Part shown: positions 1 through 64,000 of the stretch, piece after piece
How the letters are laid out: the number at the start of each line of letters is the position of its first letter
Numbering within the stretch: the first letter of the stretch is position 1
Virus genome (UHGV): UHGV-0326727
Length of the DNA: 64,000 nt
Source: a virus
Reading direction: 5' to 3' (one strand)
The notes under the pieces: generated by a model
Databases searched by the model: none
The model's input: only the letters and a program-made list of their open reading frames with translations
What the model was told of the DNA's origin: nothing
Made by a program: the position numbers and the translations under genes

Positions 1-47
1 CCAGTAGCTGAGAAATCGGTGTACCAGTTCAAGTCTGGTATCTTCCT
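1..47 (+). tRNA. tRNA, 3' portion only (5' part upstream of window); isotype undetermined
   Basis: T-arm ACCAG-TTCAAGT-CTGGT (23-39), acceptor 3' strand ATCTTCC (40-46), discriminator T47, genomic CCA 48-50; anticodon not resolvable from the truncated 5' part. Confidence 0.5.
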
Positions 48-54
48 CCAATTT

Positions 55-127
55 GAATCCGTGACAGAAATGGCTATGTACCTGTCTGCAAAACAGGTTT
101 ATAAGGGTTCGAGTCCCTTCGGATTCT
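55..127 (+). tRNA. tRNA-Cys (anticodon GCA)
   Basis: Perfect 7-bp acceptor stem GAATCCG/CGGATTC; anticodon stem CCTGT/ACAGG with loop CTGCAAA (U33, GCA, A37); T-arm AAGGG-TTCGAGT-CCCTT; 5-nt variable loop; discriminator U73 (typical of tRNA-Cys); genomic CCA at 128-130. Confidence 0.85.
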
Positions 128-167
128 CCAAGTTATTTTACTCTCTCTCAATTAAAATAATAATAAT

Positions 168-227
168 GCCCTGCTATAAGTATTCTTCCTTTCGCTACCG
201 AAGAGTATTTTTAGACAGGGCTTTTTT
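168..227 (+). terminator. Long composite hairpin followed by T6; putative terminator after the tRNA cluster
   Basis: Outer stem GCCCTG(168-173)/CAGGGC(216-221), inner stem TATTCTTC/GAAGAGTA, then TTTTTT 222-227. Confidence 0.45.
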
Positions 228-292
228 ACAGAGTTATACTTTATAAGAAGACTTATACAGTATGTCTCTGACGTACATTGTGGTTTCTCCTT

Positions 293-316
293 GACGGTCT
301 CTGTACCGTCTTTTTT
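293..316 (+). terminator. Rho-independent terminator-like hairpin
   Basis: GACGGT-CTCTGT-ACCGTC followed by TTTTTT (311-316). Confidence 0.55.
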
Positions 317-352
317 AAGGAGAAACATGGTTAATTATTTGGAGAAAACATA

Positions 353-553
353 ATGAGCGAGACCGTTTATAAAGAACTTTATGAAGCTAATAAGAAGCTA
401 GAATTTATGCAGAACACTATCATGGCAATTGCAGACAGATTGTCTGTAGCAACAGGTATTGATATCAAAGAAGCCTCTATGGATGCACTTCTTGATGCTG
501 TTGATGCAAAGTTCGAAGTTAAGAAAGAAGAGACTGCTACAGACTCTGAATAA
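353..553 (+). CDS. Small protein (66 aa) immediately upstream of the large terminase; function unknown (possible DNA-binding/packaging accessory)
   Basis: ORF with GGAG-like RBS upstream; position before terL; no recognisable motif. Confidence 0.4.
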   Translation: MSETVYKELYEANKKLEFMQNTIMAIADRLSVATGIDIKEASMDALLDAVDAKFEVKKEETATDSE

Positions 554-559
554 TTCTAT

Positions 560-2176
560 TTGCGGAGGTGCTTAATGGACTTAAATGCTGTTAAGCAGAA
601 GCGAGTGGAAGATGTTAGGAAAGTCCTAGCTGGAGAGTTGGGGCTTTCTGATGAAGTAAAAGAAATTATCAAATCATTCGGTAAAGACCCCTCTAAATTC
701 CTTCCAACTCAAATTCTGACTTTATTAAGATACACACCAGACCAAGTTAGACTTATCTTCAAATTGATGACTGATAAGAACTATGTAGCCCCTCAGCCGG
801 GTTCTCAAGAGGTGTTTTTAAATACTAATGCTGACTTGGTTCTCTATGGTGGTGCTGCTGGTGCTGGTAAAACTGCTGCATTGTTAATGGACTCTTTAAG
901 GTTTATTGAAGACCCTAACTATAATGCTGTATATTTCCGTCGAAATACAACACAGTTACAAGGTGGTTTATGGCCTGCTGCAAAGAAACTATTTGGTAAG
1001 TTTGGTGGGGTTCCGCACGAGCAGAAGATGACTATCACATTCCCTTCTGGGGCAACTATCAAGTTCACCTACCTAGAACTTGAAAAGCACGCTGAAGGTC
1101 ATCAGGGTATTGAATACTCAGCTATCTATTTTGACGAAGGTACACACTTCTCTGCTTCACAGATTTCATACCTACAGACCCGTCTACGTTCTGGTGCTGA
1201 AGGTGACTCATACATGAAGATTTCTATGAACCCAGATAGAGACCACTTCATTTATGATTGGGTAGAACCATTCTTAGATGAAGAAGGTTACCCAGACCCT
1301 GAGAAGTGCGGTCGTATTCGTTGGTATGTTATGAATGATGGTGTGATGGTTTCTGATTGGGAGAGAGACAAGATTCTTGAAATGTTCCCTCTTGAGATTC
1401 CTCAGACATACACCTTCATCTCTGGTACGATTGATGATAACCCAATTCTTGACTTCTTAGAACCTAAATATCGTGGTAAGCTGGAAAACAACACACCTGT
1501 AAACGTTGCAAGACTTCGTTTCGGTAACTGGAAGGCTCGTGCAGAAGGTTCAAACTATTGGCAAAGACAATGGTGTGAGATTGTTGATTCACTCCCAGAG
1601 GATGTGTTTGATGTCAGAGCATGGGACTTAGCAGCGACTTTACCATCTGAGATTAACCCTAATCCAGACTGGACAGCGGGTGTTAAGATGGGTAAATCTA
1701 AAAAAGACGGTTGCTATTATATCATTGATGTAGTAAGATTTAGAGATAGACCCTCTGGAGTCGAAACACAAATTAATTTGACTGCTGAAAGTGACGGTAA
1801 GCGAACTGGTATTTTTATCCCTCAAGACCCAGGCGCTGCTGGTAAATCCTATGCAACATCCCTCATCAGGAAACTTGCCGAGAAAGGTTATCGCGCAAGA
1901 GCTAAACCAACAAATAAAGATAAAGTTACCCGCTTTGCGGGATTTTCTGCTGCTTCTGAAGCTGGACTTGTAAAAGTCTTGAGAGGTAGTTGGAACGAAG
2001 CTTACTTTCAAGAACTTGAAGGTTTTTGTGGTGATGGTAAAACTAAAGATGACCAAGTGGATGCTACCAGTGATGCTTTCAACAGTCTTAATGAAGTTAA
2101 ATTATTCAAGCCACCATCAATGGGTGCTCACACAGACTTAGTGAGAGGAAACCCATATGAGGGGCTTAGACGTTGA
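560..2176 (+). CDS. terL: Terminase large subunit
   Basis: 538 aa; Walker A-like LVLYGGAAGAGKTAA near N-terminus; Walker B-like IYFDEGTHF; C-terminal nuclease-like region with acidic residues; first gene of the structural operon. Confidence 0.88.
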   Translation: MRRCLMDLNAVKQKRVEDVRKVLAGELGLSDEVKEIIKSFGKDPSKFLPTQILTLLRYTPDQVRLIFKLMTDKNYVAPQPGSQEVFLNTNADLVLYGGAAGAGKTAALLMDSLRFIEDPNYNAVYFRRNTTQLQGGLWPAAKKLFGKFGGVPHEQKMTITFPSGATIKFTYLELEKHAEGHQGIEYSAIYFDEGTHFSASQISYLQTRLRSGAEGDSYMKISMNPDRDHFIYDWVEPFLDEEGYPDPEKCGRIRWYVMNDGVMVSDWERDKILEMFPLEIPQTYTFISGTIDDNPILDFLEPKYRGKLENNTPVNVARLRFGNWKARAEGSNYWQRQWCEIVDSLPEDVFDVRAWDLAATLPSEINPNPDWTAGVKMGKSKKDGCYYIIDVVRFRDRPSGVETQINLTAESDGKRTGIFIPQDPGAAGKSYATSLIRKLAEKGYRARAKPTNKDKVTRFAGFSAASEAGLVKVLRGSWNEAYFQELEGFCGDGKTKDDQVDATSDAFNSLNEVKLFKPPSMGAHTDLVRGNPYEGLRR

Positions 2177-2183
2177 TAGCTAG

Positions 2184-3659
2184 GTGAGAAGAATGGCAGA
2201 TATTACAGAAACACAAGAAAGCTTACCACCATTTAGAATGGGTGAAGTAGGTTCTTTGGGTCTGAAGGTTAAGAATGGTAGAATCTATGAAGAACCTCGT
2301 CAGGCACTAAGGTTCCCTGAAAGTATTAAAACTTTCCAATTAATGATGCGTGACCCTGCTGTAGCAGCATCTGTAAATATTATTAAGATGTTTGTCAGAA
2401 AAGTCAACTGGAGGTTCGTACCTCCAAAGGGAAAAGAGCAAGACCCTAAAATGCTTGAAAGAGCAGACTTCTTTAATTCTTTAATGGATGACATGGAGCA
2501 TGATTGGGCAGATTTTATTAACTCTGTAATGTCATTCTGCACTTATGGGTTCTGTGTTAACGAAAAGGTTTATAAGAAACGTCAGGGTAAAAAAGGAAAG
2601 TATCAGTCAAAATTTGATGATGGTCTAATTGGGTGGGCTAAATTACCAATCAGAAATCAATCAACACTTGATAAGTGGTATTTTGACGAAGACTTTAGAA
2701 AAGTTACTGGTGTTAGACAAAATCTAAGAAATGTTTCACATATTGCTGGAGCAATTAATCTTGGAGAAAGACCACTAACAAGAAAACTTCCACGAGCTAA
2801 ATTCATGCTGTTTAAGTATGATGATGAGTATGGTAACCCAGAAGGTCGTTCACCATTACTTAATGCTTATGTACCGTGGAAGTATAAAGTACAGATTGAA
2901 GAGTATGAAGCTGTTGGTGTTTCAAGAGACTTAGTAGGTATGCCAAAAATTGGTTTACCACCAGATTATCTGGATGAAAATGCAGAACCTGAAAAGAAAG
3001 CTTTCGTACAATACTGCAAAACTGTTGTTAATGATATGATTGCTAATGACAGAGCAGGTTTAATCTGGCCTAGATATATCGACCCAGAAACTAAAGAGGA
3101 TATCTTTGAGTTCTCATTAGTTTCTAGACAGGGTGCTAAAGCATATGACACAGGCTCTATTATTGACAGATATTCCAAGCAAATTATGATGGCATTTATG
3201 TCAGATGTTCTTGCTATGGGTCAGTCAAAATACGGTTCATTCTCTCTTGCAGATTCTAAGACAAGCTTATTAGCAATGTCAGTAGATATTCTGCTGAAGC
3301 AAATTAAGAACGTAATTAACCGTGACTTAGTTGCACAGACTTATGCTCTTAATATGTGGGATGATGAAGAACATGTACAAATCACATATGATGATATCGA
3401 AACTCCAGACCTTGAAGCAATTGGTTCTTATATTCAGAAGACTGTTGCAGTAGGTGCTTTGGAAGTTGACAAAGAGCTATCTAATAAACTTAGAGAGCAT
3501 ATTGGTCTTCCTCCTGCTGATGAGTCTCAGCCAGTATCTGAAAAGCTTTCTCCAAATAGCCAAAGCCGTTCAGGAGATGGTTATAAGACCGCTGGAGAAG
3601 GTACTGCAAAGACACCTTCAGCGAAAGACCCAAGCACAGCAAATAAGGCAAATAAATAA
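2184..3659 (+). CDS. Portal protein
   Basis: 491 aa, directly downstream of terL in the canonical terminase-portal-protease-capsid order; acidic, Ser/Lys-rich C-terminal tail. Confidence 0.75.
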   Translation: MRRMADITETQESLPPFRMGEVGSLGLKVKNGRIYEEPRQALRFPESIKTFQLMMRDPAVAASVNIIKMFVRKVNWRFVPPKGKEQDPKMLERADFFNSLMDDMEHDWADFINSVMSFCTYGFCVNEKVYKKRQGKKGKYQSKFDDGLIGWAKLPIRNQSTLDKWYFDEDFRKVTGVRQNLRNVSHIAGAINLGERPLTRKLPRAKFMLFKYDDEYGNPEGRSPLLNAYVPWKYKVQIEEYEAVGVSRDLVGMPKIGLPPDYLDENAEPEKKAFVQYCKTVVNDMIANDRAGLIWPRYIDPETKEDIFEFSLVSRQGAKAYDTGSIIDRYSKQIMMAFMSDVLAMGQSKYGSFSLADSKTSLLAMSVDILLKQIKNVINRDLVAQTYALNMWDDEEHVQITYDDIETPDLEAIGSYIQKTVAVGALEVDKELSNKLREHIGLPPADESQPVSEKLSPNSQSRSGDGYKTAGEGTAKTPSAKDPSTANKANK

Positions 3660-4159
3660 TGGCTGAAGTTATCTCTATTTCAAATGCTACACGAGTGCAT
3701 TCGTATAGAGGTGTCCTTATCATTACTGATAAGCTATCTGTAGAGGCTGGCTCAAGGGTCAGCCTTTCAGGTTATGTTAGTGATGGTGGAATCTCTGACG
3801 TTTTCACTATTTGTAGGTTACTTGATGCACCAATGAGTGGAAAACCGTTTATTTCAGGAAATTGTAGTGAAATTGTTAAAATTCCATTTGACAGTTCATG
3901 CCTTTTGGGTGTAAAGTTATATAACTGCGAGAATAAACGTATCAATGTTAATAGCATTGAAGCCGCTTTCATTACCCTCGACACTGCATTTCAATCTCCA
4001 ATGACAGTTAATAAAGAAACAAACAGACTTGAATACATTTTTTCACAAAATGATTACAAAGTACTTGTCAAAGGTAAAGTATATGATATGATTGTAAATG
4101 TGGTAGATGAATCTGGTAACCATTCAACAGTCCTTAAACAAAAAGTAAGGTTTAATTAA
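3659..4159 (+). CDS. Hypothetical protein (166 aa) between portal and protease
   Basis: Start overlaps portal stop; no recognisable motif. Confidence 0.4.
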   Translation: MAEVISISNATRVHSYRGVLIITDKLSVEAGSRVSLSGYVSDGGISDVFTICRLLDAPMSGKPFISGNCSEIVKIPFDSSCLLGVKLYNCENKRINVNSIEAAFITLDTAFQSPMTVNKETNRLEYIFSQNDYKVLVKGKVYDMIVNVVDESGNHSTVLKQKVRFN

Positions 4160-4491
4160 TGGGAACATTAACTATTGATGGTAAGAATAAAATCCTCGCC
4201 ACGCTAACCCCAACGACTATTATTTTACACAATGTAGACCCAACGGCAGACCCTACAGCAAATAAGGTTACTCAGCCAGTGGCTATTTATTTTTCTGAAC
4301 CGGATAATGGCTTAATTGCCTCAGAAGACACAGTTAATATTACTGTTCCAGCTTCTGCAACGGTCTCACACTATAGCTTGTGGGATGCTAACGATAAATG
4401 CGTGGCAACTGGTGCTCTTAGCAAACCTCAATTCTTTGCTGAAGAAGGTATCTATGTTATCTCTTCAGTCTCTGTAGATTTAAACAAATAG
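4159..4491 (+). CDS. Hypothetical protein (110 aa)
   Basis: Start overlaps upstream stop; no motif. Confidence 0.4.
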   Translation: MGTLTIDGKNKILATLTPTTIILHNVDPTADPTANKVTQPVAIYFSEPDNGLIASEDTVNITVPASATVSHYSLWDANDKCVATGALSKPQFFAEEGIYVISSVSVDLNK

Positions 4492-4502
4492 GGTGAGTAA
4501 AA

Positions 4503-5849
4503 ATGAGTTCGAATATCTTCAGACTTGCTGATAGATTATTCAACCAACCTTTACTAGCCACTGAATCATTAGCTCACTCAGCAGCAACTTATGTGAATAA
4601 CAGATTGCTGGGTGATGTCCAAGCAGCAGTAAACTTTGATAAACCCAAAGGTGATGCAAGAAGTCTTTTAAAAGTAAAAGATGACATTGCTATTATCCCT
4701 ATTATGGGTGGTTTAACTCATCGTATGACATTCATTGATGCAATGTGTACAGGTGGTTTAAGCTCTTATGAAGGTTTACGCAGAGGCTTTGACGAAGCTT
4801 TAGCAGATGAGTCAATCAAGACTATTGTTCTGCATATTGATTCTGGTGGTGGTGAAGCTTCAGGTTGCTTTGAATTAGCACGTCACATTATGGCTTCAAG
4901 AGGCCAAAAGAAAATTATTGCTTATGTAGATGAGTTCGCTTGTTCCGCTGCATATGCCCTTGCATCTTCTGCTGAAGAAATTATTGCATCACCAGATGCA
5001 GATGTTGGTTCTATTGGTGTAATCATGGTTCATCAGGAATTAACTAAGGCATTTGAAAAGAATGGCGTAACAATTAACGTCATCAAAGCTGGTGAGTTTA
5101 AAGGTATGGGTTCACCATTCCAAGCACTTTCAGAAGAAAGCAAAGAAAGACTTCAAAAGAGAATTAATGATACCTACGCAACTTTTACAGGTTTTGTAGC
5201 TGAATCTCGTAATCTCTCTGAAGAAGCTGTAAAGAATACTGAGGCGAATGTTTATTCTGCTCAGGAAGCTCTTGAACTTGGTTTAATTAACTCAATCATG
5301 TCTCAAGATGATTTCTTAAATTACTTACAAGGTTCTGAAGAGGCTCCTGTAAGTTTAAACGTTAACAATTCAGGTGAAGAAATGACTGAACAAGAAAAGC
5401 AAGAACTAGAAGCTTTGCGTCTTCAGGTTGCTCAAATGAAAGCTAAAGAACAGGAAGCTGCTTTGTCAGATTTGACTAATAAGATTTCTGCTTCTGCTGA
5501 AGCTTTTGGATTTGATGCAAAAGAAGCTGCAACGACTATTTTAGGTGCTGGTCTTGATAACCCTCTGAGCGTTCTGTTTATGAATGCTATGGAAGGTGCT
5601 AACCAGAAACTTAATGAAACTATCGCGTCCCATGCTTCTGCAATGGAAGAAAAAGAATCAGAAATTACCAAGCTGAAAGAAACTGCTGGTGCTGTTCTTG
5701 AACATTCCAACGCTATGGAAGAAGTGGGTAATGACGGCGAAGCTGATTTGGTTGAAGAAGAAAAAGAACCAGCTAAGAATGCTTCCGAAGACACCGCTGA
5801 ACAACGCAAACTGGCTCTCCAGAATGCTCTAAAATCTCTTATCAAATAA
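4503..5849 (+). CDS. Prohead protease (S49/ClpP-like serine peptidase) fused to a C-terminal coiled-coil, scaffold-like domain
   Basis: N-terminal half has SppA/ClpP-like signature (IIPIMGG..., HIDSGGGEASG, FACSAAYALAS, GSIGVIM); C-terminal ~170 aa are Ala/Glu/Lys-rich with heptad character. Confidence 0.78.
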   Translation: MSSNIFRLADRLFNQPLLATESLAHSAATYVNNRLLGDVQAAVNFDKPKGDARSLLKVKDDIAIIPIMGGLTHRMTFIDAMCTGGLSSYEGLRRGFDEALADESIKTIVLHIDSGGGEASGCFELARHIMASRGQKKIIAYVDEFACSAAYALASSAEEIIASPDADVGSIGVIMVHQELTKAFEKNGVTINVIKAGEFKGMGSPFQALSEESKERLQKRINDTYATFTGFVAESRNLSEEAVKNTEANVYSAQEALELGLINSIMSQDDFLNYLQGSEEAPVSLNVNNSGEEMTEQEKQELEALRLQVAQMKAKEQEAALSDLTNKISASAEAFGFDAKEAATTILGAGLDNPLSVLFMNAMEGANQKLNETIASHASAMEEKESEITKLKETAGAVLEHSNAMEEVGNDGEADLVEEEKEPAKNASEDTAEQRKLALQNALKSLIK

Positions 5850-5860
5850 GGAACACAACA

Positions 5861-6238
5861 ATGGCATATCAAGGTTTTACTAAGTTAGGTAAAAGAGAAC
5901 CTCTGAATGATATCATTCTTTGGGAACAGGTTACCCCAACAGGCCACTCTCGTAAAGAGTACACTCCAGTTGCTTCAACAGAATACCGTGTAGGTGAAGT
6001 TCTGAAAGCAGATGGTACTAAGGTACAAGCTGGGGAAGAAACTCAGGCTGATTCTGTATGTATCGTTAACTTTTATGCAGACCTGCAACTGTCTTACCAC
6101 GGTCAGTTGAAAGTTGTTGGTATTTACCGTGATGCAGAATTAAAAGACATGCTAACTCTTGAATCAAGCGTCGATGCTGATGCAGTCAAGAAAGCTCTGG
6201 CTGCTAAAGGTATTGATTTCGTACCAACTGGCCTGTAA
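5861..6238 (+). CDS. Hypothetical head protein (125 aa), possible decoration/accessory capsid protein
   Basis: Located between protease and major capsid gene; highly expressed-type codon usage. Confidence 0.4.
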   Translation: MAYQGFTKLGKREPLNDIILWEQVTPTGHSRKEYTPVASTEYRVGEVLKADGTKVQAGEETQADSVCIVNFYADLQLSYHGQLKVVGIYRDAELKDMLTLESSVDADAVKKALAAKGIDFVPTGL

Positions 6239-6271
6239 TAACAATAATAAGACATTCTGGAGAATTTTACA

Positions 6272-7384
6272 ATGTTGACTAATTCTGAAAAAAGCAGATT
6301 TTTCCTTGCTGACCTGACTGGTGAAGTCCAGTCTATCCCAAATACTTATGGGTATATTTCCAACTTAGGTCTGTTCCGTTCAGCACCAATCACCCAAACT
6401 ACTTTCCTTATGGACTTGACTGATTGGGATGTTAGCTTGCTTGATGCGGTAGACCGTGATAGCCGTAAAGCAGAGACTAGCGCACCTGAGCGTGTTCGTC
6501 AAATCAGCTTCCCAATGATGTACTTCAAAGAAGTTGAAAGCATCACTCCTGATGAAATTCAGGGTGTACGTCAGCCAGGCACTGCAAACGAGCTTACTAC
6601 TGAAGCTGTAGTACGTGCTAAGAAGCTGATGAAGATTCGTACCAAGTTCGATATTACTCGTGAGTTCCTGTTTATGCAAGCTCTGAAGGGTAAAGTTGTT
6701 GATGCTCGTGGTACTCTGTACGCTGACCTGTACAAGCAGTTCGACGTTGAGAAGAAGACTATTCACTTCGACCTTGACAATCCTAATGCTGACATCGACG
6801 CTGCTATTGAAGAACTGCGTATGCACATGGAAGACGAAGCTAAGACTGGCACTGTAATCAACGGTGAAGAAATTCACGTAGTCGTTGACCGTGTATTCTT
6901 CAGCAAACTGGTTAAGCATCCTAAGATTCGTGACGCTTATCTTGCACAGCAGACTCCGCTGGCTTGGCAACAGATTACTGGTTCTCTGAGAACTGGTGGT
7001 ACTGACGGCGTTCAGGCTCACATGAACACTTTCTACTACGGTGGTGTTAAGTTTGTCCAGTACAACGGTAAGTTCAAGGACAAGCGTGGTAAGGTTCACA
7101 CTCTGGTTAGCATTGATGGTGTTACTCAGGATGGAACTGTAGGTGTAGGACACGCTTTCCCTAACGTTGCTATGCTGGGTGAAGCAAACAACATCTTCGA
7201 AGTGGCATATGGTCCATGTCCTAAGATGGGTTATGCAAATACACTTGGTCAGGAACTGTACGTATTCGAATACGAAAAAGACCGTGACGAAGGTATCGAC
7301 TTTGAAGCTCACTCTTACATGCTGCCATACTGTACTCGTCCTCAGTTGCTGGTAGATGTTCGTTCTGACGCTAAAGGTGGCTGA
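6272..7384 (+). CDS. Major capsid protein
   Basis: 370 aa, immediately after protease/scaffold; strongly biased codon usage (CGT/CTG/GGT/AAG) typical of the most highly expressed virion gene. Confidence 0.75.
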   Translation: MLTNSEKSRFFLADLTGEVQSIPNTYGYISNLGLFRSAPITQTTFLMDLTDWDVSLLDAVDRDSRKAETSAPERVRQISFPMMYFKEVESITPDEIQGVRQPGTANELTTEAVVRAKKLMKIRTKFDITREFLFMQALKGKVVDARGTLYADLYKQFDVEKKTIHFDLDNPNADIDAAIEELRMHMEDEAKTGTVINGEEIHVVVDRVFFSKLVKHPKIRDAYLAQQTPLAWQQITGSLRTGGTDGVQAHMNTFYYGGVKFVQYNGKFKDKRGKVHTLVSIDGVTQDGTVGVGHAFPNVAMLGEANNIFEVAYGPCPKMGYANTLGQELYVFEYEKDRDEGIDFEAHSYMLPYCTRPQLLVDVRSDAKGG

Positions 7385-7404
7385 TAAACTTAGGAGGGTT
7401 ATGA

Positions 7405-7854
7405 ATGTGTTATACAGGCGACCCAGCCAATAACCCTCTTGATAGAGTAAGAATCCTCTGCACAGACACCAATAATGATGAAATTCTTATTGAGCAGTCT
7501 GTGCTAGAGTGGTTCTATCTAGAATCTGGAAAGGATGAAAAGAAAGCAGCCATCAAAGCTCTTAAATATTTACTCTTTCAAGTAGCCAAGATGGGAGATG
7601 AGAAGGTTGGTGGTGTTTATTTACGTAACTCTTCCAGATTCAAATCTCTGAAAGCTGTTTATGATGACCTTGTTAAAAGCTCTGTTTCAGGACTGCCCTA
7701 TGCAGGTGGTATTAATCAGTGCGATATTGACATGCGTCGTCAGAATCCTTGCTCTGTCAAGAAATACACAGAATATGGTGATGCTGCCAGATACGAAGGC
7801 AGAGATTACTGCAACCGTGTTAATGGCGTATTTATTATCGAGCGAGATGAATAA
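7405..7854 (+). CDS. Hypothetical head-tail joining protein (149 aa)
   Basis: Position downstream of capsid gene; no motif. Confidence 0.35.
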   Translation: MCYTGDPANNPLDRVRILCTDTNNDEILIEQSVLEWFYLESGKDEKKAAIKALKYLLFQVAKMGDEKVGGVYLRNSSRFKSLKAVYDDLVKSSVSGLPYAGGINQCDIDMRRQNPCSVKKYTEYGDAARYEGRDYCNRVNGVFIIERDE

Positions 7855-8336
7855 TGGTTAAAAGGGTTATTCACCCCGCTAGAGCAAAATTAGTCGGGGC
7901 TATGAAGAACTTGCAAACGGCTAATGCTCAAGTTGGGTATTTTCAAGAACAAGGTCAACATAGCTCTGGTTTTTCTTATCCTGCTTTAATGTATTTACAA
8001 GAAGTTATTGGGGTTCCTTCAGCTTCTGGTAAAGTATATCGTAGGTTGTTTGAAATCACTATGATGCTAAACAGACAGACCTTGTTAGAGCAGACTAAGA
8101 AGAATCTATATAAGCAACTTAGCAGTCTCAACACAGACCCTTCAAATACCTTAGAAGCATTTGCAAAGAATGCTCAGAAGGCAATTAAAAGAGGTTTTGG
8201 TAATTCTGCTATACTCCCTCCTAACGCACCTTCCACAGTCAAGAAAAAAGGCTTTAATGCACCTCTTGTTGAGACAGGTGACTTAAGAGATAACCTTGCT
8301 TATAAAATTTCTACTAAGAAGGGTATTAAAAAATGA
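7854..8336 (+). CDS. Hypothetical head-completion/adaptor protein (160 aa)
   Basis: Overlapping start/stop with neighbours in structural operon. Confidence 0.35.
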   Translation: MVKRVIHPARAKLVGAMKNLQTANAQVGYFQEQGQHSSGFSYPALMYLQEVIGVPSASGKVYRRLFEITMMLNRQTLLEQTKKNLYKQLSSLNTDPSNTLEAFAKNAQKAIKRGFGNSAILPPNAPSTVKKKGFNAPLVETGDLRDNLAYKISTKKGIKK

Positions 8337-8734
8337 GACTCTTAAACAGACACAGCTTTGTAGTAAAGCGTAAAGTCTCTGAAGACGGTTATTATAATGA
8401 TGATGGTGATTGGGTAGCTTCACAAGATATTGTAGAGGTTAACTGTAAAGGTAATATCCAGCCATATATCAAAGGTTCTGTAAAGAATGGTACACAGATT
8501 GCTTTACCGGAAGGTATTAGGCTTACCGATACAAGAATCCTGTATACCACATATAAACTTAGAACTTCAGATGATGTAGAGTGGAATGAGTCTGATATTG
8601 TTATGATTGATGGTCATGAGTATGAAGTATTTATGACTATGGATTGGTCACAGCAATTAGCCCATACGTCCCATTATGAATATATCATTATTAGAAGGGA
8701 TAAAATGAATGCAGTTAGAAACAGCAGAACTTGA
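8333..8734 (+). CDS. Hypothetical structural protein (133 aa)
   Basis: ATGA start/stop overlap with upstream gene. Confidence 0.35.
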   Translation: MRLLNRHSFVVKRKVSEDGYYNDDGDWVASQDIVEVNCKGNIQPYIKGSVKNGTQIALPEGIRLTDTRILYTTYKLRTSDDVEWNESDIVMIDGHEYEVFMTMDWSQQLAHTSHYEYIIIRRDKMNAVRNSRT

Positions 8735-9308
8735 AAAAGGTCTAGTTAGAGCCTTAGTGGATGTTATTGGTCACAGACTAGCTCGTGATAAAAATAATAG
8801 ACCAAATGTAATTAGAGCTTACCCTTCTGATAACTCAAATGACAAAGGTTTAAAACCTGACCAGCCATTTATTACCGTATATTGTCAAGATGCTGCAACA
8901 CCTTATGGTTGGGTTCTTGATAAGTTTGTTGAGGATGATGTAGTTTGCTACAGAATTGCTTTTCAGATTCCAGTATTAATTACGGTGAATGGTAAAGGTG
9001 CTCACAGTATTATGCTTGAGCTTAAACAACGATTAGAGATGAGTTCAGTCAGAGATTTAATTCTTGAAGAGACAGGAGCTACAGTTCTAGATACTGGAGC
9101 TATCCCAAATGACTATACTTATCTTAATACAGATTTCGAAAATTCTGCACCTCTTGTTGTAACTCTTGTAAAAAATTCAGTCCTGAAAGATGAACGTGGA
9201 AGTATTATTGAACGTGTCATTGTTGATGGTGAATTAGTTTACGAAGAAGGACAAGAGCCACCAGAATATACTATCCATCTAGATGTAGACTCCAAAGGGG
9301 TAAAATAA
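8709..9308 (+). CDS. Hypothetical tail-completion/neck protein (199 aa)
   Basis: Immediately precedes putative sheath gene. Confidence 0.35.
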   Translation: MQLETAELEKGLVRALVDVIGHRLARDKNNRPNVIRAYPSDNSNDKGLKPDQPFITVYCQDAATPYGWVLDKFVEDDVVCYRIAFQIPVLITVNGKGAHSIMLELKQRLEMSSVRDLILEETGATVLDTGAIPNDYTYLNTDFENSAPLVVTLVKNSVLKDERGSIIERVIVDGELVYEEGQEPPEYTIHLDVDSKGVK

Positions 9309-10661
9309 ATGTGGAATCCAATTGTTAATGTAGATATTACATTGAACACCGCAGGAACTACAAGAGAAGGTTTTGGGCTACCACTATTTTTAGCTTCAAC
9401 AGATAACTTTGAAGAAAGAGTCCGTGGTTACACTTCCTTAACTGAAGTTGCTGAAGATTTCGATGAAAACTCTGCTGCATATAAGGCTGCTAAACAACTT
9501 TGGAGTCAGACTCCTAAAGTAACCCAGCTTTATATTGGTAGACGTGCTATGCAGTACACTGTATCAATTCCTGACTCTGTTACTGAAAGTACCGATTATT
9601 CTTTAACTGTAGCTGTTAGAGGTGGAGTTTCTCAACCATTCCAGTACACTTCACAGTCAGAAGATACTGCTGAGAAGGTGTTACAGCAGCTTAAAACACA
9701 GATTGAAGCAGAACCTTCTGTAAAAGACCTTGTTACTGTCAATGTAACTGGTACTGGTGGTTCAGCAACAATGGTAATCACCAAAGCTGGTGACAACGAC
9801 TTCGTGAAGGTTACTACTACAGCACAAACAGTGTCAATTGCAAGCACAACTGCTGACACAGCATCGACTGCTCTGGCAGCTATTGAAGCTTATTCAACTG
9901 ACTGGTATTTCATTGCAGCAGAAGACAGAACTCAACAGTTTGTCTTAGCAATGGCTTCTGAGATTCAAGCTCGCAAGAAGATTTTCTTTACAGCTAACTC
10001 TGATGTAACAGCACTGCAAGGTACAGAATTAGCCAGTGCAAATGATGTTCCAGCACAACTTGCTAAGAATAAATACACTCGTACAGTTTGCTTGTGGCAT
10101 CACACAGCAGCAGAAGACTATCCAGAAATGGCATACATTGCTTATGGTGCTCCATATGATGCAGGTTCAATTGCTTGGGGTAACGCACAGTTAACTGGTG
10201 TAGCTGCTTCTCTACAACCATCTAATCATAGACCTCTGACAAGTATTCAGAAGTCAGCTTTAGATGCACGTCACTGTAACTTTATTGACCTTGATGGTGG
10301 TGTTCCAGTGGTTCGTAGAGGGATTACTTCTGGTGGGGAATGGATTGATATCATCCGTGGTGTTGACTGGTTAGAATCAGACCTGAAAACTTCTCTGAGA
10401 GACTTGCTAATTAATCAGAAGGGTGGTAAGATTACTTATGATGATACTGGTATTACCCGTATTCGTCAAGTCATTGAAACCTCTCTACAGAGAGCAGTCA
10501 ACAGAAACTTCCTGTCATCTTACACAGTTAATGTTCCTAAAGCCTCTCAAGTTGCTTTAGCAGACAAGAAAGCTCGTATCCTGAAAGATGTTACCTTCTC
10601 AGGTATCTTAGCAGGGGCTATCTTGGATGTTGACTTGAAAGGTACAGTGGCTTACGAATAA
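9309..10661 (+). CDS. Tail sheath protein (putative)
   Basis: 450 aa, followed by a 148-aa tube-like gene, a chaperone pair and a tape measure gene (contractile-tail order). Confidence 0.6.
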   Translation: MWNPIVNVDITLNTAGTTREGFGLPLFLASTDNFEERVRGYTSLTEVAEDFDENSAAYKAAKQLWSQTPKVTQLYIGRRAMQYTVSIPDSVTESTDYSLTVAVRGGVSQPFQYTSQSEDTAEKVLQQLKTQIEAEPSVKDLVTVNVTGTGGSATMVITKAGDNDFVKVTTTAQTVSIASTTADTASTALAAIEAYSTDWYFIAAEDRTQQFVLAMASEIQARKKIFFTANSDVTALQGTELASANDVPAQLAKNKYTRTVCLWHHTAAEDYPEMAYIAYGAPYDAGSIAWGNAQLTGVAASLQPSNHRPLTSIQKSALDARHCNFIDLDGGVPVVRRGITSGGEWIDIIRGVDWLESDLKTSLRDLLINQKGGKITYDDTGITRIRQVIETSLQRAVNRNFLSSYTVNVPKASQVALADKKARILKDVTFSGILAGAILDVDLKGTVAYE

Positions 10662-10676
10662 TAGAGGTAAATTGGA

Positions 10677-11123
10677 ATGGCTATGTATCAGCAATATTCC
10701 CCTAAAGACGTTGTATGTAGCTGGAATGGCATTGCTATTGAAGGCTTTGCTCCAGATTCATTCTTGCGTCTACAGAGAACATCACCACTTATTACACCAG
10801 TTGTAGGTGCGGGTGGTCAGGTTGCTCTGACAAGAAATGCAGACAAGACAGGTACTATTGAGATTGAGCTAATGCAGACTTCTCTCTCTAATCAGATGCT
10901 TTCTGCAATTCAAGCTAAACAAGACAATATGGAACTTGAAGAAGATATCTCTTCTAACTTCGTAATCTACGACCCATCAGGCTCTGTTCTGGCAACTGGT
11001 ATTAATGCTTGGTTGCAGGAACTACCGCAGATTGAACTTGGTCGTGACCAGAACTCTAAGACTTGGATTTTTGGTTGTGAGAAGCTAGACTACACTTCTA
11101 CAATTCCAGCGTCAAGTGTTTAA
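10677..11123 (+). CDS. Tail tube protein (putative)
   Basis: 148 aa, between sheath and chaperones; followed by a strong terminator. Confidence 0.55.
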   Translation: MAMYQQYSPKDVVCSWNGIAIEGFAPDSFLRLQRTSPLITPVVGAGGQVALTRNADKTGTIEIELMQTSLSNQMLSAIQAKQDNMELEEDISSNFVIYDPSGSVLATGINAWLQELPQIELGRDQNSKTWIFGCEKLDYTSTIPASSV

Positions 11124-11135
11124 TAAATCCTATAA

Positions 11136-11167
11136 GGGGGAGACTTTAAAAGGTCTTCCCCTTTTTT
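11136..11167 (+). terminator. Rho-independent terminator after sheath/tube genes
   Basis: 9-bp stem GGGGGAGAC/GTCTTCCCC (one G-U), loop TTTAAAAG, followed by TTTTTT. Confidence 0.7.
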
Positions 11168-11196
11168 GTTTCTTTTAAAAGTATTAAGGAATCACA

Positions 11197-11595
11197 ATGA
11201 AAACAGAAGCTAGAGTAATTAATGGTAAGAAAGTAAATATCATTCTGCTTGGGGCAAGAGATGGTATTAAGATGTCTATGAAGTTGGGTAAAATTGTTGT
11301 TCCAACTTTTGCACAGATGCTATCAAGTCTGACTGATAAAGATAAGAAAGAAGTTCCAATGGTTCCATTTAAAGAACTTGTTGAGGCTTGTTTTGACAGA
11401 ATTGAAGAAATTAACCTTGAAGAAATGGCTACCCTGCTATTTCAAGGGGCAACTGTTGATGACTTCCCACTTAATATTGATACATACTTCCAAGCAAACT
11501 ATGGCGAATTTATTGATTACTTAGCATTTGCGCTGGAGGCAAACTTCGGAAGTTTTTTCGAAGCAAGCATTTTCAAAAGCCTAACTTCTCAGTAA
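11197..11595 (+). CDS. Tail assembly chaperone (G-like, upstream frame)
   Basis: 132 aa directly upstream of tape measure; contains slippery heptamer T_TTT_TTC near its 3' end. Confidence 0.6.
   Translation: MKTEARVINGKKVNIILLGARDGIKMSMKLGKIVVPTFAQMLSSLTDKDKKEVPMVPFKELVEACFDRIEEINLEEMATLLFQGATVDDFPLNIDTYFQANYGEFIDYLAFALEANFGSFFEASIFKSLTSQ
11553..11559 (+). other. Candidate -1 programmed ribosomal frameshift site (slippery heptamer T TTT TTC)
   Basis: X_XXY_YYZ heptamer in frame of ORF 11197; the -1 frame is open from 11517 through 11837. Confidence 0.5.
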
Positions 11596-11597
11596 AC

Positions 11598-11836
11598 ATG
11601 GGTAACACTCTACAGACACCACTAACTGATGCTGCTGTAGAGGCAACCTATGAAGAAGCAGACGAGATGAAATTTGTGCTTGCTATTTATGGTATGGAAG
11701 GGTGTAAAGAAACACTTGACCAACTCTTTGCTATGACATTCTCTGATTTATTATCATTGAGACAATTTCTTGAAATTCAGAGGTCGTATAAAGAGGAAAT
11801 TGCTTACAACGAACTTAGAAGAGCAGGAAAAATGTA

Positions 11837-11837
<1 letters not shown>
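11598..11837 (+). CDS. Tail assembly chaperone, downstream frame (probable GT-like frameshift extension; frame open back to 11517)
   Basis: 79 aa from first ATG; no clear RBS; overlaps -1 frame of upstream ORF; stop overlaps tape measure start. Confidence 0.5.
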
Positions 11838-17221
<5,384 letters not shown>

Positions 17222-17222
<1 letters not shown>

Positions 17223-18691
17223 TGGCAGGATTAACTACAACAGGATTACAAACTCTAAGATATCAGGAAATTTTTGATAATATCAAATCAAGACTTCTTA
17301 GAGATATTTCACCAAACCTTGACGTTTCTGAAGATAGTCAATTAGGACTCTTCCTAGCTTCAATTGCAAGGTCTTTAGCAGATACCCATGAGATTCTATC
17401 AGAAGTCTATGACGGTGGAACAATTGACAAGGCCGAAGGCTTTAACCTTGATGATATTACAGCTTTAAATGCTGTATATAGATATGTTGCTCAGGCAACA
17501 AGAGGTCAGGTAGAGTTTACTGGAACGACTGGTGCTACCATTCCTTCAACAACAAGATTAAGAAGTACTGCCGGAAATATCTTTTATCCAGTTAACAACA
17601 TTACCCTAACCCCATCATATTGTGTTGAAGCTGTCCTTGAAGTTAACTCTTTACGAACTGATGCAGATTATGTTATTATTATTGATAACGTCATTTTCTC
17701 ATATAAACCAACCTCATCAGACACAATCACCACACTTCTAACAAAATTAGCAGAAGCTATTAATGGTGGTATTGTAGCAAAGGCAGAAGTCATTAATGAT
17801 GGAGCATCATTGAGAGTCTATAAAGATGAGGGTGATATCATTGCCAGAACAAACCCTATGGTTGTCACTGCGACAACATTTCTGACCTTTACAAAAATTA
17901 CAACTATTTCAGATGTAGTAGCTGAAGAGGTGGGTGCTACCCCTGCTTTGGCTGGTACACTTATTGAGATTGAGACAACTGTTGATGGTCTTGACAGTAT
18001 TTATAACAGGTATGACTTAACAACTGGTAGAAATGAAGAAACTGACACAGAACTGAGACAGAGATATTTAGAATCCTTAGCAGTTACTGGTGTGGGGACT
18101 TTAGATGCAATTGTAGCTGCTGTTAAAAGAGTTCAAGGTGTCTCAGATGCTTCAGGTGTTGAAAATGATACTGAAGAGACAAACTCAGAAGGTCTTCCAC
18201 CAAAATCTTTTAAGATTGTCGTAGTTGGTGGTCAAAATGATAATGTAGCTCAGGCAATCTGGGACACAAAACCTGCTGGTATTAGGGCTTATGGTTCAAT
18301 TTTTGGTACAGCCTATGATTTAGGTGGCTTGGCACATAATATTTATTTCAGCAGACCAACACCAAAATACGCATTTGTTAAGGTGTCTTACTCACTATAT
18401 GATGAAGAAAGCTTGACAATCCCTGAAGAGGATATCAGAGACAGTATTGTACAAGGTATTAATGCCTACGGAAGAACTCTTAAGGTTGGTAATGATGTTA
18501 TCCCTAATAGAATCTATGGACATATCTATGACGTAATTAAAGGTATTGAGATTAATGAAGTCAAAGTAGCATTATCAAACAGCCAATCAGTTCCACCTAG
18601 TGACGGGCAGTATACCACAGCAAGAATTACTGTTGACGGTGACCAATATACTGTTTGGGAAAGCAGCCAGTATACCATCACTAAGGAGTAA
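17222..18691 (+). CDS. Baseplate J-like protein (putative)
   Basis: 489 aa, position in baseplate module. Confidence 0.5.
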
Positions 18692-18693
18692 TA

Positions 18694-19548
18694 ATGTTTG
18701 AAAAGATTGATAGTGTTTATTACAAAACACTTGATGAACGAACTGTAACACAGTTTAAAGATAAGTTTATCTACACAAGCATCTTGAAAGCAATCACTGA
18801 TGAGTTACAAACACTAGAGGATGTTTGCTGGCAGATGCACACAGAGAGAAATATCAGGACATCAGTAGGTCAACAACTTGATAATATTGGCTCACTGATT
18901 AAAGTTCCTAGACCTTTAGGTGCTGATGATGAAACATATAGAGCTATGCTTTATATCCAAATCTTCCTAAGACGCTCTGACACTACTCCAACATTCTTGC
19001 AAAAAGCAATTATGACACTATATGGTGCAACTTTCTCTCAGATTTTTGAGCATATTACTCCTAAGACTGGTGGTATCGTTATCCGTATTAACACCAGAAA
19101 AAACGTTCTTGATGCTGCATACACGCTATCAAAGATTTCTGCAACAACAACTGGTTCTGCTGTTATCTTAAGAGATGTTACTTTAAAGGGGACTGCTTGG
19201 ACACCTGTAGAGGTTGCTGATTCAGCACTTGCTATTGTTGATGATAAAGAGAACTGGTTCGTGACTGATGCTAACAGGGGTCTTGTTACAAATAACACTG
19301 GTGGCTCTCTGGAGTCCAACCTAGTAGGGAGTCTTGCAGATGCTGGTGTTATTGATGGTTACTTTAAGGTTGACAGAACAGCAAACTCACAGAGTGATGA
19401 TTACATGGCTGTAGATAGGGCTAATAATAGTGGATATTTCATCGTTGGTAAAGAAGCTGTTGCAGGTGGTGCATACGGAATCATGGCTGAGGTTGCACAA
19501 ATTGTCAAAGGCAGAAAAGATAAATCACAACAAGAAGGAAATTCTTAA
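18694..19548 (+). CDS. Baseplate wedge / tail-fibre attachment protein (putative)
   Basis: 284 aa following J-like gene. Confidence 0.4.
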
Positions 19549-19850
19549 TGGCAGTTTTAAATTGGTCTACAAATGAAGTTGATACTGATGGTAATCAGTT
19601 AAAAGTTTTACCACCACCGGAAATTCAAGAGACAGGTCTTTTAAAGGGTGAACCTATGGGTAGACAGTGGTTCAACTATATTATCAACTACCTGCTGAAT
19701 AAAGTAAACGGCACTGTTGGTGAAGTTCGCTCATATGCAACTGAGCAACCAGATTTAGTGGCTAATGGCTGGAAACTAATTAAGTCTGAGACAGGGACTG
19801 CATCAACAAGCACAAGAAACCTTTACACATATGAATATGTAGGAGCTTAA
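19548..19850 (+). CDS. Hypothetical tail protein (100 aa)
   Basis: ATGA overlap; precedes tail fibre genes. Confidence 0.35.
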
Positions 19851-19852
19851 TA

Positions 19853-21028
19853 ATGGCAGTAGGTGAAATTCAAATTAGTGCCTTGCCACAAGCGGCCTTA
19901 CCAATTGATTTGAGTGATATCTTCCATCTTAAGCAAGGTGTTGAGGATAAAAGATGTACGCTTGAACAGTTGTTAGCACCTCACGCATCTTTGAGGAATA
20001 ATCCTCATGGTGTAACTAAATCACAAGTAGGTCTTGATAATGTTATTAACTCTCTTCAATTAGTTGCAGCTAATAACTTGTCAGATATTGTAAATGTTGC
20101 TGAGGCAAGAGCAAATCTACAAATTATGTCGTCAGAGGAAGTGAATAACTTAATTCAGCAACATATTGACGACAAAAGTAACCCACACAACACAACGAAA
20201 GCACAGGTTGGTTTAAGTAATGTTCAGAACTGGACAACATCCAACCTGTACAATGAAGATGCTGATAAATATGCTACCGCGAGAGCAGTGAATAATCTAT
20301 ACAAAGCTATCCAAGCATCATATCCAGTGGGGACTATTCATCTGTCTGTTAACTCTGCTAACCCATCCACTTACTTGCTTTGTGGAGGTACTTGGGAGTT
20401 GGTTTCTAAAGGTAGGGCGCTTGTTGGTTATGATACAGAAGTTAGACCTGTTGGTTCAACGTTTGGTTCTCAGACTGTAGCATTAACAAATAATAATTTA
20501 CCAGCACACACCCACTCTATCTATTTAACAGGTGGTGGTCACACACACTCTGCAAGCGTATCTATCTCTAGTTTTGATTATGGTTCAAAAAGTACATCAA
20601 CTTTTGATTACGGTACAAAAACGACTAATAGTGCTGGTGCTCACACTCACACGTTTAGCGGCACGACAAGTAATGATGGTAACCATAACCATAGAGTACC
20701 ACTGAGAGGTAATGATAGAAGTGGGGGGGATGCTATTACTGCATCTGCTTATGCTGGGGTTAATAATAATACGTATACTGATTTAGCAGGTGCTCACACC
20801 CATAGCTTCTCAGGCACAACTGCATCATCTGGTGCTCATAACCATACTGTTGCAATTGGTGCTCATAGTCACACTGTTAATATTGGTTCACACAGTCATA
20901 CGGGTACTGTTACTGTCTCTAGCTCTGAACATACACACTCAGGAACATCTGGTTCTGTTGGTGGTGGTCAAGCTTTCAGTGTTGAGCAGCCATCTTTTGT
21001 CGTATATGTATGGCAGAGAACAGCTTAA
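19853..21028 (+). CDS. Tail fibre protein with C-terminal His-x-His repeat (metal-binding tip-like) domain
   Basis: 391 aa; repeated HTHS/HSHT/HNHT motifs and SFDYG(S/T)K repeats in the C-terminal 170 aa. Confidence 0.7.
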   Translation: MAVGEIQISALPQAALPIDLSDIFHLKQGVEDKRCTLEQLLAPHASLRNNPHGVTKSQVGLDNVINSLQLVAANNLSDIVNVAEARANLQIMSSEEVNNLIQQHIDDKSNPHNTTKAQVGLSNVQNWTTSNLYNEDADKYATARAVNNLYKAIQASYPVGTIHLSVNSANPSTYLLCGGTWELVSKGRALVGYDTEVRPVGSTFGSQTVALTNNNLPAHTHSIYLTGGGHTHSASVSISSFDYGSKSTSTFDYGTKTTNSAGAHTHTFSGTTSNDGNHNHRVPLRGNDRSGGDAITASAYAGVNNNTYTDLAGAHTHSFSGTTASSGAHNHTVAIGAHSHTVNIGSHSHTGTVTVSSSEHTHSGTSGSVGGGQAFSVEQPSFVVYVWQRTA

Positions 21029-21037
21029 TTTCTTTAC

Positions 21038-21058
21038 AGGGGCTATAAAGCCCCTTTT
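21038..21058 (+). terminator. Terminator-like hairpin after tail fibre 1
   Basis: AGGGGCT-ATAA-AGCCCCT then TTT. Confidence 0.45.
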
Positions 21059-21074
21059 AAGAGGAAAATTTATA

Positions 21075-23435
21075 ATGGCAGATTACAAATTGAGTCAATT
21101 AAACTCAATCGACACAATTCGTTCAGAAGACCTATTACACATCAGAGTTAAGAAAAGACCTGAAATGTTGGGTGATGAAGACCGTAGAATGACGTATCAA
21201 GACTTCTTAGCTTCCTTCAAACTAGAAAGGTTTGTTCAGATTGCTGGTAGTACTATGGTTGGGGATTTAGGTATTGTCAAGTTACTTTACGGTGGTAAGG
21301 CCATCTTTGACCCTACAGATTCTTCTGAGATTACTATTGGGGATGTTTTAAAGACTTTTAAAATTAACTCAAATGGTCTTAAACTCACTATTGCAGATGC
21401 CACAAGGTCGGCAACTGTTTATCATACTTTGAATAAACCAAGCCCTAATGAACTTGGTATGAGAACTAATGAAGAGAATGATGCAAGATATGCAAGGCTT
21501 GCTGTCACAAATAACTTCAGCATTAGGCAAGCAATTGTAACTGATGGTGAGCAGTTAACTCTTAAGAAGGCAACCAATGCAGGTGCTTCATATATTCAAG
21601 GCAGAGATTCTAATAACCAGCAAACTTGGTATGTTGGACAGGGAAATGCAAACAGTACTAATGTATATTTGTACAATCATGCTACTGGTGCAATGTTAAC
21701 CCTTGATGCAACAGCAGCATTTAATAAGTCACTTAGAATCACTGGTCAAGTCCAACCTTCAGATTTCTCTAACTTAGATGCTAGATACTTTACTCAGACA
21801 GTCGCTAATCAGAGATTTGCACAGTTAGCTGGTAATAACACTTTTACAGGTGCTAATACATTTAGGGCTATGAGTATTATCTCAAATGCTGCTGCTATCA
21901 CACTACAATGTGCATCAGCAAATGAATCTCTGTATCTACTTGCAAAAGATTATCAAGGTGGTAACTTATGGTATGTTGGTAAAGGTAGCTCATGTGATGG
22001 TGTAACTATCTACAACTACACCACTAACACCTCTTTGGTCTTAGATGCTGCTGGAGTATCAGCAAATAAAAATGTCAGAATCACTGGTCAAGTTCAACCT
22101 TCAGATTGGGCTAACATCGACTCTAGATATATTCCGGCAGCAACATTAAGTACGATTGCAAGAACTAATGGAAGTAACACGTTCACTGCAAAGCAGGTTA
22201 TTAACACTAATGGTGAAGCTCTCGTGTTACAAGGAAAATCAACCGCCGCACTTTACATTAGGGGTAAGGATTATGATGGAACGAATAGGTGGTATGTTGG
22301 CAATGACGACGGTAGTGACACTGTTAGTTTGTATAACTATAAAACTGGTAAAAGCCTAAGCATTGGTTCCGAAGTATCAATTAACGCAAACTTAGTAATT
22401 GGTGGTCAAGTACAACCTAGCAACTTCACAAACTTTGATGCAAGGTATTACGGTAAAGCTGAAGCCGATTCAAAGTATATCTGGTCAGCAGCCAGAGGCA
22501 CAGTAAGAGAAGAAGATGGTGGCGTAGCTTGGAATCAACCTTCAGGAATCTATATTGAGACAATCAAAGGTGGTGGGGCAAGCCGTTTAGTTTCGCACAT
22601 GTTCGTTAATTCATTGTCATCAACACCTGCTGCACAATTAATGTTTGATTACAAAAATGGTGGGATGTGGTACAGAACAGCCAGAGACAGACTTGGTTTT
22701 GAGGCTGGATGGTCTAAGGTTTACAACGAAGCTCAGAAACCAACCCCTTCAGAAATTGGTGCATACACTAAAGCTGAAACTGACCAGAAGATTGCAGAAG
22801 CAATTAGTGACTCTACAGACCTGAATAAAATCTATCCAGTAGGTATTGTAACGTGGTTTAACAGCAATGTTAACCCTAATACAGCACTTCCTGGTCTAAC
22901 TTGGACGTACCTGAATAATGGTGTTGGCAGAACTATTAGAATTGCAGCAGCAAATGGTTCAGATGTTGCTACAACTGGTGGTTCAGACTCTGTAACGTTA
23001 TCTGTTGGTAACTTACCTTCACACACACATAGTTTCTCTGCGACCACTTCATCATTTGATTATGGTACTAAGACGACAAATACGACTGGCAACCATGCTC
23101 ACAATAGGGGTAACATGGAAATTTCTGGTGTGGTTGGTTGGTTCAGAAGTGATAACAGTGCATTCTACACTGCGAGCGGTGCGTTTCAGATGGGTAGTTC
23201 TCAGGCTTCACATGGATTCACAGGCTCTAACTTCACTTACGGTGCTGCTGCTGATTTCCACGCGTCAAGAACTTGGACAGGTGTAACCAACACAACTGGC
23301 AACCACGCGCACACTGTTGGTATTGGTGCTCACAGCCACACAGTTAGCGGTAACACAGGTGGTACTGGTTCTGGTTCAGCATTTAGCGTCACTAACCAGT
23401 TCTACAAGTTAATGGCTTGGGTAAGGACTGCTTAA
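21075..23435 (+). CDS. Long tail fibre protein (786 aa) with three internal ~135-aa repeats and C-terminal HxH tip domain
   Basis: Start at ATG 21075 (ORF track start 20790 lies inside fibre 1); triplicated motif (I/V)xGQVQPS(D/N)(F/W)xNxD(A/S)RY; C-terminal SFDYGTKTTNTTGNHAHN and GAHSHTV similar to fibre 1. Confidence 0.75.
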   Translation: MADYKLSQLNSIDTIRSEDLLHIRVKKRPEMLGDEDRRMTYQDFLASFKLERFVQIAGSTMVGDLGIVKLLYGGKAIFDPTDSSEITIGDVLKTFKINSNGLKLTIADATRSATVYHTLNKPSPNELGMRTNEENDARYARLAVTNNFSIRQAIVTDGEQLTLKKATNAGASYIQGRDSNNQQTWYVGQGNANSTNVYLYNHATGAMLTLDATAAFNKSLRITGQVQPSDFSNLDARYFTQTVANQRFAQLAGNNTFTGANTFRAMSIISNAAAITLQCASANESLYLLAKDYQGGNLWYVGKGSSCDGVTIYNYTTNTSLVLDAAGVSANKNVRITGQVQPSDWANIDSRYIPAATLSTIARTNGSNTFTAKQVINTNGEALVLQGKSTAALYIRGKDYDGTNRWYVGNDDGSDTVSLYNYKTGKSLSIGSEVSINANLVIGGQVQPSNFTNFDARYYGKAEADSKYIWSAARGTVREEDGGVAWNQPSGIYIETIKGGGASRLVSHMFVNSLSSTPAAQLMFDYKNGGMWYRTARDRLGFEAGWSKVYNEAQKPTPSEIGAYTKAETDQKIAEAISDSTDLNKIYPVGIVTWFNSNVNPNTALPGLTWTYLNNGVGRTIRIAAANGSDVATTGGSDSVTLSVGNLPSHTHSFSATTSSFDYGTKTTNTTGNHAHNRGNMEISGVVGWFRSDNSAFYTASGAFQMGSSQASHGFTGSNFTYGAAADFHASRTWTGVTNTTGNHAHTVGIGAHSHTVSGNTGGTGSGSAFSVTNQFYKLMAWVRTA

Positions 23436-23442
23436 TCCCTTG

Positions 23443-23471
23443 TTGACTGATTGTTAAGATGGTGTTAATAT
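23443..23471 (+). promoter_or_regulatory. Sigma70-like promoter (TTGACT-N17-TAATAT) with a 9-bp inverted repeat overlapping the spacer
   Basis: TTGACT 23443-23448, TAATAT 23466-23471; inverted repeat AAGATGGTG...CACCATCTT spanning the -10. Confidence 0.45.
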
Positions 23472-23514
23472 TCTTTATGGGTATTCTCACCATCTTGGCT
23501 GATGAGGTGATTAA

Positions 23515-23712
23515 ATGCCTACAATCCTAGCAATTCTTCTAAAAAATCTAGGTAGCTTCTTCTGGAAACTCATTTTATCCCTTCTAAGTGAATACATGAT
23601 TGAGAAAGTGTTCTTTAGGCTTGCAAGATACCTTGCAAGTAAGACAGACACACCTATTGATGATGAGTTCGTAGATAACTTAGAAAAAGCTTTTAAGGGG
23701 GAGAATAAATGA
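23515..23712 (+). CDS. Small hydrophobic protein (65 aa)
   Basis: N-terminal hydrophobic segment ILAILLKNLGSFFWKLILSLL. Confidence 0.4.
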   Translation: MPTILAILLKNLGSFFWKLILSLLSEYMIEKVFFRLARYLASKTDTPIDDEFVDNLEKAFKGENK

Positions 23713-24080
23713 AGTGGCTAGAGGAAGCTTTTAAAAATAATATTGGTGCAATTGTAGTTGGTATTTTTAGTGTTATTGGGATGTATACCACCATGCAAGT
23801 CTCGGAAGGTAAACAAGAAGTGTCTATCACAACAAAATTACAGCAGTTAGATAATTATTCCAAAAGTAATTATTCAGCTATTCGTGATTTACAGTCTGAT
23901 ATGAGGCTGCTTCAGCTAGGGATGGAGAACCAGAAAGTCCAGTTAGAGAATGTTAAGGGTGAGAACGCAAAACTTACTAAGACTCTTGATAAATTCTCTG
24001 ATAGTGTGAACAATCTGGCTCAATCAGTATCAGCCCTCCAAGCTATTACTGAAAAGAACACAAAGAATACTGAAAAGTAA
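23709..24080 (+). CDS. Membrane-anchored coiled-coil protein (123 aa)
   Basis: N-terminal TM helix IGAIVVGIFSVIGMY followed by Gln/Leu/Lys-rich heptad region. Confidence 0.4.
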   Translation: MKWLEEAFKNNIGAIVVGIFSVIGMYTTMQVSEGKQEVSITTKLQQLDNYSKSNYSAIRDLQSDMRLLQLGMENQKVQLENVKGENAKLTKTLDKFSDSVNNLAQSVSALQAITEKNTKNTEK

Positions 24081-24086
24081 AGTTTA

Positions 24087-24117
24087 AGGCTCCTTTTTAC
24101 GGGAGCCTTTTTGTTTT
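24087..24117. terminator. Bidirectional terminator between convergent + and - strand blocks
   Basis: AGGCTCC-TTTTTACG-GGAGCCT, T-rich tract 3' on + strand; lies between stop 24080 (+) and stop 24116 (-). Confidence 0.6.
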
Positions 24118-25015
24118 ATTTACCTACTGATAAAGGTGCTTCAATCTTTCCTGCATGTTGGTAATTATTAATACCACCTATAAAATCACTTGCAGTGAGA
24201 TGTTTTAAGTCACTTAAAGTGTTAAGTGGGATACCAATCTCAAAAGTTGGTGCATGGAACTCTTCATTGTTCATCAGTTCATAAACCTGTTTCATATGGT
24301 TCTGATAAATCTGAGTATCTCCAAAGACACCTATCAAGTACCGTGGAGTGTATCCAGTCATCTTACAAAGAACTTCCAGAATAAAACCGTAAGATGCAAT
24401 ATTAAATGGAAGTCCTAAAAAGGTGTCTACTGAACGCTGATACCATTGTAAGTCAACTTCACCCTCGTTAGTAATATAAATCTGAAACAGAACATGACAA
24501 GGTGCTAGAGCCATTGAGTTTGCTGCAATATCTGCTGCATTCCAAGAATTAACAAGCATGTAACGGTCTGTAATATCACCCTTCATCTTCGTTACTAAGG
24601 TCTCTAACTGGTCTACAACGCAACCATTATGACCTTCAAAGTTTCTCCACTGAACCCCGTAGATTCTTCCACCTGCATCTTCTAACCAATCTTGTTCAGA
24701 AGAATAATTAGAGCTTAACCAGCGTTTAAAATCATCTGACCAGATAGTCCAACGTTCTCCGTCATTTTCACCCCAAGTGCGGAAACGGAGTTCACCAAGC
24801 TTATTCTCTCCGTTCAGGAACCATAAAGCTTCCCCAATAACTTGCCGTGTAAACACCTGTTTAGATGTTAAGAGTGGGAAACCAGTTCGCATATCAAAAC
24901 GAAACTGAGGTGGAGCAAATGCAGAGATAACATCTCCAGTTCGTGTAGTACGCAGTTCACCAACGGATAGAACATGGTTCAGGATATTTTTGTAACTTGA
25001 GTCTGCTTGTGACAT
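24116..25015 (-). CDS. thyA: Thymidylate synthase (ThyA family)
   Basis: 299 aa; catalytic-Cys motif ALAPCH and ThyA-like core (dUMP-binding arginines); adjacent to DHFR. Confidence 0.82.
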   Translation of the reverse strand: MSQADSSYKNILNHVLSVGELRTTRTGDVISAFAPPQFRFDMRTGFPLLTSKQVFTRQVIGEALWFLNGENKLGELRFRTWGENDGERWTIWSDDFKRWLSSNYSSEQDWLEDAGGRIYGVQWRNFEGHNGCVVDQLETLVTKMKGDITDRYMLVNSWNAADIAANSMALAPCHVLFQIYITNEGEVDLQWYQRSVDTFLGLPFNIASYGFILEVLCKMTGYTPRYLIGVFGDTQIYQNHMKQVYELMNNEEFHAPTFEIGIPLNTLSDLKHLTASDFIGGINNYQHAGKIEAPLSVGK

Positions 25016-25016
25016 A

Positions 25017-25562
25017 TCAAAAGTGTCCTTTTACTTGTGGAACATAAATTTCAAAAGTTGCTTTACCATCCTCTGATGGTTTTGACTGTACCTTTGTAAA
25101 TACACGGTTATCATACAACTTCTCGAAGAAGTTTTCAAAAGGTAAATGCACAGTGGCCTCTTCAGTAACTTTATGAAAGACTGTATGGAACACTACATCA
25201 GCATACGGTAAAGCATTGACAAGGACACCTGCACCACCAATTACAAAGACATCTTCATCAATAGAGCTATCAAGATATTTCAAAAATGCTCCAAATGACT
25301 CTTTACTGGCTTTTGCATACATTACATCATCTTTGCCAAAGTCTATGCCTAAGTATGGTACAGAATTTGTTAAGATTAGGTTTGCACGTTCTGGTAAAGG
25401 TTTACTACCCAGAGTCTTAAAAGTCTCATTCCCCATCACTACTAAGTTGTTTTTAGTGAGTCTCTTAAACTCTTGCATATCCTGTTTATGTCGAGGCCAC
25501 GGCATACCAGTTGGAGTACCAAACTCCCCATTTTCACCACTTGCAAAGATTAGTTTAATCAT
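25017..25562 (-). CDS. folA: Dihydrofolate reductase
   Basis: 181 aa; N-terminal IFA...G..PW motif (LIFASGENGEFG...MPWP), VIGGAGV glycine motif. Confidence 0.82.
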   Translation of the reverse strand: MIKLIFASGENGEFGTPTGMPWPRHKQDMQEFKRLTKNNLVVMGNETFKTLGSKPLPERANLILTNSVPYLGIDFGKDDVMYAKASKESFGAFLKYLDSSIDEDVFVIGGAGVLVNALPYADVVFHTVFHKVTEEATVHLPFENFFEKLYDNRVFTKVQSKPSEDGKATFEIYVPQVKGHF

Positions 25563-25819
25563 TTTATAAATCCTTTCTTAATGAACCAGTTGATAACATT
25601 CTTCACAGCTTTATTGCTATGGTAGATTAAGTGTGGTGTAGGCTGGTATGAGCCATAGGCCCAGAATGATAGATGCTCACCACAACCAACACATGTAGTA
25701 CTTTCTTCAGCTATATGACCATTAACAATCACATGAACTTCACCTTGCAAGTCTGTACACCCACAATGTGGACAACGGATAGGTGTTCCATCAGACTCAT
25801 AGCAGTGTTCAATTTTCAT
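25559..25819 (-). CDS. Small Cys-rich (zinc-ribbon-like) protein
   Basis: 86 aa with CPHCGC ... CVGCGEH pairs. Confidence 0.45.
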   Translation of the reverse strand: MKIEHCYESDGTPIRCPHCGCTDLQGEVHVIVNGHIAEESTTCVGCGEHLSFWAYGSYQPTPHLIYHSNKAVKNVINWFIKKGFIK

Positions 25820-26335
25820 TTATTTAACCTCAAAAACTGGTTCAAGAACCAATATAAAGTCTACACAGTCATCTTCTTCATCCAGAATACCATCAAAGTT
25901 CTTAGGAACGAAGTCGAAGAGGCTCATAACAAAACAGTCAGAAGTAACCCTAATAGTGCCTCCCATATTCTCTACAGTCAACACTGTACGACTTTCTTTT
26001 ACCTCTCGCAGAAGATTGCTCACAAAGTCATCTAAGAAGTACTTCATCAGTGACTTAAAACCTTTAGGATAATCTGTACCAGAGTATGTTTCAATCTGAG
26101 GTACAAGCTTAACATTTATACTAGTCTTTGCTAAGAACGTGCTAGAGAACATACTATCAGGTAACTTACAAACAGTCTTTCCAGTACCTTCATGTTCAAT
26201 CTCAACAAAACCAGCTTCGTCGCCACATGTAACTATTTTAAAAGATGCTTCATTCTCATACTGTGAAGCCATAAACTTTTTAAGCATGACTTTAAGGAAA
26301 TCTGCATGAGCATCTTGTAAGTAGATATCAATCAT
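25820..26335 (-). CDS. Hypothetical protein (171 aa)
   Basis: ORF in co-directional early block; no motif. Confidence 0.4.
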   Translation of the reverse strand: MIDIYLQDAHADFLKVMLKKFMASQYENEASFKIVTCGDEAGFVEIEHEGTGKTVCKLPDSMFSSTFLAKTSINVKLVPQIETYSGTDYPKGFKSLMKYFLDDFVSNLLREVKESRTVLTVENMGGTIRVTSDCFVMSLFDFVPKNFDGILDEEDDCVDFILVLEPVFEVK

Positions 26336-26348
26336 AGTTAATCACCTA

Positions 26349-26708
26349 TTATGGGAACAGACACTTGATGTCATCATTTTTGAAAACAAAACTTGTGTAG
26401 TTGTGACCATCAACATCCAGCCAAACAGCCTGAACATCTACACCATCAAGATTCTGGTAAAGCTCTTTGATGAAGTGGTCTTTTACAACCTGACTGCTAG
26501 TTGTTTCCAGCTTAATGTTAGAGATTGCTGAACCTACAGCCATATAACCCATGACACGTTTCTTCTCAGTATGCTTAATCTTACCATCTTTGTAAGCCAT
26601 AATGAGATTGGAAAGAATCTTCACACCATAATACTTTTCAAGGTGAGTAGGTACACCATAAAAGCCTAATGCGAAGTTTTCAGAGTGGATAATGTTTTCA
26701 CGTTTCAT
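26349..26708 (-). CDS. Hypothetical protein (119 aa)
   Basis: ORF in early block. Confidence 0.4.
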   Translation of the reverse strand: MKRENIIHSENFALGFYGVPTHLEKYYGVKILSNLIMAYKDGKIKHTEKKRVMGYMAVGSAISNIKLETTSSQVVKDHFIKELYQNLDGVDVQAVWLDVDGHNYTSFVFKNDDIKCLFP

Positions 26709-26709
26709 A

Positions 26710-27039
26710 TTAATCTGCCAGCCTTAAATTAAAGTTAACACCAAATTTTTCACATACTTCCAACATAAACTCAAGGGAGACATTACCAGTGAGATTGATT
26801 ATGTTGGATACACGAGCCTGAGAGATACCACAAATTTTAGCAACTTGCTCTTGAGAAAGACCTCTGGATTTAATCTCTCTCTTAAAACGATGTGCAACGA
26901 AATCTCTCATTTCGTCTACATCCATTGGACAAATATAACTCTCCATTTCAGCCTCTCTGTCAGCCTCCCAATCATCTTGTGGAGCATAAGGGTCAAAAAC
27001 CTCATTCATCTTTCTTCCTCCGTTTGCGTGGAGTGTCAA
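26710..27039 (-). CDS. HTH (XRE-like) DNA-binding protein
   Basis: 109 aa; helix-turn-helix signature LSQEQVAKICGISQARVSNI in C-terminal half, acidic N-terminus. Confidence 0.55.
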   Translation of the reverse strand: MTLHANGGRKMNEVFDPYAPQDDWEADREAEMESYICPMDVDEMRDFVAHRFKREIKSRGLSQEQVAKICGISQARVSNIINLTGNVSLEFMLEVCEKFGVNFNLRLAD

Positions 27040-27214
27040 TCAATGAATCTATGTTTGTAGCCCTAACCTTTTCACGTTCATCGTTAAGGTAATCATCAAG
27101 AGCCTTTTCAATCTGTGAATCATCTTGACAGATAACTGTAAAGACTGTAAAGCCATCTGTATCATCAATTATCTTACCATAACCGCTTCTGGGATGTAAC
27201 TTTTTAAGAGCCAT
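27002..27214 (-). CDS. Hypothetical small protein (70 aa)
   Basis: Short ORF overlapping next gene by 38 nt; basic C-terminus. Confidence 0.3.
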   Translation of the reverse strand: MALKKLHPRSGYGKIIDDTDGFTVFTVICQDDSQIEKALDDYLNDEREKVRATNIDSLIDTPRKRRKKDE

Positions 27215-27215
27215 A

Positions 27216-27599
27216 TCAAATACCTGTGCAGCTTCTGTTTTCTAAGAAATACTCAACACCATACATAGCTTTTTGCATCAAATCTTCTTTAAACTGAATA
27301 CGATGATTAAGCATAGCCTGTACATCAATATCATCATGGTGCTTCTCTTTAATATTTGCAGATTGCAGGAAATACTCTGCAAGAACACGATACTGATAGT
27401 CAGTTACCTTGTCAGTCATCTCTGTTAAAGATTCTTCAGAGATTGGTTTAAGTAACTCACCATTAGCCAAAGCAACACCTTTAACAATCTGACAAGTGTC
27501 TTCTGGAACACCTGATAAGTCCACATTTGGAAGTTCTGTTGCATTGACTGGTAAATTCATTGCCATAACCATTGCAGCGGCTAATAAAATCTTTTTCAT
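27216..27599 (-). CDS. Secreted/periplasmic protein with N-terminal signal peptide (127 aa)
   Basis: MKKILLAAAMVMAMNLPVNA signal-like N-terminus (AxA-type cleavage site). Confidence 0.5.
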   Translation of the reverse strand: MKKILLAAAMVMAMNLPVNATELPNVDLSGVPEDTCQIVKGVALANGELLKPISEESLTEMTDKVTDYQYRVLAEYFLQSANIKEKHHDDIDVQAMLNHRIQFKEDLMQKAMYGVEYFLENRSCTGI

Positions 27600-27642
27600 A
27601 ATGACCTCAAAGTTATATTAAATTTTGTATTACATTGAGTAT

Positions 27643-27672
27643 AAAAATAAGCTATAACACCTGACTTGTCAA
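27643..27672 (-). promoter_or_regulatory. Sigma70-like promoter on - strand upstream of 27216..27599
   Basis: On - strand: TTGACA (27672-27667), 16-17 nt spacer, TTATTT/TATTTT -10; about 40 nt upstream of ATG at 27599. Confidence 0.4.
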
Positions 27673-27708
27673 CAGATTTTATAGCTTATTTGGCAGATTT
27701 TTTATAAG

Positions 27709-27960
27709 GCTACTGCCATCCTTCCATACATTACCTTACCTTACCTCACCTGACCTGACCTGACCCTACCTAACATTACCGTGCCACACCTCACTTAAAA
27801 ACCCTCTTAAAAGACTCTTAAGTGATGTAAGTCTCATTTTAATGTAGCTGAGACTAACTACCCATACCTGACCGAACATTACTAGGCCTTACCAGACACT
27901 ACAGAACAGGACAGCACCGCACCTTATTAAAAGACCCTGTTTAAAGACCTTTTAAAAAGG
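27709..27960. repeat. Repeat array A: CA-rich (+ strand) modular repeats with elements X, Y, Z
   Basis: X 27789-27827, Y 27828-27868, Z 27921-27960; each recurs in array B (29.1-29.4 kb) with different order. Confidence 0.8.
27731..27780. repeat. Tandem pentamer tract (NNACC)x10
   Basis: TTACC TTACC TTACC TCACC TGACC TGACC TGACC CTACC TAACA TTACC read directly. Confidence 0.85.
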
Positions 27961-27976
27961 AGCCTCCGAAGAGGCT
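27948..27976 (-). terminator. Rho-independent terminator on - strand after 27988..28428
   Basis: Hairpin AGCCTC-CGAA-GAGGCT (27961-27976); on the - strand followed by CC then TTTTT. Confidence 0.6.
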
Positions 27977-27987
27977 ACCTAGTCAAC

Positions 27988-28428
27988 TTAGAAAGGTTTT
28001 CTACGTTGCTTGTTAATGTTAGCTTTCATAGCAGCTAAGTGGTTTTGCTGTTCAATCAGTCGTGAGCGTTCTTGATGGCTAAGTTCCATAGTGTTCACAT
28101 TCTCAATAGCTTGAGTGGCTTGCTTTAAAGCTCGACCAATCTTACCAGACATTTTACGTTTTGCAATAGTTGCTTGATGTTTAGGTTCAACCACACGATA
28201 ACCAACACCCATTGAAGCAACCAGATAAATCTTCTCTTCTTTAAGAAGCTTCTCAATAAACTTCTCAAGTCGGTTTAGACGTGTAAGTGCATAAGCCTTC
28301 ATTTCATCTTCGTACTTAACAATGTCGCCTTGATAAGTTGGCTTCATAATACCTAAGAAGGTGTCCATCTCAGAATGTGATACAGTGTCACCGTAACTAA
28401 ACTTTGCTGCTAATGCTTTTGTATTCAT
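27988..28428 (-). CDS. Hypothetical protein (146 aa), second gene of repeat-flanked cassette
   Basis: ORF; start overlaps stop region of upstream gene; basic C-terminus. Confidence 0.45.
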   Translation of the reverse strand: MNTKALAAKFSYGDTVSHSEMDTFLGIMKPTYQGDIVKYEDEMKAYALTRLNRLEKFIEKLLKEEKIYLVASMGVGYRVVEPKHQATIAKRKMSGKIGRALKQATQAIENVNTMELSHQERSRLIEQQNHLAAMKANINKQRRKPF

Positions 28429-28430
28429 AA

Positions 28431-29036
<606 letters not shown>

Positions 29037-29110
29037 TTAGTTGATTGTTAAGTTGTTTGTAAAGAACCCTCAACAGAAGACTCTTTAGAAACTTGGTAGA
29101 TTTTTAACGT

Positions 29111-29382
29111 GGCTACTACCATCCACCCATACCGTGCCACACCACACCGGACTATACCATGCCCAACCCTACTACACCAGACCTTATTAAAAAACCCTCT
29201 TAAAGACCTTTTAAAAAGGTAAGTCTCATTTTAATGTAGCTGAGACTAACTACCCATACCTTACCGCACCGGACATTACCGGACCGCACATCACCGCACC
29301 AAACCAAACATCACATTACCTGACCTCACCGCGCCTTACCATACCTCACTTAAAAACCCCTCTTAAAGATTCTTAAGTGATG
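29111..29382. repeat. Repeat array B: CA-rich modular repeats with elements Z', Y, X'
   Basis: Z' 29181-29219, Y 29220-29260 (identical 41-mer to 27828-27868), X' 29344-29382; strongly G-poor on + strand. Confidence 0.8.
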
Positions 29383-29446
29383 CTGGTGAGTACCCGTTGG
29401 TTTATGCTGCTCAGTATACTCACCAAATTTTCTATGTCAACAACTT

Positions 29447-30586
29447 TTATTCATAATCTCGTATAACGAGGCCAACAGGGAACTGTAAAGAACCTTTACG
29501 AGTCATCTTCTGGAACTGAACCGTCAAAGGTTTCCCGATAAACTCTTCAGGATGTTCAGCAAGATACTGTTTCTTCTCATGAGTAGTCTTCCATGAGACA
29601 TCTACAAAGACGTTAGGAAGAGTCTCTACAACGAACTTGCCATGACCACGCTTATCAGTCTTTACACCAGTCACTTTAAACTCTTCAGTGTGCATCTTCT
29701 TGTGCTTAATCAAGAAGTATGAACGGTGACAACACTCATAGAAGGAGTCTTCAGAGATTGAACGGTACATTGCACCTTCAAACTTGGCTTCAACCCACTT
29801 ATCATGAGCTTCATCAAACTCTTCCCAAGAATTTACACGACGAGACTTAACAGGAACAACTTTACAGCCGTCTCTAAAGTCATTCAATGGTGAAGTCTCA
29901 ATAATATCTCTACGCTCAGGCCACGTCTTAGTACTGTCACAGATATCGTACCAGTAAAACTTGAGCAAGTGTCTGTCAGGATTGTCTTCATTTTTAATCA
30001 TGGAGACGATATCTTCTAAGTCCCACCCATGAGCATAAATCTCTCCATCAAATTCATCAACATCTTTGTGGAGCCTTAACATTGCCATAATGTCAGGTAT
30101 TAGTTCAGTAGGGATTTTATAAACAGTATTCTCACGAGAGTATGCTGTAAATACACTACCAATGCTTAAGTGCCTCGAAATCCTACAACGGACACCATCA
30201 AGCTTCGGTTGAGCATCAGCAGGGAATTTCAAATACTTTGCATGACTAACCTTTGCAGCATCATGAGCAAGCTGCACACCTACCTTCTCAGTATTCTGTG
30301 CAGACTCTTTTGTGTAAGCATAGCCTTTGCGGTCAACTTGCTTTTTATACTTAGCAGCAACTTCAAAGAGAGCTTGCTGTTCAGCGTTACGCTCATTCTT
30401 TTTACCGATGTTTTTCGGTTCTGCTGTGTACTCTTCAAACATCATCTTGCCATTTTCTTTACCGTAGGTTGTAATAACTTTGTCACCTACAGCAACGCAT
30501 GACCAGACGTTAAAAGAGCCGTCTTTATTTTGTTTGTACAGTATTGTCATTTTATTCCTCTGAGTGATACCAAGTATTGCAAGCAT
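29447..30586 (-). CDS. ATP-dependent DNA ligase
   Basis: 379 aa; nucleotidyltransferase motif I KLDGVR, motif III FDGEIY, motif IV EGAMYRS, motif V LIKHK. Confidence 0.85.
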   Translation of the reverse strand: MLAILGITQRNKMTILYKQNKDGSFNVWSCVAVGDKVITTYGKENGKMMFEEYTAEPKNIGKKNERNAEQQALFEVAAKYKKQVDRKGYAYTKESAQNTEKVGVQLAHDAAKVSHAKYLKFPADAQPKLDGVRCRISRHLSIGSVFTAYSRENTVYKIPTELIPDIMAMLRLHKDVDEFDGEIYAHGWDLEDIVSMIKNEDNPDRHLLKFYWYDICDSTKTWPERRDIIETSPLNDFRDGCKVVPVKSRRVNSWEEFDEAHDKWVEAKFEGAMYRSISEDSFYECCHRSYFLIKHKKMHTEEFKVTGVKTDKRGHGKFVVETLPNVFVDVSWKTTHEKKQYLAEHPEEFIGKPLTVQFQKMTRKGSLQFPVGLVIRDYE

Positions 30587-30743
30587 TACATGCGTAAAGC
30601 TCTAAGTCATTTTTATCTGGTTTATGAAAACAGTTTGCTCCGCAGTGGCAACGAAACGGCTTTCCACCAACTGTCAGGATGAAGGATTGAACCTTTCCAT
30701 CAGGAGTTCGTACAGCATTTTTATGCTTGTCTTCTTTGTTCAT
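30552..30743 (-). CDS. Small zinc-ribbon-like protein (63 aa)
   Basis: CHC...C and C..C pairs (FRCHCGANCF ... YACNACN). Confidence 0.4.
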   Translation of the reverse strand: MNKEDKHKNAVRTPDGKVQSFILTVGGKPFRCHCGANCFHKPDKNDLELYACNACNTWYHSEE

Positions 30744-30946
30744 TTTCTCTTACCACCAATCTCTACGTCGATAACTTGAACATCACCAGCAACATCAAAC
30801 TTATGAATGATGCTTCCCACAGTGTAAGTCCAACCCTCGATGCGAACCAACTCACCTTCTCGTGGGACGATTGGATTACGTTGAGCTACGGTTGTAGTGG
30901 AGTGAACAACATCATAACAATAGATATAGTTTACTAGGACTTCCAT
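30740..30946 (-). CDS. Hypothetical small protein (68 aa; trimmed from ORF-track 30740..31045)
   Basis: Longest ORF overlaps the lipoprotein gene by 89 nt; internal Met at 30946 removes the overlap. Confidence 0.35.
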   Translation of the reverse strand: MEVLVNYIYCYDVVHSTTTVAQRNPIVPREGELVRIEGWTYTVGSIIHKFDVAGDVQVIDVEIGGKRK

Positions 30947-30956
30947 CTTGAAAACC

Positions 30957-31193
30957 TCACTCAATAACAGTAGTGTGTGATTGACCATTTTTGCCATAGC
31001 TATAAGATGTTGTTGTTTGAGAGTTTGGACATCTGACAACAACAATATCTCTGCTTATGGCATCACCATGTAACTTATAGACCTTACAATCTTGCATTTC
31101 TGGTGGGAGGCTATAAGAAGCATTCTTATCTTCATAAGAAGGGTTGCAGCCAGTTAGAAAAATAACACCAAGTGTAATTACTGCTTTCCACAT
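30957..31193 (-). CDS. Putative lipoprotein (78 aa)
   Basis: N-terminus MWKAVITLGVIFLTGC: hydrophobic signal plus lipobox L-T-G-C. Confidence 0.5.
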   Translation of the reverse strand: MWKAVITLGVIFLTGCNPSYEDKNASYSLPPEMQDCKVYKLHGDAISRDIVVVRCPNSQTTTSYSYGKNGQSHTTVIE

Positions 31194-31208
31194 AACACAT
31201 CTCCTGTT

Positions 31209-31364
31209 TTATTGTTCACGATGTTCTACTTCTCTGTATGTACGCCGGTAGTTTATGATGAGTTGTGCTAATTCGTTGCTTTTAACATCTGAACGTAGCA
31301 GTTGCCAATCAAAACCTTTACCGACTCTCCCATATAAACTAAATAATTTTACTTTGCGTTTCAT
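31209..31364 (-). CDS. Small basic protein (51 aa), not in ORF track (below 60 aa)
   Basis: Hand-translated: MKRKVKLFSLYGRVGKGFDWQLLRSDVKSNELAQLIINYRRTYREVEHREQ; fills gap between flanking genes. Confidence 0.3.
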   Translation of the reverse strand: MKRKVKLFSLYGRVGKGFDWQLLRSDVKSNELAQLIINYRRTYREVEHREQ

Positions 31365-31381
31365 TTTGGTGTTCCCAATAC

Positions 31382-31609
31382 TCAGAGGTCAATACTGATA
31401 CGTTCACCCTTAAGGACTCCTGTGCGGTCTCTTGCAATCTTACCGTCAACAATAAGGATATGCGCAGACTTTAAAGATTCACTATTAAAACCTTTTACGA
31501 ACTTACTAGGCATCACCACAATAAGCATCTCTTGAATCAACTCTGGAGTGTAGCAATTATCGTGAAGTTGCTGAATAACGTCTGCAAGTGTCATTTTTGA
31601 TGTCTCCAA
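31382..31609 (-). CDS. Small protein, paralog B of duplicated family (75 aa)
   Basis: Shares conserved core with 31797..32015 (DGKIARDRTGVLKGERISI vs GGKIAKDKTGYLKGERVNI). Confidence 0.45.
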   Translation of the reverse strand: METSKMTLADVIQQLHDNCYTPELIQEMLIVVMPSKFVKGFNSESLKSAHILIVDGKIARDRTGVLKGERISIDL

Positions 31610-31800
31610 TATTCAATATCAATAAGTTCTTGTGCAATGCTTTTCAGATTACCTTTCAAGAAAACCTTCTCAGAACCTGAAAGAGATGAATTGTCAATTA
31701 GCCTGTTCATTCTCTCAAACAACTTCTGCTTACGGTTCTTGATAGTTTCCTTTGAAGCACCTTTCATCATTGCTGCATGGGTTCTTCCACGGTGGCTCAT
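31591..31800 (-). CDS. Small basic protein (69 aa) between the two paralogs
   Basis: ORF with overlapping start/stop to both neighbours. Confidence 0.4.
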   Translation of the reverse strand: MSHRGRTHAAMMKGASKETIKNRKQKLFERMNRLIDNSSLSGSEKVFLKGNLKSIAQELIDIEYWRHQK

Positions 31801-32015
31801 AGTAAACTCTCAATATTTACACGCTCACCTTTTAAGTAGCCTGTCTTATCTTTTGCGATTTTACCTCCAGCAATAAAGATATCTACTCTACGTAGAACTT
31901 CAGGGTTTACCTTCAAATTCCTACAGCTACTGCAAAGAACAATAAACATCCCTTCAATCTCTTTTTGAGAATAACCTGCACATTGCAACTGAACTTCAAT
32001 CTCTGAAAGTGTCAT
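31797..32015 (-). CDS. Small protein, paralog A of duplicated family (72 aa)
   Basis: Alignable over full length with 31382..31609. Confidence 0.45.
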   Translation of the reverse strand: MTLSEIEVQLQCAGYSQKEIEGMFIVLCSSCRNLKVNPEVLRRVDIFIAGGKIAKDKTGYLKGERVNIESLL

Positions 32016-32066
32016 ATGTCCTCCTATACAAGATATTGTATAAGGTACTCTTCCATGAGCACCTTG

Positions 32067-32630
32067 TCAAGATAGTTTTGCGAACTCTCCGTGTAGTTTT
32101 ATAGCAGCTTCACAGTAAGCTTTATGGGCTTCTTCTGGTGTGTCAAACATACCAAGATGATAGTTTTTACCCTGTAAACGAATCATTGCTCTAAACCTTT
32201 TACTTATTTTCTGTACACCTTTTGGCAATCCAGATAGGGACTTTCTTGACCGATTACAAGAGTTTTGTGAGGCTGTACAAACCCTCAAATTCAAGTATCT
32301 ATTATCCCAACCATCTCCATTCTTATGGTCAACCTGTAAGGTTTTATCAGGTAGATACCCATCCATGTATAGTATTACTAAACGGTTAGCTTGGTAGCCT
32401 TTACCATCAAGCAACAACTGAACAGACTTGTGACCATCTGTATTTATCCTATAATTACCTGCCTTTTTACCTCCAAAACGAGAGTTGAAGTTCCTATTAC
32501 CTCGTGATATTGGCTCTCTAAACTTCCAAGTAAAGACCCCTGTTTCGGGGTCGTAGTCCAGTAGTTCCTTAAGACGAATTTCTGTAATCATTTCAATACC
32601 ATCAATGCACTTCCAACCAGCTCTTACCAA
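32067..32630 (-). CDS. HNH homing endonuclease with AP2-type DNA-binding domain
   Basis: 187 aa; HNH core VDHKNGDGWDNRYLNLRVCTASQN; C-terminal AP2-like GVQKISKRFRAMIRLQGKNYHLGMFDTPEEAHKAY. Confidence 0.75.
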   Translation of the reverse strand: MVRAGWKCIDGIEMITEIRLKELLDYDPETGVFTWKFREPISRGNRNFNSRFGGKKAGNYRINTDGHKSVQLLLDGKGYQANRLVILYMDGYLPDKTLQVDHKNGDGWDNRYLNLRVCTASQNSCNRSRKSLSGLPKGVQKISKRFRAMIRLQGKNYHLGMFDTPEEAHKAYCEAAIKLHGEFAKLS

Positions 32631-35331
32631 CCTTACCAGTGCCAGTTACAAGCGTCTCTCTCTTCAAACCCAAATTCTGAGATGCCTGACCATACATCCA
32701 GTCAGTTATAGCTTTAACCTCTTGAGTCATACTTTCTGGGCATTCCCAACTGTTTTCATCGTGGTATGCCAGCAAAAGTCTAGCACCGATTGCTGGTTTT
32801 CGTCCATTTAATTTTGTCAACCCTTCTTCACATGCCCTTCTACAAGCAAGGTTAATTGCCTCATTTTGAATCTGAGCCTCTGAACCCATCAAAAGATAGT
32901 TCAACAGTTTGTGTGGAGATTTACACCACAACCAAGCTCCAGCAACCCTTACAAAACCCCCTTTAGAGATTGCAGCAGTCTTACCAAACACCTCTTCAAG
33001 TGCCTTTTTAGTCGCTTTGTAGTCAGCTTCCAAGTCATCTAGCAGCTTCTTAATCTTAGGCAAACGGATAAAGTAAGTCTGTTTAGTCAGTGCACCTTCC
33101 TGAGTAGTTGCAGCTTTAATTGTCTTAGCAAACTTCTCATCACCTGCACCAAACAGTAGTGCATAGATGCCATTCTTAGCTTTCTTACGACCCTTGCTAA
33201 TCTCATGAAGAAGGTTCTCATCCTGAGTAGCTCGACAAGTCAAGATATCCTGCTCATCATTCAAGCTAAAGTAAATACTATTCAGTGTGTGTGCATCAGT
33301 CCCTGAATAGACAACGTAAAGGTCATTCTCAGAGTCATAACGCAGATACTTGTCAACTTCTGGGTTAAGGTACTCATCAAAATGTTTGCAGTAATAGCGT
33401 CCGTCTTCTTGACGAATAAATTCAATCTCTTCTTTACCTTGCGTTACCGCTTTGGTGAAGTCTTTGTCACCCATGAAGTTACAAAGAAGAACTAGCTGGG
33501 CTGAGTTCATGTCTACAGAGACAACGTTAGTACCTTCTTCACAAATCCACACTGCCCTCATTGGTTCCCCATAGACAGCAGCACCAGACGGTACGTTTAC
33601 AATACCATATTGTGTCATACGTCCAGTTGAAGTACCAAATACCATTGCACCAGCACTAAGGCGACCATCTGGACGAATCTGGTTCAACCAACCTTTTTCA
33701 TCATCCTTTGAGTTCTCAATAGTTCTGCGTCTGTGCATCAAAGTATAGTACTTAGCAATCTTCTGTCCAAGCTCACCTTCAATCGTATCATAAGATGATT
33801 CAGTAAGCTTTGGTGAAGTCCTAATCAGACAAGGTTCAAGTAAATCTGTGTACTTCTTAACAGACCAGTTATGCTCAATGTACTGGACACCTTCATGTTC
33901 AACATAACTCAAACCACACCGTTCAACCATCTCCTGCCACTTAGGATGCTTGGTAATCATCTTTTTGTTGTCTTTGAAACGACAAACCTTAACAGGACGA
34001 CCATCTGAGTCTTTCTTGTAGTTCCAGTCATCTGGAATCCAACCAACTGATTTCAAGTAGTCTTTAACAACTGCTACCTGAGTCATACGAGAAACTTCGA
34101 ACTCAATTGGTGTATATGGTGCATCAATCAAACCTGTGTAGCGACTTGACTCAAGCTCAAAGTGGTTAACAACATGGCTGTTATAGTACTTCACAGTCTT
34201 AACTGTTTTTACTGGCTTCCAGTCTTTGCACTTCTTACCAATCTTTGCATTCAACTCATTGCAAATTGCACGAGCATCCTTCATTGCTACAAAGCCTTCA
34301 TTGTACTCTTCACCAGTTACAGAGTTGGTTGGTGTATAGCAATTCCGCTTTTCAATGTTAAAAATCTTTGTAGTTGGCTTACCAAATGGCTTGATTTCAT
34401 ATGTCTGCATTTCACCATTACGTACCTGCTGACGATACTTTGTCTTAGGGTACTTGGTAATTCTCTTCAGTCCATCTGCATGACCGAATGCTTCAACATA
34501 CTCATTCCAAGCTTTTGCAAATTCTTCTCCAGTGACTTTACCTTTGGTCTTAATAGTTGGTGGAAGGTGTGGTTCAACTTCTGAAGCAAGCTCATTAGTC
34601 AACTTGTCAAGTTCCTTTGCATGGAACTCCATAAGCTCTTTATCAGCTTTCCAACCATTGATAGCCTGTTGACTCATCCAGAAAGATGTTTCTTTAGCTC
34701 GCATATAGGTTTCATAAGTATCTATGCCACACTTCTTCAGCTTGAGATATTCATTATCCAGTGCACGTTTAGTTTTGGCGTTAATACGGATATCTTCTAC
34801 AACACGAGTGAAGATTTCTGCATTCCACACACCCCAATGTTCAATCTCTGGTTTACGTACACCAACACGAGCACCCCATGCTGCCAAGCCATGAGCACCT
34901 TTATAACCTTTTGGAGTTGGTCTATCCATCCACTGAACACGAGACTGGATAAGAGAATCCTGAAAGAAATTACTCCACGGCTTACACTTTGGATTATCAA
35001 AGTTCCACAAATCAGGTGCAATGTGATTGAAAACCCACCAGTCATACCCCAGACCATTATGGATGCAGAGTCGTTTTGCCTTTAACGCAAACTCAATGCC
35101 TTCACGTAAGCCACCCTTAATGTACTTGGTATACTTGTGACCGAGGATAGGTTCATCTGTAAAGACCCATACAGGCGGCTCTTCATCGTCAGATTTATAG
35201 TCTGCGAAAGCCATTACGTGCACTTTAGTGAACTCAAGGAGTAAACCATCAGTTTCTGTATCACCAACTAAATGTAAGTTTTTAAAATCTACGTTTTCCA
35301 TTTTTACTCCCTCTAAAATCATTAACCTCAT
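32602..35331 (-). CDS. DNA polymerase, family A, with 3'-5' exonuclease domain
   Basis: 909 aa; Exo I motif GDTETDG; motif A VSVDMNSAQLVLL; motif B RKKAKNGIYALLFGAG; motif C LAYHDE. Confidence 0.9.
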   Translation of the reverse strand: MRLMILEGVKMENVDFKNLHLVGDTETDGLLLEFTKVHVMAFADYKSDDEEPPVWVFTDEPILGHKYTKYIKGGLREGIEFALKAKRLCIHNGLGYDWWVFNHIAPDLWNFDNPKCKPWSNFFQDSLIQSRVQWMDRPTPKGYKGAHGLAAWGARVGVRKPEIEHWGVWNAEIFTRVVEDIRINAKTKRALDNEYLKLKKCGIDTYETYMRAKETSFWMSQQAINGWKADKELMEFHAKELDKLTNELASEVEPHLPPTIKTKGKVTGEEFAKAWNEYVEAFGHADGLKRITKYPKTKYRQQVRNGEMQTYEIKPFGKPTTKIFNIEKRNCYTPTNSVTGEEYNEGFVAMKDARAICNELNAKIGKKCKDWKPVKTVKTVKYYNSHVVNHFELESSRYTGLIDAPYTPIEFEVSRMTQVAVVKDYLKSVGWIPDDWNYKKDSDGRPVKVCRFKDNKKMITKHPKWQEMVERCGLSYVEHEGVQYIEHNWSVKKYTDLLEPCLIRTSPKLTESSYDTIEGELGQKIAKYYTLMHRRRTIENSKDDEKGWLNQIRPDGRLSAGAMVFGTSTGRMTQYGIVNVPSGAAVYGEPMRAVWICEEGTNVVSVDMNSAQLVLLCNFMGDKDFTKAVTQGKEEIEFIRQEDGRYYCKHFDEYLNPEVDKYLRYDSENDLYVVYSGTDAHTLNSIYFSLNDEQDILTCRATQDENLLHEISKGRKKAKNGIYALLFGAGDEKFAKTIKAATTQEGALTKQTYFIRLPKIKKLLDDLEADYKATKKALEEVFGKTAAISKGGFVRVAGAWLWCKSPHKLLNYLLMGSEAQIQNEAINLACRRACEEGLTKLNGRKPAIGARLLLAYHDENSWECPESMTQEVKAITDWMYGQASQNLGLKRETLVTGTGKVGKSWLEVH

Positions 35332-35361
35332 ACATTACTGCAAAAAATTATAAAAAGCAAG

Positions 35362-35391
35362 TTGACAATGTGCTTGACAAGGTGTTAATCT
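35362..35391 (+). promoter_or_regulatory. Sigma70-like promoter region with two TTGACA boxes (second inside CTTGACAAGGTG 12-mer)
   Basis: TTGACA 35362-35367 and 35374-35379; TAATCT -10-like at 35386-35391; divergent region between DNA pol (-) and 35559 (+). Confidence 0.4.
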
Positions 35392-35473
35392 TTGCGAAGT
35401 GGGTTTTTACTTAAAAGGTTACTTAACAGTTTAACTATACAGATACTTTAAAACTCTTAAAAGATTATTTAAT

Positions 35474-35513
35474 AGCTTTTAAAAAGCTTTAAAGTATAAC
35501 GTATAGAATACGT
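35474..35513. promoter_or_regulatory. Two near-palindromic operator-like sites in divergent intergenic region
   Basis: AGCTTTTAAAAAGCT (35474-35488) and ACGTAT-AGA-ATACGT (35499-35513). Confidence 0.35.
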
Positions 35514-35558
35514 TAAGATAAAAGATTAAAACTTAATAGTTACTTAAAAGAGGCTTAC

Positions 35559-35981
35559 ATGCAGAAAATGTTTGTTCACCCAGACATAGCTGACTTTGTT
35601 AGAGCTTTGCAGAAGTTGGAAGAACTTGACATTGCTGCTCAACGGGAATATGCTCACCATCACAGGAGAATGGTTGATATACAACATGAAATAGAGTTGT
35701 CTGAAAACTATGAAGATGACTTAAAATGCTCTGTGTTTGAGCATATGAAAGATGTTGCTACAGCGAGACGTAAAGCTAAAGACACAGTTGCTTTACTAGA
35801 TTCTCTTAAAAAGAGGTTGCAAAGTGGTACAGACCTGTGTAATCTAGCGTCACTGATTAACGATGTTGAAACTTCTTGGGATAGACATTACTATCCACGT
35901 TCTGAAAAGACACTTGACTTTTCTTCATCAGAAAACTTAAAATGTTCTAGAAAGAAACTTAACCAACTGAGAGAGAAATAA
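35559..35981 (+). CDS. Hypothetical protein (140 aa)
   Basis: First gene of + strand early block. Confidence 0.4.
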   Translation: MQKMFVHPDIADFVRALQKLEELDIAAQREYAHHHRRMVDIQHEIELSENYEDDLKCSVFEHMKDVATARRKAKDTVALLDSLKKRLQSGTDLCNLASLINDVETSWDRHYYPRSEKTLDFSSSENLKCSRKKLNQLREK

Positions 35982-35982
35982 T

Positions 35983-36795
35983 ATGAATACTACTGTAGAC
36001 CAGATGCTTGAAGAAAAAGGTATTGACGAAGCATTCTTAATCAATGCCGTAGAAAGCATGGCTATGATTCTTCGTGGAAACAACTACACAGAACAGTTTA
36101 TGCCTGCAAGCTATAACTTGCCTAAAGACAAGTCTGATAACGGTGCTTTTGCAGAACAGGTTAATATGATGCTGTGTGATAAAACACTTGCTTTAGCATC
36201 TATCGTTGTAGGTGTTGATGCTCTTGCAGAGTTCATTTTCTATGAGATGCAGAAAAATGACTATATTGCCATGACCTCTGAAGAAAAAGACTCGCTACTG
36301 CTCTTAGGTTATGATGAGCTAGTTGACCTGTTAATTTCGTCAACAAGTGCTGTTATGGCTGCTCTTGAGAAGCGAATGGAAGAGAAGCTGTCACGATATG
36401 AAAAACTTGATTGGGGTGTAGAAGAGTTAAACCCACGAATCAAAGAGATTATCCAGCAAACTAAAGACTCTTTAGCAGAAGCTGTGAAAGATGATTCTGT
36501 AGCTGATGTAGAACCACTACAGGTGAAGGTTGCTCTGATGATTCCAGCTATCTCTACAATGATGAATATCGTTGCACTAATCCAACTTTCTCAGATGTTG
36601 GGTGTAACCATTGAGTTCGTTGAGGAGATGACTGGTGGTGTCAGTATGCAAGCAATCAATGATGTTTTGGTAAACATTGGCGCTTCAATCATTGAAGAGA
36701 AGCTACGTATCAACTTCGGTGATGATTTTGTGAAGCAAATCTCAGCTATTGCTGAAAAAGAGCACTCACAAATTACTAGTGACCAACTGCACTAA
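35983..36795 (+). CDS. Hypothetical protein (270 aa)
   Basis: ORF; followed by terminator. Confidence 0.4.
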   Translation: MNTTVDQMLEEKGIDEAFLINAVESMAMILRGNNYTEQFMPASYNLPKDKSDNGAFAEQVNMMLCDKTLALASIVVGVDALAEFIFYEMQKNDYIAMTSEEKDSLLLLGYDELVDLLISSTSAVMAALEKRMEEKLSRYEKLDWGVEELNPRIKEIIQQTKDSLAEAVKDDSVADVEPLQVKVALMIPAISTMMNIVALIQLSQMLGVTIEFVEEMTGGVSMQAINDVLVNIGASIIEEKLRINFGDDFVKQISAIAEKEHSQITSDQLH

Positions 36796-36812
36796 GTCTT
36801 TATAAATCTTAC

Positions 36813-36837
36813 AAGCCTCCTTAATTGGGGGCTTTTT
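36813..36837 (+). terminator. Rho-independent terminator
   Basis: AAGCCTCC-TTAATT-GGGGGCTT (one G-U) followed by TTTTT. Confidence 0.55.
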
Positions 36838-36856
36838 AGTAATTAATGGAGATAAA

Positions 36857-37600
36857 ATGAGTAATATTATCGCGTTTACTGGAAAAGCACGTTCTGGAAA
36901 GGATACCTCATGTTCTATTGTCAAGAATATCTTAGAAGATGAGTATGGTTACAATGTTGCAGTAATGGCCTATGCAGACAATCTTAAGCTATCTGCATCA
37001 AGGATATTTGACTTGACATGGAATGACCTGTACGGTGAAACTAAAGAGACTCCACAGGTTTTTGATTTATCATACTCTGAACTGATGTTCAAAGTTACAG
37101 AAGCTATGGAGTTCACCTTCAGAGATGAACGTTACCATATGGATTTTAAGCTTATGTCGGAGTTAACCGGACGATTAATCATGGAACTTAAGAAGGTTGC
37201 TAAGCCAACTCTATTGACACGTCTGGGATTTAGCAAGAAGTATAAATTCTCATCAAGACAAATTCAACAGATTTGGGGTACTGAAGTTGTCCGTAAAGTT
37301 ATGGGTGACAAGTTCTGGGCTAAAGACCTTGAAAAAAGAATGGTAAACTTCTTTGACGTTTGCTCACTTAGGAATCAAGAAGGTGTTGTTTTAATCAGTG
37401 ACTTAAGGTTTGACTCTGAAGCTGAGTGGCTGAGTAGGTTTGCACACCAGATTATTGAAGTAAAAAGAGACAATGTGAACAAGGTTTCATCACATGTTTC
37501 AGAAAATGGAATTTCTACCAAATATGCGCGTGACATTATCCATAATAATGGTACTCTTGCAGACCTTGAAAGTAAGCTGAGAGCTATCCTGAAAATTTAA
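36857..37600 (+). CDS. Deoxynucleoside monophosphate kinase (T4 gp1-like)
   Basis: 247 aa; N-terminal P-loop IIAFTGKARSGKDT. Confidence 0.65.
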   Translation: MSNIIAFTGKARSGKDTSCSIVKNILEDEYGYNVAVMAYADNLKLSASRIFDLTWNDLYGETKETPQVFDLSYSELMFKVTEAMEFTFRDERYHMDFKLMSELTGRLIMELKKVAKPTLLTRLGFSKKYKFSSRQIQQIWGTEVVRKVMGDKFWAKDLEKRMVNFFDVCSLRNQEGVVLISDLRFDSEAEWLSRFAHQIIEVKRDNVNKVSSHVSENGISTKYARDIIHNNGTLADLESKLRAILKI

Positions 37601-37608
37601 AAGAGAGA

Positions 37609-37809
37609 ATGAAGATGAGAGTAAAAGATAATTTTAAGGTTATTGACCATCGTTTAGTGGAACTCTCATCTCTTTCCAATGAGGTAATGATTGAACGTCT
37701 TAAGAGAGTTGAATCACGAAGGAAAGAGATTGCAGATGAAATTCATGAACTGGACAAGATTGAAAATGGATTGAAGGCAGAACTACAACGAAGAGGTGCT
37801 AATGTCTAA
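37609..37809 (+). CDS. Small coiled-coil protein (66 aa)
   Basis: ORF overlapping primase-helicase start. Confidence 0.35.
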   Translation: MKMRVKDNFKVIDHRLVELSSLSNEVMIERLKRVESRRKEIADEIHELDKIENGLKAELQRRGANV

Positions 37810-39787
37810 AGGTCGTAAATTAAAAGAGGCTGGTCAGTTTATTGGTCATTGTGCATGTCCACGTTGTGGTTCATCAGATGCTGGTTCAATCTACCATCAT
37901 GACGATGATTCTTATTCAATGACTTGCTTTAGCTGTAACAAAGGTTTCCCAGAGTGGGATTTTGATAAAGGACAAATCGTGAGCACTTATTCTACTGGTT
38001 CAGATAATAAAAACCGTACTTTCCGTGGAATGGATTTAGACGATGTAAAAGAAAACCTAGAAGCAATGGACTTGAAAGACAGGAAGATTCCTGCAAAAGT
38101 CCTTGAACGTTTAGGTATCAAGGTTGACATTGATAGTGACGGTGAAATTGATGCACATTTCTATCCAACTTACAAACGTAATGAAGATGGCAAGCTAGAA
38201 CATGTTGGTTATCGTGTTCGTCACCGTTACCCAGAAGACCATCCAAAAGAACACCTACGTGGTAAGCTAAAAGACTTTTCAGGTGGTGTTGGAGATATTA
38301 AAGGTGAACTGGCAATGTTCGGTTCATGGATTGCTCCAGAAGGTGGGAACCGACTGTTCATCTGGGAAGGTGAGATGGAATGTGCGACAGCTATCTACAT
38401 GACTTCTTTGGCGATTAAAGATAAGTCTCGTCGTAAGAATTACTGTCACGTATCTGTTCCATCAGGTGCAAACATTAAGTCTATCAAAGACAACTATCAG
38501 TACATCACATCATTTGATGAGATTTACTTGTGCTTTGATAACGATGAAGCAGGTGCTAAAGCTACCAAAGAAGCTGCTGGTATCCTACCTATTGAAAAGG
38601 TTCGTTTATTCCAGTATCCAGAAGGTGTAAAAGACCTTAACGAATGGTGGACAAAGTTCTATAAAGAGAAAGACACAGTTCTGGAAGGATTTAAACAGCG
38701 TATCTACAACGCACCTCGTTACTGCCCTGCTGGTATCAAGAACTTCGCAGATGGTTTTGAGGCAATGAAGAATCGTGGTCAGATTCCATTGATTCCTTTC
38801 CCAGAATCTTTCGGTGATTTGAACAGGTTGACTTATGGTGGTTACGGTTTAGGTGAGATTACGACTATTGCAGCACCATCTTCAGTAGGTAAGTCAGCTT
38901 ACACCCGTGAGATGATTTATTCAGCTTGGAAAGAAACTGATTATAATATCGGTGTAATTCCTGTAGAGGATACCTATGAAGAGTTGATGGAGATGCTCTG
39001 TGCAATCCACCTAAGCAAGCAGATTTCTGAGATTCCTTATGATGAACGAGATTGGGATGAATTAAAGGGAGCACACGCCGAGCTTTCAAAAGGTCGTCGC
39101 ATTCATATCGTTGACCATCAAGGGGCAATTGACCAAGATAACCTGCTGGAGTTTGTTGACTATCTTGTTAATAGTTTAGACTGTAAGATTATCATTCTTG
39201 ACCCTATTACGTTGGCTCTGTCACGTTCAGATACGGATGAAGAGGAAGTTTTGTCTGAGCTATTACGTCGTTGCAAACGCTACCAGTATGCACAGGTAAA
39301 CGTCTGCCACGTTCGTAAGAGTGCAGGTGGTCAGAAAGCTAACTCTGAAGGTGGAGATATCTCTGAAGAGGATATTAAGGGTTCTGGTGCATACTTCCAG
39401 ATTTCCATGAACAACATTCTGTTAATGCGTAACAAGGTTGACCCAGACCCTGTTAAGAAAAACTTGACAAAAATCAAGTTAACTAAGTGTCGTCGTCATG
39501 GTAAGTCAACAGGTATCGCTGGTCATACTTGGTACAATCCAGACACAGGGCGTCTTATCAAAGCTTCTGGGTGTGGTGTTGACATTGATGGTGCAGCAGA
39601 AAATATCCGTCAACAGTTTGGTATTGGTGAAGCTGAAGACCATTATGATGACTCTTTACCTCATTATGAGGATGAAGTGTTTGACCGTGAGACTGGTGAA
39701 GTTTATACTGAAGAACAGCGTCAAAGCTCAACGATTCCACCTGTATTAAGTGAGGATGCAGATGACTGCCCATTCGAAACTGAGTGA
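37796..39787 (+). CDS. Bifunctional DNA primase-helicase (T7 gp4-like)
   Basis: 663 aa; N-terminal zinc finger CPRCGS...CFSCN; TOPRIM acidic motifs (IWEGEMECA, CFDNDEAG); DnaB-type Walker A APSSVGKSAYT and Walker B IIILDP. Confidence 0.9.
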   Translation: MLMSKGRKLKEAGQFIGHCACPRCGSSDAGSIYHHDDDSYSMTCFSCNKGFPEWDFDKGQIVSTYSTGSDNKNRTFRGMDLDDVKENLEAMDLKDRKIPAKVLERLGIKVDIDSDGEIDAHFYPTYKRNEDGKLEHVGYRVRHRYPEDHPKEHLRGKLKDFSGGVGDIKGELAMFGSWIAPEGGNRLFIWEGEMECATAIYMTSLAIKDKSRRKNYCHVSVPSGANIKSIKDNYQYITSFDEIYLCFDNDEAGAKATKEAAGILPIEKVRLFQYPEGVKDLNEWWTKFYKEKDTVLEGFKQRIYNAPRYCPAGIKNFADGFEAMKNRGQIPLIPFPESFGDLNRLTYGGYGLGEITTIAAPSSVGKSAYTREMIYSAWKETDYNIGVIPVEDTYEELMEMLCAIHLSKQISEIPYDERDWDELKGAHAELSKGRRIHIVDHQGAIDQDNLLEFVDYLVNSLDCKIIILDPITLALSRSDTDEEEVLSELLRRCKRYQYAQVNVCHVRKSAGGQKANSEGGDISEEDIKGSGAYFQISMNNILLMRNKVDPDPVKKNLTKIKLTKCRRHGKSTGIAGHTWYNPDTGRLIKASGCGVDIDGAAENIRQQFGIGEAEDHYDDSLPHYEDEVFDRETGEVYTEEQRQSSTIPPVLSEDADDCPFETE

Positions 39788-40039
39788 TAGTTATAAAAGA
39801 GAGGGGTTCATACCCTTCTTTGAAGAAAAAAGTTTAAATGAATTTCAGGAAGAGTGTTTGACAAAGGTTGATAGGTTCTATAGAATGCTCTACATGAAAT
39901 GTGATGGAGGCGTTGAGGTAGAAAAAAAGTTCCATCACAACATAATCACAATCATTATTACTATACCTGAACATAATATTGGTTGGCTGTTTGTAATAAA
40001 AGAAAATGTGTTTGAATATCAAGTATATCGGAGAATATC

Positions 40040-40189
40040 ATGAAACACTCTAAAGCATTTGAAAAAGTTTTTGGGGATTCCTTAAAAGCCACTGCTGGCA
40101 AACCAGCAAAATACTATGAAGAGAAGCGTGTAAGAACTGGAAAAACTGCACGCAAAGCAGCTTCTAAAGATAAGCACAACTTCCAGTAA
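40040..40189 (+). CDS. Small basic protein (49 aa), not in ORF track
   Basis: Hand-translated MKHSKAFEKVFGDSLKATAGKPAKYYEEKRVRTGKTARKAASKDKHNFQ; lies upstream of the 40197 promoter. Confidence 0.25.
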   Translation: MKHSKAFEKVFGDSLKATAGKPAKYYEEKRVRTGKTARKAASKDKHNFQ

Positions 40190-40196
40190 TTAATGT

Positions 40197-40225
40197 TTGA
40201 CAATAGAGTATCAACAAATTAGAAT
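40197..40225 (+). promoter_or_regulatory. Sigma70-like promoter TTGACA-N17-TAGAAT upstream of SSB-like gene
   Basis: TTGACA 40197-40202; TAGAAT 40220-40225. Confidence 0.55.
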
Positions 40226-40261
40226 TGGTACTCTTCATAAATTGAGATAGAGGTTTAAATA

Positions 40262-41119
40262 ATGTCTAAAGTTGTTAAAATGAAAGCTCCGGTAGAGAAG
40301 TACAATGGTACTGAACGTCAAACTCTGCGTTACCTGCTAAAAGATGTTTGGTTTTATTACCTGAACACTTCACCACGTCCGGGAAAAGGTAAGTCCATTG
40401 ATAAGAAATTCCCAGGAAAAGACTGCAACTACAGTGTTTCAATTCTGGCAGAAGACGGTAACAAGCTGTTTAAAGAGTTCACTAAGTCTAAGAAAAACCC
40501 AGAAGGTTGGGATAAAGTTACTACTGAAGCAGTTGATGCAGATGACTTCGAAGAGAAGTTTGGTTGCAAACCACCTTTTGAAGCAGACACTTACTACATC
40601 TTGAAAGTAAGTCGTGCAGCAGCTTATAAAGATGGTGCTGTGTGGACAGCTAAACAGTCATTCCCTGTAATGCTGATTGAAGAAGTAAATGGTAAGCGTG
40701 TAGCTGTTAAGCAGCCGATGAAGAAAATCAAAGCTCAAGCATCTGATAAGCATGAAGATGACAAGAACTATGATGTAATTCATCCAGATATCGCAGTCGG
40801 TAACGGTTCTTTTGGTAGTGTGATTCTTTCTACTCACTTCTACACTTTTGAGAACAATGTTCTGACAAAACCTATTCAGGAACAGTTTATCATTGATACT
40901 CTTGTACCTTACACTGGTGGTAATGGTGCTAATGGCGAACCTGAACTGGATGAAGACGAACTGGCTATGCTTGGTCTTGATGGTGTTGAAGATAACGGTG
41001 AAATCACTGAAGAGGATGCAACAGACCACAAACCTTCGAATGATTCTGATGATGGCGACGATGAAGACTTGCCAGACCCAGATGATGAAGAAGATGAAGA
41101 CTTCGATACAGAAGACTAA
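40262..41119 (+). CDS. Single-stranded DNA-binding protein (T7 gp2.5-like, putative)
   Basis: 285 aa; extremely acidic C-terminal tail ending ...DEDFDTED, hallmark of gp2.5-type SSBs; sits within replication module. Confidence 0.5.
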   Translation: MSKVVKMKAPVEKYNGTERQTLRYLLKDVWFYYLNTSPRPGKGKSIDKKFPGKDCNYSVSILAEDGNKLFKEFTKSKKNPEGWDKVTTEAVDADDFEEKFGCKPPFEADTYYILKVSRAAAYKDGAVWTAKQSFPVMLIEEVNGKRVAVKQPMKKIKAQASDKHEDDKNYDVIHPDIAVGNGSFGSVILSTHFYTFENNVLTKPIQEQFIIDTLVPYTGGNGANGEPELDEDELAMLGLDGVEDNGEITEEDATDHKPSNDSDDGDDEDLPDPDDEEDEDFDTED

Positions 41120-41136
41120 TCTCTAAAAGTTACTTT

Positions 41137-41165
41137 AAAGCCCTGTACTTAGTATGGGGCTTTTT
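41137..41165 (+). terminator. Terminator-like hairpin after SSB gene
   Basis: AAAGCCC ... GGGCTTT stem with 13-nt loop, then TT. Confidence 0.4.
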
Positions 41166-41181
41166 CATATGGAGAGTCACA

Positions 41182-42222
41182 ATGGAGAAGTATACGCTAA
41201 CAAAACTTCCCGATTCAGTTACACATGTCTTTATTGACTCTGATAGTATTGCCTATAAAGGTGCTTGTGTAGTTGAGAAAGCAAAATATAAATACGTCAA
41301 TAAACTCACAGCAGAAGAATCTGAACCATTTGATAATGCAAAAGATGCTGCAAGATGGTTAGCAGACCAGAGAATCCTTGTAGAAGAGCTTGGCCTGACA
41401 TTTGATGAAGATGAATGGGAAAGACAGACTTGGAAAGAAGCTAAGAGTGAAAAAGAAGCTATCATGGCTACTCAGCAGGTTCTTCAGGAATGGCTTAAGG
41501 TTGTTGGTAAAGAAAGAACTTGGGTAGGTTACTTAACAGAGAAGGGCGTACATAAACATAAAGATATTAAAGGTCTTGAGCACCAATATCAAGGTAACCG
41601 TAAAGAGGCTGTCACACCAACACACTTAGTTGCTTGTCGTGAATATCTTTTATCCAGACCAGAGTTCAAACTCTTAAAGGGTGGATTCGAAGCTGATTCA
41701 ATCGTAATTGCTAAAGCTGAAAAGATGGGTAAGAAAGCTGCTCTTATGAGTATTGACAAAGACCTTCGACAAGCTGAAGGGACTTATTGTATTGATATGA
41801 CTTATGAAAAGTCACCACTAATTTTTATTGCTGATAATAATGTTGGTGATATCTGGGATTGTCCTATCAAATCAAAACCAAAAGCTGCAAAAACAGTTGG
41901 TGTAGGTTTTAAATTCTTGTGTTATCAGGCTGTTGCTGGAGATAATGCAGACAACTACTTCGGCCTCAAAGGTGCTGGCAAAGTAGCTGTGATGAAGGCT
42001 TTAGATGGTAAAGAGACTTATAAAGAGTGTCTTGATGCTATCTATGAACTTTATGCTAAAAAAGAATCTTACACCTATGTGTCATGGGATGGACAGACTG
42101 TTACCAAAACACCGTTAGAGTTAATGGAACAGCATTTCTTCCTAGCTTATCAAGAGAGAAATCCAAAAGATAATTTCTCTTTTAAGAAATATAATTGGGA
42201 GCCGTGTATGAATGAAGATTAA
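41182..42222 (+). CDS. 5'-3' exonuclease / flap endonuclease (FEN family)
   Basis: 346 aa; H3TH-type motif AGDNADNYFGLKGAGKVA; N-terminal acidic cluster VFIDSDSIAYK. Confidence 0.65.
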   Translation: MEKYTLTKLPDSVTHVFIDSDSIAYKGACVVEKAKYKYVNKLTAEESEPFDNAKDAARWLADQRILVEELGLTFDEDEWERQTWKEAKSEKEAIMATQQVLQEWLKVVGKERTWVGYLTEKGVHKHKDIKGLEHQYQGNRKEAVTPTHLVACREYLLSRPEFKLLKGGFEADSIVIAKAEKMGKKAALMSIDKDLRQAEGTYCIDMTYEKSPLIFIADNNVGDIWDCPIKSKPKAAKTVGVGFKFLCYQAVAGDNADNYFGLKGAGKVAVMKALDGKETYKECLDAIYELYAKKESYTYVSWDGQTVTKTPLELMEQHFFLAYQERNPKDNFSFKKYNWEPCMNED

Positions 42223-42709
42223 AGGATTTGGCAATTGTCCTACCTATGGTCATTGGGTATCTTTATGTGGGGAAGTTGACCCCACTAAACATTTTGGCTT
42301 TGTCTATTTAGTATACTGTAAGAAAACCGGACAATATTATATCGGAAAGAAACAGCTTAATAGCGTGACCAAAAGAAAAGTTGCTGGCAAGACTCGGAAG
42401 AAGGTAGTCACTAAGGAGAGTGATTGGATGACTTATGAGACTTCTTCTGAGTATATTAAAAAAGATATTGAGAGCTTTGGAAAAGAATTTTTTGACTTTT
42501 ACATTATCCAAACCTACTACACGAAAGGTGGTCTAGTTTATGGTGAAGCAAACCTCCAACATAAATTCGATGTAATGACAAAAAGGATTGACTCTAAGCT
42601 CAGACTCTTCTATAATGCCAATATTGCAGCAATTAAGTTTATCACTAAAGAAACTTATGAAGATGCTGAAAAAAGAATCCATAAGGTAATGAAAGCAAAT
42701 TGTGCTTGA
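42212..42709 (+). CDS. GIY-YIG family nuclease (small, stand-alone)
   Basis: 165 aa; GIY-YIG core FVYLVYCKKTGQYYIGKK near N-terminus. Confidence 0.6.
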   Translation: MKIKGFGNCPTYGHWVSLCGEVDPTKHFGFVYLVYCKKTGQYYIGKKQLNSVTKRKVAGKTRKKVVTKESDWMTYETSSEYIKKDIESFGKEFFDFYIIQTYYTKGGLVYGEANLQHKFDVMTKRIDSKLRLFYNANIAAIKFITKETYEDAEKRIHKVMKANCA

Positions 42710-42715
42710 TAACTA

Positions 42716-42961
42716 TTGAGAGAGAATAAAATGTTTAACAAAAGTAAAGCTGTGAGTCATGTAGCAAAGGTTGACAGCAAGATTGAAGAACTTGAGCGCA
42801 TTCTTGCAAATGCCAGAGAGTCAATAATTAAAGAAGTTGAAGCTGTTGAATCTCAAATGCAGCACCTAATGCTTAAACGTCAAGAGTTACGTGAGCATCT
42901 GGAATATATTGAAACACGAGAGCTAAAAGTTAACAGATTTTTAAGGAGTCCGAATGTTTAA
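42716..42961 (+). CDS. Small coiled-coil protein (81 aa)
   Basis: ORF; Glu/Lys/Leu-rich. Confidence 0.35.
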   Translation: MRENKMFNKSKAVSHVAKVDSKIEELERILANARESIIKEVEAVESQMQHLMLKRQELREHLEYIETRELKVNRFLRSPNV

Positions 42962-43709
42962 CTCAAGAGAATCAGTAAAAAACTGGAATCTTCGTTGCGG
43001 AAACACCCAAAAGCAACCTTACAGTGATGAGTATTGGGAATCTTTGAAATCCCAGTCTCTGTGTATGCTTGAAGAAGCAAAAGAGCTTGTAAAAGCAATT
43101 GAAGAGAAAGACCCCATTGAGACATTGGATGCTCAGGCAGATTTGCAATATGTTCTTGACGGTCTGATTTACCTGTCACAACATGACCACAATGGCGCTA
43201 TGGAAGCTGTTTGCCATAATAATGACCTGAAGTATACAGACAACTATGAAGAAGCTTTAAAGCGTCTTGCAGATGTTGAGAAGCGTACTGGTCAAGAGTG
43301 TATCATCAGAATGTCAGTGGTTGATGGTAAAGAGTGGTATGCGATTGTCCGTGCAGCCGATGGGAAGATTATGAAGCAATCAAATCTCCCTAAAGTACAA
43401 CTTGGTGAATACATTGTAGAACTTGAAAGCCAAGAACTTTTTGTGGTAGTATCTGAGACATGCGTTATCTGCAAAGGTATTGTATGTAGCTTAAAGGATT
43501 TGGGTGTAGATGGTTTTGTAGAAGTTAATCCAATTACCTCTAAAGCAGATAAAGATTTCTGTAAAGAGAATGGATTATGGATTGCAGATATTGTCTACTA
43601 CGATGGTGAGCAGTTCCATGTAACCTCATACCCGAAACTGAATTATGATGCTAATAACCTAAAGTGCTGGTTAAAAGGGGTTGGTTATAATGGATTCACA
43701 GAACATTAA
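42954..43709 (+). CDS. MazG-like nucleotide pyrophosphohydrolase domain protein with extra C-terminal domain
   Basis: 251 aa; N-terminal EExxE ... D motifs (MLEEAKELVKAIEE, DAQADLQYVLDGL). Confidence 0.45.
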   Translation: MFNSRESVKNWNLRCGNTQKQPYSDEYWESLKSQSLCMLEEAKELVKAIEEKDPIETLDAQADLQYVLDGLIYLSQHDHNGAMEAVCHNNDLKYTDNYEEALKRLADVEKRTGQECIIRMSVVDGKEWYAIVRAADGKIMKQSNLPKVQLGEYIVELESQELFVVVSETCVICKGIVCSLKDLGVDGFVEVNPITSKADKDFCKENGLWIADIVYYDGEQFHVTSYPKLNYDANNLKCWLKGVGYNGFTEH

Positions 43710-44013
43710 TAAAGAAGGTGTGGCTCAGAAGAGCCACTTCTCAAACTACAATATTTCTATGACGGTGTTTATGAATGACCCGTTACTTGAGAAGTATGGT
43801 GAGACTCCAGATACACTTCTGGATAATGAACAAGTTTTAAAAGCAGTTCTGTACAAATACGGAATTGATATTGAGAAAGAGTATTCTTTTGAAATCTGTC
43901 AACACAGGAATACTTTTGGTAAAGTTGTAATGGCTCCACTCTTCATGGGTGTAGAAAGAACTGACTATGGTTGGTTATATCTAAAAAGAAACTTGGAGAA
44001 ATACCGTGTCTAA
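43681..44013 (+). CDS. Hypothetical protein (110 aa)
   Basis: ORF. Confidence 0.35.
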   Translation: MVIMDSQNINKEGVAQKSHFSNYNISMTVFMNDPLLEKYGETPDTLLDNEQVLKAVLYKYGIDIEKEYSFEICQHRNTFGKVVMAPLFMGVERTDYGWLYLKRNLEKYRV

Positions 44014-44347
44014 AGCCAAAAAGTTATCTTATGATGACATTATCTCAGGTGCTAAGTTAGGTGTTGATAGTATCGGACAAGACGTTAAGCACGGAGACAC
44101 AGTTATGTACTGTGATGACCGAAGAGGGAGAAGTGCAATCTTGTTTGGAAGAATTGTTTGCAAGATGCGAGGTAATTACGTTGTTGCAGACATGGATGTG
44201 AACGTTACACAAAAACTTGAAACACTTATGGATGATAATTCATCATCATCATGGTTCTTCCTGAATTGTATGCACACTTCTTCAGTCACAAAAGTAAGTG
44301 ATAAGTTTTACGATATGTGGCAGAATGAGCAAATTTTCAAGATTTAA
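44006..44347 (+). CDS. Hypothetical protein (113 aa)
   Basis: ORF; followed by terminator. Confidence 0.35.
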   Translation: MSKAKKLSYDDIISGAKLGVDSIGQDVKHGDTVMYCDDRRGRSAILFGRIVCKMRGNYVVADMDVNVTQKLETLMDDNSSSSWFFLNCMHTSSVTKVSDKFYDMWQNEQIFKI

Positions 44348-44354
44348 ACTAGGG

Positions 44355-44376
44355 GAGCCTCTTCGGAGGCTCTTTT
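44355..44376 (+). terminator. Rho-independent terminator (UUCG tetraloop)
   Basis: GAGCCTC-TTCG-GAGGCTC followed by TTTT. Confidence 0.7.
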
Positions 44377-44394
44377 CATCTGTAGGATTTAAAA

Positions 44395-46629
44395 ATGATT
44401 AAGACAATTAAAAAATCAAACGGTACAGTAGTAAACTTTGACCCAGAAAGACTGAATAAGTGGGCATCATGGGCAGATAAGCGTGGTATTATCTGGTCAG
44501 AAGTCACTATGGAAGCTATGAAACGTGTCTATGAAGGTTGCACTACAAAAGAGATGCACCAAGCCATGATTGATGTTTGTGTTGATAAACAAACTCAAGA
44601 GTACTCAGATATGGCTGGACGGCTACTTCTGGGAATTATCTACAAAGAAGCCTTTGGAGGCTTTACTAAGGTTCCTACGCTGGTTACCTTCGTTAAAAAT
44701 ATGGAGAGAGCAGGACTTTGGGAGAAGATGGACTATTCTCAGGAAGAGCTTGAATATCTGCAAGGGTACATTGTACACTCAAAAGATATCTCTTACGGTT
44801 ATGCAGTCCTGAAACAGTTCAGAGACAAGTATGGTATCCGTGATATTAAAACGGGAAGACTTTTTGAGTCACCGCAGTTTATGTTTATGGGTATGGCTAT
44901 GAAAGCCTTCGAGAAGCAACCAAAGCACCGTAGACTGCAAGATGTTATCAAGCTGTACACTTACCTATCTGACCTGAAGATTAACGCTCCTACGCCTTAT
45001 CTGAATGGTTTAAGAGCTACTAAATCAGGTTATGCGTCATGCTGTTTGATTAAGGCAAATGATACTGCTGAATCACTCGGTATTGCTGCAAAGGTTGCTT
45101 ATGATATGACTACAAAGCAAGCTGGTATTGGTATGTTGATGGAGACTCGCACTATTGGTGATGGTATTCGTCAAAATACTATTGAGCACATGGGTAAACT
45201 ACCTTATTACAAGCTTGTACGTTCATCTGTAGAGGCAAACAAACAGAAGAGTCGTGGTGGTTCAGCTAACAACTTCTACACTGCTCTAGACCCGCAGATT
45301 GAAGATTTACTACGTTTGAAGCACCCTACAACGGTTCCTTCAAAACGTATTAACGAGATGGACTACTCATTCGGCACAAATGATTATTTCTGGCAGTGTG
45401 TTCAATATGATACAGACTGGTTGCTATTCTCTTACAAGGATGCACCAAAACTCTATGACATGTTTTACACAGCATCTGCTGATGAGTTTGCTATGGCAGT
45501 TGGTCACGCAGTACATTCAGGCGTTAAGCACAGACGGGTGAAGGCTCGTGAAATTGCTAAACTGTTTATCCAGCAGCGTTATGCAACAGGCCGTGTGTAT
45601 CCATTCTTTACGAATAATGCAAACACACATACACCATTTAAAGAGCCTTTGAAGATGTCAAATCTTTGTATGGAAATTGTGTTGCCAGTGTATGGGTTTG
45701 AGAAAGAGACAGACCTTTACAGAGATGATGCTGTGAAAGAGGATGGTGAGGTAGCTCTTTGCTTCCTAGCTAGTTTGGTTGCAGGGAGAATTTCAGAAGA
45801 TGAATACGCTGACGTTGCTTATTATGCTCTTGCAATGGTTGACTCCGTTATTGACCTTATGGATTATCCGTATCCGTCGATGCGTAACCATGTTCAGAAG
45901 CGTCGTTCTGTTGGTATTGGCCTTACAAATGTGGCTCATTACCTTGCAAAAAATTACGTGAACTACTCTTCAAGAGCAGGTAAGACGAAGCTTCATGAGC
46001 TTGCTGAAATGCACTCTTACTACTTACACGAAGCTTCTTTAAGACTTGCTAAAGAACGTGGTGTACCTGAGTATATGCAGTTCACTAAGTATCCTGAAGG
46101 TTGGGTTCCTCCGAAGACAGCTAACAGTAAGATTGATGAGAAGCATGATGCAAAACTTCGTTATGATTGGGATGACTTAGCACAACGTATTAAAGAAAAT
46201 GGTGGAATCCGTAACTCTGTATTAGAAGCTTACATGCCTAATGAGAGTTCTTCACTGGCAACTAATACGACAAATGGCTTGTATCCAATTCGTGACTTTA
46301 TTTTAACTAAAAAGTCTGCAACTGGTAACGTACTGTTTATTGTTCCAGATTACGAAGAGTTGAAGTATGTCTATGAAATTGCTTGGGATATTGACACCTT
46401 TGACCTGATTGATTGCTATGCAATTGTTCAAAAGTTCACTGGTCAAGCTATCTCTTCAGATTTCTATGTTGACTACGCAAAAGCTAAGAAGGTATCATTG
46501 GCTCAAGCTTTGAAGTACATGATTTATGCCAACTCAGTAGGTATGAAAACCATGTACTACCTTAACAGTCGCATCGGTGTAGGTAAATCTGCACTGCAAG
46601 ATGCTTATTGCGAGGGTTGTGGTGTTTAG
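44395..46629 (+). CDS. nrdA: Ribonucleotide reductase class Ia large subunit
   Basis: 744 aa; N-terminal ATP-cone-like region; C-terminal Cys pair (YCEGCGV); followed by nrdB. Confidence 0.88.
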   Translation: MIKTIKKSNGTVVNFDPERLNKWASWADKRGIIWSEVTMEAMKRVYEGCTTKEMHQAMIDVCVDKQTQEYSDMAGRLLLGIIYKEAFGGFTKVPTLVTFVKNMERAGLWEKMDYSQEELEYLQGYIVHSKDISYGYAVLKQFRDKYGIRDIKTGRLFESPQFMFMGMAMKAFEKQPKHRRLQDVIKLYTYLSDLKINAPTPYLNGLRATKSGYASCCLIKANDTAESLGIAAKVAYDMTTKQAGIGMLMETRTIGDGIRQNTIEHMGKLPYYKLVRSSVEANKQKSRGGSANNFYTALDPQIEDLLRLKHPTTVPSKRINEMDYSFGTNDYFWQCVQYDTDWLLFSYKDAPKLYDMFYTASADEFAMAVGHAVHSGVKHRRVKAREIAKLFIQQRYATGRVYPFFTNNANTHTPFKEPLKMSNLCMEIVLPVYGFEKETDLYRDDAVKEDGEVALCFLASLVAGRISEDEYADVAYYALAMVDSVIDLMDYPYPSMRNHVQKRRSVGIGLTNVAHYLAKNYVNYSSRAGKTKLHELAEMHSYYLHEASLRLAKERGVPEYMQFTKYPEGWVPPKTANSKIDEKHDAKLRYDWDDLAQRIKENGGIRNSVLEAYMPNESSSLATNTTNGLYPIRDFILTKKSATGNVLFIVPDYEELKYVYEIAWDIDTFDLIDCYAIVQKFTGQAISSDFYVDYAKAKKVSLAQALKYMIYANSVGMKTMYYLNSRIGVGKSALQDAYCEGCGV

Positions 46630-46684
46630 TTTTAATAACTATGAGGGTCGTAAAAGACCCTCTAAAATTAACTTTGGAGAAACT

Positions 46685-46942
46685 ATGAAAGACCTAATAG
46701 AAAAACATGAGAGACCCATATACTTGTTCTACAAACCCCGCAAAACATTATACTACGTGAGCAGCACAGGCATCATGATAAAGCAGAATGATGACTTATG
46801 GGTCACTGGAGCCTCTTACATCTCTACAGCAGATGGTAAAATCTACGCAAGACCTTATGAGATGTTCAATGAAGAAAATTGGGAAGTTTTAGACAGAAAA
46901 CAAGCCTTAGAGATGATAAAGAAAGGAGAAATCACACTATGA
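46685..46942 (+). CDS. Hypothetical small protein between nrdA and nrdB (85 aa; start trimmed to ATG 46685 with GGAG RBS)
   Basis: ORF-track start 46601 lies inside nrdA; stop overlaps nrdB start (ATGA). Confidence 0.4.
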   Translation: MKDLIEKHERPIYLFYKPRKTLYYVSSTGIMIKQNDDLWVTGASYISTADGKIYARPYEMFNEENWEVLDRKQALEMIKKGEITL

Positions 46943-48012
46943 TTAACCAACACCCAATCTTTTTAGGATGTGAGAGAAAAACATTTGACTCACTTAATAA
47001 GCACTACCCAAAAATCTTTGAACTATATAAACAACAAAAAGCACAAGACTGGTCAGAAGATGAGTTCCCTTTTGAACAATCACGTCTTGATTTTGAGAGT
47101 GTGCCAGCATCAATGTCAGGTGTAATGCTTGAGATTCTTAAGTGGCAGTGGGAAGCAGACACCCAAGTTGCTAAGAGCTTAGCGTTTGCCTTTGCACCAT
47201 TCATCTCTGATGACATTTATGCAACTGCAATTGTGAAGCAGACTGAGATTGAAAACCTACATGCTCTCACTTACTCAGAGATTGTAAGGCAATGTATTAA
47301 AAATCCTGAAACAATCTTAGATGAGATTAACCAGAACATTGCTGTACAAGACCGATTAAAAACTGTGAATCGTGTTCTTGAAGAATTACTAGATGAAGGC
47401 ATAAACTATCGTCTGAGTTATGTCCGTGACTCTCTTCTGGACAAAGACCCTTTACACTTCCATAAAGTGGTTCTGAAAGGTCTATTTGCAGTGACTGCAC
47501 TTGAAGGTATCTCTTTCATGGCATCCTTTGCATGTACTTTTGCACTTGATGCTCAAGATAAATTTCAAGGTATTGCTCAAGCTGTCCAGAAAATTATGCT
47601 TGACGAAATCCTTCACACTAAAATTGATATTGAAGTTTTAAAAGAAACTTTAAGAGATGATGAGTGGCAAAAAGCTTTCCAACAAATTCTTCCAGAGATT
47701 AAAGTAATCTTAGATGAAGTAGTTGAAAGTGAAGAGAAATGGTCGTATTATATCTTCTCCGAAGGACGTGCTGTAGTTGGGTTAAATACAAAGCTTCTTC
47801 ATGAGTGGGTTTACTATAATGCTGCCCCACTGTATGATATGTTTGGCATTCCCAGAGATTTTGTAGCTCCTAAAGAACCACCTTTGAAGTATATGATTAA
47901 GAAGATGGAAATTGATAAAGAGCAGAATGCTAATCAGGAGCAACAGAACGGTGCGTATTTATTGAATACTGTTGTAGATGATTTGAATAGTGGATTTTTA
48001 GAGGTTCCTTAA
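46939..48012 (+). CDS. nrdB: Ribonucleotide reductase class Ia small subunit
   Basis: 357 aa from ATG 46939 (AAGGAG RBS); ferritin-like di-iron ligand pattern E...H spaced as in R2 proteins. Confidence 0.8.
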   Translation: MINQHPIFLGCERKTFDSLNKHYPKIFELYKQQKAQDWSEDEFPFEQSRLDFESVPASMSGVMLEILKWQWEADTQVAKSLAFAFAPFISDDIYATAIVKQTEIENLHALTYSEIVRQCIKNPETILDEINQNIAVQDRLKTVNRVLEELLDEGINYRLSYVRDSLLDKDPLHFHKVVLKGLFAVTALEGISFMASFACTFALDAQDKFQGIAQAVQKIMLDEILHTKIDIEVLKETLRDDEWQKAFQQILPEIKVILDEVVESEEKWSYYIFSEGRAVVGLNTKLLHEWVYYNAAPLYDMFGIPRDFVAPKEPPLKYMIKKMEIDKEQNANQEQQNGAYLLNTVVDDLNSGFLEVP

Positions 48013-48254
48013 TGACTTATGTAATTTACTCCAAAACTGGATGCCCTCAATGTGAGACTGCAAAGAATTTTGCAAAAGCTCGTGGTATTGACCATGTTGT
48101 GAGAATGTTAGGACAGGATTATGAACTGTCAGACCTGATGGATATTGCACAGATGCCAGTTCGTCAGATGCCATTCATCATGAAAACTGATGGTCAAAAT
48201 CTAAAACCTGTTGGAACGCTACAGAATTTTATGGCAGAGGTGAATAATGCTTAA
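48012..48254 (+). CDS. Glutaredoxin/NrdH-like redoxin
   Basis: 80 aa; N-terminal beta-strand plus CPQC active-site motif (VIYSKTGCPQCE). Confidence 0.65.
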   Translation: MTYVIYSKTGCPQCETAKNFAKARGIDHVVRMLGQDYELSDLMDIAQMPVRQMPFIMKTDGQNLKPVGTLQNFMAEVNNA

Positions 48255-48453
48255 ACGCCTTTGGGAAGGTTTGGTTGTTGATGCACCAGCTATTGTGATT
48301 GGTATGCTTGTTGTTAACCTATTTACTGATTTTGAACAAGGTTCATTGTTTGGAGCCATGTTACTATGGGTTATCTTTGAAATATTAGAAATACAGTTAG
48401 GCATCACTGAAAAACTAAGAGAACTCTTTTCGAAGTTTTCTAAAAAGATTTAA
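48247..48453 (+). CDS. Small membrane protein (68 aa, two predicted TM segments)
   Basis: Hydrophobic stretches AIVIGMLVVNLF and LFGAMLLWVIF. Confidence 0.4.
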   Translation: MLKRLWEGLVVDAPAIVIGMLVVNLFTDFEQGSLFGAMLLWVIFEILEIQLGITEKLRELFSKFSKKI

Positions 48454-48461
48454 AATGAAAG

Positions 48462-48482
48462 GGTCTCTTCGGAGACCTTTTT
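48462..48482 (+). terminator. Rho-independent terminator (UUCG tetraloop)
   Basis: GGTCTC-TTCG-GAGACC followed by TTTTT. Confidence 0.65.
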
Positions 48483-48501
48483 AGCATGTAAAGGGGCAAT
48501 A

Positions 48502-50646
48502 ATGAACAAAGTACAAATTATTAAAAAGAATGGCTCACTTGAAGAACCGGATATCAAAAAAGTTTTAGCAGCAGTAACTAAGTCAGCTAACAGGGTTGGA
48601 TATAAAGAACTTCCACCAGATGTTACCCAAGCTCTTGAGTCAGCATTTATGAGGATTCTGGTGAAGTCCACTAAGCAGAATAATTTGCTCATCTCAGTAA
48701 ACGATATTCACAGCATTGTTGAGGGTGCTTTGGCAGAAGTAAATCACGAGATTTATGAGTCTTACTCAACATACAGAAATTACCGTAAAGAGGTTGCTCA
48801 AAATTGGGATGAGCTTTACCAAAAGACCAGAGACACACTCTTCTTAGGTGACCGTGAAAATGCTAACTTTGACAGCAGTTTAATTTCTACAAAAGGCTCA
48901 ATTATTCGTGGTTACTTGACTAAAGAAATCTTTAAACAGTACCATTTAACACCAGAGGAACTCGAAGCCATTGAAAAAGGGTTTATCTACATCCATGACT
49001 TAAGAGACCTAATTTTTGGTGGGATTAACTGTTGCTTGTTTGACATTGGTAAAGTACTGAAAGGTGGCTTTGAAATGTCTGGCATCGAATACTGTGAACC
49101 GAAGTCTGTACTGTCAGCCTTACAAGTTATCGGTGATGTAGTTCTTTCAGCAACTGCACAGCAATTTGGTGGATTTACTTTAGCAGAGATTGATAAGGTA
49201 CTTGTACCGTATGCTAAGAAGTCTCTACGCTATCATGCTGAGAAAGCAGCATCTTATGGTATTCCTAAAGAACATTACCATAATTATGTCATGGAGCAGC
49301 TACAGATTGAATTAACTCAAGGTTTCCAGTCACTAGAGATGAAGCTAAATACTGTACCTTGTAGCCGTGGTGATTTCGCATTCACAACTTTAACATTTGG
49401 TTTACTTGACTCAGACATGTCTAATGAAGACAACCGACTACAATACATGATTGCAAACACCATTCTTGATGTTCGCATGAATGGACAAGGTAAGAGCAAG
49501 AAGCCTGTTGTATTCCCTAAACTGGTTTATATTCATGACCAGAAGAGACACGATGAGAATATCTGTCAAGGTCAACTGTACAGTAAAGCTATTGAGTGTT
49601 GCTCTAAAGCTATGTATCCAGATTTCTTAAGTGTATCTGGTCATGGTGCTGTAGCAGAGGCTTTTGAGCGTTCTGGCAAGGTAATTTCACCGATGGGTTG
49701 CAGAGCTTTCTTATCCCCATATCTTAACGAGAATGGAGAAGAGTTCTACGTTGGTCGTGCTAATATTGGTGCTGTATCTTTGAACTTACCTATGATTTAC
49801 CAGTATTCTAAAGAGAATGGTTTAGATTTCTGGAAAGAACTTGATAAGTACCTAGAGATGATTCGCAGCTTCCACAAGAAACGCTACGAAATGATTGCTA
49901 ATATGCCAGCAAGTTCTAACCCTCTTGCATTCACACAAGGTGGTTTGTACAAAGGAACTAAAAAACCTACCGACAAGGTTGGTTGGGATATCGTGAAGTC
50001 CTTCACAGCTTCTTTTGGGGTTACTGCGCTTGATGAGTTGTCTGTTCTTGCTGAAGGTAAACGACTCCATGAAGTTGGAAGTTCTAGTTTTGCATACGAT
50101 GTTCTGGCATACATTAACATGAAAACTGAAGAGTTTAAGAATGAAGATGGCTTCCTGTATGCAGTATATGGCACTCCAGCAGAGTCATTGTGTGGAACTC
50201 AGCTAAAACAGTTCAGAGATATGTTTGGTGTTATCAAAGGCGTTTCTGACAAGGAATACTTTACAAACAGTTTCCATATGAATGTTGCAGCAAACATTTC
50301 ACCATTTGAGAAGCAGGACTTAGAAGAGCCATTCTTCCACATCTGTAGAGGTGGCAGAATCCAGTATGTAAGGGTAGCTAACCCAGAAAACTTAACAGCA
50401 CTTAAAAGTTGTATTACCAGAGGGATGTTGAAAGGTTTTTATCAGGGGCTTAACTTTGACTTAGCAATCTGTGAGCATTGTGGTAACAGACCAAAGGCTG
50501 ATGTTGAAGAATGTGAGGTTTGCCATTCACATGATATCTCTGTGATTAACAGGGTGTGTGGTTATCTTGGATGGACTAAGATTAAAGGTGAATCCCGAAT
50601 GAATGATGCAAAAATTGCTGAGATTCGTGACAGAGTTTCTATGTAA
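48502..50646 (+). CDS. nrdD: Anaerobic ribonucleoside-triphosphate reductase (class III)
   Basis: 714 aa; C-terminal glycyl-radical motif RVCGYLG preceded by Cys-rich zinc site (CEHCGN...CEVCH). Confidence 0.88.
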   Translation: MNKVQIIKKNGSLEEPDIKKVLAAVTKSANRVGYKELPPDVTQALESAFMRILVKSTKQNNLLISVNDIHSIVEGALAEVNHEIYESYSTYRNYRKEVAQNWDELYQKTRDTLFLGDRENANFDSSLISTKGSIIRGYLTKEIFKQYHLTPEELEAIEKGFIYIHDLRDLIFGGINCCLFDIGKVLKGGFEMSGIEYCEPKSVLSALQVIGDVVLSATAQQFGGFTLAEIDKVLVPYAKKSLRYHAEKAASYGIPKEHYHNYVMEQLQIELTQGFQSLEMKLNTVPCSRGDFAFTTLTFGLLDSDMSNEDNRLQYMIANTILDVRMNGQGKSKKPVVFPKLVYIHDQKRHDENICQGQLYSKAIECCSKAMYPDFLSVSGHGAVAEAFERSGKVISPMGCRAFLSPYLNENGEEFYVGRANIGAVSLNLPMIYQYSKENGLDFWKELDKYLEMIRSFHKKRYEMIANMPASSNPLAFTQGGLYKGTKKPTDKVGWDIVKSFTASFGVTALDELSVLAEGKRLHEVGSSSFAYDVLAYINMKTEEFKNEDGFLYAVYGTPAESLCGTQLKQFRDMFGVIKGVSDKEYFTNSFHMNVAANISPFEKQDLEEPFFHICRGGRIQYVRVANPENLTALKSCITRGMLKGFYQGLNFDLAICEHCGNRPKADVEECEVCHSHDISVINRVCGYLGWTKIKGESRMNDAKIAEIRDRVSM

Positions 50647-50648
50647 AA

Positions 50649-50697
50649 CTTGACAAGGTGGTGTGAGTCTTGATAGGCTTACATCACCTTTTTTTAT
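50649..50697 (+). terminator. Terminator hairpin (8-bp stem, 19-nt loop, T8) whose 5' arm is the recurring CTTGACAAGGTG 12-mer
   Basis: AGGTGGTG/CATCACCT stem then TTTTTTTT; 12-mer identical to 35373-35384. Confidence 0.5.
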
Positions 50698-50801
50698 TGG
50701 ATGTTAGATATGGCAGAGAGTATTATTGGGTTGTTCATAGGTTCTGTCTTACTAGGGTTCTTTTTAGGACTCTCTTATTGTGAATTGAGAGATAAGTTAA
50801 A

Positions 50802-51002
50802 ATGTTTAAAATATCAAAAACGTTGATATACATACTCCACATTCTAATCTTCTTCTTTGGGGTTAGTGTTATGGTATGGGGTTTTTCAGACCCACAATGG
50901 AGTTTATCATATCATGGACAAATGGATTTATGGTCATGCTTCAAACCATTTTTAGGGTTAGCTATAGCATTCAGTGCATTACCAACTAGGGTGAAATTAT
51001 GA
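50802..51002 (+). CDS. Small membrane protein (66 aa)
   Basis: Two hydrophobic segments (LIYILHILIFFFGVSVMVWGF; FLGLAIAFSAL). Confidence 0.4.
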   Translation: MFKISKTLIYILHILIFFFGVSVMVWGFSDPQWSLSYHGQMDLWSCFKPFLGLAIAFSALPTRVKL

Positions 51003-51394
51003 TTAAGTTGAACCAAAAACAGTTAGAGTGGATTAAAGACTACGCCTCAGAGTGTGGCTCTTGCGAAAAGAATCACGTAAAATACTCAACATTCCATACA
51101 GTCTTCACATTGTACATCAGCGACAATGTTCTAAGTGATTCCGTGGAAGACGGTGTAGCGTTACCTAATGAGTTACTTGATAAACTAGCTGTAGTCACTG
51201 GAACTTGGTCTGAAGAAGACGGTCATGAATTATCTGATGATGTTGTCTTCTACACTCTTGAAAACATCATGAATCCAGAGTACATTATGCTAATGACTTG
51301 TGCACAAGACTGTGTGCCATTACAAAACTTCATTAAAGAACACTGTGAAGAATTTATTACTAAACAGGTTCCTTGTCAGGTAGTGTTTGAATAA
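50999..51394 (+). CDS. Hypothetical protein (131 aa)
   Basis: ATGA overlap with upstream ORF. Confidence 0.4.
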   Translation: MIKLNQKQLEWIKDYASECGSCEKNHVKYSTFHTVFTLYISDNVLSDSVEDGVALPNELLDKLAVVTGTWSEEDGHELSDDVVFYTLENIMNPEYIMLMTCAQDCVPLQNFIKEHCEEFITKQVPCQVVFE

Positions 51395-51429
51395 GTAAAA
51401 CAATTAAATAATATTGGTGAGGTAACTAG

Positions 51430-51915
51430 ATGAATTACATGGAGATTCGACCATTTGACACAGCTAATGGTGAAGGGGTTCGTGTAAGCCTCTTCGTAGC
51501 TGGCTGTAAACATCACTGTGAAGGCTGCTTTAACAGGGAGTCTTGGAAGTTTAATGCTGGTAAAGAGTTTACTTATGCAAACCTCTACGGCATCATTAAG
51601 TTAATGGATGATAATGCTATCAGTGGGCTGTCAATACTTGGTGGGGAACCTCTGGATGACAGAAACATTCAAGAGGTCACCAACATATGCAAGCGTATTA
51701 AAACTGTTTATCCAGAAAAGTCTATATGGCTTTGGACAGGTTTTCAACTACACGAAAAAATTCATCTAGATGTGATGAAATATGTTGACGTGGTAATTGA
51801 TGGTAAGTATGATTCTTCTAAACCAACAGTTAAACCATACCGTGGCTCTGATAACCAAAACCTCTGGAGAAAAGAATATGGGTGGCAAGGCGATTGTCAA
51901 TGGCGAGCAGAATGA
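51430..51915 (+). CDS. nrdG: Anaerobic RNR activating enzyme (radical SAM)
   Basis: 161 aa; CxxxCxxC cluster motif VAGCKHHCEGCFN. Confidence 0.82.
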   Translation: MNYMEIRPFDTANGEGVRVSLFVAGCKHHCEGCFNRESWKFNAGKEFTYANLYGIIKLMDDNAISGLSILGGEPLDDRNIQEVTNICKRIKTVYPEKSIWLWTGFQLHEKIHLDVMKYVDVVIDGKYDSSKPTVKPYRGSDNQNLWRKEYGWQGDCQWRAE

Positions 51916-52153
51916 TTATTCTGGCAAGTGGACTTATGACATCAACAAGTTAGATGCCTGGATTATTTATACAAGAGAAAAATTTGGTGCACATTCATTA
52001 TGTGCTCTTGCAACGATTGTAAAGAATGTCACCTTTGTCATACACGAGTCAGATAAATTTGGAGACTTCTACAGGATTCAAAACATGAGAGAGGGTATCA
52101 CTCCAATAGGAATCACTGAAGAAGAACTTCATAAGTTCTGCATTAAACTTTAA
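51878..52153 (+). CDS. Hypothetical protein (91 aa; start trimmed to internal ATG)
   Basis: ORF overlapping 3' end of nrdG. Confidence 0.3.
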   Translation: MGGKAIVNGEQNDYSGKWTYDINKLDAWIIYTREKFGAHSLCALATIVKNVTFVIHESDKFGDFYRIQNMREGITPIGITEEELHKFCIKL

Positions 52154-52168
52154 TGAGAGAGACTAAAA

Positions 52169-52435
52169 ATGGGAATTTTAGGTAATATGAAGGCTGGCTT
52201 CTTGAAGGCACTGGCAAAAGCAGCAGCAATCATTTCTATGACTGGAAAGCAGGTTGGTGTAGATGCTTCAGCAGTTGCACAAGTTCTTGCAAGCCAAATT
52301 GAACAGCAGCCTTACATCCACGTAGGTCGTGGCAAAGGTGGTAAAAAACAAGCACATCGACCAACTGGTGCAGCAGCAATTAAACGTGCAGCTAAGAAAG
52401 CTCGTAACCGTAAACGTAACAAGAAGGCTAAATAA
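52169..52435 (+). CDS. Small protein with very basic C-terminal tail (88 aa)
   Basis: C-terminus GRGKGGKKQAHRP...KRAAKKARNRKRNKKAK. Confidence 0.4.
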   Translation: MGILGNMKAGFLKALAKAAAIISMTGKQVGVDASAVAQVLASQIEQQPYIHVGRGKGGKKQAHRPTGAAAIKRAAKKARNRKRNKKAK

Positions 52436-52437
52436 TC

Positions 52438-52758
52438 ATGAACAAAGTTTATAATACTCGTAAATTACAGATTTTCGTACTGTGCCAGTTTATGGCTAAA
52501 GAGTATAACTACTACTATTGTGGTACAGGGTTCATTAGTGACAATGACGGCTCATATCTACCATTTAAAGAGGCTGTAAAACTCTTCAATGAAGAGAAAA
52601 GCTCTAAGAAAGATATTGAAAAGGTTAAGCTAACCTACAGCAAGAAAGATAAGAAGATTATCTGCCTAGATAACTTTGTCAAAGTTACTGGAGAAGCAAA
52701 AGAGTTTATGGATGAGAGTGAAATCTCATTCACAAGCATCTTGAAAGTAGCTCAGTAA
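52438..52758 (+). CDS. Hypothetical protein (106 aa)
   Basis: ORF; followed by terminator-like hairpin. Confidence 0.35.
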   Translation: MNKVYNTRKLQIFVLCQFMAKEYNYYYCGTGFISDNDGSYLPFKEAVKLFNEEKSSKKDIEKVKLTYSKKDKKIICLDNFVKVTGEAKEFMDESEISFTSILKVAQ

Positions 52759-52770
52759 ACAGATACTATA

Positions 52771-52799
52771 AGGGGACTGTAAAGGTTCCCTTTTTATTT
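52771..52799 (+). terminator. Terminator-like hairpin followed by T-run
   Basis: AGGGGA...TCCCTT stem then TTTTTATTTT. Confidence 0.45.
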
Positions 52800-52809
52800 T
52801 GGAGATAAC

Positions 52810-53325
52810 ATGTATCTGTCAAATCTGAAACGTTCGGTTGCAATGTCAGTTCTAAGACTGAGCTTTGAGGAACGTCAAGAGTTCATTGACTCCCACCAAT
52901 ACGACCCTTCTAACTCAAATCACATGATTCTCTGGAATCGTGACAGTACTCGTGAAAGAGCACTATTCCGCTATTACCCACATTACACCATAGATAATCT
53001 GTATGAATGCTTTGTTGTGAAGAACACCATTGCAGTGCTCAATAAGCTTTGTAGATACAAAGGTAACCAGTCCTTCACACTAGGCCACCATAAACCTGTT
53101 ACAAAAGGTGGTGAGCATCACTGTGCGAACTGGTTTATCCAAACTAAAGCTGATAATCAGAAGCAAGGAGATAATCTTTTAAGCACCTCTAAGATGACCT
53201 ATGAAGAGCAAGAGAAATATATCAAAAATAATATGCCAGATGTGCTTGACAACAACTATACAGATTTGGCAATATCTCTCCTGTTGAAGTTCGAGACAGT
53301 TTATAGGGCAACTTACAATGGCTAA
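52810..53325 (+). CDS. HNH-family nuclease (putative)
   Basis: 171 aa; HNH-like core LGHHKPVTKGGEHHCANWFIQTKADNQKQGDN. Confidence 0.45.
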   Translation: MYLSNLKRSVAMSVLRLSFEERQEFIDSHQYDPSNSNHMILWNRDSTRERALFRYYPHYTIDNLYECFVVKNTIAVLNKLCRYKGNQSFTLGHHKPVTKGGEHHCANWFIQTKADNQKQGDNLLSTSKMTYEEQEKYIKNNMPDVLDNNYTDLAISLLLKFETVYRATYNG

Positions 53326-53596
53326 AGGGAAGTGGGAGATTTTACCACTAGTTAGTGAGGGTGGTAATGGTTGTGAAATGTACATGATACGTGGTCATGT
53401 TCCAGAACCAATTGCACTTGAGATGATAAACAATTTTACAGATGGTTCTTACAAAGACTTAGGAGAACCAACTGTCAAGCAACAATGGGTTAAACCTGTA
53501 CCAGACAGCACAGGTAACTGTAGTGTACTTTATCACGTTGTAGACCCTGCAAAATGCAAATCTGCAATGGCAGTAACAAACGTAACTTTTGATTGA
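53318..53596 (+). CDS. Hypothetical protein (92 aa)
   Basis: ORF with overlapping start/stop. Confidence 0.35.
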   Translation: MAKGKWEILPLVSEGGNGCEMYMIRGHVPEPIALEMINNFTDGSYKDLGEPTVKQQWVKPVPDSTGNCSVLYHVVDPAKCKSAMAVTNVTFD

Positions 53597-54489
53597 GAGA
53601 GAAAACCATGAAAACATCTATCCGTGTTACAGTTCATTCACCAACTAAAGGAACTCATGAAGAAGAGTTTAACATCATCCAATTCCCTTCTGGTGAGATT
53701 GGTGGAAACTTTTCACCAGAGTTTGTTGATTTTACTGCTTATGCAGCATCATCTATCAACAATGTGATTATGATTGTAAAAGGTTATGATAAAGATACAT
53801 TGTTTGCTGTGGCACTTGCTAAAGAGGCGGTGGACAACTTAGTACCTCATAAGTTTGCTATGAAGACCATTATCTTTTACTATTTGCCAAATGCACGTTA
53901 TGACCGTCACATGTTTAAAGGTGATGCAGCAGCTTTGAAAGTGTTTGCACAACAGGTTAATGCAATGGGTTTTGATGCAGTCTGTGCAGTTGACCCTCAC
54001 AGCTATGTACCAGATAACCTGTTTAACTGCTTCCAGAGTATTCCTCAAAAGGAAATTGCAGTCCACTATGCAAATGACCCACTAGTTGATTACTTAGTAG
54101 CCCCAGATGCAGGTGCTGCTAAGAAGATTGCAGAGACTGCTAAAGAGGTGGATAAACCATACATCACAATGTCTAAAGTGCGTAACCTTAAGACTGGTGA
54201 GATTACCGGTATGCGAATCCTTGATGATGTTGATTTGACAGATAAAACCGTTATGATTCTGGATGATATTTGTGATGGAGGTCGTACCTTTATAGAGGCA
54301 GCTAAACATCTTCGTGAAGCAGGTGCAAAACGTGTGGAACTTTATGTAACACATGGTATCTTCTCTAAAGGTGTTGAAAACCTTCTTGACAATGGTATTG
54401 ACCACATCTACACTACAAACTCTTTAGGGGAAGCTAAAGACCGTGGTTTAACACATTATGGTCAAGTTACTGTAGCAAACCTTGATTAA
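53593..54489 (+). CDS. prs: Ribose-phosphate pyrophosphokinase-like protein (Prs family; possible ADPR-PP synthetase)
   Basis: 298 aa; PRPP-binding loop VMILDDICDGGRTF; immediately upstream of NAMPT-like gene. Confidence 0.78.
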   Translation: MREKTMKTSIRVTVHSPTKGTHEEEFNIIQFPSGEIGGNFSPEFVDFTAYAASSINNVIMIVKGYDKDTLFAVALAKEAVDNLVPHKFAMKTIIFYYLPNARYDRHMFKGDAAALKVFAQQVNAMGFDAVCAVDPHSYVPDNLFNCFQSIPQKEIAVHYANDPLVDYLVAPDAGAAKKIAETAKEVDKPYITMSKVRNLKTGEITGMRILDDVDLTDKTVMILDDICDGGRTFIEAAKHLREAGAKRVELYVTHGIFSKGVENLLDNGIDHIYTTNSLGEAKDRGLTHYGQVTVANLD

Positions 54490-54499
54490 AACTTTATAG

Positions 54500-54520
54500 G
54501 GGGCTTTTAAGCCCCATTTT
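54500..54520 (+). terminator. Hairpin with T-run between prs-like and NAMPT-like genes (possible attenuator)
   Basis: GGGGCT-TTTA-AGCCCC then ATTTT. Confidence 0.5.
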
Positions 54521-54535
54521 GAGAGAGATTAAAAG

Positions 54536-56317
54536 ATGACTAAATCACTTTATGCAGTACCAGCAGGTTTAAACGCAGATGCTTACAAATCTGGTCACAT
54601 TTACCAGTATCCTAGTGCAACAGAATACTTGATGTTCAACCTGACACCACGTAGTGATAAATGGTTTAACAGTCCTTTAGCAATTGACGGTGTAGTGGCT
54701 TTTGGTATTCAACGTTTTATTAAAGACTACTTAATAGACCACTGGAACGCCACCTTCTTCGAACGTGACAAAGAAGAAGCAATTGACGAAATCTTAGAAG
54801 TCATGAACGGTGTTCTGGGTAAAGATGCTATTGGTCGTGAACATTGGGAAGCACTTCACGACTTAGGTTATCTACCAGTTGAAGTATACGCTGTAGAAGA
54901 AGGCACAGTTGTTCCTATGCGTGTACCAATGATTGTCTTCCAGAACACTGTTTCAGGTTTCCATTGGGTAGCGGGGTATCTGGAAGATGCTTTCTCTGCT
55001 GAGATTTGGAAGGCTTGTACCATTGCAACTATTGCATTGCACTACAAACGTATCTGTAAGAAGTGGTCTGACCTTACTTGTGATAACGACTTACATTTGC
55101 CTTATCAGTGTCATGACTTTGCTATGCGTGGTATGTCCGGCTTTACTGATGACGCATTTAACGCTGTAGGACACTTAACCAGCTTTAAAGGAACTGATAG
55201 CTTCCCTGCTGTATATACAGCTAAACGCATCTATGGACAGTCCTACCCAATCTCTGATATTGGTAGTTCTGTACCAGCCACTGAACACTCTGTAATGTGT
55301 GCAAACATTGCTTGGGAAGGTGGTAATGAGTTGATTGAAGAAGAAAGACGCTTTAAAGGTGAGTTACAAACTTTCCGTCGTTTCTTAACAGAAACTTACC
55401 CAACTGGTATTGCAAGTGTTGTTTCAGACACTTATAATTTCTGGAGAACTGTATCAGAAATCTTACCAGCACTTCGTAAAGAGATTATGGAACGTGACGG
55501 CAAACTGGTAATTCGTCCTGACTCTGGTGACCCTGTACATATTGTCACAGGTTATAAAGCAATCCACTTAGAGTGTGCTAAAAAGGCTTATTACGAACAC
55601 CTAAGCAAGCTGGAAGCCAGTGACACAATGCTGAATGCTGTTCTGAACATGAAGCTTGAAAACATCAACTATGGTATTGCTGGATGGCTATTGTCAGAAG
55701 GCTACGAAATGGTTGTTGACAGAGAAGACTTTGAAGTTGCTGATACAGTGCTGTTGAAAAATGCTTATATGGTTGGCTCTGCAAACGTTGTAACACGTCC
55801 TGTAGCAGAGATTGATGGGGCTATTAAGACCCTGTATAACATCTTTGGAGGGACTATCAACTCTAAAGGTTTTAAGGTACTGGATGAGCACATTGGCCTT
55901 ATTTATGGTGACTCTATCACGTTGGAACGTGCAAACGAAATCCTGAAACGTTTGTATGAAATGGGTTTTGCAAGCTCTAACGTAGTGTTTGGTGTAGGTT
56001 CTTATACTTACCAGTACATGACTCGTGACACCTTTGCATTTGCTGTCAAAGCAACTCTTGCAAGTATTGGTGGTAAAGAGATTATGCTTGCAAAAGACCC
56101 TAAAACAGATAGCGGTGTTAAGAAGTCTGCTTTTGGTGGTGTAGCACCCATGTGGGATGGTGATAAGCTGAAAGCTGTAGATGGCTATGGATTCCAGAGC
56201 TTTGCAGATGTGCTTGAACATCCAGCTTGTGCTTTACGTTTAGTCTTTAGTGACTCTGAGCAGTTCGGTTACACAACTCTTGGTGATATTCGAAATAATA
56301 TTGACAAGCAACTTTAA
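54536..56317 (+). CDS. nadV: Nicotinamide phosphoribosyltransferase-like protein (NAMPT/NadV family)
   Basis: 593 aa; N-terminal NAMPT-type motif DAYKSGHIYQYP and overall type II PRTase length. Confidence 0.75.
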   Translation: MTKSLYAVPAGLNADAYKSGHIYQYPSATEYLMFNLTPRSDKWFNSPLAIDGVVAFGIQRFIKDYLIDHWNATFFERDKEEAIDEILEVMNGVLGKDAIGREHWEALHDLGYLPVEVYAVEEGTVVPMRVPMIVFQNTVSGFHWVAGYLEDAFSAEIWKACTIATIALHYKRICKKWSDLTCDNDLHLPYQCHDFAMRGMSGFTDDAFNAVGHLTSFKGTDSFPAVYTAKRIYGQSYPISDIGSSVPATEHSVMCANIAWEGGNELIEEERRFKGELQTFRRFLTETYPTGIASVVSDTYNFWRTVSEILPALRKEIMERDGKLVIRPDSGDPVHIVTGYKAIHLECAKKAYYEHLSKLEASDTMLNAVLNMKLENINYGIAGWLLSEGYEMVVDREDFEVADTVLLKNAYMVGSANVVTRPVAEIDGAIKTLYNIFGGTINSKGFKVLDEHIGLIYGDSITLERANEILKRLYEMGFASSNVVFGVGSYTYQYMTRDTFAFAVKATLASIGGKEIMLAKDPKTDSGVKKSAFGGVAPMWDGDKLKAVDGYGFQSFADVLEHPACALRLVFSDSEQFGYTTLGDIRNNIDKQL

Positions 56318-56328
56318 AAGTATATGAT
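56301..56328 (+). promoter_or_regulatory. Sigma70-like promoter TTGACA-N16-TATGAT overlapping 3' end of NAMPT-like gene
   Basis: TTGACA 56301-56306, TATGAT 56323-56328. Confidence 0.4.
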
Positions 56329-56331
56329 AAG

Positions 56332-56354
56332 AGGCTCCTACGGGAGCCTTTTTA
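56332..56354 (+). terminator. Rho-independent terminator
   Basis: AGGCTCC-TACG-GGAGCCT followed by TTTTT. Confidence 0.65.
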
Positions 56355-56370
56355 ATTTCTGGAGAAGATT

Positions 56371-56706
56371 ATGAAAATCAAAGAAATGAACATCAACATT
56401 GTCTTAGAAGAACGTTGGGAGAACATCAAGAGGTCTGAAAATGGTCATAAGTTCCTCAACAAAATCTTAGTGGCAGCTAAAGAAGAACTGACTGGCAAGG
56501 TTGCAGCAGCAATCACAATAAAGGTGTGTGTAAAAGGTCTTCCAGACAATCACCAATTTGCACTTGACGAGTTTAAAGAAAGCTTCTACAATCCAAACAA
56601 ACAGATGCTTGAAAGTAACTTTGCAGTATCTACAAGTATCGTTCATGACAGAAGCTTTATCCTTTACAAGAATATGAGAGGTGAGTCATGCAAGCATATT
56701 GGATAG
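56371..56706 (+). CDS. Hypothetical protein (111 aa)
   Basis: ORF. Confidence 0.4.
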   Translation: MKIKEMNINIVLEERWENIKRSENGHKFLNKILVAAKEELTGKVAAAITIKVCVKGLPDNHQFALDEFKESFYNPNKQMLESNFAVSTSIVHDRSFILYKNMRGESCKHIG

Positions 56707-56864
56707 AAATTTTACTGTCACTTGGTAGTGTAGCAGTGTTCGTTTACCTTCTTTGCAAGTACTATGCAGAGCACAAAAAATGTGACTTCTGTGACGGAGA
56801 AGGTTATACAAGAGCAGGTTGTTGCCCTATGTGTGGCGGTTCTGGTAAAATGTTTAATAAGTAA
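56688..56864 (+). CDS. Small membrane-anchored protein with DnaJ-type zinc-finger repeats (58 aa), not in ORF track
   Basis: Hand-translated MQAYWIEILLSLGSVAVFVYLLCKYYAEHKKCDFCDGEGYTRAGCCPMCGGSGKMFNK: N-terminal TM helix then CxxCxGxG ... CxxCxGxG. Confidence 0.35.
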   Translation: MQAYWIEILLSLGSVAVFVYLLCKYYAEHKKCDFCDGEGYTRAGCCPMCGGSGKMFNK

Positions 56865-56892
56865 TTTAACAGTAAACTAAGAGGAAAGTATT

Positions 56893-59259
56893 ATGCGCAT
56901 GGTAAATGACCACGCAGAAGTGATTAAGAGTTCAACTTCTTTAGAGACGTCTCAAGCACAGATTACAATGACACCTGAAATGTTCAGCCTTTTGAGTTCT
57001 GGTGTATATACCTTTAAAGAAAGGGCAGTTATTCGTGAACTGTCATGTAACGCAGTAGATGCTCAGAAAGAAGCTGGAAAAGAGAACATCCCGTTCCATG
57101 TGCATTTACCTACTCGTTTTGAGCCTTACTTTGAAGTTCGTGATTTTGGAACTGGATTGACTCATGATAAAGTTATGAGTTTGTATCTAAATTACGGGGC
57201 TTCTACGAAGAATGACTCTAATGACTACATTGGTGCAATGGGTATCGGCTCAAAATCCCCATTTGCAATTGCTCAGTCATTCACAGTATCTAGCTATGTT
57301 GATGGTGTTGTCAATAAGTACTCTGTTTACCTTGAGAATGGTATCCCTCAAGTAACTAAGCTGACCACTAACCCAACAAAAGAACCTAATGGTTTAGCTG
57401 TACGTGTAGCAGTTGCTGACCACCGTATTTCAAAGTTCTTTGAAGAAGCTGGTCACGTATACTCATACTTTGCTGTAAAACCAGAAAGTAATATCGAGTA
57501 CGACGATATATTAGCAGACATGAATGTCATTGCCCGTGAAGAAGGTGTTTATGATGCCATGATTCATAAGCAAAGCTGGCGCTCTAGTGGTAACAGGACA
57601 GAGTTTAATGTGGTGATGGGTAACATCGCCTACCCTGTTAACATGGAAGCACTACTTGGTGATGATTTCTTCAAAGTCTTGCCAGAGTTTTTCCGTAGGA
57701 GCGTAGACCTTGTAAACATCTATATGCCTATTGGTTCAGTTGCTATTGCAGCTTCTCGTGAAGCATTGCAGATGAATGATACAACAAAAAATGTTATCAT
57801 TGAGGCTACTAAAAAGATAACTGAAGCAATTACAAAGGATGTTATCAAGAAAGTTAATAGCCAACCTACACTCATGGATGCTGCACAGGCTTATGCTGAG
57901 TTACGTTTAAACTCACGAGAGATGTTTAATGCTGTGTGTCCAAAACTAGAGTGGGGAGGCGTTAAGCTTGATTCTTTGGAAGAAGAATTGCTAAACATTC
58001 GTCGTGGAATTATCTACGCAGAAGACGGCTCAGTTATCTATGAACGTGACGGCAAAGGTAATATTAAGGTTGATAGGAACGGGAACAACATCCCTAAAGT
58101 AGATTATCTTTATAATCCAGTTGCTTATGTTAAGTTTAACTCTTTAGAGAGTAAGATTCGTGCAACAGCGCTTTCCTACACTCAAGAGGCAAGTATGTTC
58201 AATATCTTTGGCGCAATGCGTAAAAGTCAAATTGAGCAGTTTTTGTTTGTTATAAATGACCGTCGCAATAAAAATGGTACTGAGAAGACTGTAGGACGCA
58301 ATCAGATTCTGCGTGGTGCATGTCGAGACTATGCCAGTGAATCCAGTCTGTTTCACAGATACAATGGTATTGTCTTTGTATTCTCGACTGAAAAAGAGCT
58401 AGATGATTTAATCAATCTTCACAAACTTGATAAAAGCTTGTTAAAGATTGTGAAGATGTCTGATAAGGAACATCATTATCAGCGTAAAGAAGCTGTAAGA
58501 GGTGTTGTAAAACTTTGGAAAGCTGTTCCAGCAGAAGGTGTAGCTTCATACAAAGAGGTGTCAGAAGACTTAGATACGATTGAAGAGCCTCAGCTTTATA
58601 TTAAGGCAGTAGGCGACACAGTTGATGGCGAATGTTTTTGCTCATCTCCAGAAGATGTAGCTAAGTCAGTTGCCAATGTCATTGGAAAGACAGTATATGT
58701 TTTCCGAAAAGCAAATTGGAAAAAGATACCAGAAGACTGGATTGAAGTAGATGAGAAGCTCTTGAACGACAGCTTAACTGATGTTCACTGGATTAATCAT
58801 AATAGGTATATGACACGTATCTATATGAATGGTGTCCTTGACCTTACAAGCAGTTGGATTATTGCCAGAAACTTTACGTTCAATAACAGGAAGATTTCTC
58901 GTGGCTATTGCTATTCACGAGACACAAACAAAACTATCTTCTTAGAAGGTAATGAAGATGCTGTTGAGGCAATGTTTGGTAAAATCCAATACGTTGCTGC
59001 ACCGTTTGCATACACTTACACTGTTAGTCGGTTGCAAACTTTGAAAGAATGCCTTGACAATGACACAAAGTTGTACAAGAAAATTAAGAAAGCTGGTGAC
59101 CGTATGGTTATTAAGGTGACAAACTATCTTTTAAAAAGAAAACAAGAAAACTTCTTGCTTTCTCATTTAGATTGGAATAAAGTGTCACCCATCGAAGTAA
59201 GTAAGTTCTTAGGCTTTGATGTGAAGTGTGTTCCAGAAGGGACTACAATTTACGATTAA
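56893..59259 (+). CDS. rIIA: rIIA-like protein with N-terminal GHKL (histidine-kinase/HSP90-like) ATPase fold
   Basis: 788 aa; Bergerat-fold motifs N-box ELSCNAVDA, G1 RDFGTGL, G2 GAMGIGSKS; size and pairing with downstream gene resemble T4 rIIA/rIIB. Confidence 0.55.
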   Translation: MRMVNDHAEVIKSSTSLETSQAQITMTPEMFSLLSSGVYTFKERAVIRELSCNAVDAQKEAGKENIPFHVHLPTRFEPYFEVRDFGTGLTHDKVMSLYLNYGASTKNDSNDYIGAMGIGSKSPFAIAQSFTVSSYVDGVVNKYSVYLENGIPQVTKLTTNPTKEPNGLAVRVAVADHRISKFFEEAGHVYSYFAVKPESNIEYDDILADMNVIAREEGVYDAMIHKQSWRSSGNRTEFNVVMGNIAYPVNMEALLGDDFFKVLPEFFRRSVDLVNIYMPIGSVAIAASREALQMNDTTKNVIIEATKKITEAITKDVIKKVNSQPTLMDAAQAYAELRLNSREMFNAVCPKLEWGGVKLDSLEEELLNIRRGIIYAEDGSVIYERDGKGNIKVDRNGNNIPKVDYLYNPVAYVKFNSLESKIRATALSYTQEASMFNIFGAMRKSQIEQFLFVINDRRNKNGTEKTVGRNQILRGACRDYASESSLFHRYNGIVFVFSTEKELDDLINLHKLDKSLLKIVKMSDKEHHYQRKEAVRGVVKLWKAVPAEGVASYKEVSEDLDTIEEPQLYIKAVGDTVDGECFCSSPEDVAKSVANVIGKTVYVFRKANWKKIPEDWIEVDEKLLNDSLTDVHWINHNRYMTRIYMNGVLDLTSSWIIARNFTFNNRKISRGYCYSRDTNKTIFLEGNEDAVEAMFGKIQYVAAPFAYTYTVSRLQTLKECLDNDTKLYKKIKKAGDRMVIKVTNYLLKRKQENFLLSHLDWNKVSPIEVSKFLGFDVKCVPEGTTIYD

Positions 59260-59264
59260 AGTGT

Positions 59265-59294
59265 TTGACAAGGGGCTTTGAAGCCCCTTAGAAT
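59265..59294 (+). promoter_or_regulatory. Sigma70-like promoter TTGACA-N18-TAGAAT with a 6-bp hairpin inside the spacer
   Basis: TTGACA 59265-59270; hairpin GGGGCT-TTGA-AGCCCC 59272-59287; TAGAAT 59289-59294. Confidence 0.45.
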
Positions 59295-59338
59295 ATCCTT
59301 ACAAAATGATTTATTAACTGACAAGAGAGAGTAATAAG

Positions 59339-60448
59339 ATGACTACTAAAACTAAAGCACAGATTGACGCAGAAATTTACAAACTGGTTAAAGAAGGTAA
59401 GCTGACTAAAACAGCTATTGCACAGAAGTTCAATACTTCAACCCGTTCAGTTGGTCGTGCTGTAGAGCGTCATGAAGCAACCTTAAAAGGTAAGAAAAAG
59501 GTAGCTTCTAAACCAGCTAAGAAGACTTTGAAGCAAGTTGCTAAGTCAGTTAAAAAGAAAGCTGGCAAACCAGTTGAAAAGGTTGTTAAAGAGGCTGTAC
59601 AGAAAGCTCCAGTAAATAAACTACACGAAGCTATGCAGAATGGTGACCGAATTGAGTATATGATTACTGGCGATTCTGTTATCATGACTTTCGGTGCAGA
59701 TTCTGAAATCGTTGAGTCTACCCATCCGAACTACAAAGAAATCGTAATGGCTGTTGTAGGTGGTGAGTACAAGAAAGCTTTCGAACTGATGAACATTCGT
59801 AAGTCTATCGAAAACTTCACTCAGGGTGCTATCACAATCAAAGGTGATAAGTTATTCTACGGTGCTGTTGAGATGCGTTCTACTCTGGTTGACCGTATCC
59901 TTCACATGATGAAGACTGGTGATAAAGGTTTTGAACGACTTGTAATGTTCTTCGAAAAACTGATGGAAAACCCATCTAAAGACTCTGTAGAACAACTTTG
60001 GGGATTCGTATCTCATCTTGATGTTGAAATTGATGAAGAAGGTTACATCATTGGTTGGAAGAAAGTCTCTACTCGTGAAGGCAAGCTGGTTGACTCTCAC
60101 ACCTACAAAGTACCTAATGATTTGGGTAACATTGTAGAGATGCCACGTTGGATGGTTGATAACAACCGTAACGTAACTTGCTCTCAAGGTCTTCATGTTG
60201 GTGCTTGGGATTATGTTCGTTGCTTCTCAGGTGATACCATCCTGAAGGTTCGTGTCCATCCACGAGATGTTGTATCTGTTCCAACTGATTACAACGATAT
60301 GAAGATGCGTTCCTCTCGTTATGAAGTTGCAGCAATCGTTGATAATCAACGTAAAGTGCTGAAAGCATGGGATGGTAAGACTGAAGCTTTGCATGTCATC
60401 GTTGGCACTGCTGGTGAACTCATCTCTCAACGTAAACGTGAAATCTAA
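59339..60448 (+). CDS. rIIB: rIIB-like protein (putative) with N-terminal HTH
   Basis: 369 aa directly after rIIA-like gene; N-terminal HTH-like LTKTAIAQKFNTSTRSVGRAVERH followed by Lys/Ala-rich linker. Confidence 0.4.
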   Translation: MTTKTKAQIDAEIYKLVKEGKLTKTAIAQKFNTSTRSVGRAVERHEATLKGKKKVASKPAKKTLKQVAKSVKKKAGKPVEKVVKEAVQKAPVNKLHEAMQNGDRIEYMITGDSVIMTFGADSEIVESTHPNYKEIVMAVVGGEYKKAFELMNIRKSIENFTQGAITIKGDKLFYGAVEMRSTLVDRILHMMKTGDKGFERLVMFFEKLMENPSKDSVEQLWGFVSHLDVEIDEEGYIIGWKKVSTREGKLVDSHTYKVPNDLGNIVEMPRWMVDNNRNVTCSQGLHVGAWDYVRCFSGDTILKVRVHPRDVVSVPTDYNDMKMRSSRYEVAAIVDNQRKVLKAWDGKTEALHVIVGTAGELISQRKREI

Positions 60449-60463
60449 TAAGTAATTTCTTAA

Positions 60464-60487
60464 AAGGCTGCTTCGGCGGCCTTTTTT
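60464..60487 (+). terminator. Rho-independent terminator (UUCG tetraloop)
   Basis: AAGGCTGC-TTCG-GCGGCCTT (one G-U) followed by TTTTTT. Confidence 0.65.
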
Positions 60488-60488
60488 A

Positions 60489-60517
60489 TTTGTATTTTGT
60501 GCAGAGTGCTGTATAAT
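60489..60517 (+). promoter_or_regulatory. Sigma70-like promoter with consensus -10 TATAAT
   Basis: TTGTAT/TTTGTA -35-like, TATAAT 60512-60517 preceded by TG. Confidence 0.45.
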
Positions 60518-60548
60518 TGTGGTCACGATAAACTAAACAGGAGAACCA

Positions 60549-61097
60549 ATGAAGAAGTTGATTCTAGGTTTGTGCTTAATGTTTACAGCACACTTATCTT
60601 ATGCAGTTGACTGCCCAGAGCTATCAATTAGCCAAAAAGTAAACATGTTAAAAGCTTACCAGTATGGTGAGAATAATATGGGGAAGGGCTGGGGTATTAC
60701 TCTAGCAGCTATAGCCTTACAAGAGTCAGAGTTAGGTCTGAAGGTAGAGAATAAAAAGACCCATGACTATGGTATTTTCCAGAATCACTTGAAGACTGTT
60801 GTAAAGCGTAACAAAATTAGTCCTAATGTGGCTAAAAAGAAACTCTTAAAAGATTTTGACTATGCAGCAAAAGAGACGCATAAAGAGCTTGAGTTTTGGA
60901 CGAAGGTACATGGTCAACCAAAGTCAAAGAAGACTTTACAAAAAGTTTTAGCATCATATAATGCTGGGTATTCGTACAAAATTCCTAAAGCTAAGAAATA
61001 CTCTCAAGATGTCTACAACAATATGAAAGTTATTGCTCAATGTGAATTTGCAACAAACATTTCTAAGGTAAATCATGAAAAAATTAAGAAAGTCTGA
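60549..61097 (+). CDS. Lytic transglycosylase-like endolysin with N-terminal signal peptide
   Basis: 182 aa; signal-like N-terminus MKKLILGLCLMFTAHLSYA; SLT-type catalytic region AIALQESELG and YNAG motif. Confidence 0.6.
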   Translation: MKKLILGLCLMFTAHLSYAVDCPELSISQKVNMLKAYQYGENNMGKGWGITLAAIALQESELGLKVENKKTHDYGIFQNHLKTVVKRNKISPNVAKKKLLKDFDYAAKETHKELEFWTKVHGQPKSKKTLQKVLASYNAGYSYKIPKAKKYSQDVYNNMKVIAQCEFATNISKVNHEKIKKV

Positions 61098-61770
61098 TGA
61101 AGTACTGTGTCATGCTTATGACTTACATCCTCATGAGTTAGGTCTTGATTCCTGTGTATGGACCCCAGAACAGTGCAGAGATTTTGAAGATACTGCAAGA
61201 GAGGTTGTATGCTCACTTGAAGAGTTCCACACATCAGAATCAATTGTGAACGTTGTGGACAAAGAGACTGGACAATCTATAGGTGTAAGACGTGACAGTT
61301 TAGTCATAGTCAATAAAGACCTTGTAGAAAAAGGTAACCTTATCTTAGCAGACATTGATGGTGTTCTTACAAATTTTAATCACGAAGATTTCTCAACGGA
61401 ATTGATTGATGGGTCATTTTCACAGTACACTAATTTACTTGACTCTGTAAGTGCAAAGCCAACGTATGTTTTCAATATTATTGATGCAATCTCTAATCAT
61501 GCTGCCATTGGACTCTTGACAGCGAGGGGTGAATCTCAGAGAATACCTACTGAGATGTTTTTAAGGCATTACATAGAGCATGATTACATGCTTTTTATGC
61601 GTGGTTTTGGAACTAATTCTATAAGTGCAGAAAGTTTGAAAGTGAGGATGATTCAGTCTTGCATTCTGCCTTACTTTAATATAGTATGTTTTATAGAAGA
61701 TACAGAGAAGAATGTTCAGAAGGTAAACAGAATCCTTCCACACATTAAAACCATGTTAGTTAAACATTGA
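61075..61770 (+). CDS. HAD-superfamily phosphatase-like protein
   Basis: 231 aa; HAD motif I ILADIDGVLT (after ~85-aa N-terminal extension). Confidence 0.5.
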   Translation: MKKLRKSDEVLCHAYDLHPHELGLDSCVWTPEQCRDFEDTAREVVCSLEEFHTSESIVNVVDKETGQSIGVRRDSLVIVNKDLVEKGNLILADIDGVLTNFNHEDFSTELIDGSFSQYTNLLDSVSAKPTYVFNIIDAISNHAAIGLLTARGESQRIPTEMFLRHYIEHDYMLFMRGFGTNSISAESLKVRMIQSCILPYFNIVCFIEDTEKNVQKVNRILPHIKTMLVKH

Positions 61771-62246
61771 GAGAAAAACTTATGAACAATATCATTACGG
61801 TAGCACTGGACGATACGACAAACAAATCTGTAGTAGTTCGTAAAATGATTCAAGGTAACTTTGAAGGTAAAATTTTTCGTGCTGTTAATGTAAAAGCTGA
61901 TGGCAGTATTCGTGAATATCGTGCATTGTTGAATGTTAAAAAGCACGTAAAAGGTGCTGGTTCAACGACTGCACACAAAGAAAACCTGATGACTATTTAT
62001 GATATGGGTAAGGCTTCAGAGTTAGGTGCTGAAGGTATCGTTAAAGAAGGTGCTCCGTATCGCTCTTTCAATCTGGAAACTACTCTTATGCTTTCCTTTA
62101 CAAGTGGTTCTAAAACAATCACTTACCTCTTTACTGATGCTGCAACGGTATCTGCTATCAAGGATAGCACTGTCAAAGCTGGCGTAGTTGCTGCTGCAAA
62201 AGCTTCTTCGATGGCTGCAAATATCCTTGCTAAAGTCCTCGGTTAA
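61767..62246 (+). CDS. Hypothetical protein (159 aa)
   Basis: ATGA overlap; followed by terminator. Confidence 0.4.
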   Translation: MREKLMNNIITVALDDTTNKSVVVRKMIQGNFEGKIFRAVNVKADGSIREYRALLNVKKHVKGAGSTTAHKENLMTIYDMGKASELGAEGIVKEGAPYRSFNLETTLMLSFTSGSKTITYLFTDAATVSAIKDSTVKAGVVAAAKASSMAANILAKVLG

Positions 62247-62257
62247 GGTTAAGATAC

Positions 62258-62279
62258 AGGCTCCTTCGGGAGCCTTTTT
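62258..62279 (+). terminator. Rho-independent terminator (UUCG tetraloop)
   Basis: AGGCTCC-TTCG-GGAGCCT followed by TTTTT. Confidence 0.7.
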
Positions 62280-62298
62280 CATTTCAGGAGATTGTTAA

Positions 62299-62646
62299 AT
62301 GACATTTAAAGAGTTCTGTCAAGCCACTTTCATAATTGTTTTCTTAGTTGGAGCAGGTGTCTGGGGAGGATACTCTTACAGAGACTATCAAGTTGCTGAA
62401 GCTGAGCTAAATAATGAGAAACTAATAAGTGTTGCTAAAGATGCTTATCAGGAAGGTTTAGCCACACTCAGCACCAATTACAAAAATGATTTGAAAGATG
62501 TGCTTGCTAAGAATAAGCATACAAAAGAGGTACTAACATATGAAAAAACTAAGCCAGAGTTTTATAATGTTTGTGTTACTGATAATTATGTCAGGGTGTT
62601 CAACGAACAAAGTGAACAGTACATTCAAAAACTCCCAAGTAAGTGA
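62299..62646 (+). CDS. Inner-membrane spanin (Rz-like, putative)
   Basis: 115 aa; N-terminal TM helix FIIVFLVGAGVWGGY then charged coiled-coil-like region; overlapped by a lipoprotein ORF in another frame. Confidence 0.55.
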   Translation: MTFKEFCQATFIIVFLVGAGVWGGYSYRDYQVAEAELNNEKLISVAKDAYQEGLATLSTNYKNDLKDVLAKNKHTKEVLTYEKTKPEFYNVCVTDNYVRVFNEQSEQYIQKLPSK

Positions 62647-62809
62647 GAGTGACAAGTACACTCAAGAAGAGACAAGATTCATTGTCAAAGGTAATACTGG
62701 CAGTGATGTGGCAGCAGCCCTTGAGTTTTATCGTGATGGTTTTTACCAGTGCACAATAAAAGCTAATAACCTTATTGATATGATTTTATTAGGAAACAAA
62801 CAGCAATGA
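62540..62809 (+). CDS. Outer-membrane spanin lipoprotein (Rz1-like, putative), overlapping the i-spanin gene
   Basis: 89 aa; signal plus lipobox FVLLIIMSGC; starts inside 62299..62646 in a different frame (overlapped architecture). Confidence 0.55.
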   Translation: MKKLSQSFIMFVLLIIMSGCSTNKVNSTFKNSQVSESDKYTQEETRFIVKGNTGSDVAAALEFYRDGFYQCTIKANNLIDMILLGNKQQ

Positions 62810-63075
62810 CAGAGAATGAAGACACTTTCTATGTAGAAGGGTACTTACTGCTACCACGACCAAAAGAAACTTATATGCGGTTTGATTTCTCACCAACCAT
62901 TATGGATAATGTGATGTGTCATATCTTTATGCAAGGTGTCACAGCACAGCTTAAGCATGTTGGTAAAGAGTGCAAAATAAAGGTTGACACTCATCCAGAA
63001 ATCAAAGAGAATCACTACGCATGGTTCTTACCAGACTCTAAAGAAATCTTAGCAGTTCTAAAAACGAGGAAATGA
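62806..63075 (+). CDS. Hypothetical protein (89 aa)
   Basis: ATGA overlap with upstream gene. Confidence 0.35.
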   Translation: MTENEDTFYVEGYLLLPRPKETYMRFDFSPTIMDNVMCHIFMQGVTAQLKHVGKECKIKVDTHPEIKENHYAWFLPDSKEILAVLKTRK

Positions 63076-63386
63076 TTATGCAATTCCAGCCAACAAATCG
63101 TGGATTTTCTTATGCAGAATTTAAAGATGCTAAAGGAGAGATTTGTACTTTACAAGAAAGTTCATCATATGAACCATGTATCTGGTTAGGTGCTAAAGAG
63201 GTCTCTGTTCAGTACCTAGATGGTGGCTGGAAAACACTTGATATCCCAGCATTAGTAGGCAAAGATTTTGTAGGTAACCAAAGAATGAAACTCAATCAAG
63301 AACAGGTAAAAGAACTGTTGCCGTACCTCCAATACTTTGCTGAAAATGGTGAATTACCAACAGAGGAACTTACAAATGCAGATTAA
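63072..63386 (+). CDS. Hypothetical protein (104 aa)
   Basis: ATGA overlap. Confidence 0.35.
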   Translation: MIMQFQPTNRGFSYAEFKDAKGEICTLQESSSYEPCIWLGAKEVSVQYLDGGWKTLDIPALVGKDFVGNQRMKLNQEQVKELLPYLQYFAENGELPTEELTNAD

Positions 63387-63702
63387 CGGAAGAGATTTTG
63401 TAGCCGTTTACTACGAGAAAGATAAAGAAGTTGGCGTAGCACAAGTATCTTATGGTAATGGTAAGTGGTTGTATGGGACAATCGCAGTAGTCGGAACAAG
63501 AAGTGATACAAAAACTTTTAAAGACTGTGTTGACCTTCTTGAGGAATCCATCCATAATCATTGGTGTCTGATATGGATGACTGACAACGAAGTGATAGAA
63601 CGCTTCAAAAAGATTGGTATCAACATTGATAGCATTGAGCATGTTGACTTGTATGAGCTAACTGAGAAGGTAAACTATGAAAGTAATACTAGCCAGAGAT
63701 AA
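63337..63702 (+). CDS. Hypothetical protein (121 aa)
   Basis: ORF overlapping neighbours. Confidence 0.35.
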   Translation: MLKMVNYQQRNLQMQINGRDFVAVYYEKDKEVGVAQVSYGNGKWLYGTIAVVGTRSDTKTFKDCVDLLEESIHNHWCLIWMTDNEVIERFKKIGINIDSIEHVDLYELTEKVNYESNTSQR

Positions 63703-63910
63703 AAAGACCCGCAAGATTGTACGTTCAGCAGTATTCATAGGGAGAGATGAAGTCGTCCCGTTTGCAGGGGAAGATGTGCTAACTTATAAGAAGGGTTTAA
63801 AACGTAAATTCAGTGACCGTTTACGCGGCTTCATCTCTGAACCATTAGAAGATTTCAAAAGTCGCTGTGGCAAAGGCATCATCATTCAAGAGGCAATTAT
63901 TCATGGCTGA
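63677..63910 (+). CDS. Hypothetical protein (77 aa)
   Basis: ORF. Confidence 0.3.
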   Translation: MKVILARDKKTRKIVRSAVFIGRDEVVPFAGEDVLTYKKGLKRKFSDRLRGFISEPLEDFKSRCGKGIIIQEAIIHG

Positions 63911-64000
63911 TTTCTGCAAAGATTGTGCTATCGAAATGTTTGGACGTGATACAGGTGACTTAAAAGGTCTTATCACTGAAGATGACTTTAAAGCTGGCTA
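63903..64000 (+). CDS. Hypothetical protein, 5' fragment (runs off window end)
   Basis: ATG 63903 opens frame MADFCKDCAIEMFGRDTGDLKG... to window end. Confidence 0.3.
   Translation, partial: MADFCKDCAIEMFGRDTGDLKGLITEDDFKAG

Follow-up and report, generated by a model that had tools for sequence, protein, structure and literature searches.

Two baseplate fibres have been described by cryo-EM for Bas63 (Escherichia phage JohannRWettstein), both with a gp37-like collar, an HxH needle and a head, and the long one with repeat domains (Sci Adv 2025, PMC12609058); similarity to gp37 at the C-termini of both fibres had already been noted in the Felix O1 genome paper (2010, PMC3185647). In T4, the gp37 tip (2XGF, residues 785-1026) comprises a collar, a six-stranded HxH needle, a head and a returning C-terminus, and it coordinates Fe ions through its HxH motifs (PMC12609058, citing Bartual et al. 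2010). The receptor of Felixounavirus is lipopolysaccharide; which fibre binds which part of it is not known (PMC8594841). Felix O1-like phages are used in Salmonella typing, biocontrol and therapy cocktails, and their fibres determine the strains that are killed.

Here we analyze the fibre locus of the virus genome UHGV-0326727 (the window, that is, the whole stretch of 64,000 nucleotides). The common tip of the gp37 type, its HxH needle and the repeats of the long fibre are already known for the genus from Bas63, and the fibre-tip finding is real but ordinary because this arrangement has been published. Our searches of the available literature found no description of cassette shuffling in Felix O1-like long fibres.

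Fibre genes of a Felixounavirus genome

The whole window is a Felixounavirus genome, with 95.6% identity to pEP20 in the fibre region. The genes for wedge 2, wedge 1 and the long-fibre platform immediately precede two adjacent fibre genes on the plus strand; after these come two small ORFs and next, on the opposite strand, thymidylate synthase, in the same order as in Felixounavirus. Identities to the Bas63 orthologues are 85% for gp24, 87% for gp25, 74% for gp26 and 68% for gp27, and the two fibres are similar in length to those of Bas63 (382 and 784 aa), which belongs to the same genus and shares the gene order. We are highly confident that the region belongs to a Felix O1-like myophage and encodes its two baseplate fibres, a short one of 391 aa and a long one of 786 aa, with gp37-type tips. 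The platform gene, which lies outside the finding proper, is listed with the short fibre for context; its product matches phrog_4141 over the full length, and its Bas63 homologue, gp25, is where the long fibre attaches (PMC12609058).

19548-19850, plus strand: long-fibre platform protein, 100 aa; Bas63 gp25 homologue, 87% over 100 aa
19853-21028, plus strand: short tail fibre gene, 391 aa; orthologue of Bas63 gp26 and Felix O1 gp76
19853-20272, plus strand: short fibre N-terminal part, aa 1-140; about 80-90% nucleotide identity to relatives
20273-20494, plus strand: short fibre collar of the T4 gp10 C-terminal type, aa 141-214; Pfam PF21939 (Gp10_C)
20495-20692, plus strand: short fibre needle, outgoing strand, aa 215-280; HxH at aa 219, 230, 264 and 278
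20693-20794, plus strand: short fibre head domain at the hairpin turn, aa 281-314; lies between the HxH ladders in the 2XGF alignment
20795-21025, plus strand: short fibre needle, returning strand (aa 315-362), and C-terminal segment; HxH at aa 315, 329, 338, 347 and 360

The short fibre matches the phrog_2097 tail fibre family (E=7.6e-140), and its counterpart in pEP20 is annotated as a tail fibre. Its N-terminal part, which by analogy with Bas63 probably holds the baseplate-binding region, contains two copies of the motif NPHxxTKxQVGLxNV (aa 50 and 110). The collar scores 68.7 bits on PF21939 (cutoff 27) and matches the PDB sequences 2FKK and 5HX2. The C-terminal domain of T4 gp10 (2FKK, PF21939) thus resembles this collar in sequence, as it does in the AlphaFold2 model described below; in gp10, however, the collar-type domain ends the protein, and no HxH needle follows. 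The head, the presumed receptor contact, sits in the part of the gene that is least conserved among relatives.

21075-23435, plus strand: long tail fibre gene, 786 aa; orthologue of Bas63 gp27 and Felix O1 gp77
21075-21488, plus strand: long fibre N-terminal part, aa 1-138; conserved baseplate-binding region
21489-21788, plus strand: repeat unit 1, aa 139-238, PF20744; variable core aa 141-220, conserved linker ITGQVQPSDFSNLDARY
21789-22130, plus strand: repeat unit 2, aa 239-352, PF20744; variable core aa 256-335, linker ITGQVQPSDWANIDSRY
22131-22448, plus strand: repeat unit 3, aa 353-458, PF20744; variable core aa 366-440, linker IGGQVQPSNFTNFDARY
22449-22799, plus strand: fourth shaft domain, aa 459-575, PF12604; 56.4 bits, cutoff 22.5
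22800-23006, plus strand: long fibre collar, aa 576-644; aligns with the short fibre collar
23007-23102, plus strand: long fibre needle, outgoing strand, aa 645-676; HxH at aa 650 and 674, one SFDYGTK
23103-23303, plus strand: long fibre head, aa 677-743 (67 aa), from the alignment with the Bas63 long fibre and T4 gp37
23304-23432, plus strand: long fibre needle, returning strand, and conserved C-terminus; HxH at aa 744 and 753

The long fibre starts at the ATG at 21075, behind the ribosome-binding site AAGAGGAAAA. The GTG at 20790, with which the mechanically called ORF begins, was rejected as the start; all relatives begin with MADYKL. The protein matches phrog_4277 over its full length (1317 bits, E-value reported as 0), and its Pfam architecture, three PF20744 domains (E=1.9e-59) followed by PF12604 and Gp10_C, is identical to that of Bas63 gp27. 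On Gp10_C, the collar scores 23.2 bits, just under the Pfam cutoff of 27, but it aligns with the collar of the short fibre, and most homologues carry PF21939. No Pfam match was obtained for aa 1-138, a part with 92% median amino acid identity to relatives and a mean nucleotide conservation of 0.79-0.92. Median identity is similarly high in the collar (96%) and in the returning strand with the C-terminus (95%), and drops to 18% in the head.

Receptor-binding tips and their HxH motifs

As judged from sequence comparison, both fibres end in a receptor-binding tip of the T4 gp37 type, with a collar, an HxH needle and a head, in agreement with the original prediction of a common gp37-type module. 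The short fibre (aa 145-362) matches the gp37 crystal structure 2XGF with E=1.1e-27, all seven HxH motifs of T4 being aligned with HxH motifs of the fibre. The long fibre matches 2XGF with E=2.4e-5 as a single sequence, and a profile of its tip built from 77 sequences retrieves 2XGF as the sole PDB match (E=6.6e-16).

The multiple HxH triplets noted in both proteins are present, nine in the short fibre (four outgoing and five returning) and four in the long fibre (two and two). In 20,000 whole-protein shuffles, the mean number of HxH was 1.41 for the short fibre and 0.23 for the long one, and none reached the observed count, so that both numbers lie far above chance; when only the His-rich tip was shuffled, the observed count was reached in 0 of 20,000 shuffles for the short fibre and in a fraction of 0.003 for the long fibre. 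Three outgoing and four returning motifs of the short fibre align with the three outgoing and four returning motifs of gp37, whereas those at aa 219 and 360 are extra and lie on the collar side of their strands, an arrangement that would fit a longer needle. Needle length, counted in HxH motifs, differs among these systems: seven in T4 gp37, seven (short) and six (long) in Bas63, and nine and four in the window. The low number in the long fibre coincides with an enlarged head (67 aa, compared with about 35 in Bas63), which occupies the place of the innermost HxH pair kept by alleles with six HxH, such as that of Bas63.

Repeats of SFDYG(S/T)K had been reported for both fibres. This holds for the short fibre, where the outgoing strand bears SFDYGSK and TFDYGTK ([ST]FDYG[ST]K at aa 240 and 250), but not for the long fibre, where the motif occurs only once (aa 660). 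The similarity of the C-termini was borne out (...AFSVEQPSFVVYVWQRTA and ...AFSVTNQFYKLMAWVRTA, the latter ending the long fibre); in the short fibre, the AFSV...WQRTA segment after the returning strand leads back to the collar and parallels the gp37 ending ...IAFNYIVRLA.

Each fibre is presumed to be a homotrimer. Ahead of the needle would stand a collar of the gp10 C-terminal type, and within the needle each chain would run out and back, so that the trimer would form a six-stranded beta structure with a small head at the turn that may contact the receptor. At each HxH, the three chains would place six histidines around one metal ion, Fe(II) in T4; with six histidines per site in a trimer, the short fibre would have nine sites and the long fibre four, the latter giving up the innermost HxH pair for a larger head. 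The shaft of the long fibre consists of the three PF20744 domains and the PF12604 domain with conserved linkers between them. Metal binding by both tips is predicted from homology to gp37. That the ladder is instead no Fe array, binding another metal (Zn, Ni) or holding together by metal-free stacking and hydrogen bonding of the histidines, appears unlikely. The density of the Bas63 fibres is too weak for side-chain modelling (PMC12609058), which leaves some room for this alternative, but the seven T4 motifs that align with the short fibre are those that coordinate Fe, and all eight histidines of the long fibre motifs are invariant across 77 homologues, drawn from many Enterobacterales prophages, an invariance that fits a shared chemical role. 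In the short fibre, conservation across 63 homologues reaches 90% or more for most HxH motifs. Coordination of a metal as in gp37 is the reading that we favor.

AlphaFold2 models were built for monomers without ligands. With pLDDT of 66 and 76 and pTM of 0.36-0.37, the models of the two fibres are mediocre and uninformative for the needle, although long paired strands are seen. Confidence is highest in the collars (pLDDT 82-90 in the short and 88-90 in the long fibre) and low in the heads (below 60 and below 50, respectively). A Foldseek search with the monomer models did not recover 2XGF and returned only gp10-like collar matches with non-significant E-values: for the short fibre collar, 2FKK/2FL8 was found with a probability of 0.99 and 31-32% identity but an E-value of only 0.1.

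T4 gp37 (1026 aa) forms a distal half-fibre that connects to gp34, gp35 and gp36, whereas the tips in the window sit on single-gene fibres that would attach directly to the baseplate. In T4, the gene for the assembly catalyst gp38 lies directly downstream of gene 37; no gp38 homologue was found beside the fibre genes of the window.

Shaft repeats and cassette exchange between phages

The long fibre had been described as carrying a triplicated repeat of about 135 aa. The three-fold repeat is real, PF20744 (gp37_trimer) matching in three stretches with 198.1 bits (cutoff 21.7), but successive units are spaced by 114 and 106 aa (342 and 318 nt). The motif (I/V)xGQVQPS(D/N)(F/W)xNxD(A/S)RY occurs in exactly the three copies noted, at aa 222, 336 and 442 (nt 21738, 22080 and 22398), and ahead of unit 1 the linker tail recurs as a fourth, incomplete copy (NEENDARY, aa 132-139). 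The units are 37-47% identical to one another, with pairwise BLASTP E-values from 1e-21 to 1e-25. Their boundaries (D.RY near aa 136, 235, 349 and 457) are found at conserved positions in relatives, although five relatives lack the simple D.RY motif at one or two of these boundaries.

Unit 1 (aa 159-226) gave a weak match, of marginal significance (E=0.0017), to the C-terminal region of T7 gp17 (4A0T, positions 47-113), which has one such domain where the long fibre has three in tandem; no sequence match of the repeats to the T4 gp34 rod (5NXH) was detected. The fourth shaft domain matches the Mu tail fibre S (8JU3) with E=7.7e-21 and is 44-49% identical to Peduovirus, Mu and P1-like fibres; the homology of Mu S, P1 S and P2 gpH (PF12604) to the long fibre is confined to this domain (aa 475-574).

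Exchange occurs between the same gene of different phages, with variable cassettes reassorting between conserved linkers. The median amino acid identity to relatives is 33-54% in the four shaft domains (U1-U4), compared with 92-96% in the N-terminus, collar and C-terminus, and the conserved DNA that flanks the cassettes encodes ITGQVQPSxFxNxDARY and neighboring sequence. Each shaft position is represented by 11-18 cassette types in 30 phages, and these types reassort. The unit 1 type of the window is also found in the relatives L004 and L010, the unit 2 type in L003 and L021, and the unit 3 type, among the fetched relatives, in pEP20 only. Taken together, U3 and U4 have a best match of only 86% identity in the phage collection. 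Except for unit 2, the repeat cassette types of Bas63 differ from those of the window. One cassette has also moved out of register: unit 1 of L024 resembles unit 3 of L029 with 94% nucleotide identity, a shift from position 1 to position 3.

The linker, collar and needle-base segments probably serve as crossover sites when related phages co-infect a cell. These segments are natural junctions for cassette swaps and would be sensible splice points for the engineering of host range. While the shuffling of cassettes is seen directly in these sequences, it is a possible but rather doubtful reading that the long-fibre shaft of Felix O1-like phages is a combinatorial system in which the four shaft domains and the head are each independently exchangeable, flanked by conserved linker DNA.

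A related and comparably doubtful possibility is that the long fibre owes its host specificity to the shaft cassettes (units 1-3 plus the PF12604 domain) as well as to the head, the cassettes touching surface glycans laterally, or the tail sheath when the fibre is retracted. The variable cores of the shaft are about as divergent as the head, and both the number of reassorting types per position and the near-identical cassette at two positions count in favor of such a role, as does the variability of the shaft domains that the Bas63 authors termed unexpected (PMC12609058). However, the divergence of the shaft could be old and neutral, travelling with exchanged tips. To our knowledge, the rod of T4 gp34 has no role in receptor binding. 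It is to this rod that the Bas63 authors liken the shaft domains (PMC12609058). If the shaft cassettes do aid host recognition, host range would be encoded along the whole fibre and not by the tip alone.

The two tips and the spacer between the genes

The original prediction also held that the two fibre genes could recombine with the tip module that they share as the substrate. This did not stand: the tips are 32% identical in protein, with 21% gaps, and the genes have no identical DNA run longer than 12 nt. That run is located outside the tips, and its length is within the 10-14 nt expected from codon shuffling. Conserved 'His box' motifs in T-even gp37 were reportedly proposed as recombination sites by Tetart, Krisch and colleagues in the 1990s. 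On the reading tested here, the two genes would recombine homologously through their common tip module, either within a single genome or during co-infection, and so swap tips and switch host range. The tips are indeed homologous and share short His-motif DNA (20843-20879 and 23310-23346, 84% over 37 nt), but this is the best DNA similarity between them, and inspection of the best His-motif pair shows a longest exact run of about 11 nt. Furthermore, 960 comparisons of short with long tips, covering the window and 31 relatives, gave no identity above 54%; the needles differ in length, with nine and four HxH; and the gene-specific C-termini stay distinct in all relatives. A swap between the two genes is thus a very improbable source of new tips, and no recent one is visible in the window or the 31 relatives. 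The short and long tips are not expected to recombine with each other; the exchange that does occur is between the same gene of different phages.

The spacer between the fibre genes contains one further element.

21038-21058, plus strand: intergenic hairpin, AGGGGCT-ATAA-AGCCCCT followed by TTT, between the two fibre genes

RNA folding gives this hairpin a 7-bp stem. It was not called in the terminator scan because the T-run is short. Among the approximately 20 relatives from which the spacer was extracted, the stem is largely retained and the loop is variable.

Organization of the fibre locus

The window constitutes the genome of a myophage of the Felix O1 type, genus Felixounavirus. Megablast of the region 19853-23435 matched 231 phage records, with Escherichia phage vB_EfeM_pEP20 as the top match (95.6% identity over the full length), and the gene order around the fibre region agrees with that in pEP20 and in Escherichia phage JohannRWettstein (Bas63):

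17222-18691: wedge protein
18694-19548: second wedge protein
19548-19850: 100-aa protein, preceding fibre 1
19853-21028: short tail fibre (fibre 1), 391 aa, orthologue of Bas63 gp26
ATG at 21075: long tail fibre (fibre 2), 786 aa, with a ribosome-binding site ahead of the ATG
Opposite strand, beyond fibre 2 and two small ORFs: thymidylate synthase

Together with this gene order, the identities to Bas63 gp24, gp25, gp26 and gp27 (85%, 87%, 74% and 68%, respectively) identify fibre 1 as the short and fibre 2 as the long tail fibre. The frame of fibre 2 is open for 95 codons upstream of the ATG (20790-21074), overlapping the 3' end of fibre 1. A start at GTG 20790 was ruled out, given the MADYKL start in every relative; the open frame arises because the coding sequence of fibre 1 is rich in His, Thr, Gly and Ser codons, and it does not represent a longer gene.

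The 46-nt spacer between the fibre genes contains a GC-rich hairpin with a 7-bp stem, AGGGGCT-ATAA-AGCCCCT, and TTT after it (21038-21058). In the approximately 20 relatives from which the spacer was extracted, the stem is mostly retained and the loop is variable. A consensus scan called no terminator between the two genes, and the hairpin may act in attenuation or in RNA stability.

Directly 3' of the long fibre gene are two small overlapping ORFs, 23515-23712 and 23709-24080, both conserved in Bas63 (gp28 and gp29) and pEP20. The first encodes a 65-aa protein with a hydrophobic N-terminus, and the second a 123-aa protein that carries a hydrophobic N-terminal segment and matches coiled-coil families weakly. 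The two proteins matched only PHROGs of unknown function (402 and 4038) and yielded no credible Pfam match, so that the presence of a chaperone gene adjoining the fibres is unsupported; these proteins could function in lysis or in fibre assembly.

The T4 gp37-type tips

The core of the finding, namely, the shared gp37-type tip and the repeats, is already known from two published descriptions. In the 2010 genome paper on Felix O1, similarity to gp37 was noted at the C-termini of gp76 and gp77, the short and long fibres (PMC3185647). The cryo-EM paper on Bas63 stated that gp26 and gp27 both carry a T4 gp37-like C-terminal tip, consisting of a collar, a beta-barrel needle whose HxH motifs are conserved, and a head, and that the long fibre additionally contains five repeat domains (PMC12609058).

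In the window, HxH repeats are present in both fibres, as originally predicted, with nine in the short and four in the long one. Both counts exceed those in all 20,000 shuffles of the whole proteins; when the His-rich tip alone was shuffled, the observed count was reached in 0 of 20,000 shuffles for the short fibre and in a fraction of 0.003 for the long one. The FDYG(S/T)K motif, also predicted to be repeated in both fibres, occurs in two copies in the short fibre but only once in the long one.

The short fibre aligns over aa 145-362 with the crystal structure of the T4 gp37 tip (2XGF; E=1.1e-27), and its collar is clearly of the Gp10_C type (68.7 bits). When the sequences were aligned jointly, each of the seven gp37 HxH motifs coincided with an HxH motif in the short fibre. 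The latter has two extra motifs, at aa 219 and aa 360, which map to the collar end of the outgoing and the returning strand, respectively, as would be expected if the needle were extended at its base. As a single sequence, the tip of the long fibre is less close to 2XGF (E=2.4e-5), but a profile built from 77 homologues retrieved 2XGF as the sole PDB match (E=6.6e-16), and all eight histidines of its four HxH motifs are invariant in the alignment of these homologues. Compared with the long fibre of Bas63, which has six HxH motifs and a head of about 35 aa, that of the window has lost the innermost pair, and its head measures 67 aa.

Among the 31 relatives fetched, short fibres contain seven or nine HxH motifs, and complete long fibres contain four, six or seven (two long fibres are truncated). 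pEP20 and six further fetched relatives have the same combination of nine and four as the window.

Monomer AlphaFold2 models of the two tips, based on alignments of 77 and 63 homologues, had pLDDT of 66 and 76 and pTM of 0.36-0.37, with confident collars, disordered heads and a needle of long paired strands (pLDDT of about 66-87). When these single chains were searched against the PDB with Foldseek, no match reached E <= 0.001 and 2XGF was not retrieved; resemblance to T4 gp10 was confined to the collar, and the long hairpin gave chance matches with pore-forming toxins. Because a lone chain is poorly suited as a query when it belongs to an intertwined trimer with bound metal, these results speak neither for nor against a His ladder. 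The assignment of both tips to the predicted gp37 type is supported by strong sequence homology together with an orthologue's published structure, and we infer that the HxH motifs bind metal.

The tip module of the long fibre (22797-23432), comprising the collar and the four invariant HxH motifs, is also widespread in prophage fibre proteins, at 40-56% identity, in hosts including Providencia, Erwinia, Mixta, Serratia, Xenorhabdus, Photorhabdus and Arsenophonus. In these proteins, which are often labelled 'phage baseplate protein', the tip is often fused to PF03406 (Phage_fiber_2) or PF12571 N-termini.

Proposed recombination between the two fibre genes, and exchange between phages

According to the original prediction, the shared tip provides a substrate for recombination between the short and long fibre genes. 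The comparison of the two genes did not bear this out. The tips are only 32% identical at the protein level, with many gaps; the best similar DNA stretch spans 37 nt at 84% identity; and the longest exact DNA match, 12 nt, lies outside the tips and within the range of the codon-shuffle null (10-14 nt). Across the window and the 31 relatives, no pair of short-fibre and long-fibre tips is more than 54% identical. From the low protein identity, the chance-level DNA match and the divergence across relatives, we conclude that the shared module dates from an old duplication or reflects the same fold having been acquired independently, rather than a live substrate for recombination between the genes. 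No account of 'His box' recombination in gp37 was found in the literature searched.

There is good support for exchange, at conserved junctions, between the same fibre gene of different phages. The shaft of the long fibre contains the predicted triplicated repeat, with the GQVQPS...D(A/S)RY motif at aa 222, 336 and 442; these spacings of 114 and 106 aa are incompatible with the proposed period of about 135 aa. The three units (aa 139-238, 239-352 and 353-458) share 37-47% identity with each other (E 1e-21 to 1e-25) and correspond to three matches to PF20744 (E=1.9e-59). They are followed by a divergent fourth domain, PF12604 (aa 459-575), which shows homology with a portion of the Mu S fibre (8JU3; E=7.7e-21) as well as with the P1 and P2 fibres.

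In a comparison of 29 distinct long fibre genes, mean pairwise nucleotide identity along the gene alternates between conserved islands (0.7-0.9; aa 1-140, 221-255, 336-365, 441-460, 551-680 and 741-786) and variable cores (0.41-0.58; units 1-3, the PF12604 domain and the head). Typing of the cores in 30 phages at a threshold of 80% identity resulted in 11-18 types per position, with four-gamete violations for unit 2 against both unit 1 and unit 3, and for the fourth domain against the head. The long fibre of the window is itself a mosaic: the related phages L004 and L010 share its unit 1, L003 and L021 share its unit 2, and pEP20 alone shares unit 3, the fourth domain and the head, with sharp transitions located in the linkers.

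Unit 1 of L024 (nt 432-721 of its long fibre gene) and unit 3 of L029 (nt 1101-1390 of its own long fibre gene) match at 94.1%: one cassette has shifted between repeat positions, from the first to the third; unit 1 of Bas63 belongs to a type otherwise found at position 3. The shaft domains (21489-22799) behave as independently exchangeable cassettes with conserved linkers on either side.

The Bas63 paper identified the tips and the long-fibre repeat domains as the variable parts across the genus and ascribed this variability to sequence variation between species, without mentioning cassette exchange (PMC12609058). No description of such exchange in the long fibre was found in the literature searched, that paper included, and the shuffling of shaft cassettes, with the change of repeat position, may be the sole new part of the finding.

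The allele comprising unit 3 and the fourth domain (22131-22799) is uncommon: pEP20 provides the best protein match among 50,697 phage records (86%), followed by a match at 65.5%. Long fibres also vary in length, with 840-849 aa in six relatives (L003, L004, L005, L013, L018 and L027) compared with about 785 aa. An ORF-calling artefact was ruled out, given the MADYKL starts and a real insertion of about 63 aa, which is located just after unit 3 and usually carries an extra D.RY motif near aa 467.

Follow-up and report, generated by a model that had tools for sequence, protein, structure and literature searches.

Is the small nuclease gene that abuts the 3′ end of the DNA polymerase gene in this phage a mobile element, or a resident kept for the benefit of its carrier? 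The window, by which we mean the whole stretch of 64,000 nucleotides that was analysed, belongs to a Felix O1-like myovirus of the genus Felixounavirus, and its polymerase gene is intact and intron-less. The 2-kb stretch around the nuclease gene finds matches in 259 phage records, the best about 94% identical, and nearly all of these records are of Felixounaviruses from Escherichia, Salmonella, Shigella or Citrobacter. The original prediction saw in the gene a free-standing homing endonuclease gene (HEG), that is, a mobile element. We hold it to be quite probable that the gene is indeed a free-standing HEG of a Felix O1-like phage, a reading which gains support from an exact insertion site, empty alleles in relatives, a diverged flank, an intact active site and purifying selection. 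The features on which the argument depends are collected in Table 1.

Table 1. Features of the polymerase-nuclease locus, in window coordinates
Feature	Coordinates	Strand	Remarks
Family-A DNA polymerase gene	32602..35331	minus	909 aa; Pfam DNA_pol_A, E 1.7e-15
Diverged polymerase 3′ haplotype block, putative co-conversion tract/target region	32602..32841	minus	last 240 nt, stop codon included
HNH-AP2 ORF with TTG start	32067..32630	minus	187 aa, from the ORF list
In-frame extension up to the TTG	32592..32630	minus	last 26 coding nt of the polymerase gene, its stop codon and a 10-nt spacer
Likeliest HEG coding sequence, lineage A	32067..32591	minus	ATG at 32591, 174 aa, stop TGA at 32069-32067
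GC-rich hairpin GACCCC-GAAACA-GGGGTC, then TTTACTT	32535..32552	minus	codons 14-19, D-P-E-T-G-V
Predicted HNH (HNN-type beta-beta-alpha-metal) catalytic core	32250..32345	minus	residues ~83-114
Predicted C-terminal AP2-type DNA-binding domain	32070..32216	minus	residues ~126-174, three strands and a helix
Locus-specific 3′ tail DTPEEAHKAYCEAAIKLHGEFAKLS with stop	32067..32144	minus	last 25 codons (75 nt) and stop
Conserved intergenic block TTGACAAGGTGCTCATGG...TATACAATATCTTGTATAGGAGG, downstream insertion border	32016..32070	minus	~95% identical in all occupied and empty alleles

The gene and its product

The gene had been described as an ORF of 187 codons that starts 29 nt inside the end of the polymerase ORF, on the same strand. 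Its coordinates, the extent of the overlap (32602-32630) and the common minus-strand orientation all stand, but the overlap is probably an artefact of ORF calling: the true start is more likely to be the ATG at 32591-32589 than the TTG, so that neither the 187-residue length nor the 29-nt overlap is probably biological. This ATG sits 10 nt past the polymerase TGA (32604-32602), the Met1 column of the corresponding protein is at least 90% conserved among 68 family members, and the three other lineages that occupy the same site begin at an equivalent point, be it through a TGATG stop/start overlap, with an ATG 4 nt past the stop, or with an ATG 17 nt inside the polymerase gene. The in-frame extension, which is used by some GenBank records, is probably not translated as a part of the nuclease, and the annotation of the start is inconsistent there, with 564 nt counted from the TTG in XTG1 and 537 nt in Mushroom. 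Beginning past the polymerase stop and in a different frame, the HEG lies outside any intron or intein, and a search of positions 31000-36000 against Rfam returned no match and detected no intron RNA; on these two grounds a reading of the HEG as part of an intron or an intein was rejected. When the protein was compared with the whole window by tblastn at E<=10 it retrieved itself only, hence no second copy of the gene.

A sigma-70 scan found no promoter directly upstream of the HEG on the minus strand, and there is no clear Shine-Dalgarno sequence ahead of the ATG at 32591; we may therefore presume co-transcription with the early polymerase message, followed by weak, coupled translation. The 96-80 transcription unit of Felix O1 opens with the polymerase gene (PMC3185647). 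At the other end of the gene, the TGA stop codon falls within a TTGACA hexamer of the intergenic block. The thought that it might thereby sit inside a canonical sigma-70 promoter was dropped, since the hexamer came without a properly spaced -10 box in the promoter scan.

That the product is an HNH nuclease carrying an AP2-type domain, as predicted, was borne out by both profile and structure. Pfam HNH_3 (PF13392) is matched with 45.4 bits (E 6.4e-12) for a cut-off of 24.8, and PHROG 99, 'HNH endonuclease', with an E-value of 1.7e-59. Pfam AP2 (PF00847) is matched with 26.6 bits (E 7.3e-6), under its gathering score of 33.3, and many homologues have a precomputed match to it. The AlphaFold model, built on 68 homologues, is confident and compact (pLDDT 94.3); its AP2 part, with strands at residues 126-129, 132-139 and 142-149 and a helix at 152-170, superposes on the GCC-box domain of AtERF1 (1gcc) with an rmsd of 0.8 A over 50 residues at 36% identity, and over residues ~126-174 Foldseek also matched the AP2 domain of TEM1 (7et4/7et5, rmsd 1.2 A) and WRI1 (7wq5). 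Judged from the model, the AP2 assignment is right in structure despite the missed Pfam threshold.

The first Foldseek match of the protein as a whole is I-HmuI of the Bacillus phage SPO1 (PDB 1u3e; E 2.8e-5, probability 1.00), with a low global TM-score of 0.38, as expected because the domains are flexibly linked. I-HmuI is also the sole significant solved relative by sequence (phmmer, E 5.6e-5), and thus the best PDB match on both counts. Residues D88, H89, N101 and N110 align with D74, H75, N87 and N96 of I-HmuI; among the 68 homologues D88, N101 and N113 are invariant, while H89 and N110 are at least 90% conserved. The HEG protein has no CX2C zinc dyads and therefore falls into the 'HNN' subtype, which has been discussed for phage HNH-AP2 proteins (PMC2248197). 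Taken together, the model and the alignments depict a protein in three parts: a DNA-contact region rich in beta structure at the N-terminus, a metal-dependent nuclease core of the I-HmuI-like HNH ('HNN') type, and, at the C-terminus, the AP2 domain for DNA binding. The likeness to I-HmuI extends to a length of 174 residues, to an HNN-type core devoid of zinc dyads with its D-H...N...N residues in register, and to an elongated multi-domain DNA-binding architecture, and the gene in which I-HmuI is housed, and which it targets, is that of a phage DNA polymerase. Yet the two proteins are just 21% identical, I-HmuI is encoded within a group I intron whereas the Felixounavirus HEG is free-standing past the polymerase stop, and the C-terminal DNA-binding module of the solved I-HmuI structure is a helix-turn-helix where the Felixounavirus protein has an AP2 domain.

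The protein has a large family, with 885 database proteins at E<=1e-5, mostly of 160-180 aa and combining PF13392 with PF00847. We know of no member close to the Felixounavirus HEG that has a mapped target, and in the literature we found no measured cleavage, target site or homing frequency for the HEG protein or its close relatives. HNH-AP2 ('HNN-AP2') HEGs have been described as a family that occurs in phages, cyanobacteria and ciliates (Magnani 2004, cited through PMC10448857 and PMC2248197), and relatives of up to 94% nucleotide identity, Mushroom for example, are annotated as 'HNH homing endonuclease, AP2/ERF domain' by the polymerase gene; the kind is therefore known, and finding one more is ordinary. 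Six HNH genes have been reported in Felix O1 alone (PMC3185647). The family has the same domain order and length, and likewise comes in multiple copies per phage genome, but the copies in the Xanthomonas phages Xp10, OP1 and Xop411 were reported to be scattered, with no conserved flanks (PMC2248197), whereas the Felixounavirus HEG occupies one exact site with conserved borders. What can be added is modest: the occupancy of a single site by several lineages, a tail that they share, and a hairpin locked at the codon level.

Occupied and empty sites beside the polymerase gene

Relatives were gathered through the polymerase C-terminus, which yielded 32 loci from IMG/VR, and several GenBank loci were added. 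Distant IMG/VR loci that lack the downstream marker (L024-L026) were placed outside the classification, and the 32 classifiable loci are made up of the window, two from GenBank and 29 from IMG/VR. The site is occupied in 19 of these and empty in 13; among 51 Felixounavirus records, sampled at regular intervals from the GenBank matches to an empty allele, the figures are 33 and 18. The original prediction had proposed this very comparison, and named universal presence in relatives as what would speak against it; with empty sites in both samples, the outcome was in its favour. The insertion point is exact and the same in all classifiable loci, between the polymerase stop and the conserved TTGACAAGG intergenic block. 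Empty alleles read from the polymerase stop through TTAGTA or TAGTG into TTGACAAGG, and occupied alleles hold an insert of 481-534 nt that consists of one HNH-AP2 gene. The 55-nt TTGACAAGGTGCTCATGG block downstream of the insert precedes the next gene and may belong to the recognition site.

Four lineages can be told apart among the inserts, with some 30-55% amino-acid identity between them and third codon positions only ~30-40% identical, that is, saturated. Counting GenBank records that cover at least 80% of a lineage-specific query, out of the ~259 that hold the locus, lineage A (the window, LF82P1, XTG1, Alf5 and Mushroom) has 28, lineage B (Si3 and DaR-2019a) 49, lineage C (phiSUSP1 and Sf13) 58 and lineage D (Felix O1) 18, so that by subtraction about 40% of the records would be empty. 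Polymerase backbones that are near-identical carry A or B in some genomes and no HEG at all in others.

The last part of the polymerase gene contains a diverged block which includes the motif C codons (YHDE, at 32755-32766). Divergence between lineage A and empty alleles is 0.19-0.28 in this block versus 0.07-0.15 upstream. When the last 800 codons of the polymerase gene are compared with those of close relatives devoid of the HEG (L007, L008, L009, L011 and L020), dS is 0.07-0.39 over the first 2130 nt and reaches 1.3-2.3, with dN at 0.13-0.14, in the last 270 nt; against three close relatives that bear the HEG (L003 with a lineage-A gene, and L004 and L015 with lineage-B genes) dS in those 270 nt is 0.20. 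Haplotype and occupancy are associated (13/3 vs 3/10, Fisher p = 0.003, computed on observations that are not phylogenetically independent), with exceptions on both sides, since three loci (L013, L016 and L017) combine a HEG with the 'empty' haplotype and three (L029-31) lack it on the 'occupied' one, and the polymerase 3′ alignment contains no fixed substitution between all occupied and all empty alleles. Nuclease genes are known to occupy boundaries of genetic exchange (PMC10448857); the pattern seen here is the one expected where such a gene marks a boundary of this kind, and it would be consistent with co-conversion in the course of homing. Many genomes share the left border of the diverged block, which fits one old recombination event as well as repeated homing.

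Homing, domestication or decay

How would such a gene spread? Homing has been shown experimentally for several T4 genes, and it is from the Seg and Mob genes of that phage, together with I-HmuI, that we infer cleavage, homing and marker exclusion for the Felixounavirus HEG. The T4 pairs SegG/gene 32 and MobE/nrdB, as well as the IPA-HNH HEGs of ICP1, resemble the present case in being intergenic and adjoining an essential gene of DNA metabolism, in their presence/absence polymorphism and in a diverged flank that is consistent with co-conversion or marker exclusion. They differ from it in their nuclease and binding modules, Seg proteins being GIY-YIG enzymes. The T4 Mob class combines an HNH-3 domain with a C-terminal zinc finger (PMC10448857). 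HEGs do cluster beside polymerase genes (PMC10448857, PMC2248197), which are present in 29% of the neighbourhoods of IPA-HNH HEGs (PMC10448857). On this reading, the HEG would be co-transcribed with the early polymerase transcript and translated at a low level, by coupling or by re-initiation 10 nt past the polymerase stop. When two phages infect the same cell, the enzyme might then bind an extended site in a genome without the HEG, situated at the 3′ end of the polymerase gene and the TTGACAAGG junction or close to them, a site that in its own genome would be split by the insertion of the gene. It would nick or cut the HEG-less DNA (nickases such as I-HmuI are close structural relatives of the enzyme), and recombinational repair would copy the HEG, along with up to ~240 nt of adjacent polymerase sequence, from the genome that carries it. 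Over time, at least four lineages could have exchanged the central part of the gene, bounded by the polymerase end on one side and by their common 75-nt tail on the other.

Another reading is that of an inactive relic, a decaying remnant of an old invasion which no longer cuts DNA and is merely carried along. Against it, pairs of lineage-A genes have dN/dS values of 0.06-0.10 at dS values of up to 0.86, all copies examined have a full-length ORF, and the gene is kept intact by strong purifying selection; conservation extends to the catalytic D, H, N and N, and the model, compact and of high confidence, shows a canonical AP2 fold. It is true that HEGs commonly decay after fixation (PMC2248197), that a fragmented lineage-A-like copy is found in the Shigella phage vB_SflM_004 and that the Pfam AP2 score is sub-threshold, but decay remains a very improbable description of the gene in the window.

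Very strong purifying selection would be equally expected of a domesticated gene, encoding a nuclease or DNA-binding protein kept because it benefits the phage, whether by excluding competitors, by introducing nicks in host or phage DNA that serve replication or recombination, or by regulating downstream early genes through its AP2 domain. Several features would agree with such a role. The site is filled in ~65% of genomes, and all four lineages have been maintained there. The divergence of the HEG follows that of the backbone: dS values of 0.29 and 0.86 in the HEG go with 0.2-0.35 and 0.8-1.1 in the polymerase gene, and this rough tracking in lineage A points to long vertical inheritance rather than to recent sweeps. 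The stop codon of the HEG belongs to an intergenic block that precedes the next genes and is highly conserved, and HEG-like nucleases and DNA-binding domains have repeatedly been co-opted (PMC10448857). Against this, the gene is missing from 35-40% of otherwise near-identical phages, and is therefore dispensable; the precise polymorphism of empty and occupied sites, together with the flank haplotype, is the classical signature of a HEG; and the intact catalytic residues tell us that the protein is not a pure DNA binder. Domestication strikes us as rather unlikely; benefit to the phage and homing are not mutually exclusive.

The neighbourhood holds yet another mobile element, and one may ask whether the two travel together. 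In some relatives a group I intron splits the polymerase gene at codon 724/725, in motif B, a point equivalent to 33160/33159 in the window. It comes in an ORF-less version (L033 and Mushroom, L036; Rfam RF00028, 62 bits each) and in a version of ~800 nt with a 179-aa EndoVII/HNH-like ORF (L028-L032). Collaborative homing, in which the HEG nuclease would target the intron site 555 nt upstream so that nuclease and intron were mobilised together, has a precedent in psbA and F-CphI of cyanophages, and in its favour are the relatives with an ORF-less intron and the presence of a lineage-A HEG beside a split polymerase gene in Mushroom, warpig, Tf, garuso and NS7. But in the loci fetched the intron has no association with the HEG, being found with lineages A (Mushroom, L036), B (L028) and C (L033) and at 4 of the 13 empty sites (L029-L032), and its longer version has a nuclease ORF of its own. 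Furthermore the window has the HEG and is intron-less, and would therefore be sensitive to its own enzyme, while the diverged block linked to the HEG reaches no farther than 240 nt into the polymerase gene from its end and stays well clear of the intron site. This scenario is barely credible. The genome note on Mushroom described only a 383-bp gap between two polymerase genes (PMC4392139).

Understanding the gene as a free-standing HEG has consequences for annotation, in that its start codon can be corrected and that it should be listed as a mobile element and not as a part of the replication module. It would also explain mosaic breakpoints in Felixounavirus polymerase genes, which are used in taxonomy and in the comparison of therapy phages. 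The locus, where four diverged nucleases share one site and an intron polymorphism lies close by, would make a convenient natural system; relatives with an empty site are abundant and can be grown on E. coli K-12, and one could measure there how HEGs home, how cassettes are replaced and what a HEG costs a virulent phage.

A shared tail and a codon-locked hairpin

The four lineages have more in common than the site they occupy. The 3′ tail is ~90% identical in nucleotides across all of them, while the remainder of the genes is saturated at synonymous sites, and sliding identities at third codon positions are 80-100% in the tail vs 30-40% elsewhere. Constraint on the protein was rejected as the cause of this conservation, for third positions are conserved as well, and paralogues at a second Felixounavirus locus have a different tail. 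Lineages A and C are also alike in their first ~30 codons, at 75-80% nucleotide identity. These genes are therefore mosaics, and the comparison suggests that a central cassette has been replaced by recombination between the polymerase end and a 3′ segment resident at the locus.

The hairpin lies ~40 nt into the gene, where its codons belong to the family motif YDPETGVFTW. The hairpin, with a 6-bp stem and a U-rich tail after it, has a free energy of -12.8 kcal/mol in all lineages, and it was flagged as terminator-like in a scan of the window. The arm codons are GAC CCC and GGG GTC in 12 of 12 Felixounavirus HNH-AP2 genes, taken from the four lineages and the second locus, whereas other Gly, Ala and Pro columns that are invariant in amino acid in these 12 genes use all synonymous codons. 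This indicates that the hairpin would be under selection at the nucleotide level in Felixounavirus. A conserved patch of gene conversion is an unlikely cause, with the arms alone fixed and the loop and both flanks variable. A hairpin common to the whole family was rejected: in an unbiased sample of 73 members from outside Felixounavirus the codons vary, and the six pairs form in just 2. Nor is there a larger RNA structure around the start codon, a 141-nt fold giving z = -0.11, the same as shuffled sequences, so that the local hairpin alone is robust.

From these observations we would tentatively put forward, as a possibility that we regard with some doubt, that Felixounavirus HNH-AP2 genes contain two undescribed nucleic-acid modules. 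One would be the hairpin, selected at the DNA or RNA level as a candidate attenuator, 3′-end element or palindromic protein-binding site; the other would be the 75-nt tail, acting together with the polymerase end as a homology arm for the exchange of whole cassettes. We found no description of either the shared tail or the codon-locked hairpin in the literature consulted on these phages and on HEGs, and the Felix O1 genome paper considered terminators in intergenic regions only (PMC3185647). If this were true, a hairpin working as an attenuator or a 3′-end element would end or stabilise the polymerase message and throttle the expression of the nuclease, and nuclease cassettes of different specificity would swap at a single site, a 'cassette-exchange' mode of HEG turnover as against the classical course of invasion, decay and loss. 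The hairpin is thus a small hint that HEG expression, or the formation of the polymerase mRNA 3′ end, might be controlled from inside the coding sequence of the HEG.

In the window the hairpin string occurs once, for an expected number of 0. The same string is also met in unrelated AT-rich phage contigs, as non-coding, terminator-like hairpins.

The shared 3′ tail and the variable polymerase site

The four diverged lineages of the homing endonuclease gene (HEG) that occupy the site next to the DNA polymerase gene are saturated over most of their length, while their final 25 codons retain about 90% nucleotide identity (L004, L013, L021 and other relatives' loci). As the HNH-AP2 paralogues present at another locus carry a different tail, this pattern points to the HEGs of the polymerase site being mosaic genes and to cassette replacement. 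These paralogues, found in further Felixounavirus genomes (IMG/VR contigs L103, L109, L155, L060 and L078), form their own set of diverged sublineages, with a common 5′ end, MLTQQTLKEYLHYDPETGVFTW, and particular tails (..LHKEFANKGDE / ..HGEAYE); no copy of them lies within the 64-kb window.

Two HEG-less relatives, L029 and L030, display the 'occupied-type' haplotype at the 3′ end of their polymerase gene, which terminates with TGA, as in lineages A and B, whereas the other empty alleles use TAA. This combination may be a sign that the HEG was lost precisely, or else that recombination took place exactly at the junction. The region just 3′ of the HEG is also variable, since the closest relatives, LF82P1 and XTG1, lack a stretch of about 215 nt of the window that matches in size the gene for a 72-aa product, absent from the annotation of XTG1. 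This product and its 75-aa neighbour are paralogues of each other (..DGKIARDRTGVLKGERISIDL / ..GGKIAKDKTGYLKGERVNIESLL).

Coordinates of features at the polymerase site and in relatives
Feature	Position	Strand	Remark
Small-gene pair downstream of HEG, 75 aa and 72 aa	31382-31609 and 31797-32015	minus	
HEG 3′ tail common to lineages, final 25 codons	32067-32144	minus	nucleotide identity
Stable GC hairpin GACCCC-N6-GGGGTC, then U-rich tail	32535-32552	minus	within HEG
Empty-allele junction, L029 and L030	about locus 3556-3570		
Polymerase intron	L033 3284-3567; L036 (Mushroom) 3655-3959; L028-L032 about 2200-3000		relatives only

A hairpin within the endonuclease gene

The codons forming the hairpin arms, GAC CCC and GGG GTC, are unchanged in all 12 HNH-AP2 genes of Felixounavirus, drawn from two loci, whereas those of other invariant residues vary freely. 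This suggests that selection acts on the hairpin at the nucleotide level. Its conservation was not found in the rest of the HNH-AP2 family, outside Felixounavirus. Possibly, the hairpin acts as an attenuator, a 3′-end element or a binding site.

HEG-like fragments and a polymerase intron in relatives

In Shigella phage vB_SflM_004 (MK295205), fragments that share 88-100% protein identity with the HEG of the window are spread over three different frames (L168 1200-3060), inside a 1.8-kb unannotated gap that does not adjoin the polymerase gene; they are probably a decayed HEG copy at another locus, or the result of sequencing errors.

The polymerase gene, uninterrupted in the window, is split in some Felixounaviruses by a group I intron, which matches Rfam RF00028 at 62 bits and is inserted at the equivalent of window 33159/33160, in motif B (polymerase codon 724/725). 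It comes in two versions, one devoid of any ORF and another, of about 800 nt, with a 179-aa EndoVII/HNH-like ORF. The Mushroom paper termed the interruption a 383-bp gap, and GenBank labels the split genes as two polymerase 'subunits'.

Follow-up and report, generated by a model that had tools for sequence, protein, structure and literature searches.

The early promoters of phage T4 have been described as 'uber' promoters, in which UP, -35, TGn and -10 elements are combined with an extra consensus that is unexplained; the class also covers T7 A1 and lambda PL (PMC2988021). The genome paper of phage Felix O1 works on the assumption that genes 96 and 97 are served by divergent early promoters lying between them, reports RT-PCR timing for both ORFs and detects ORFs 96, 101 and 105 no later than 5 min after infection (PMC3185647). 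It found no recognisable promoters in the 96-97 region and called the temporal control of transcription unknown. The DNA polymerase and primase/helicase genes that flank this region are both of the T7 type, and Felix O1-type phages have no known equivalents of Alt, AsiA or MotA (PMC3185647). In the searchable literature we found nothing relevant on transcription starts or RNA-seq for Felixounavirus or Ounavirinae, nor on the 11-mer described below. Salmonella typing and biocontrol make wide use of Felixounaviruses, so knowledge of their early control region is of practical value, e.g. for engineering reporter phages.

We analysed a stretch of 64,000 nucleotides (the window), which is a Felixounavirus genome with 99.7% identity to phage SME50; intergenic DNA makes up 3.6% of it. 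The initial annotation had drawn attention to a divergent gap of 227 bp at 35332-35558. The divergent layout holds, while the gap probably extends over 35302-35558, because the polymerase start that is equipped with a ribosome-binding site, GAGGGAG, is the ATG at 35301. The polymerase start is annotated at the equivalent position in phiSUSP1 and Mordin, and the gap contains no ORF of 20 or more amino acids. For the analysis of conservation we used 19 sequence variants from three genera, including 15 from Felixounavirus. The region is 85% identical in Suspvirus and 79-80% in Mooglevirus, compared with 73% and 68% across the aligned 34 kb, and the gp97 gene itself is less conserved than the intergenic DNA in front of it (77% and 69%).

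We consider it probable, if far from certain, that the region holds two back-to-back promoters that are used by the host sigma70 RNA polymerase at the onset of infection. The elements of this reading, with the leftward ones given as putative assignments, are as follows.

35302-35558, between DNA polymerase gp96 (- strand, ATG 35301) and gp97 (+ strand, ATG 35559): divergent intergenic control region, from ORFs and sequence
35307-35313, - strand: polymerase ribosome-binding site GAGGGAG
35332-35337, - strand: TAATGT, candidate -10 box of the polymerase promoter, with the ATG of that gene some 30 nt downstream
35347-35352, - strand: perfect TATAAT, in Felixounavirus only (GAAACT in phiSUSP1, TGAAGA in Mordin)
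35355-35360, - strand: TTGCTT, candidate -35 box of the polymerase promoter, 1 bp from box 1 and back-to-back with it
35350-35361, + strand: UP-like A-tract ATAAAAAGCAAG upstream of box 1, with AAAAAG invariant in the three genera
35362-35367, + strand: box 1, TTGACA, putative -35 box of P97, the promoter of the gp97 operon; perfect consensus, invariant in all 19 variants
35368-35373, + strand: linker between the boxes, a hot spot of variation
35374-35384, + strand: box 2 with its extension, the 11-mer TTGACAAGGTG, in the 3' part of the P97 spacer; invariant in the three genera
35383-35391, + strand: predicted extended -10 element of P97, TGtTAATCT (TGgTAGTCT or TGtTAGTCT in Mooglevirus)
35396-35407, + strand: predicted start region GAAGTGGGTTTT, within which CGAAGTGGG is invariant in the three genera

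In the rightward direction, P97 would consist of the A-tract, box 1, an 18-nt spacer, TGn and TAATCT. Both of the TTGACA boxes that had been reported here are present (35362-67 and 35374-79), and it is the first that lies at promoter distance, as TTGACA(35362)-N18-TAATCT. P97 thus has what is expected of a sigma70-type promoter: a TTGACA -35 box with TAnnnT 16-18 nt downstream, in intergenic DNA and directed at a gene. It was missed by our consensus scan because TAATCT fits the consensus at only three of six positions, although the TG, T1, A2 and T6 are retained in all three genera. Promoter annotations in KR014248 are the equivalents of 35362-35391 (+) and 35320-35352 (-). From this sequence evidence we infer that P97 is used as a promoter, and its geometry alone would put the transcription start near 35398. 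From there it would drive an operon of gp97, gp98, dNMP kinase and primase/helicase through an AU-rich leader of 160 nt. Box 2 was also considered as a -35 box in its own right and rejected, as there is no TAnnnT 16-18 nt downstream of it. Neither box ever varies, and positions 35370-72 of the linker vary in 1, 7 and 12 of the 15 Felixounavirus variants.

The likeness of P97 to the 'uber' promoters lies in its A-tract, perfect TTGACA, TGn and TAnnnT, and in its place ahead of early replication genes. It differs from them in that its spacer carries a second perfect -35 hexamer followed by AGGTG, its -10 box TAATCT is weak and its start is a prediction. The A5-6 G(T)TG tract is also found ahead of TTGACA at other promoters of this genome and in unrelated phages.

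In the leftward direction, TTGCTT-17-TAATGT would serve the DNA polymerase gene. The TTGCTT box lies within a block, AAAAAGCAAGTTGACAA, that is invariant in the 19 variants of three genera, and the 17-nt spacing to the -10 box is kept in all three. The -10 box itself reads TAATGT, TAGGGT or TAGTGT across the genera, with T1, A2 and T6 retained. The TATAAT at 35347-35352 may instead provide the polymerase promoter with its -10 box, in which case there is no -35 box.

Much of the interest of this region lies in box 2. The initial annotation had listed a recurring 12-mer, CTTGACAAGGTG, and we found it as described at 35373-84 and 50649-60. A third exact copy, which had been overlooked, lies on the - strand at 32060-32071. 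The conserved unit is the 11-mer, i.e. TTGACA plus AGGTG, of which there are four copies per genome, all intergenic and co-oriented with genes. Three are in the window: site A in the control region and the two sites given below. The fourth, site D, is outside the window, in the genome's other divergent region.

50650-50660, + strand: site B, the 11-mer right after the nrdD stop codon, with TTGACA as a -35 box; kept in D4, AYO145A, phiSUSP1 and Mordin
50674-50679, + strand: -10 box of site B, 18 nt downstream of TTGACA, within TGaTAGGCT
50655-50697, + strand: nrdD intrinsic terminator AAGGTGGTGT...ACATCACCTT plus T run, from a terminator scan; it encloses the site B promoter
32060-32070, - strand: site C, the 11-mer downstream of DNA polymerase, with TTGACA as a -35 box, ahead of the gene starting at 32015
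32047-32042, - strand: -10 box TACCTT of site C, 17 nt downstream of TTGACA

Copies A to C are kept at orthologous sites in three genera. Conservation of the extension has its limits, however: it is not conserved at site C in Kolesnikvirus, and at site D it drifts to AGCTG in SUSP2 and ACGTG in Mooglevirus. At site C, TTGACA contains the TGA stop codon of an inserted HNH endonuclease, and Erwinia phage phiEa104 has TTGACA-17-TATCTT. More distant relatives have a single TTGACA at site A, followed 17-18 nt on by TACATT or TAGGCT.

The copy at 50649 had been described as the 5' arm of the nrdD terminator hairpin. The terminator is real, with a 16-pair stem (50655-50690) followed by TTTTTTT as in intrinsic terminators, yet of the 12-mer just the final six bases, AAGGTG, are within the stem. 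This copy makes better sense as a promoter -35 box set into the nrdD terminator than as just one arm of the hairpin, and transcription that started inside the 3' arm would be expected to escape termination. In our preferred model of ordinary sigma70 promoters, the 12-mer would not be an independent word: at 50650 and 32070 it would be the -35 box of single promoters, and at sites A and D the 11-mer would fill the 3' end of the spacer, with its final TG supplying or abutting the extended -10 element.

Site B also resembles the PeSLs (promoter-early stem-loops), cassettes of T4-type phages in which a promoter is combined with a terminator (PMC2839356, PMC4122927). Positions 50647-50700 hold a stop codon, TTGACA, a stem-loop, a T run and the next gene, and the stem-loop overlaps the -35 to -10 region as it does in PeSL cassettes. 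In some genomes sites B and C are the exact insertion points of homing-endonuclease (HNH) genes, with none at A. Site A departs from the PeSLs in having no G+C-rich stem-loop and T run, and in being a conserved core rather than a hyperplastic region. A reading of CTTGACAAG as a palindromic operator was dropped, as sites B and C do not keep its first C, and the Shine-Dalgarno-like AAGGTG has no conserved start codon after it at the three sites.

The wider claim that a shared regulatory vocabulary links the early promoters and the repeat arrays is borne out for the promoters only. Intergenic, co-oriented TTGACA with TAnnnT 16-18 nt downstream occurs at 27672(-), 29440(-), 32070(-), 35362, 40197, 50650, 56301 and 59265; about 15 further sites elsewhere in the genome bring the total above 20. 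Several of these are extended as TTGACAAG(G). This word had been noted at 56301 and 59265, and it is present at both, which are the promoters of rIIA and rIIB. Like the PeSLs, these two promoters carry stem-loops.

56301-56328, + strand: rIIA promoter, TTGACA-16-TATGAT, then a GGCTCC...GGAGCC terminator hairpin
59265-59294, + strand: rIIB promoter, TTGACAAGGGG...-18-TAGAAT, hairpin GGGGCTTTGAAGCCCC within its spacer, and a promoter annotation in KR014248 (2298-2327)

The doubled -35 layout of site A, with a second TTGACA box at an equal position, recurs in more than 15 unrelated phage lineages, about 7-10 times as often as in scrambled controls. In a search of IMG/VR for TTGACA-N5/6-TTGACAAGGTG-(0-1 nt)-TAnnnT, the downstream box is present in 13 of 14 lineages with N5 and in 6 of 19 with N6, compared with one or two such lineages for each scrambled motif. 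The motif is found in phages of enterobacteria, aquatic bacteria and clostridia, and also in clostridial genomes. Here and in the other phages there are just one or two tandem modules per genome amid many ordinary promoters. The other phages that carry the module share no common downstream gene, and there is no tRNA or Rfam match downstream. A related arrangement can be seen in an early promoter of SPO1 (Pspac/Phyper; PMC4945081), gcAAAAAGTTG-TTGACT-ttatct-ACAAGGTG-tgg-CATAAT, which shares the A5GTTG tract, the -35 box and the spacer word ACAAGGTG. This is a sequence match and not a statistical result; in SPO1 the inner TTG is absent, and 3 nt more separate the ACAAGGTG word from the -10 box.

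The promoter model gives concrete assignments in both directions for the 96-97 region and places the four TTGACAAGGTG sites in one framework. In its plain form it leaves two observations unaccounted for, namely the second perfect TTGACA in the spacer and the identity of AGGTG at four sites in two geometries. The excess of the doubled layout in unrelated phages is likewise unexplained by current promoter models, and if the inner box is functional it would be a new element in the description of very strong bacterial promoters.

One way to account for these observations is that the 11-mer is the site of a trans-acting factor, either phage-encoded or a second contact of RNA polymerase, that switches a few early promoters off or on by binding in the spacer at sites A and D and over the -35 box at B and C. 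Such a factor would explain why an identical 11-mer is found in two promoter geometries within one genome, why it is invariant while the adjoining linker varies, and why a genome has so few tandem modules. In three contigs (L133, L155 and L156) boxes 1 and 2 are 11-13-bp direct repeats of the same 11-mer, and a conserved HTH regulator that could be the factor, e.g. the HTH_3/XRE regulator at 26710-27036, is encoded in the three genera. However, the occurrence of the motif in phages of enterobacterial, aquatic and clostridial hosts, and in clostridial genomes, argues against one phage-specific factor, and the loss of the extension at site D in other genera and at site C in Kolesnikvirus does not fit either. 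We hold this explanation to be unlikely. The idea that the HTH regulator mimics sigma region 4 was rejected: its Sigma70_r4 match scores 20.6 bits, below the cut-off of 24.1, and the solved structures closest to it are those of ordinary XRE/HipB-type proteins.

Consensus scans of 35290-35580 for LexA, CRP, FNR, PhoB, ArcA, IHF, DnaA and Fis gave weak matches only, among them a LexA-like CAGT-N8-ACAG with a mismatch in the key half-site and a Fis-like site with one mismatch. The TGTCAA repeats of the - strand are similar in position to a Pho box, an idea we dropped because they repeat every 12 bp, not every 11, and have a different half-site.

A second and somewhat less likely proposal is that TTGACAAGGTG, lying against the -10 box and one helical turn past the -35 box, is a distinct and undescribed promoter element, used at one or two special early promoters per genome in many unrelated phages. 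These would include clostridial phages, T4-like aquatic phages and Felix O1-like phages, with SPO1 as a partial case. The element might offer RNA polymerase or sigma region 4 a second contact, or act by way of a conserved factor. Here it might couple the first transcription to the opening of the adjacent AT-rich block for replication.

That block, the leader of gp97, has properties of its own.

35404-35558, + strand: AT-rich conserved leader (5' UTR) of gp97, about 160 nt, with 80-82% identity across genera
35407-35417, + strand: TTACTTAAAAG repeat, with further copies at 35419-35429 (TTACTTAACAG) and 35540-35550
35474-35488, + strand: palindrome AGCTTTTAAAAAGCT, its centre polymorphic in AYO145A, phiSUSP1 and Sf13
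35497-35515, + strand: 8-bp dyad TAACGTAT-AGA-ATACGTTA, containing a -10-like TAGAAT
35548-35553, + strand: gp97 ribosome-binding site AAGAGG, ahead of ATG 35559, with AGAGG invariant

The GC content of the leader, 0.175-0.22, is the lowest of all 80-, 120- and 160-bp stretches in the 64 kb, and 35404-35563 is the most AT-rich 160 bp. The leader is also repetitive, with 10 repeated 8-mers compared with a mean of 2.6 in dinucleotide shuffles, a modest excess (p ~0.005). One copy of the repeat, at 35540-35550, overlaps the gp97 ribosome-binding site; CTTAAAAG is also found at 35456-35463, and TAAAAGATTA at 35458 and 35519. Similar CT(T)AAAAG(G)-like motifs follow tandem promoters at AYO145A 24198 and 13453. 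The two near-palindromes of the initial annotation, AGCTTTTAAAAAGCT at 35474-88 and ACGTAT-AGA-ATACGT at 35499-513, are both in place. The first has no compensatory change among the compared variants. In the longer dyad that contains the second, two of the eight pairs have both partners exchanged (A-T to T-A in four variants, C-G to T-A in two). Pairing is kept in 97% of cells, compared with 21-51% in slid controls, and the covariation score was reached by none of 500 shuffles.

With 160 nt, conservation of about 80% and the highest AT content of any such stretch in the window, the leader exceeds the needs of a simple 5' UTR. Under the promoter model, it would most likely serve in the loading of ribosomes, given that its CTTAAAAG(G) motifs are similar to Shine-Dalgarno sequences, and in regulation through a small hairpin or operator at 35497-35515; from its sequence, the dyad could be either.

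Alternatively, promoter and AT-rich block may together form a transcription-activated replication origin of the T7 primary origin or T4 oriF/oriG type, in which the P97 transcript would prime or open 35404-35558 for the flanking T7-like polymerase and primase-helicase. In the T7 primary origin tandem promoters precede an AT-rich region, and in T4 oriF/oriG a promoter is joined to a DNA unwinding element. Here too, promoter sequences lead into the region's most AT-rich DNA, close to T7-type replication genes, a likeness that is compositional; unlike those origins, the AT-rich block also forms the gp97 5' UTR, with a ribosome-binding site at its end. The region is a strand-switch point and a local minimum of cumulative GC skew, though the skew is confounded with the direction of transcription, and the direct repeats exceed what composition predicts. 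In T4-like contigs the module often points towards a late gene of convergent orientation (gp4-, gp5- or PAAR-like), approaching its 3' end, a setting in which a protein-coding role is difficult to envisage; the T4 oriE primer transcript is antisense to gene 5. The position between the T7-type DNA polymerase and primase/helicase genes (PMC3185647) would also suit an origin. Against these points, the scan of 35290-35580 revealed no DnaA, IHF or other origin-type boxes, and two further leaders in the genome have the same kind of AT-rich, Shine-Dalgarno-like motifs, which fits a function in the 5' UTR better than three origins. On balance an origin appears doubtful.

It seems more doubtful still, indeed improbable, that the leader works as a structured RNA with a regulatory function, for instance as an attenuator, a small RNA or a 5' UTR to which a protein binds, with the palindromes acting as RNA hairpins. 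The two compensatory pairs at 35497-35515 are what such an RNA would be expected to have, the palindrome at 35474-35488 tolerates a U-G change, and the conservation of about 80% would agree with it. But a DNA operator bound by a dimer predicts the covariation of the dyad equally well. Furthermore, Rfam 15 gave nothing significant in 35000-36000 (its sole match in the window is a tRNA at 55-127), and the fold z-score of the leader, -1.56, is not significant. A 27-nt inverted repeat at 35443-35497 was set aside, as it is unsupported by substitutions in other genera.

That the recurrences are chance matches in AT-rich DNA is hardly credible and, for the 11-mer, contradicted: recurrence as such is ordinary, with 25 different 12-mers present at least three times in the window, but only three of the 25 have all of their copies intergenic and co-oriented (two overlapping terminator words and CTTGACAAGGTG), and the copies stand at orthologous sites in three genera in a layout 7-10-fold over the scrambled controls in IMG/VR. 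Two other repeated words, TTAAAAGGTCTT (four copies) and AACTATACAGAT (three copies), are coincidences of terminator loops or coding sequence.

For the low-complexity word CTTTTAAAAAG, by which the control region had been tied to the repeat elements Z and Z', the link does not hold. Its copy at 29208 is where it was reported, and the first copy is at 27949 rather than 27948. The two count as one occurrence because both derive from one repeat unit, and on the transcribed (-) strand they read CTTTTTAAAAG, a different word. Within 35302-35558 the word is polymorphic, being CTTTTAAGAAG in AYO145A and phiSUSP1 and shifted in Sf13. Chance in low-complexity DNA is an adequate explanation for the recurrence of CTTTTAAAAAG, and a fourth copy, at 59128, is in coding DNA.

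The analysed window belongs to a Felix O1-like myovirus of the genus Felixounavirus. In the 1.5 kb surrounding the gap between genes gp96 and gp97 it shares 99.7% identity with Escherichia phage SME50, and 256 phage records match this segment. Both gene direction and GC skew switch at this gap. The ATG at 35301, preceded by a GAGGGAG ribosome-binding site, is the most likely start codon of the polymerase, and the gap is therefore taken as 35302-35558. The flanking genes and the copies of the motif discussed below are:

gp96 (Felix O1 numbering), - strand, DNA polymerase gene, one flank of the gap
gp97, + strand, the other flank, with gp98, a dNMP kinase and the primase/helicase gene downstream
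Site A, 35374-35384, + strand, in the gp96/gp97 gap
Site B, 50650, + strand, directly after nrdD
Site C, 32070, - strand, directly after the DNA polymerase gene
Site D, outside the window, in another divergent intergenic region (Felix O1 genes 40/41)

Early transcription from divergent promoters in this gap was assumed in the genome paper on Felix O1, whose authors recognised no promoter there and called temporal regulation unknown; ORFs 96, 101 and 105 were detected by RT-PCR no later than 5 min after infection (PMC3185647). Judging promoter use and start sites from sequence and conservation, we think this is probably the divergent early promoter region of Felixounavirus. The gp98 gene (35983-36795, +), directly behind gp97 in this early replication operon, is nevertheless annotated as a 'minor tail protein' (PHROG 4251), which may be an inherited rather than a tested name.

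The motifs listed in the initial annotation were all located, with a single 1-nt offset, and we found a third exact copy of the 12-mer CTTGACAAGGTG that it had not listed (32060-32071, -). Recurrence by itself says little, given that the window holds 25 different 12-mers with three or more copies. Intergenic DNA amounts to 3.6% of the window, and only three of these 12-mers lie there in every copy: two overlapping terminator words and CTTGACAAGGTG, whose copies are all co-oriented with genes. Across Felixounavirus, Suspvirus (phiSUSP1) and Mooglevirus (Mordin) the base preceding TTGACA varies, and the conserved unit is the 11-mer TTGACAAGGTG, exact in all three genera at orthologous sites A, B and C. 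The Felixounavirus AYO145A has TTGACAGGGTG at site C. Site D is an exact fourth copy, and its layout, TTGACAaaggacTTGACAAGGTG, has the same doubled arrangement as site A, TTGACAatgtgcTTGACAAGGTG. In other genera the site D extension drifts to AGCTG or ACGTG, with both TTGACA boxes and their spacing kept.

Sites B and C are best described as predicted promoters of the ordinary sigma70 type, each pairing a perfect -35 hexamer with a weak -10 box. This follows from TGaTAGGCT 18 nt downstream of TTGACA at site B, TACCTT 17 nt downstream at site C (about 30 nt ahead of the next start codon), and TTGACA-17-TATCTT at the site C position in the distant Erwinia phage phiEa104. Site B lies within the nrdD terminator hairpin; RNA begun at this point would be missing the 5' arm and escape termination. 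This arrangement matches the PeSLs, composite promoter/terminator cassettes of T4-type phages (PMC2839356, PMC4122927). The promoter and stem-loop combinations at rIIA (56301-56360; TTGACA-16-TATGAT, then a GGCTCC...GGAGCC terminator) and rIIB (59265-59300; hairpin GGGGCTTTGAAGCCCC within the spacer) resemble the same cassettes. An HNH + AP2 homing endonuclease gene (32067-32630, -) has been inserted downstream of the stop codon of the polymerase, ahead of the site C promoter; its own TGA falls inside the TTGACA. It is present in phiSUSP1 and absent from AYO145A, D4 and Mordin; phiSUSP1 has another endonuclease gene just ahead of site B.

At site A, no TAnnnT is found 16-18 nt downstream of the 11-mer. 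The upstream TTGACA (box 1, 35362) is followed after 18 nt by TGtTAATCT; every genus compared keeps T1, A2, T6 and the TG of this element. At the genome's two other doubled sites the -10 element is TAGGCT in one and TAACTT in the other, each 17 nt from box 1. With this spacing of box 1, the 11-mer occupies the 3' end of the spacer in a predicted promoter that has an upstream A-tract and is of the same UP/-35/TGn/-10 kind as the T4 'uber' promoters (PMC2988021). The KR014248 record already annotates a promoter over this stretch. The inner TTGACAAGGTG appears in two promoter geometries within one genome. On the opposite strand, TTGCTT (35360-35355), 17 nt and TAATGT (35337-35332) form the best candidate for the polymerase promoter, because three genera conserve the distance between them and their key bases; a perfect TATAAT (35352-35347) occurs in Felixounavirus only.

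Variation across site A is footprint-like. Across 15 distinct Felixounavirus versions, variation peaks at 35370-72, in the linker between the boxes (1, 7 and 12 versions differing). Both boxes, the AGGTG extension, TGn, the -10 element and the downstream CGAAGTGGG are unchanged in all 19 variants from the three genera. Identity to the other genera is 85-91% in the core (35350-35407) and 80-82% in the leader, compared with 68-73% over 34 kb aligned and 69-77% in gp97.

The same doubled layout is found in other phages. TTGACA-N6-TTGACAAGGTG occurs at 85 IMG/VR loci, roughly half of which are sites A and D in genomes of Ounavirinae. The pattern is also present in three unrelated groups, one comprising relatives of gut Clostridium phages and another relatives of T4-like aquatic myoviruses; in these the 11-mer abuts TATGAT, TACATT or TATCGT, so box 1 is 17 nt from the -10. 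The groups agree beyond the search pattern: AA follows box 1, a C precedes box 2 (the inner TTGACA) and A6GTTG lies upstream. The N5 version has 28 loci in 14 lineages, 13 of which show GGTG, one base, then TAnnnT. Scrambling the inner box left 8 loci and scrambling the extension 3, and in each case 1-2 lineages were promoter-like. There is one doubled promoter per contig, beside 3-9 ordinary ones; in many cases it lies on the opposite strand, with the stop codon of a convergent late gene 26-53 nt further on. Such single TTGACA-N5/6-TTGACAAGGTG-TAnnnT copies occur in T4-like aquatic phages and Clostridium phage relatives (loci L123-L165, L037, L057, L069, L102); they often point at the 3' end of such a late gene (gp4-, gp5- or PAAR-like), and many of the promoters share CTATGT just past the -10 box. 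The full pattern is also present in 14 bacterial genome contigs, mostly Clostridia, with no excess claimed given the number of promoters in that collection. The SPO1-derived Pspac promoter (PMC4945081) is similar in its A5GTTG-TTGACT and ACAAGGTG in the spacer, but the register of ACAAGGTG is shifted by 3 nt relative to site A.

The promoter reading does not fully account for the conservation of the inner TTGACAAGGTG and its recurrence in unrelated phages. That it is a factor-binding site seems doubtful to us.

Likewise beyond the promoter reading is the very AT-rich, conserved leader of gp97; we consider a transcription-primed origin here quite improbable. The stretch 35404-35563 has the lowest G+C in the window among 80-, 120- and 160-bp pieces (0.175-0.22). 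Its direct repeats (TTACTTAAAAG and CTTAAAAG three times, TAAAAGATTA twice) exceed dinucleotide shuffles (p about 0.005), the last one overlapping the ribosome-binding site. Motifs like them, CT(T)AAAAG(G), lie downstream of the two other doubled promoters. The dyad TAACGTAT-AGA-ATACGTTA (35497-35515) remains symmetrical in other genera, where two double substitutions preserve the pairing; its covariation score was reached by 0 of 500 shuffles, and 97% of cells are paired versus 21-51% in slid controls. Such a pattern would be compatible with an RNA hairpin or with a dimer operator. No compensatory change was seen in the AGCTTTTAAAAAGCT palindrome, whose centre is polymorphic. The leader yielded no Rfam family, small ORF, significant overall fold or convincing host regulator site. 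A LexA box-like element, CAGTTTAACTATACAG (35427-35442; CTGT-N8-ACAG), has one key mismatch, and AACTATACAG in the same area is invariant across three genera.

The initial annotation had proposed a regulatory vocabulary shared by early promoters and repeat arrays. Its promoter-class half holds, since most of the motifs are host-type promoter vocabulary; the link to the arrays Z and Z' through CTTTTAAAAAG is not supported. The two Z copies are parts of one repeated unit and read as a different word on the transcribed strand, the gap copy is polymorphic, and a fourth copy lies in coding DNA. Z (27600-27990) and Z' (29034-29446) are noncoding, about 400 bp each, transcribed on the - strand, and flank a two-gene cassette (27988-29033); both lie downstream of TTGACA promoters. 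They hold arrays of GGTNN/AGGTN units (TRF: period 5, 10.8 copies, 27727-27780; period 15, 29261-29300) and the hairpin AGTCTCAGCTACATTAAAATGAGACT; Suspvirus has them, and Mooglevirus Mordin lacks them. As their RNA-like strand is G-rich, G-quadruplex or R-loop formation is conceivable. Beyond the window, the early-gene region of AYO145A (L032; 8800-14600) repeats a promoter, TTTACAAGGGGC...GCCCC with -10 box TAAAGT, together with a leader, ATCAACGGGGAGGGA...TCCCCACTAAATAAAGTCCTAAACTGGAGATTCAAAAATG, 7-9 times. These words are the most intergenic-enriched of that genome, which has a third doubled promoter, TTGACAacgccccTTGACA, at 13453.

Follow-up and report, generated by a model that had tools for sequence, protein, structure and literature searches.

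The window analysed here, a 64,000-nt stretch of the virus genome UHGV-0326727, raises the question whether a Prs-like gene followed by a NAMPT-like gene encodes classical NAD salvage or the NAD+ reconstitution pathway NARP1. The window belongs to a Felixounavirus. Both open reading frames of the initial annotation were found on the + strand, at 53593–54489 (298 aa when read from TTG) and 54536–56317 (593 aa), as were the two motifs quoted in it, VMILDDICDGGRTF and DAYKSGHIYQYP. That annotation had proposed a NARP1-type Adps and Namat pair and had considered the choice between NARP1 and salvage beyond the reach of sequence alone; with reference sequences added, the choice became decidable. The gene pair is taken, with a probability of about 0.93, to be a Felixounavirus version of the two-gene core operon of NARP1, i.e., the copy of a FelixO1-like phage. 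The NARP1 pathway has already been characterized, and the operon described here is a known system and not a new one. The genes and the motifs preceding them are as follows.

53608–54489, + strand: putative Adps (ADP-ribose pyrophosphate synthetase, PRPS-like), 293 aa, 81% identical to Bas63 gp79
53595–53602, + strand: Shine-Dalgarno-like GAGAGAGA, 5 nt upstream of the Adps ATG, read from the sequence
54536–56317, + strand: putative Namat (nicotinamide ADP-ribose transferase, NAMPT fold), 593 aa, 98% identical to Bas63 gp80
54521–54528, + strand: Shine-Dalgarno-like GAGAGAGA, identical to the Adps motif, 7 nt upstream of the Namat ATG, read from the sequence

The PRPS-like gene lies directly ahead of the NAMPT-like gene in the same orientation, with a spacer of 46 nt. 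Pfam domains Pribosyltran and Pribosyl_synth were found in the first protein and NAPRTase (1e-35) and NAMPT_N in the second, and the PHROGs matches were ribose-phosphate pyrophosphokinase (4e-99) and nicotinamide phosphoribosyl transferase (7e-202), respectively. The alignment of the second protein with Bas63 gp80 was gap-free, with 582 of 593 residues identical. The order of the two genes is that of Bas63, and the flanking gp77, gp78, rIIA, and rIIB also occur in the same order. By these comparisons, the two genes are orthologues of genes 79–80 of Bas63 (JohannRWettstein). NARP1 was discovered, and validated genetically, in that Bas63 operon. This orthology bears out the NARP1-type assignment, together with the residues found in both proteins at the positions by which structural papers tell Namat from Nampt and Adps from Prs. 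The operon was found in at least 231 related phage records.

The initial annotation had placed the start of Adps at TTG 53593 (298 aa). The real start is almost certainly ATG 53608 (293 aa), 15 nt downstream, since the stop codon of the preceding ORF overlaps this TTG, which itself lies ahead of the Shine-Dalgarno-like motif at 53595–53602, and since MKT opens Bas63 gp79 as well as each of the five further homologues retrieved, all of them 293 aa long. The 5′ part of the gene differs from that of Bas63.

53608–54100, + strand: recombinant (mosaic) 5′ part of Adps, covering most of the N-terminal domain, from nucleotide identity to Bas63

In 100-nt bins across 53600–54099, nucleotide identity to Bas63 was 60–73% in four of the five bins and 0.87 in the other (53900–53999); neighbouring bins on either side typically reached 88–99%, and the one immediately upstream was at 100%. 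At the protein level, identity was 73% in the N-terminal domain and 89% in the C-terminal domain, and the N-terminal domain is a recombinant allele. The dN/dS was ∼0.1 in both halves of the gene, and therefore Adps is under purifying selection. Positive selection on the N-terminal domain was considered and rejected, the dN/dS there being ∼0.10–0.15 with synonymous differences near saturation; the pattern fits old alleles swapped by recombination.

The predicted structure and the active site of the second protein point to Namat. Its best solved relative by sequence was the SpbetaL1 Namat (9W5W/9W5X, E = 6e-128), the predicted fold (AF2 model, pLDDT 94) matched that enzyme with a TM of 0.95, and the fold search with the model ranked Namat above NadV and human NAMPT. 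Residues D15, Y17, F195, R198, D221, H251, R327, and D329, compared with the Nampt-like core residues D13, Y15, F189, R192, D215, the catalytic His, R306, and D308 of SpbetaL1, were invariant in an alignment of 65 sequences, and all active-site residues of SpbetaL1 were identical or conservatively replaced in the window Namat, including G458 and D459. The adenine clamp published for Namat maps to two segments.

54659–54664, + strand: selectivity-clamp loop (SCL) residues K42-W43, from alignment to SpbetaL1 R40-V41
55997–56029, + strand: selectivity-clamp helix (SCH) signature GSYTYQYMTRD, aa 488–498, from sequence comparison

The clamp residues of the window Namat are Y490, Y494, T496, R497, and D498 plus K42-W43, with Y490/Y494 aligned to SpbetaL1 F392/Y396; at the SCH position, H. 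ducreyi NadV carries GAQTYQRNTRD and Xcc Nampt carries GGALLQKVDRD. K42 aligned with SpbetaL1 R40, and the K42-W43 segment is identical in Bas63. Under the SCL rule, the adenine is stacked either by an Arg at the third position of the loop or, where Lys/Tyr occurs there, by the residue that follows; with Lys at the R40 position it is the next residue that stacks, as in Bas63, and K42-W43 would supply the adenine-stacking residue here as well.

The initial annotation had drawn attention to ∼100 additional residues in this protein. The extra length is real and, relative to the 491-aa SpbetaL1 Namat, is made up of two insertions.

55304–55366, + strand: insertion 1, variable block aa 257–277, directly after the catalytic His251 segment, from alignments
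55556–55816, + strand: insertion 2, aa 341–427, predicted compact α/β subdomain, from the predicted structure

Insertion 1 measures ∼15 aa (aa 258–272) in the pairwise alignment with SpbetaL1 Namat and spans aa 257–277 in multiple alignments; the block is shorter in bacterial homologues, and its length varies among phage homologues. Insertion 2 (∼85–87 aa relative to SpbetaL1 Namat) is also present in Bas63 Namat. The extra length is thus common to a validated protein and therefore gives no evidence for a different function. Insertion 2 goes undiscussed in the NARP1 literature checked. It is conceivable, although rather doubtful, that the operon combines NARP1 with an extra role, the lineage-specific insertion 2 adding a function absent from the SpbetaL1-type enzyme, such as regulation, partner binding, or escape from a host inhibitor or factor targeting Namat. 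In keeping with such a role, the prediction shows insertion 2 as a subdomain that is well folded and autonomous, and long-form homologues with identities as low as 46% retain a length of ∼70–90 aa for it, while its sequence evolves much faster than the Namat core (e.g., 49% versus 87% identity). It also comes right after the strand bearing the catalytic R327 and D329, and the fold topology would place it on the catalytic face of the barrel. Against this, searches detected no sequence relative, recognizable domain, motif, or fold relative of insertion 2, other phage lineages carry unrelated insertions of 30–95 aa at the same two sites, as tolerant surface loops would, and the SpbetaL1 and ICP1 NARP1 systems work without it. 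The type of insert does not co-segregate with the variable Adps N-terminal allele; a docking surface for the Adps N-terminal domain is not supported, as alleles only 66–73% identical pair with insertions 95–99% identical. If an extra role were true, insertion 2 and the recombining Adps N-terminal alleles would add another level to the NAD+ arms race.

Whether the first protein is a NARP1 Adps or a PRPP synthetase was evaluated by comparison with the structurally characterized Adps of Vibrio phage ICP1 (sequence taken from GenBank; 33% identity) and with E. coli Prs (26%).

54175–54177, + strand: codon of Adps K190, equivalent to the ICP1 catalytic Lys185, from alignment
54262–54291, + strand: PP-loop/donor-site segment DDICDGGRTF of Adps, from alignment to ICP1 Adps

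The DDICDG stretch is exactly that of ICP1 Adps D212–G217, where E. coli Prs reads DDMIDTGGTL. Residues R97, H131, D167, K190, D219, D220, and D223 matched ICP1 Adps in the alignment, the ICP1 counterparts compared being Lys185 and the acceptor residues R87, H121, D161, D212, D213, and D216. The K185A substitution in ICP1 Adps abolishes ADPR-PP formation (PMC13586617). The ICP1 adenine-contact residues F18/F92 aligned with H17/M102 in a weak, low-identity stretch, and Bas63 has the same residues as the window. The window Adps is devoid of the C-terminal α11–12 filament/allosteric module of PRPS (293 versus 315 aa in E. coli Prs). None of the NCBIfam Prs equivalog cut-offs was reached (best 105.9 bits against a cut-off of 296), and the broad subfamily model alone was passed (123 against 113 bits); overall, the NCBIfam Prs models gave 93–123 bits with the window protein and 423–533 bits with E. 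coli Prs. The search of solved structures returned canonical Prs entries only, from a PDB copy evidently without the ICP1 Adps structures.

These residues also bear on classical NAD salvage, in which a true PRPP synthetase and a true NadV/Nampt would convert ribose-5-phosphate, ATP, and nicotinamide to NMN, with host enzymes completing NAD+. The Pfam, PHROG, and GenBank names agree with Prs/NadV, Namat passes the NCBIfam model NF006629 ‘nicotinate phosphoribosyltransferase’, and SpbetaL1 Namat forms NMN in vitro at about half the level of human Nampt. However, the Adps loop reads DDICDGGRT and not the DDMIDTGGT of Prs, the protein falls below every Prs equivalog cut-off, Namat has the clamp aromatics missing from H. 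ducreyi NadV and Xcc Nampt, and no product was detected with SpbetaL1 Adps in the no-ADPR control (described as ribose-5-phosphate in the legend and as ‘PRPP’ in the main text). Classical Prs/NadV salvage is very unlikely on these comparisons, and the public names ‘ribose-phosphate pyrophosphokinase’ and ‘nicotinate’/‘nicotinamide phosphoribosyltransferase’ are misleading as to the function of Adps and Namat. Namat enzymes retain some PRPP-to-NMN activity in vitro, so that a minor salvage contribution by Namat may accompany NARP1. That the operon is a decayed, non-functional relic is hardly credible. The N-terminal half of Adps does differ strongly from the allele validated in Bas63, but neither reading frame is interrupted, every mapped catalytic residue is conserved, dN/dS is low in both Adps halves, and an Adps with at least 95% identity to that of the window over the whole protein occurs in 105 phage records.

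Other members of the NARP group were rejected in turn. NARP1-AP, with the Macro-domain ADPR-1″-phosphate phosphatase Adpp, was set aside as no gene lies between Adps and Namat and the Macro domain is absent from the four flanking ORFs. NARP2 (Nampt and Nmnat) disagrees with the presence of the adenine clamp and of an adjacent Adps; no Nmnat gene was found beside the operon, and none is annotated in Bas63 at 30–79 kb. NARP3, consisting of a PnuC-type transporter and an RNK-NMNAT/NadR-like protein, was dismissed as the two proteins carry PRPS and NAMPT domains only.

The noncoding elements around the genes suggest how the NARP1 operon may be transcribed.

52741–52792, + strand: upstream promoter-like site and hairpin cassette, consensus match only
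54500–54515, + strand: small conserved hairpin between Adps and Namat, from folding and Bas63 comparison
56301–56328, + strand: promoter-like site ahead of the closing hairpin, consensus match only
56329–56352, + strand: strong terminator-like hairpin closing the operon, 10-bp stem and T-run, from the terminator scan

A hairpin between the genes, as noted in the initial annotation, is indeed present in the spacer, but it is small and misses the criteria of the terminator scan. It consists of a 6-bp stem (GGGGCU/AGCCCC) and a 4-nt loop followed by AUUUUG, with a folding energy of −12.7 kcal/mol (z = −2.4); the stem is kept in Bas63, and the loop alone differs. A function as intrinsic terminator is unsupported by the scan, and an attenuator, a processing/stability element, or a recombination/homing site is more likely. 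The stem and T-run of the closing hairpin are identical in Bas63. Adps and Namat are probably transcribed as one unit ending at this terminator. The cassettes at 52741–52792 and 56301–56352 bracket a block of four genes: gp77-like, gp78-like, Adps, and Namat. As a separate observation, phage ECML-1 has an HNH endonuclease gene between Adps and Namat.

In the proposed mechanism, NAD+-depleting defence systems (Sir2-HerA/Nezha, DSR1/2, type I Thoeris, SEFIR, and similar) would split NAD+ into ADP-ribose and nicotinamide. Adps would move the β,γ-pyrophosphate from ATP to the 1″-OH group of ADPR, giving ADPR-PP, and Namat would join ADPR-PP and nicotinamide directly to NAD+, bypassing NMN; the restored NAD+ would make phage replication possible. 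Within the window, this proposal is based on orthology to the validated operon, on the conservation of residues for catalysis and specificity, on the fold prediction, and on how the genes are arranged; the literature supplies the chemistry, from in vitro work with the SpbetaL1 and ICP1 enzymes, and the phenotype, from Bas63 knockouts. Bas63 genes 79–80 define NARP1, and their deletion renders Bas63 sensitive to Sir2-HerA; two independent groups have seen deletion in Bas63 sensitize the phage to NAD+-depleting defences. Deletion of g79 or g80 singly lowers plating 1e4- to 1e6-fold each, with rescue by complementation. The effect is independent of host pncC and nadR, and ADPR-PP was detected only in infected, defence-positive cells. 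The Bas63 protein purified poorly, and the in vitro data come from the SpbetaL1 and ICP1 homologues, which are ∼33–38% identical. The allele in the window would be expected to behave like these orthologues. Hence, the phage is predicted to resist NAD+ depletion of the Sir2-HerA, DSR, type I Thoeris, and SEFIR types; it should not resist aRES because no Adpp gene is present in or beside the operon. As NARP1 is an established counter-defence, another FelixO1-like copy brings no new biology.

Among the known systems compared, E. coli Prs, a class I PRPP synthetase, shares with the window Adps the PRPS fold family and the catalytic Lys/Arg hairpin region, whereas its ribose-5-phosphate loop DTGGT is replaced by CDGGRT and its C-terminal regulatory helices are missing. 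The cellular NadV/Nampt enzymes (H. ducreyi 9KE8, Xanthomonas 7YQO, and human NAMPT) have the fold and catalytic residues of the window Namat, and the NARP2 enzyme of Vibrio phage KVP40 (Nampt/NadV with Nmnat) likewise shares the NAMPT fold and the nicotinamide/ribose-phosphate catalytic residues; both groups, however, prefer PRPP, make NMN, and are devoid of the aromatic clamp residues, and NARP2 phages have no Adps, which is adjacent in the window. ICP1 Adps (structures in PMC13586617) resembles the window Adps in the DDICDG PP-loop, the catalytic Lys, the acceptor Arg/His/Asp/Asp-Asp/Asp set, and the absence of the PRPS C-terminal module, and differs in the tail of the PP-loop (AASF versus GRTF); its adenine-stacking F18 and F92 are unmatched in the weak part of the alignment. 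SpbetaL1 NARP1, the Adps and Namat of the original biochemistry, has the same two-gene layout, catalytic core, and SCH clamp motif (GSFTYQYNTRD, against GSYTYQYMTRD in the window); its Namat is ∼38% identical and without both insertions, and R40 of its SCL stacks on the adenine, whereas the window follows Bas63 in this respect. The closest system is that of Escherichia phage JohannRWettstein (Bas63; bas63_0079, bas63_0080; MZ501086). It has an unlike allele of the Adps N-terminal domain and an additional small gene after Namat, bas63_0081, which is absent from the window, but it agrees with the window in genus, gene order and neighbours, in an Adps of equal length and a 593-aa Namat with both insertions, and in the stem of the hairpin between the genes and the terminator after them.

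The initial annotation placed two adjacent genes in this region; both ORFs are present on the plus strand, and the motifs quoted for them were found in both proteins. Pfam analysis identified Pribosyltran and Pribosyl_synth domains in the first protein (Adps, PRPS-like) and NAPRTase and NAMPT_N domains in the second (Namat, NAMPT fold). PHROGs assigned the first to ribose-phosphate pyrophosphokinase (4e-99) and the second to nicotinamide phosphoribosyl transferase (7e-202). The features of the operon are as follows:

53593-54489, plus strand, Adps ORF as first annotated
53595-53602, ribosome-binding motif GAGAGAGA before Adps, read from the sequence
54500-54515, hairpin in the Adps-Namat spacer (6-bp stem, -12.7 kcal/mol, z = -2.4)
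54521-54528, second copy of GAGAGAGA, before the Namat gene, read from the sequence
54536-56317, plus strand, Namat ORF
55556-55816, Namat insertion 2 (aa 341-427)
56329-56352, terminator-like hairpin 3' of Namat, much stronger than the spacer hairpin

The Adps ORF stood, but its start should be moved from TTG 53593 to ATG 53608, with a predicted product of 293 aa, because the TTG overlaps the upstream ORF stop codon and lies 5' of the ribosome-binding motif, and because each of the six homologues compared has 293 aa and starts with MKT. The hairpin claimed between the genes is present in the 46-nt spacer; however, it is small and was not called by the terminator scan. Its stem, not its loop, is kept in Escherichia phage JohannRWettstein (Bas63); the hairpin following Namat has an identical stem and T-run there. 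When the 64-kb window was scanned generically, only two cassettes with a sigma-70-like promoter and, immediately after it, a GC hairpin, T-run, GGAG and ATG were detected, 52741-52792 and 56301-56352, which align with one another and bracket exactly a four-gene block (gp77-like, gp78-like, Adps and Namat). Their layout is like that of the promoter-stem-loop cassettes known from T4-type phages.

The pair had been proposed to encode NARP1, which rebuilds NAD+ from ADPR and nicotinamide, with classical Prs/NadV salvage via NMN as the alternative. Direct comparison with the Bas63 reference (MZ501086) showed that Namat is identical to gp80 at 582 of 593 residues with zero gaps, and Adps to gp79 at 238 of 293. 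In Bas63, operon deletion led to sensitivity to Sir2-HerA, ADPR-pyrophosphate was seen only in defence-positive cells infected by the wild type, and rescue did not depend on PncC and NadR, the host enzymes that use NMN. In an independent knockout screen, loss of g79 or g80 alone caused a 1e4-1e6-fold drop in plating on Sir2-HerA, which complementation reversed. The operon region was matched by 259 phage records, 231 of them at ≥80% of its length and the top ones ~97% identical, nearly all from Escherichia, Salmonella, Shigella and Citrobacter phages of Felixounavirus and relatives.

Residue analysis bore out the assignment of the Prs-like protein as Adps. Alignment with E. coli Prs and the ICP1 enzyme, on which the Adps structure was worked out (PMC13586617), showed that the acceptor residues are conserved, along with K190 as the catalytic lysine and the ICP1-type donor loop DDICDG, whereas E. 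coli Prs has DDMIDT at this position and a C-terminal module missing from the window Adps. The protein fell below every cut-off of the NCBIfam Prs equivalog models (best 105.9 bits vs 296) and barely passed the broad subfamily model (123 vs cut-off 113; E. coli Prs 423). The adenine-stacking aromatics F18 and F92 of ICP1 Adps are unmatched, in a weakly aligned stretch; at both positions the window and Bas63 agree.

The second protein likewise matched the Namat type, including the 'selectivity clamp' that distinguishes Namat from Nampt (PMC12774641). Its selectivity-clamp helix (aa 488-498, GSYTYQYMTRD) is close to that of SpbetaL1 Namat (GSFTYQYNTRD); the corresponding segments are GAQTYQRNTRD in the true NMN-forming H. 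ducreyi NadV (9KE8) and GGALLQKVDRD in Xanthomonas Nampt. The loop carries K42-W43 of the Bas63 type, and every catalytic-core residue maps to an identical residue, invariant across 65 homologues. The AlphaFold2 model (pLDDT 94, pTM 0.92) was nearest to SpbetaL1 Namat (TM 0.95), with NadV and human NAMPT ranking behind. The clamp GS[YF]TYQYNTRD was also observed in enterobacterial proteins of 496 aa (P0067, P0070, P0073, P0094, P0110-P0118), encoded on chromosomes of Klebsiella, Cronobacter, Erwinia and relatives, for which NCBIfam (NF006629) gives the name 'nicotinate phosphoribosyltransferase'. These are probably Namat-type enzymes of bacterial or prophage NARP1, the curated name being misleading.

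The ~100 aa extra length noted for the NAMPT-like protein resolved into two insertions relative to SpbetaL1 Namat. Insertion 1 spans ~15 aa (aa 258-272) in pairwise alignment with that protein, and its variable block covers aa 257-277 (55304-55366) in multiple alignments. Insertion 2 was confidently predicted to form a compact α/β subdomain in the full model, and also when modelled alone (pLDDT 93, pTM 0.83). It follows the strand bearing R327 and D329 and, by barrel topology, should project from the catalytic face. It gave no significant Pfam match, and a search of 1.84 billion representative proteins returned a single, apparently truncated Namat. Long-form Namats (~580-610 aa, identity down to 46%) occur in Ounavirinae-type phages, with a steady insert length (~70-90 aa) and a sequence diverging much faster than the core, e.g., 49% vs 87%. 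Insert types in this set recombine independently of the core (e.g., P0028 vs P0029), and both sites are hot spots, where the insertions of other phage lineages (7-45 aa and 11-95 aa) are unrelated. The word 'insertion' is absent from the Namat structure paper (PMC12774641), and no discussion of the extra length was seen in three other papers on NARP1; SpbetaL1 homologues were used in vitro because the Bas63-type protein purified poorly. Validated Bas63 Namat has both insertions, which are thus compatible with NARP1 function in vivo.

Over its first 500 nt (53608-54100), Adps carries an N-terminal-domain allele divergent from that of Bas63, the divergence setting in abruptly at the start codon. 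The 100 nt upstream match Bas63 at 100%; nucleotide identity is then mostly 60-73% over 53600-54099 (0.87 in the 53900-53999 bin), ~0.87-0.92 in the remaining Adps and 0.90-0.98 across Namat. Phages of Felixounavirus and Mooglevirus carry several allele groups between them; sorted by identity, the alleles in the genus gave 105 records at ≥95%, 50 at 90-95%, 42 at 80-90% and 56 at 60-80%. With dN/dS of ~0.10-0.15 in each half and N-half synonymous differences near saturation, the mosaic fits old alleles reshuffled by recombination under purifying selection. Positive selection on the N-domain allele was rejected (dN/dS ~0.1). An HNH endonuclease gene lies between Adps and Namat in Escherichia phage ECML-1 (L007:3091-3582), and a homing endonuclease likewise in this region of SME50, suggesting homing-associated gene conversion; the spacer (54490-54535) may be a homing site driving the local mosaicism. 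Allele type and Namat insertion type did not co-segregate.

The neighbouring genes are in identical order in Bas63 and the window. The ORF at 52810-53325 is the gp77 orthologue (95% identity); gp77 is reported to counter the Ec67 retron and described with a GIY-YIG domain, which Pfam did not find in this ORF, and by eye its GHHKPVTKGGEHHCANW stretch is more reminiscent of an HNH motif. Downstream lie rIIA-like (56893-59259) and rIIB-like (59339-60448) genes. As their Bas63 orthologues gp84 and gp85 are reported to counter QatABCD, the stretch around the operon is dense in validated counter-defence genes. In contrast to the window (~56353-56370), Bas63 has an additional 345-nt gene, bas63_0081, straight after Namat (L001:25509-25853), and the 56300 bin of the alignment contained 350 gap columns. 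NrdD is uninterrupted in the window (48502-50646, 714 aa), whereas the Bas63 gene is in two pieces (joined as bas63_0067), separated by an intervening sequence that contains the homing endonuclease gene bas63_0068.

Among known pathways, NARP3 (PnuC transporter and NadR-like enzyme) does not fit the operon, and NARP2 was rejected as it calls for a Nampt that lacks the clamp and a phage that lacks Adps. By gene content the operon is core NARP1 rather than NARP1-AP, since no Macro-domain Adpp gene lies in or next to it; by published logic, such a system should fail to overcome aRES. The comparison supports its identification as NARP1, already known, since this operon and the type example are one system.
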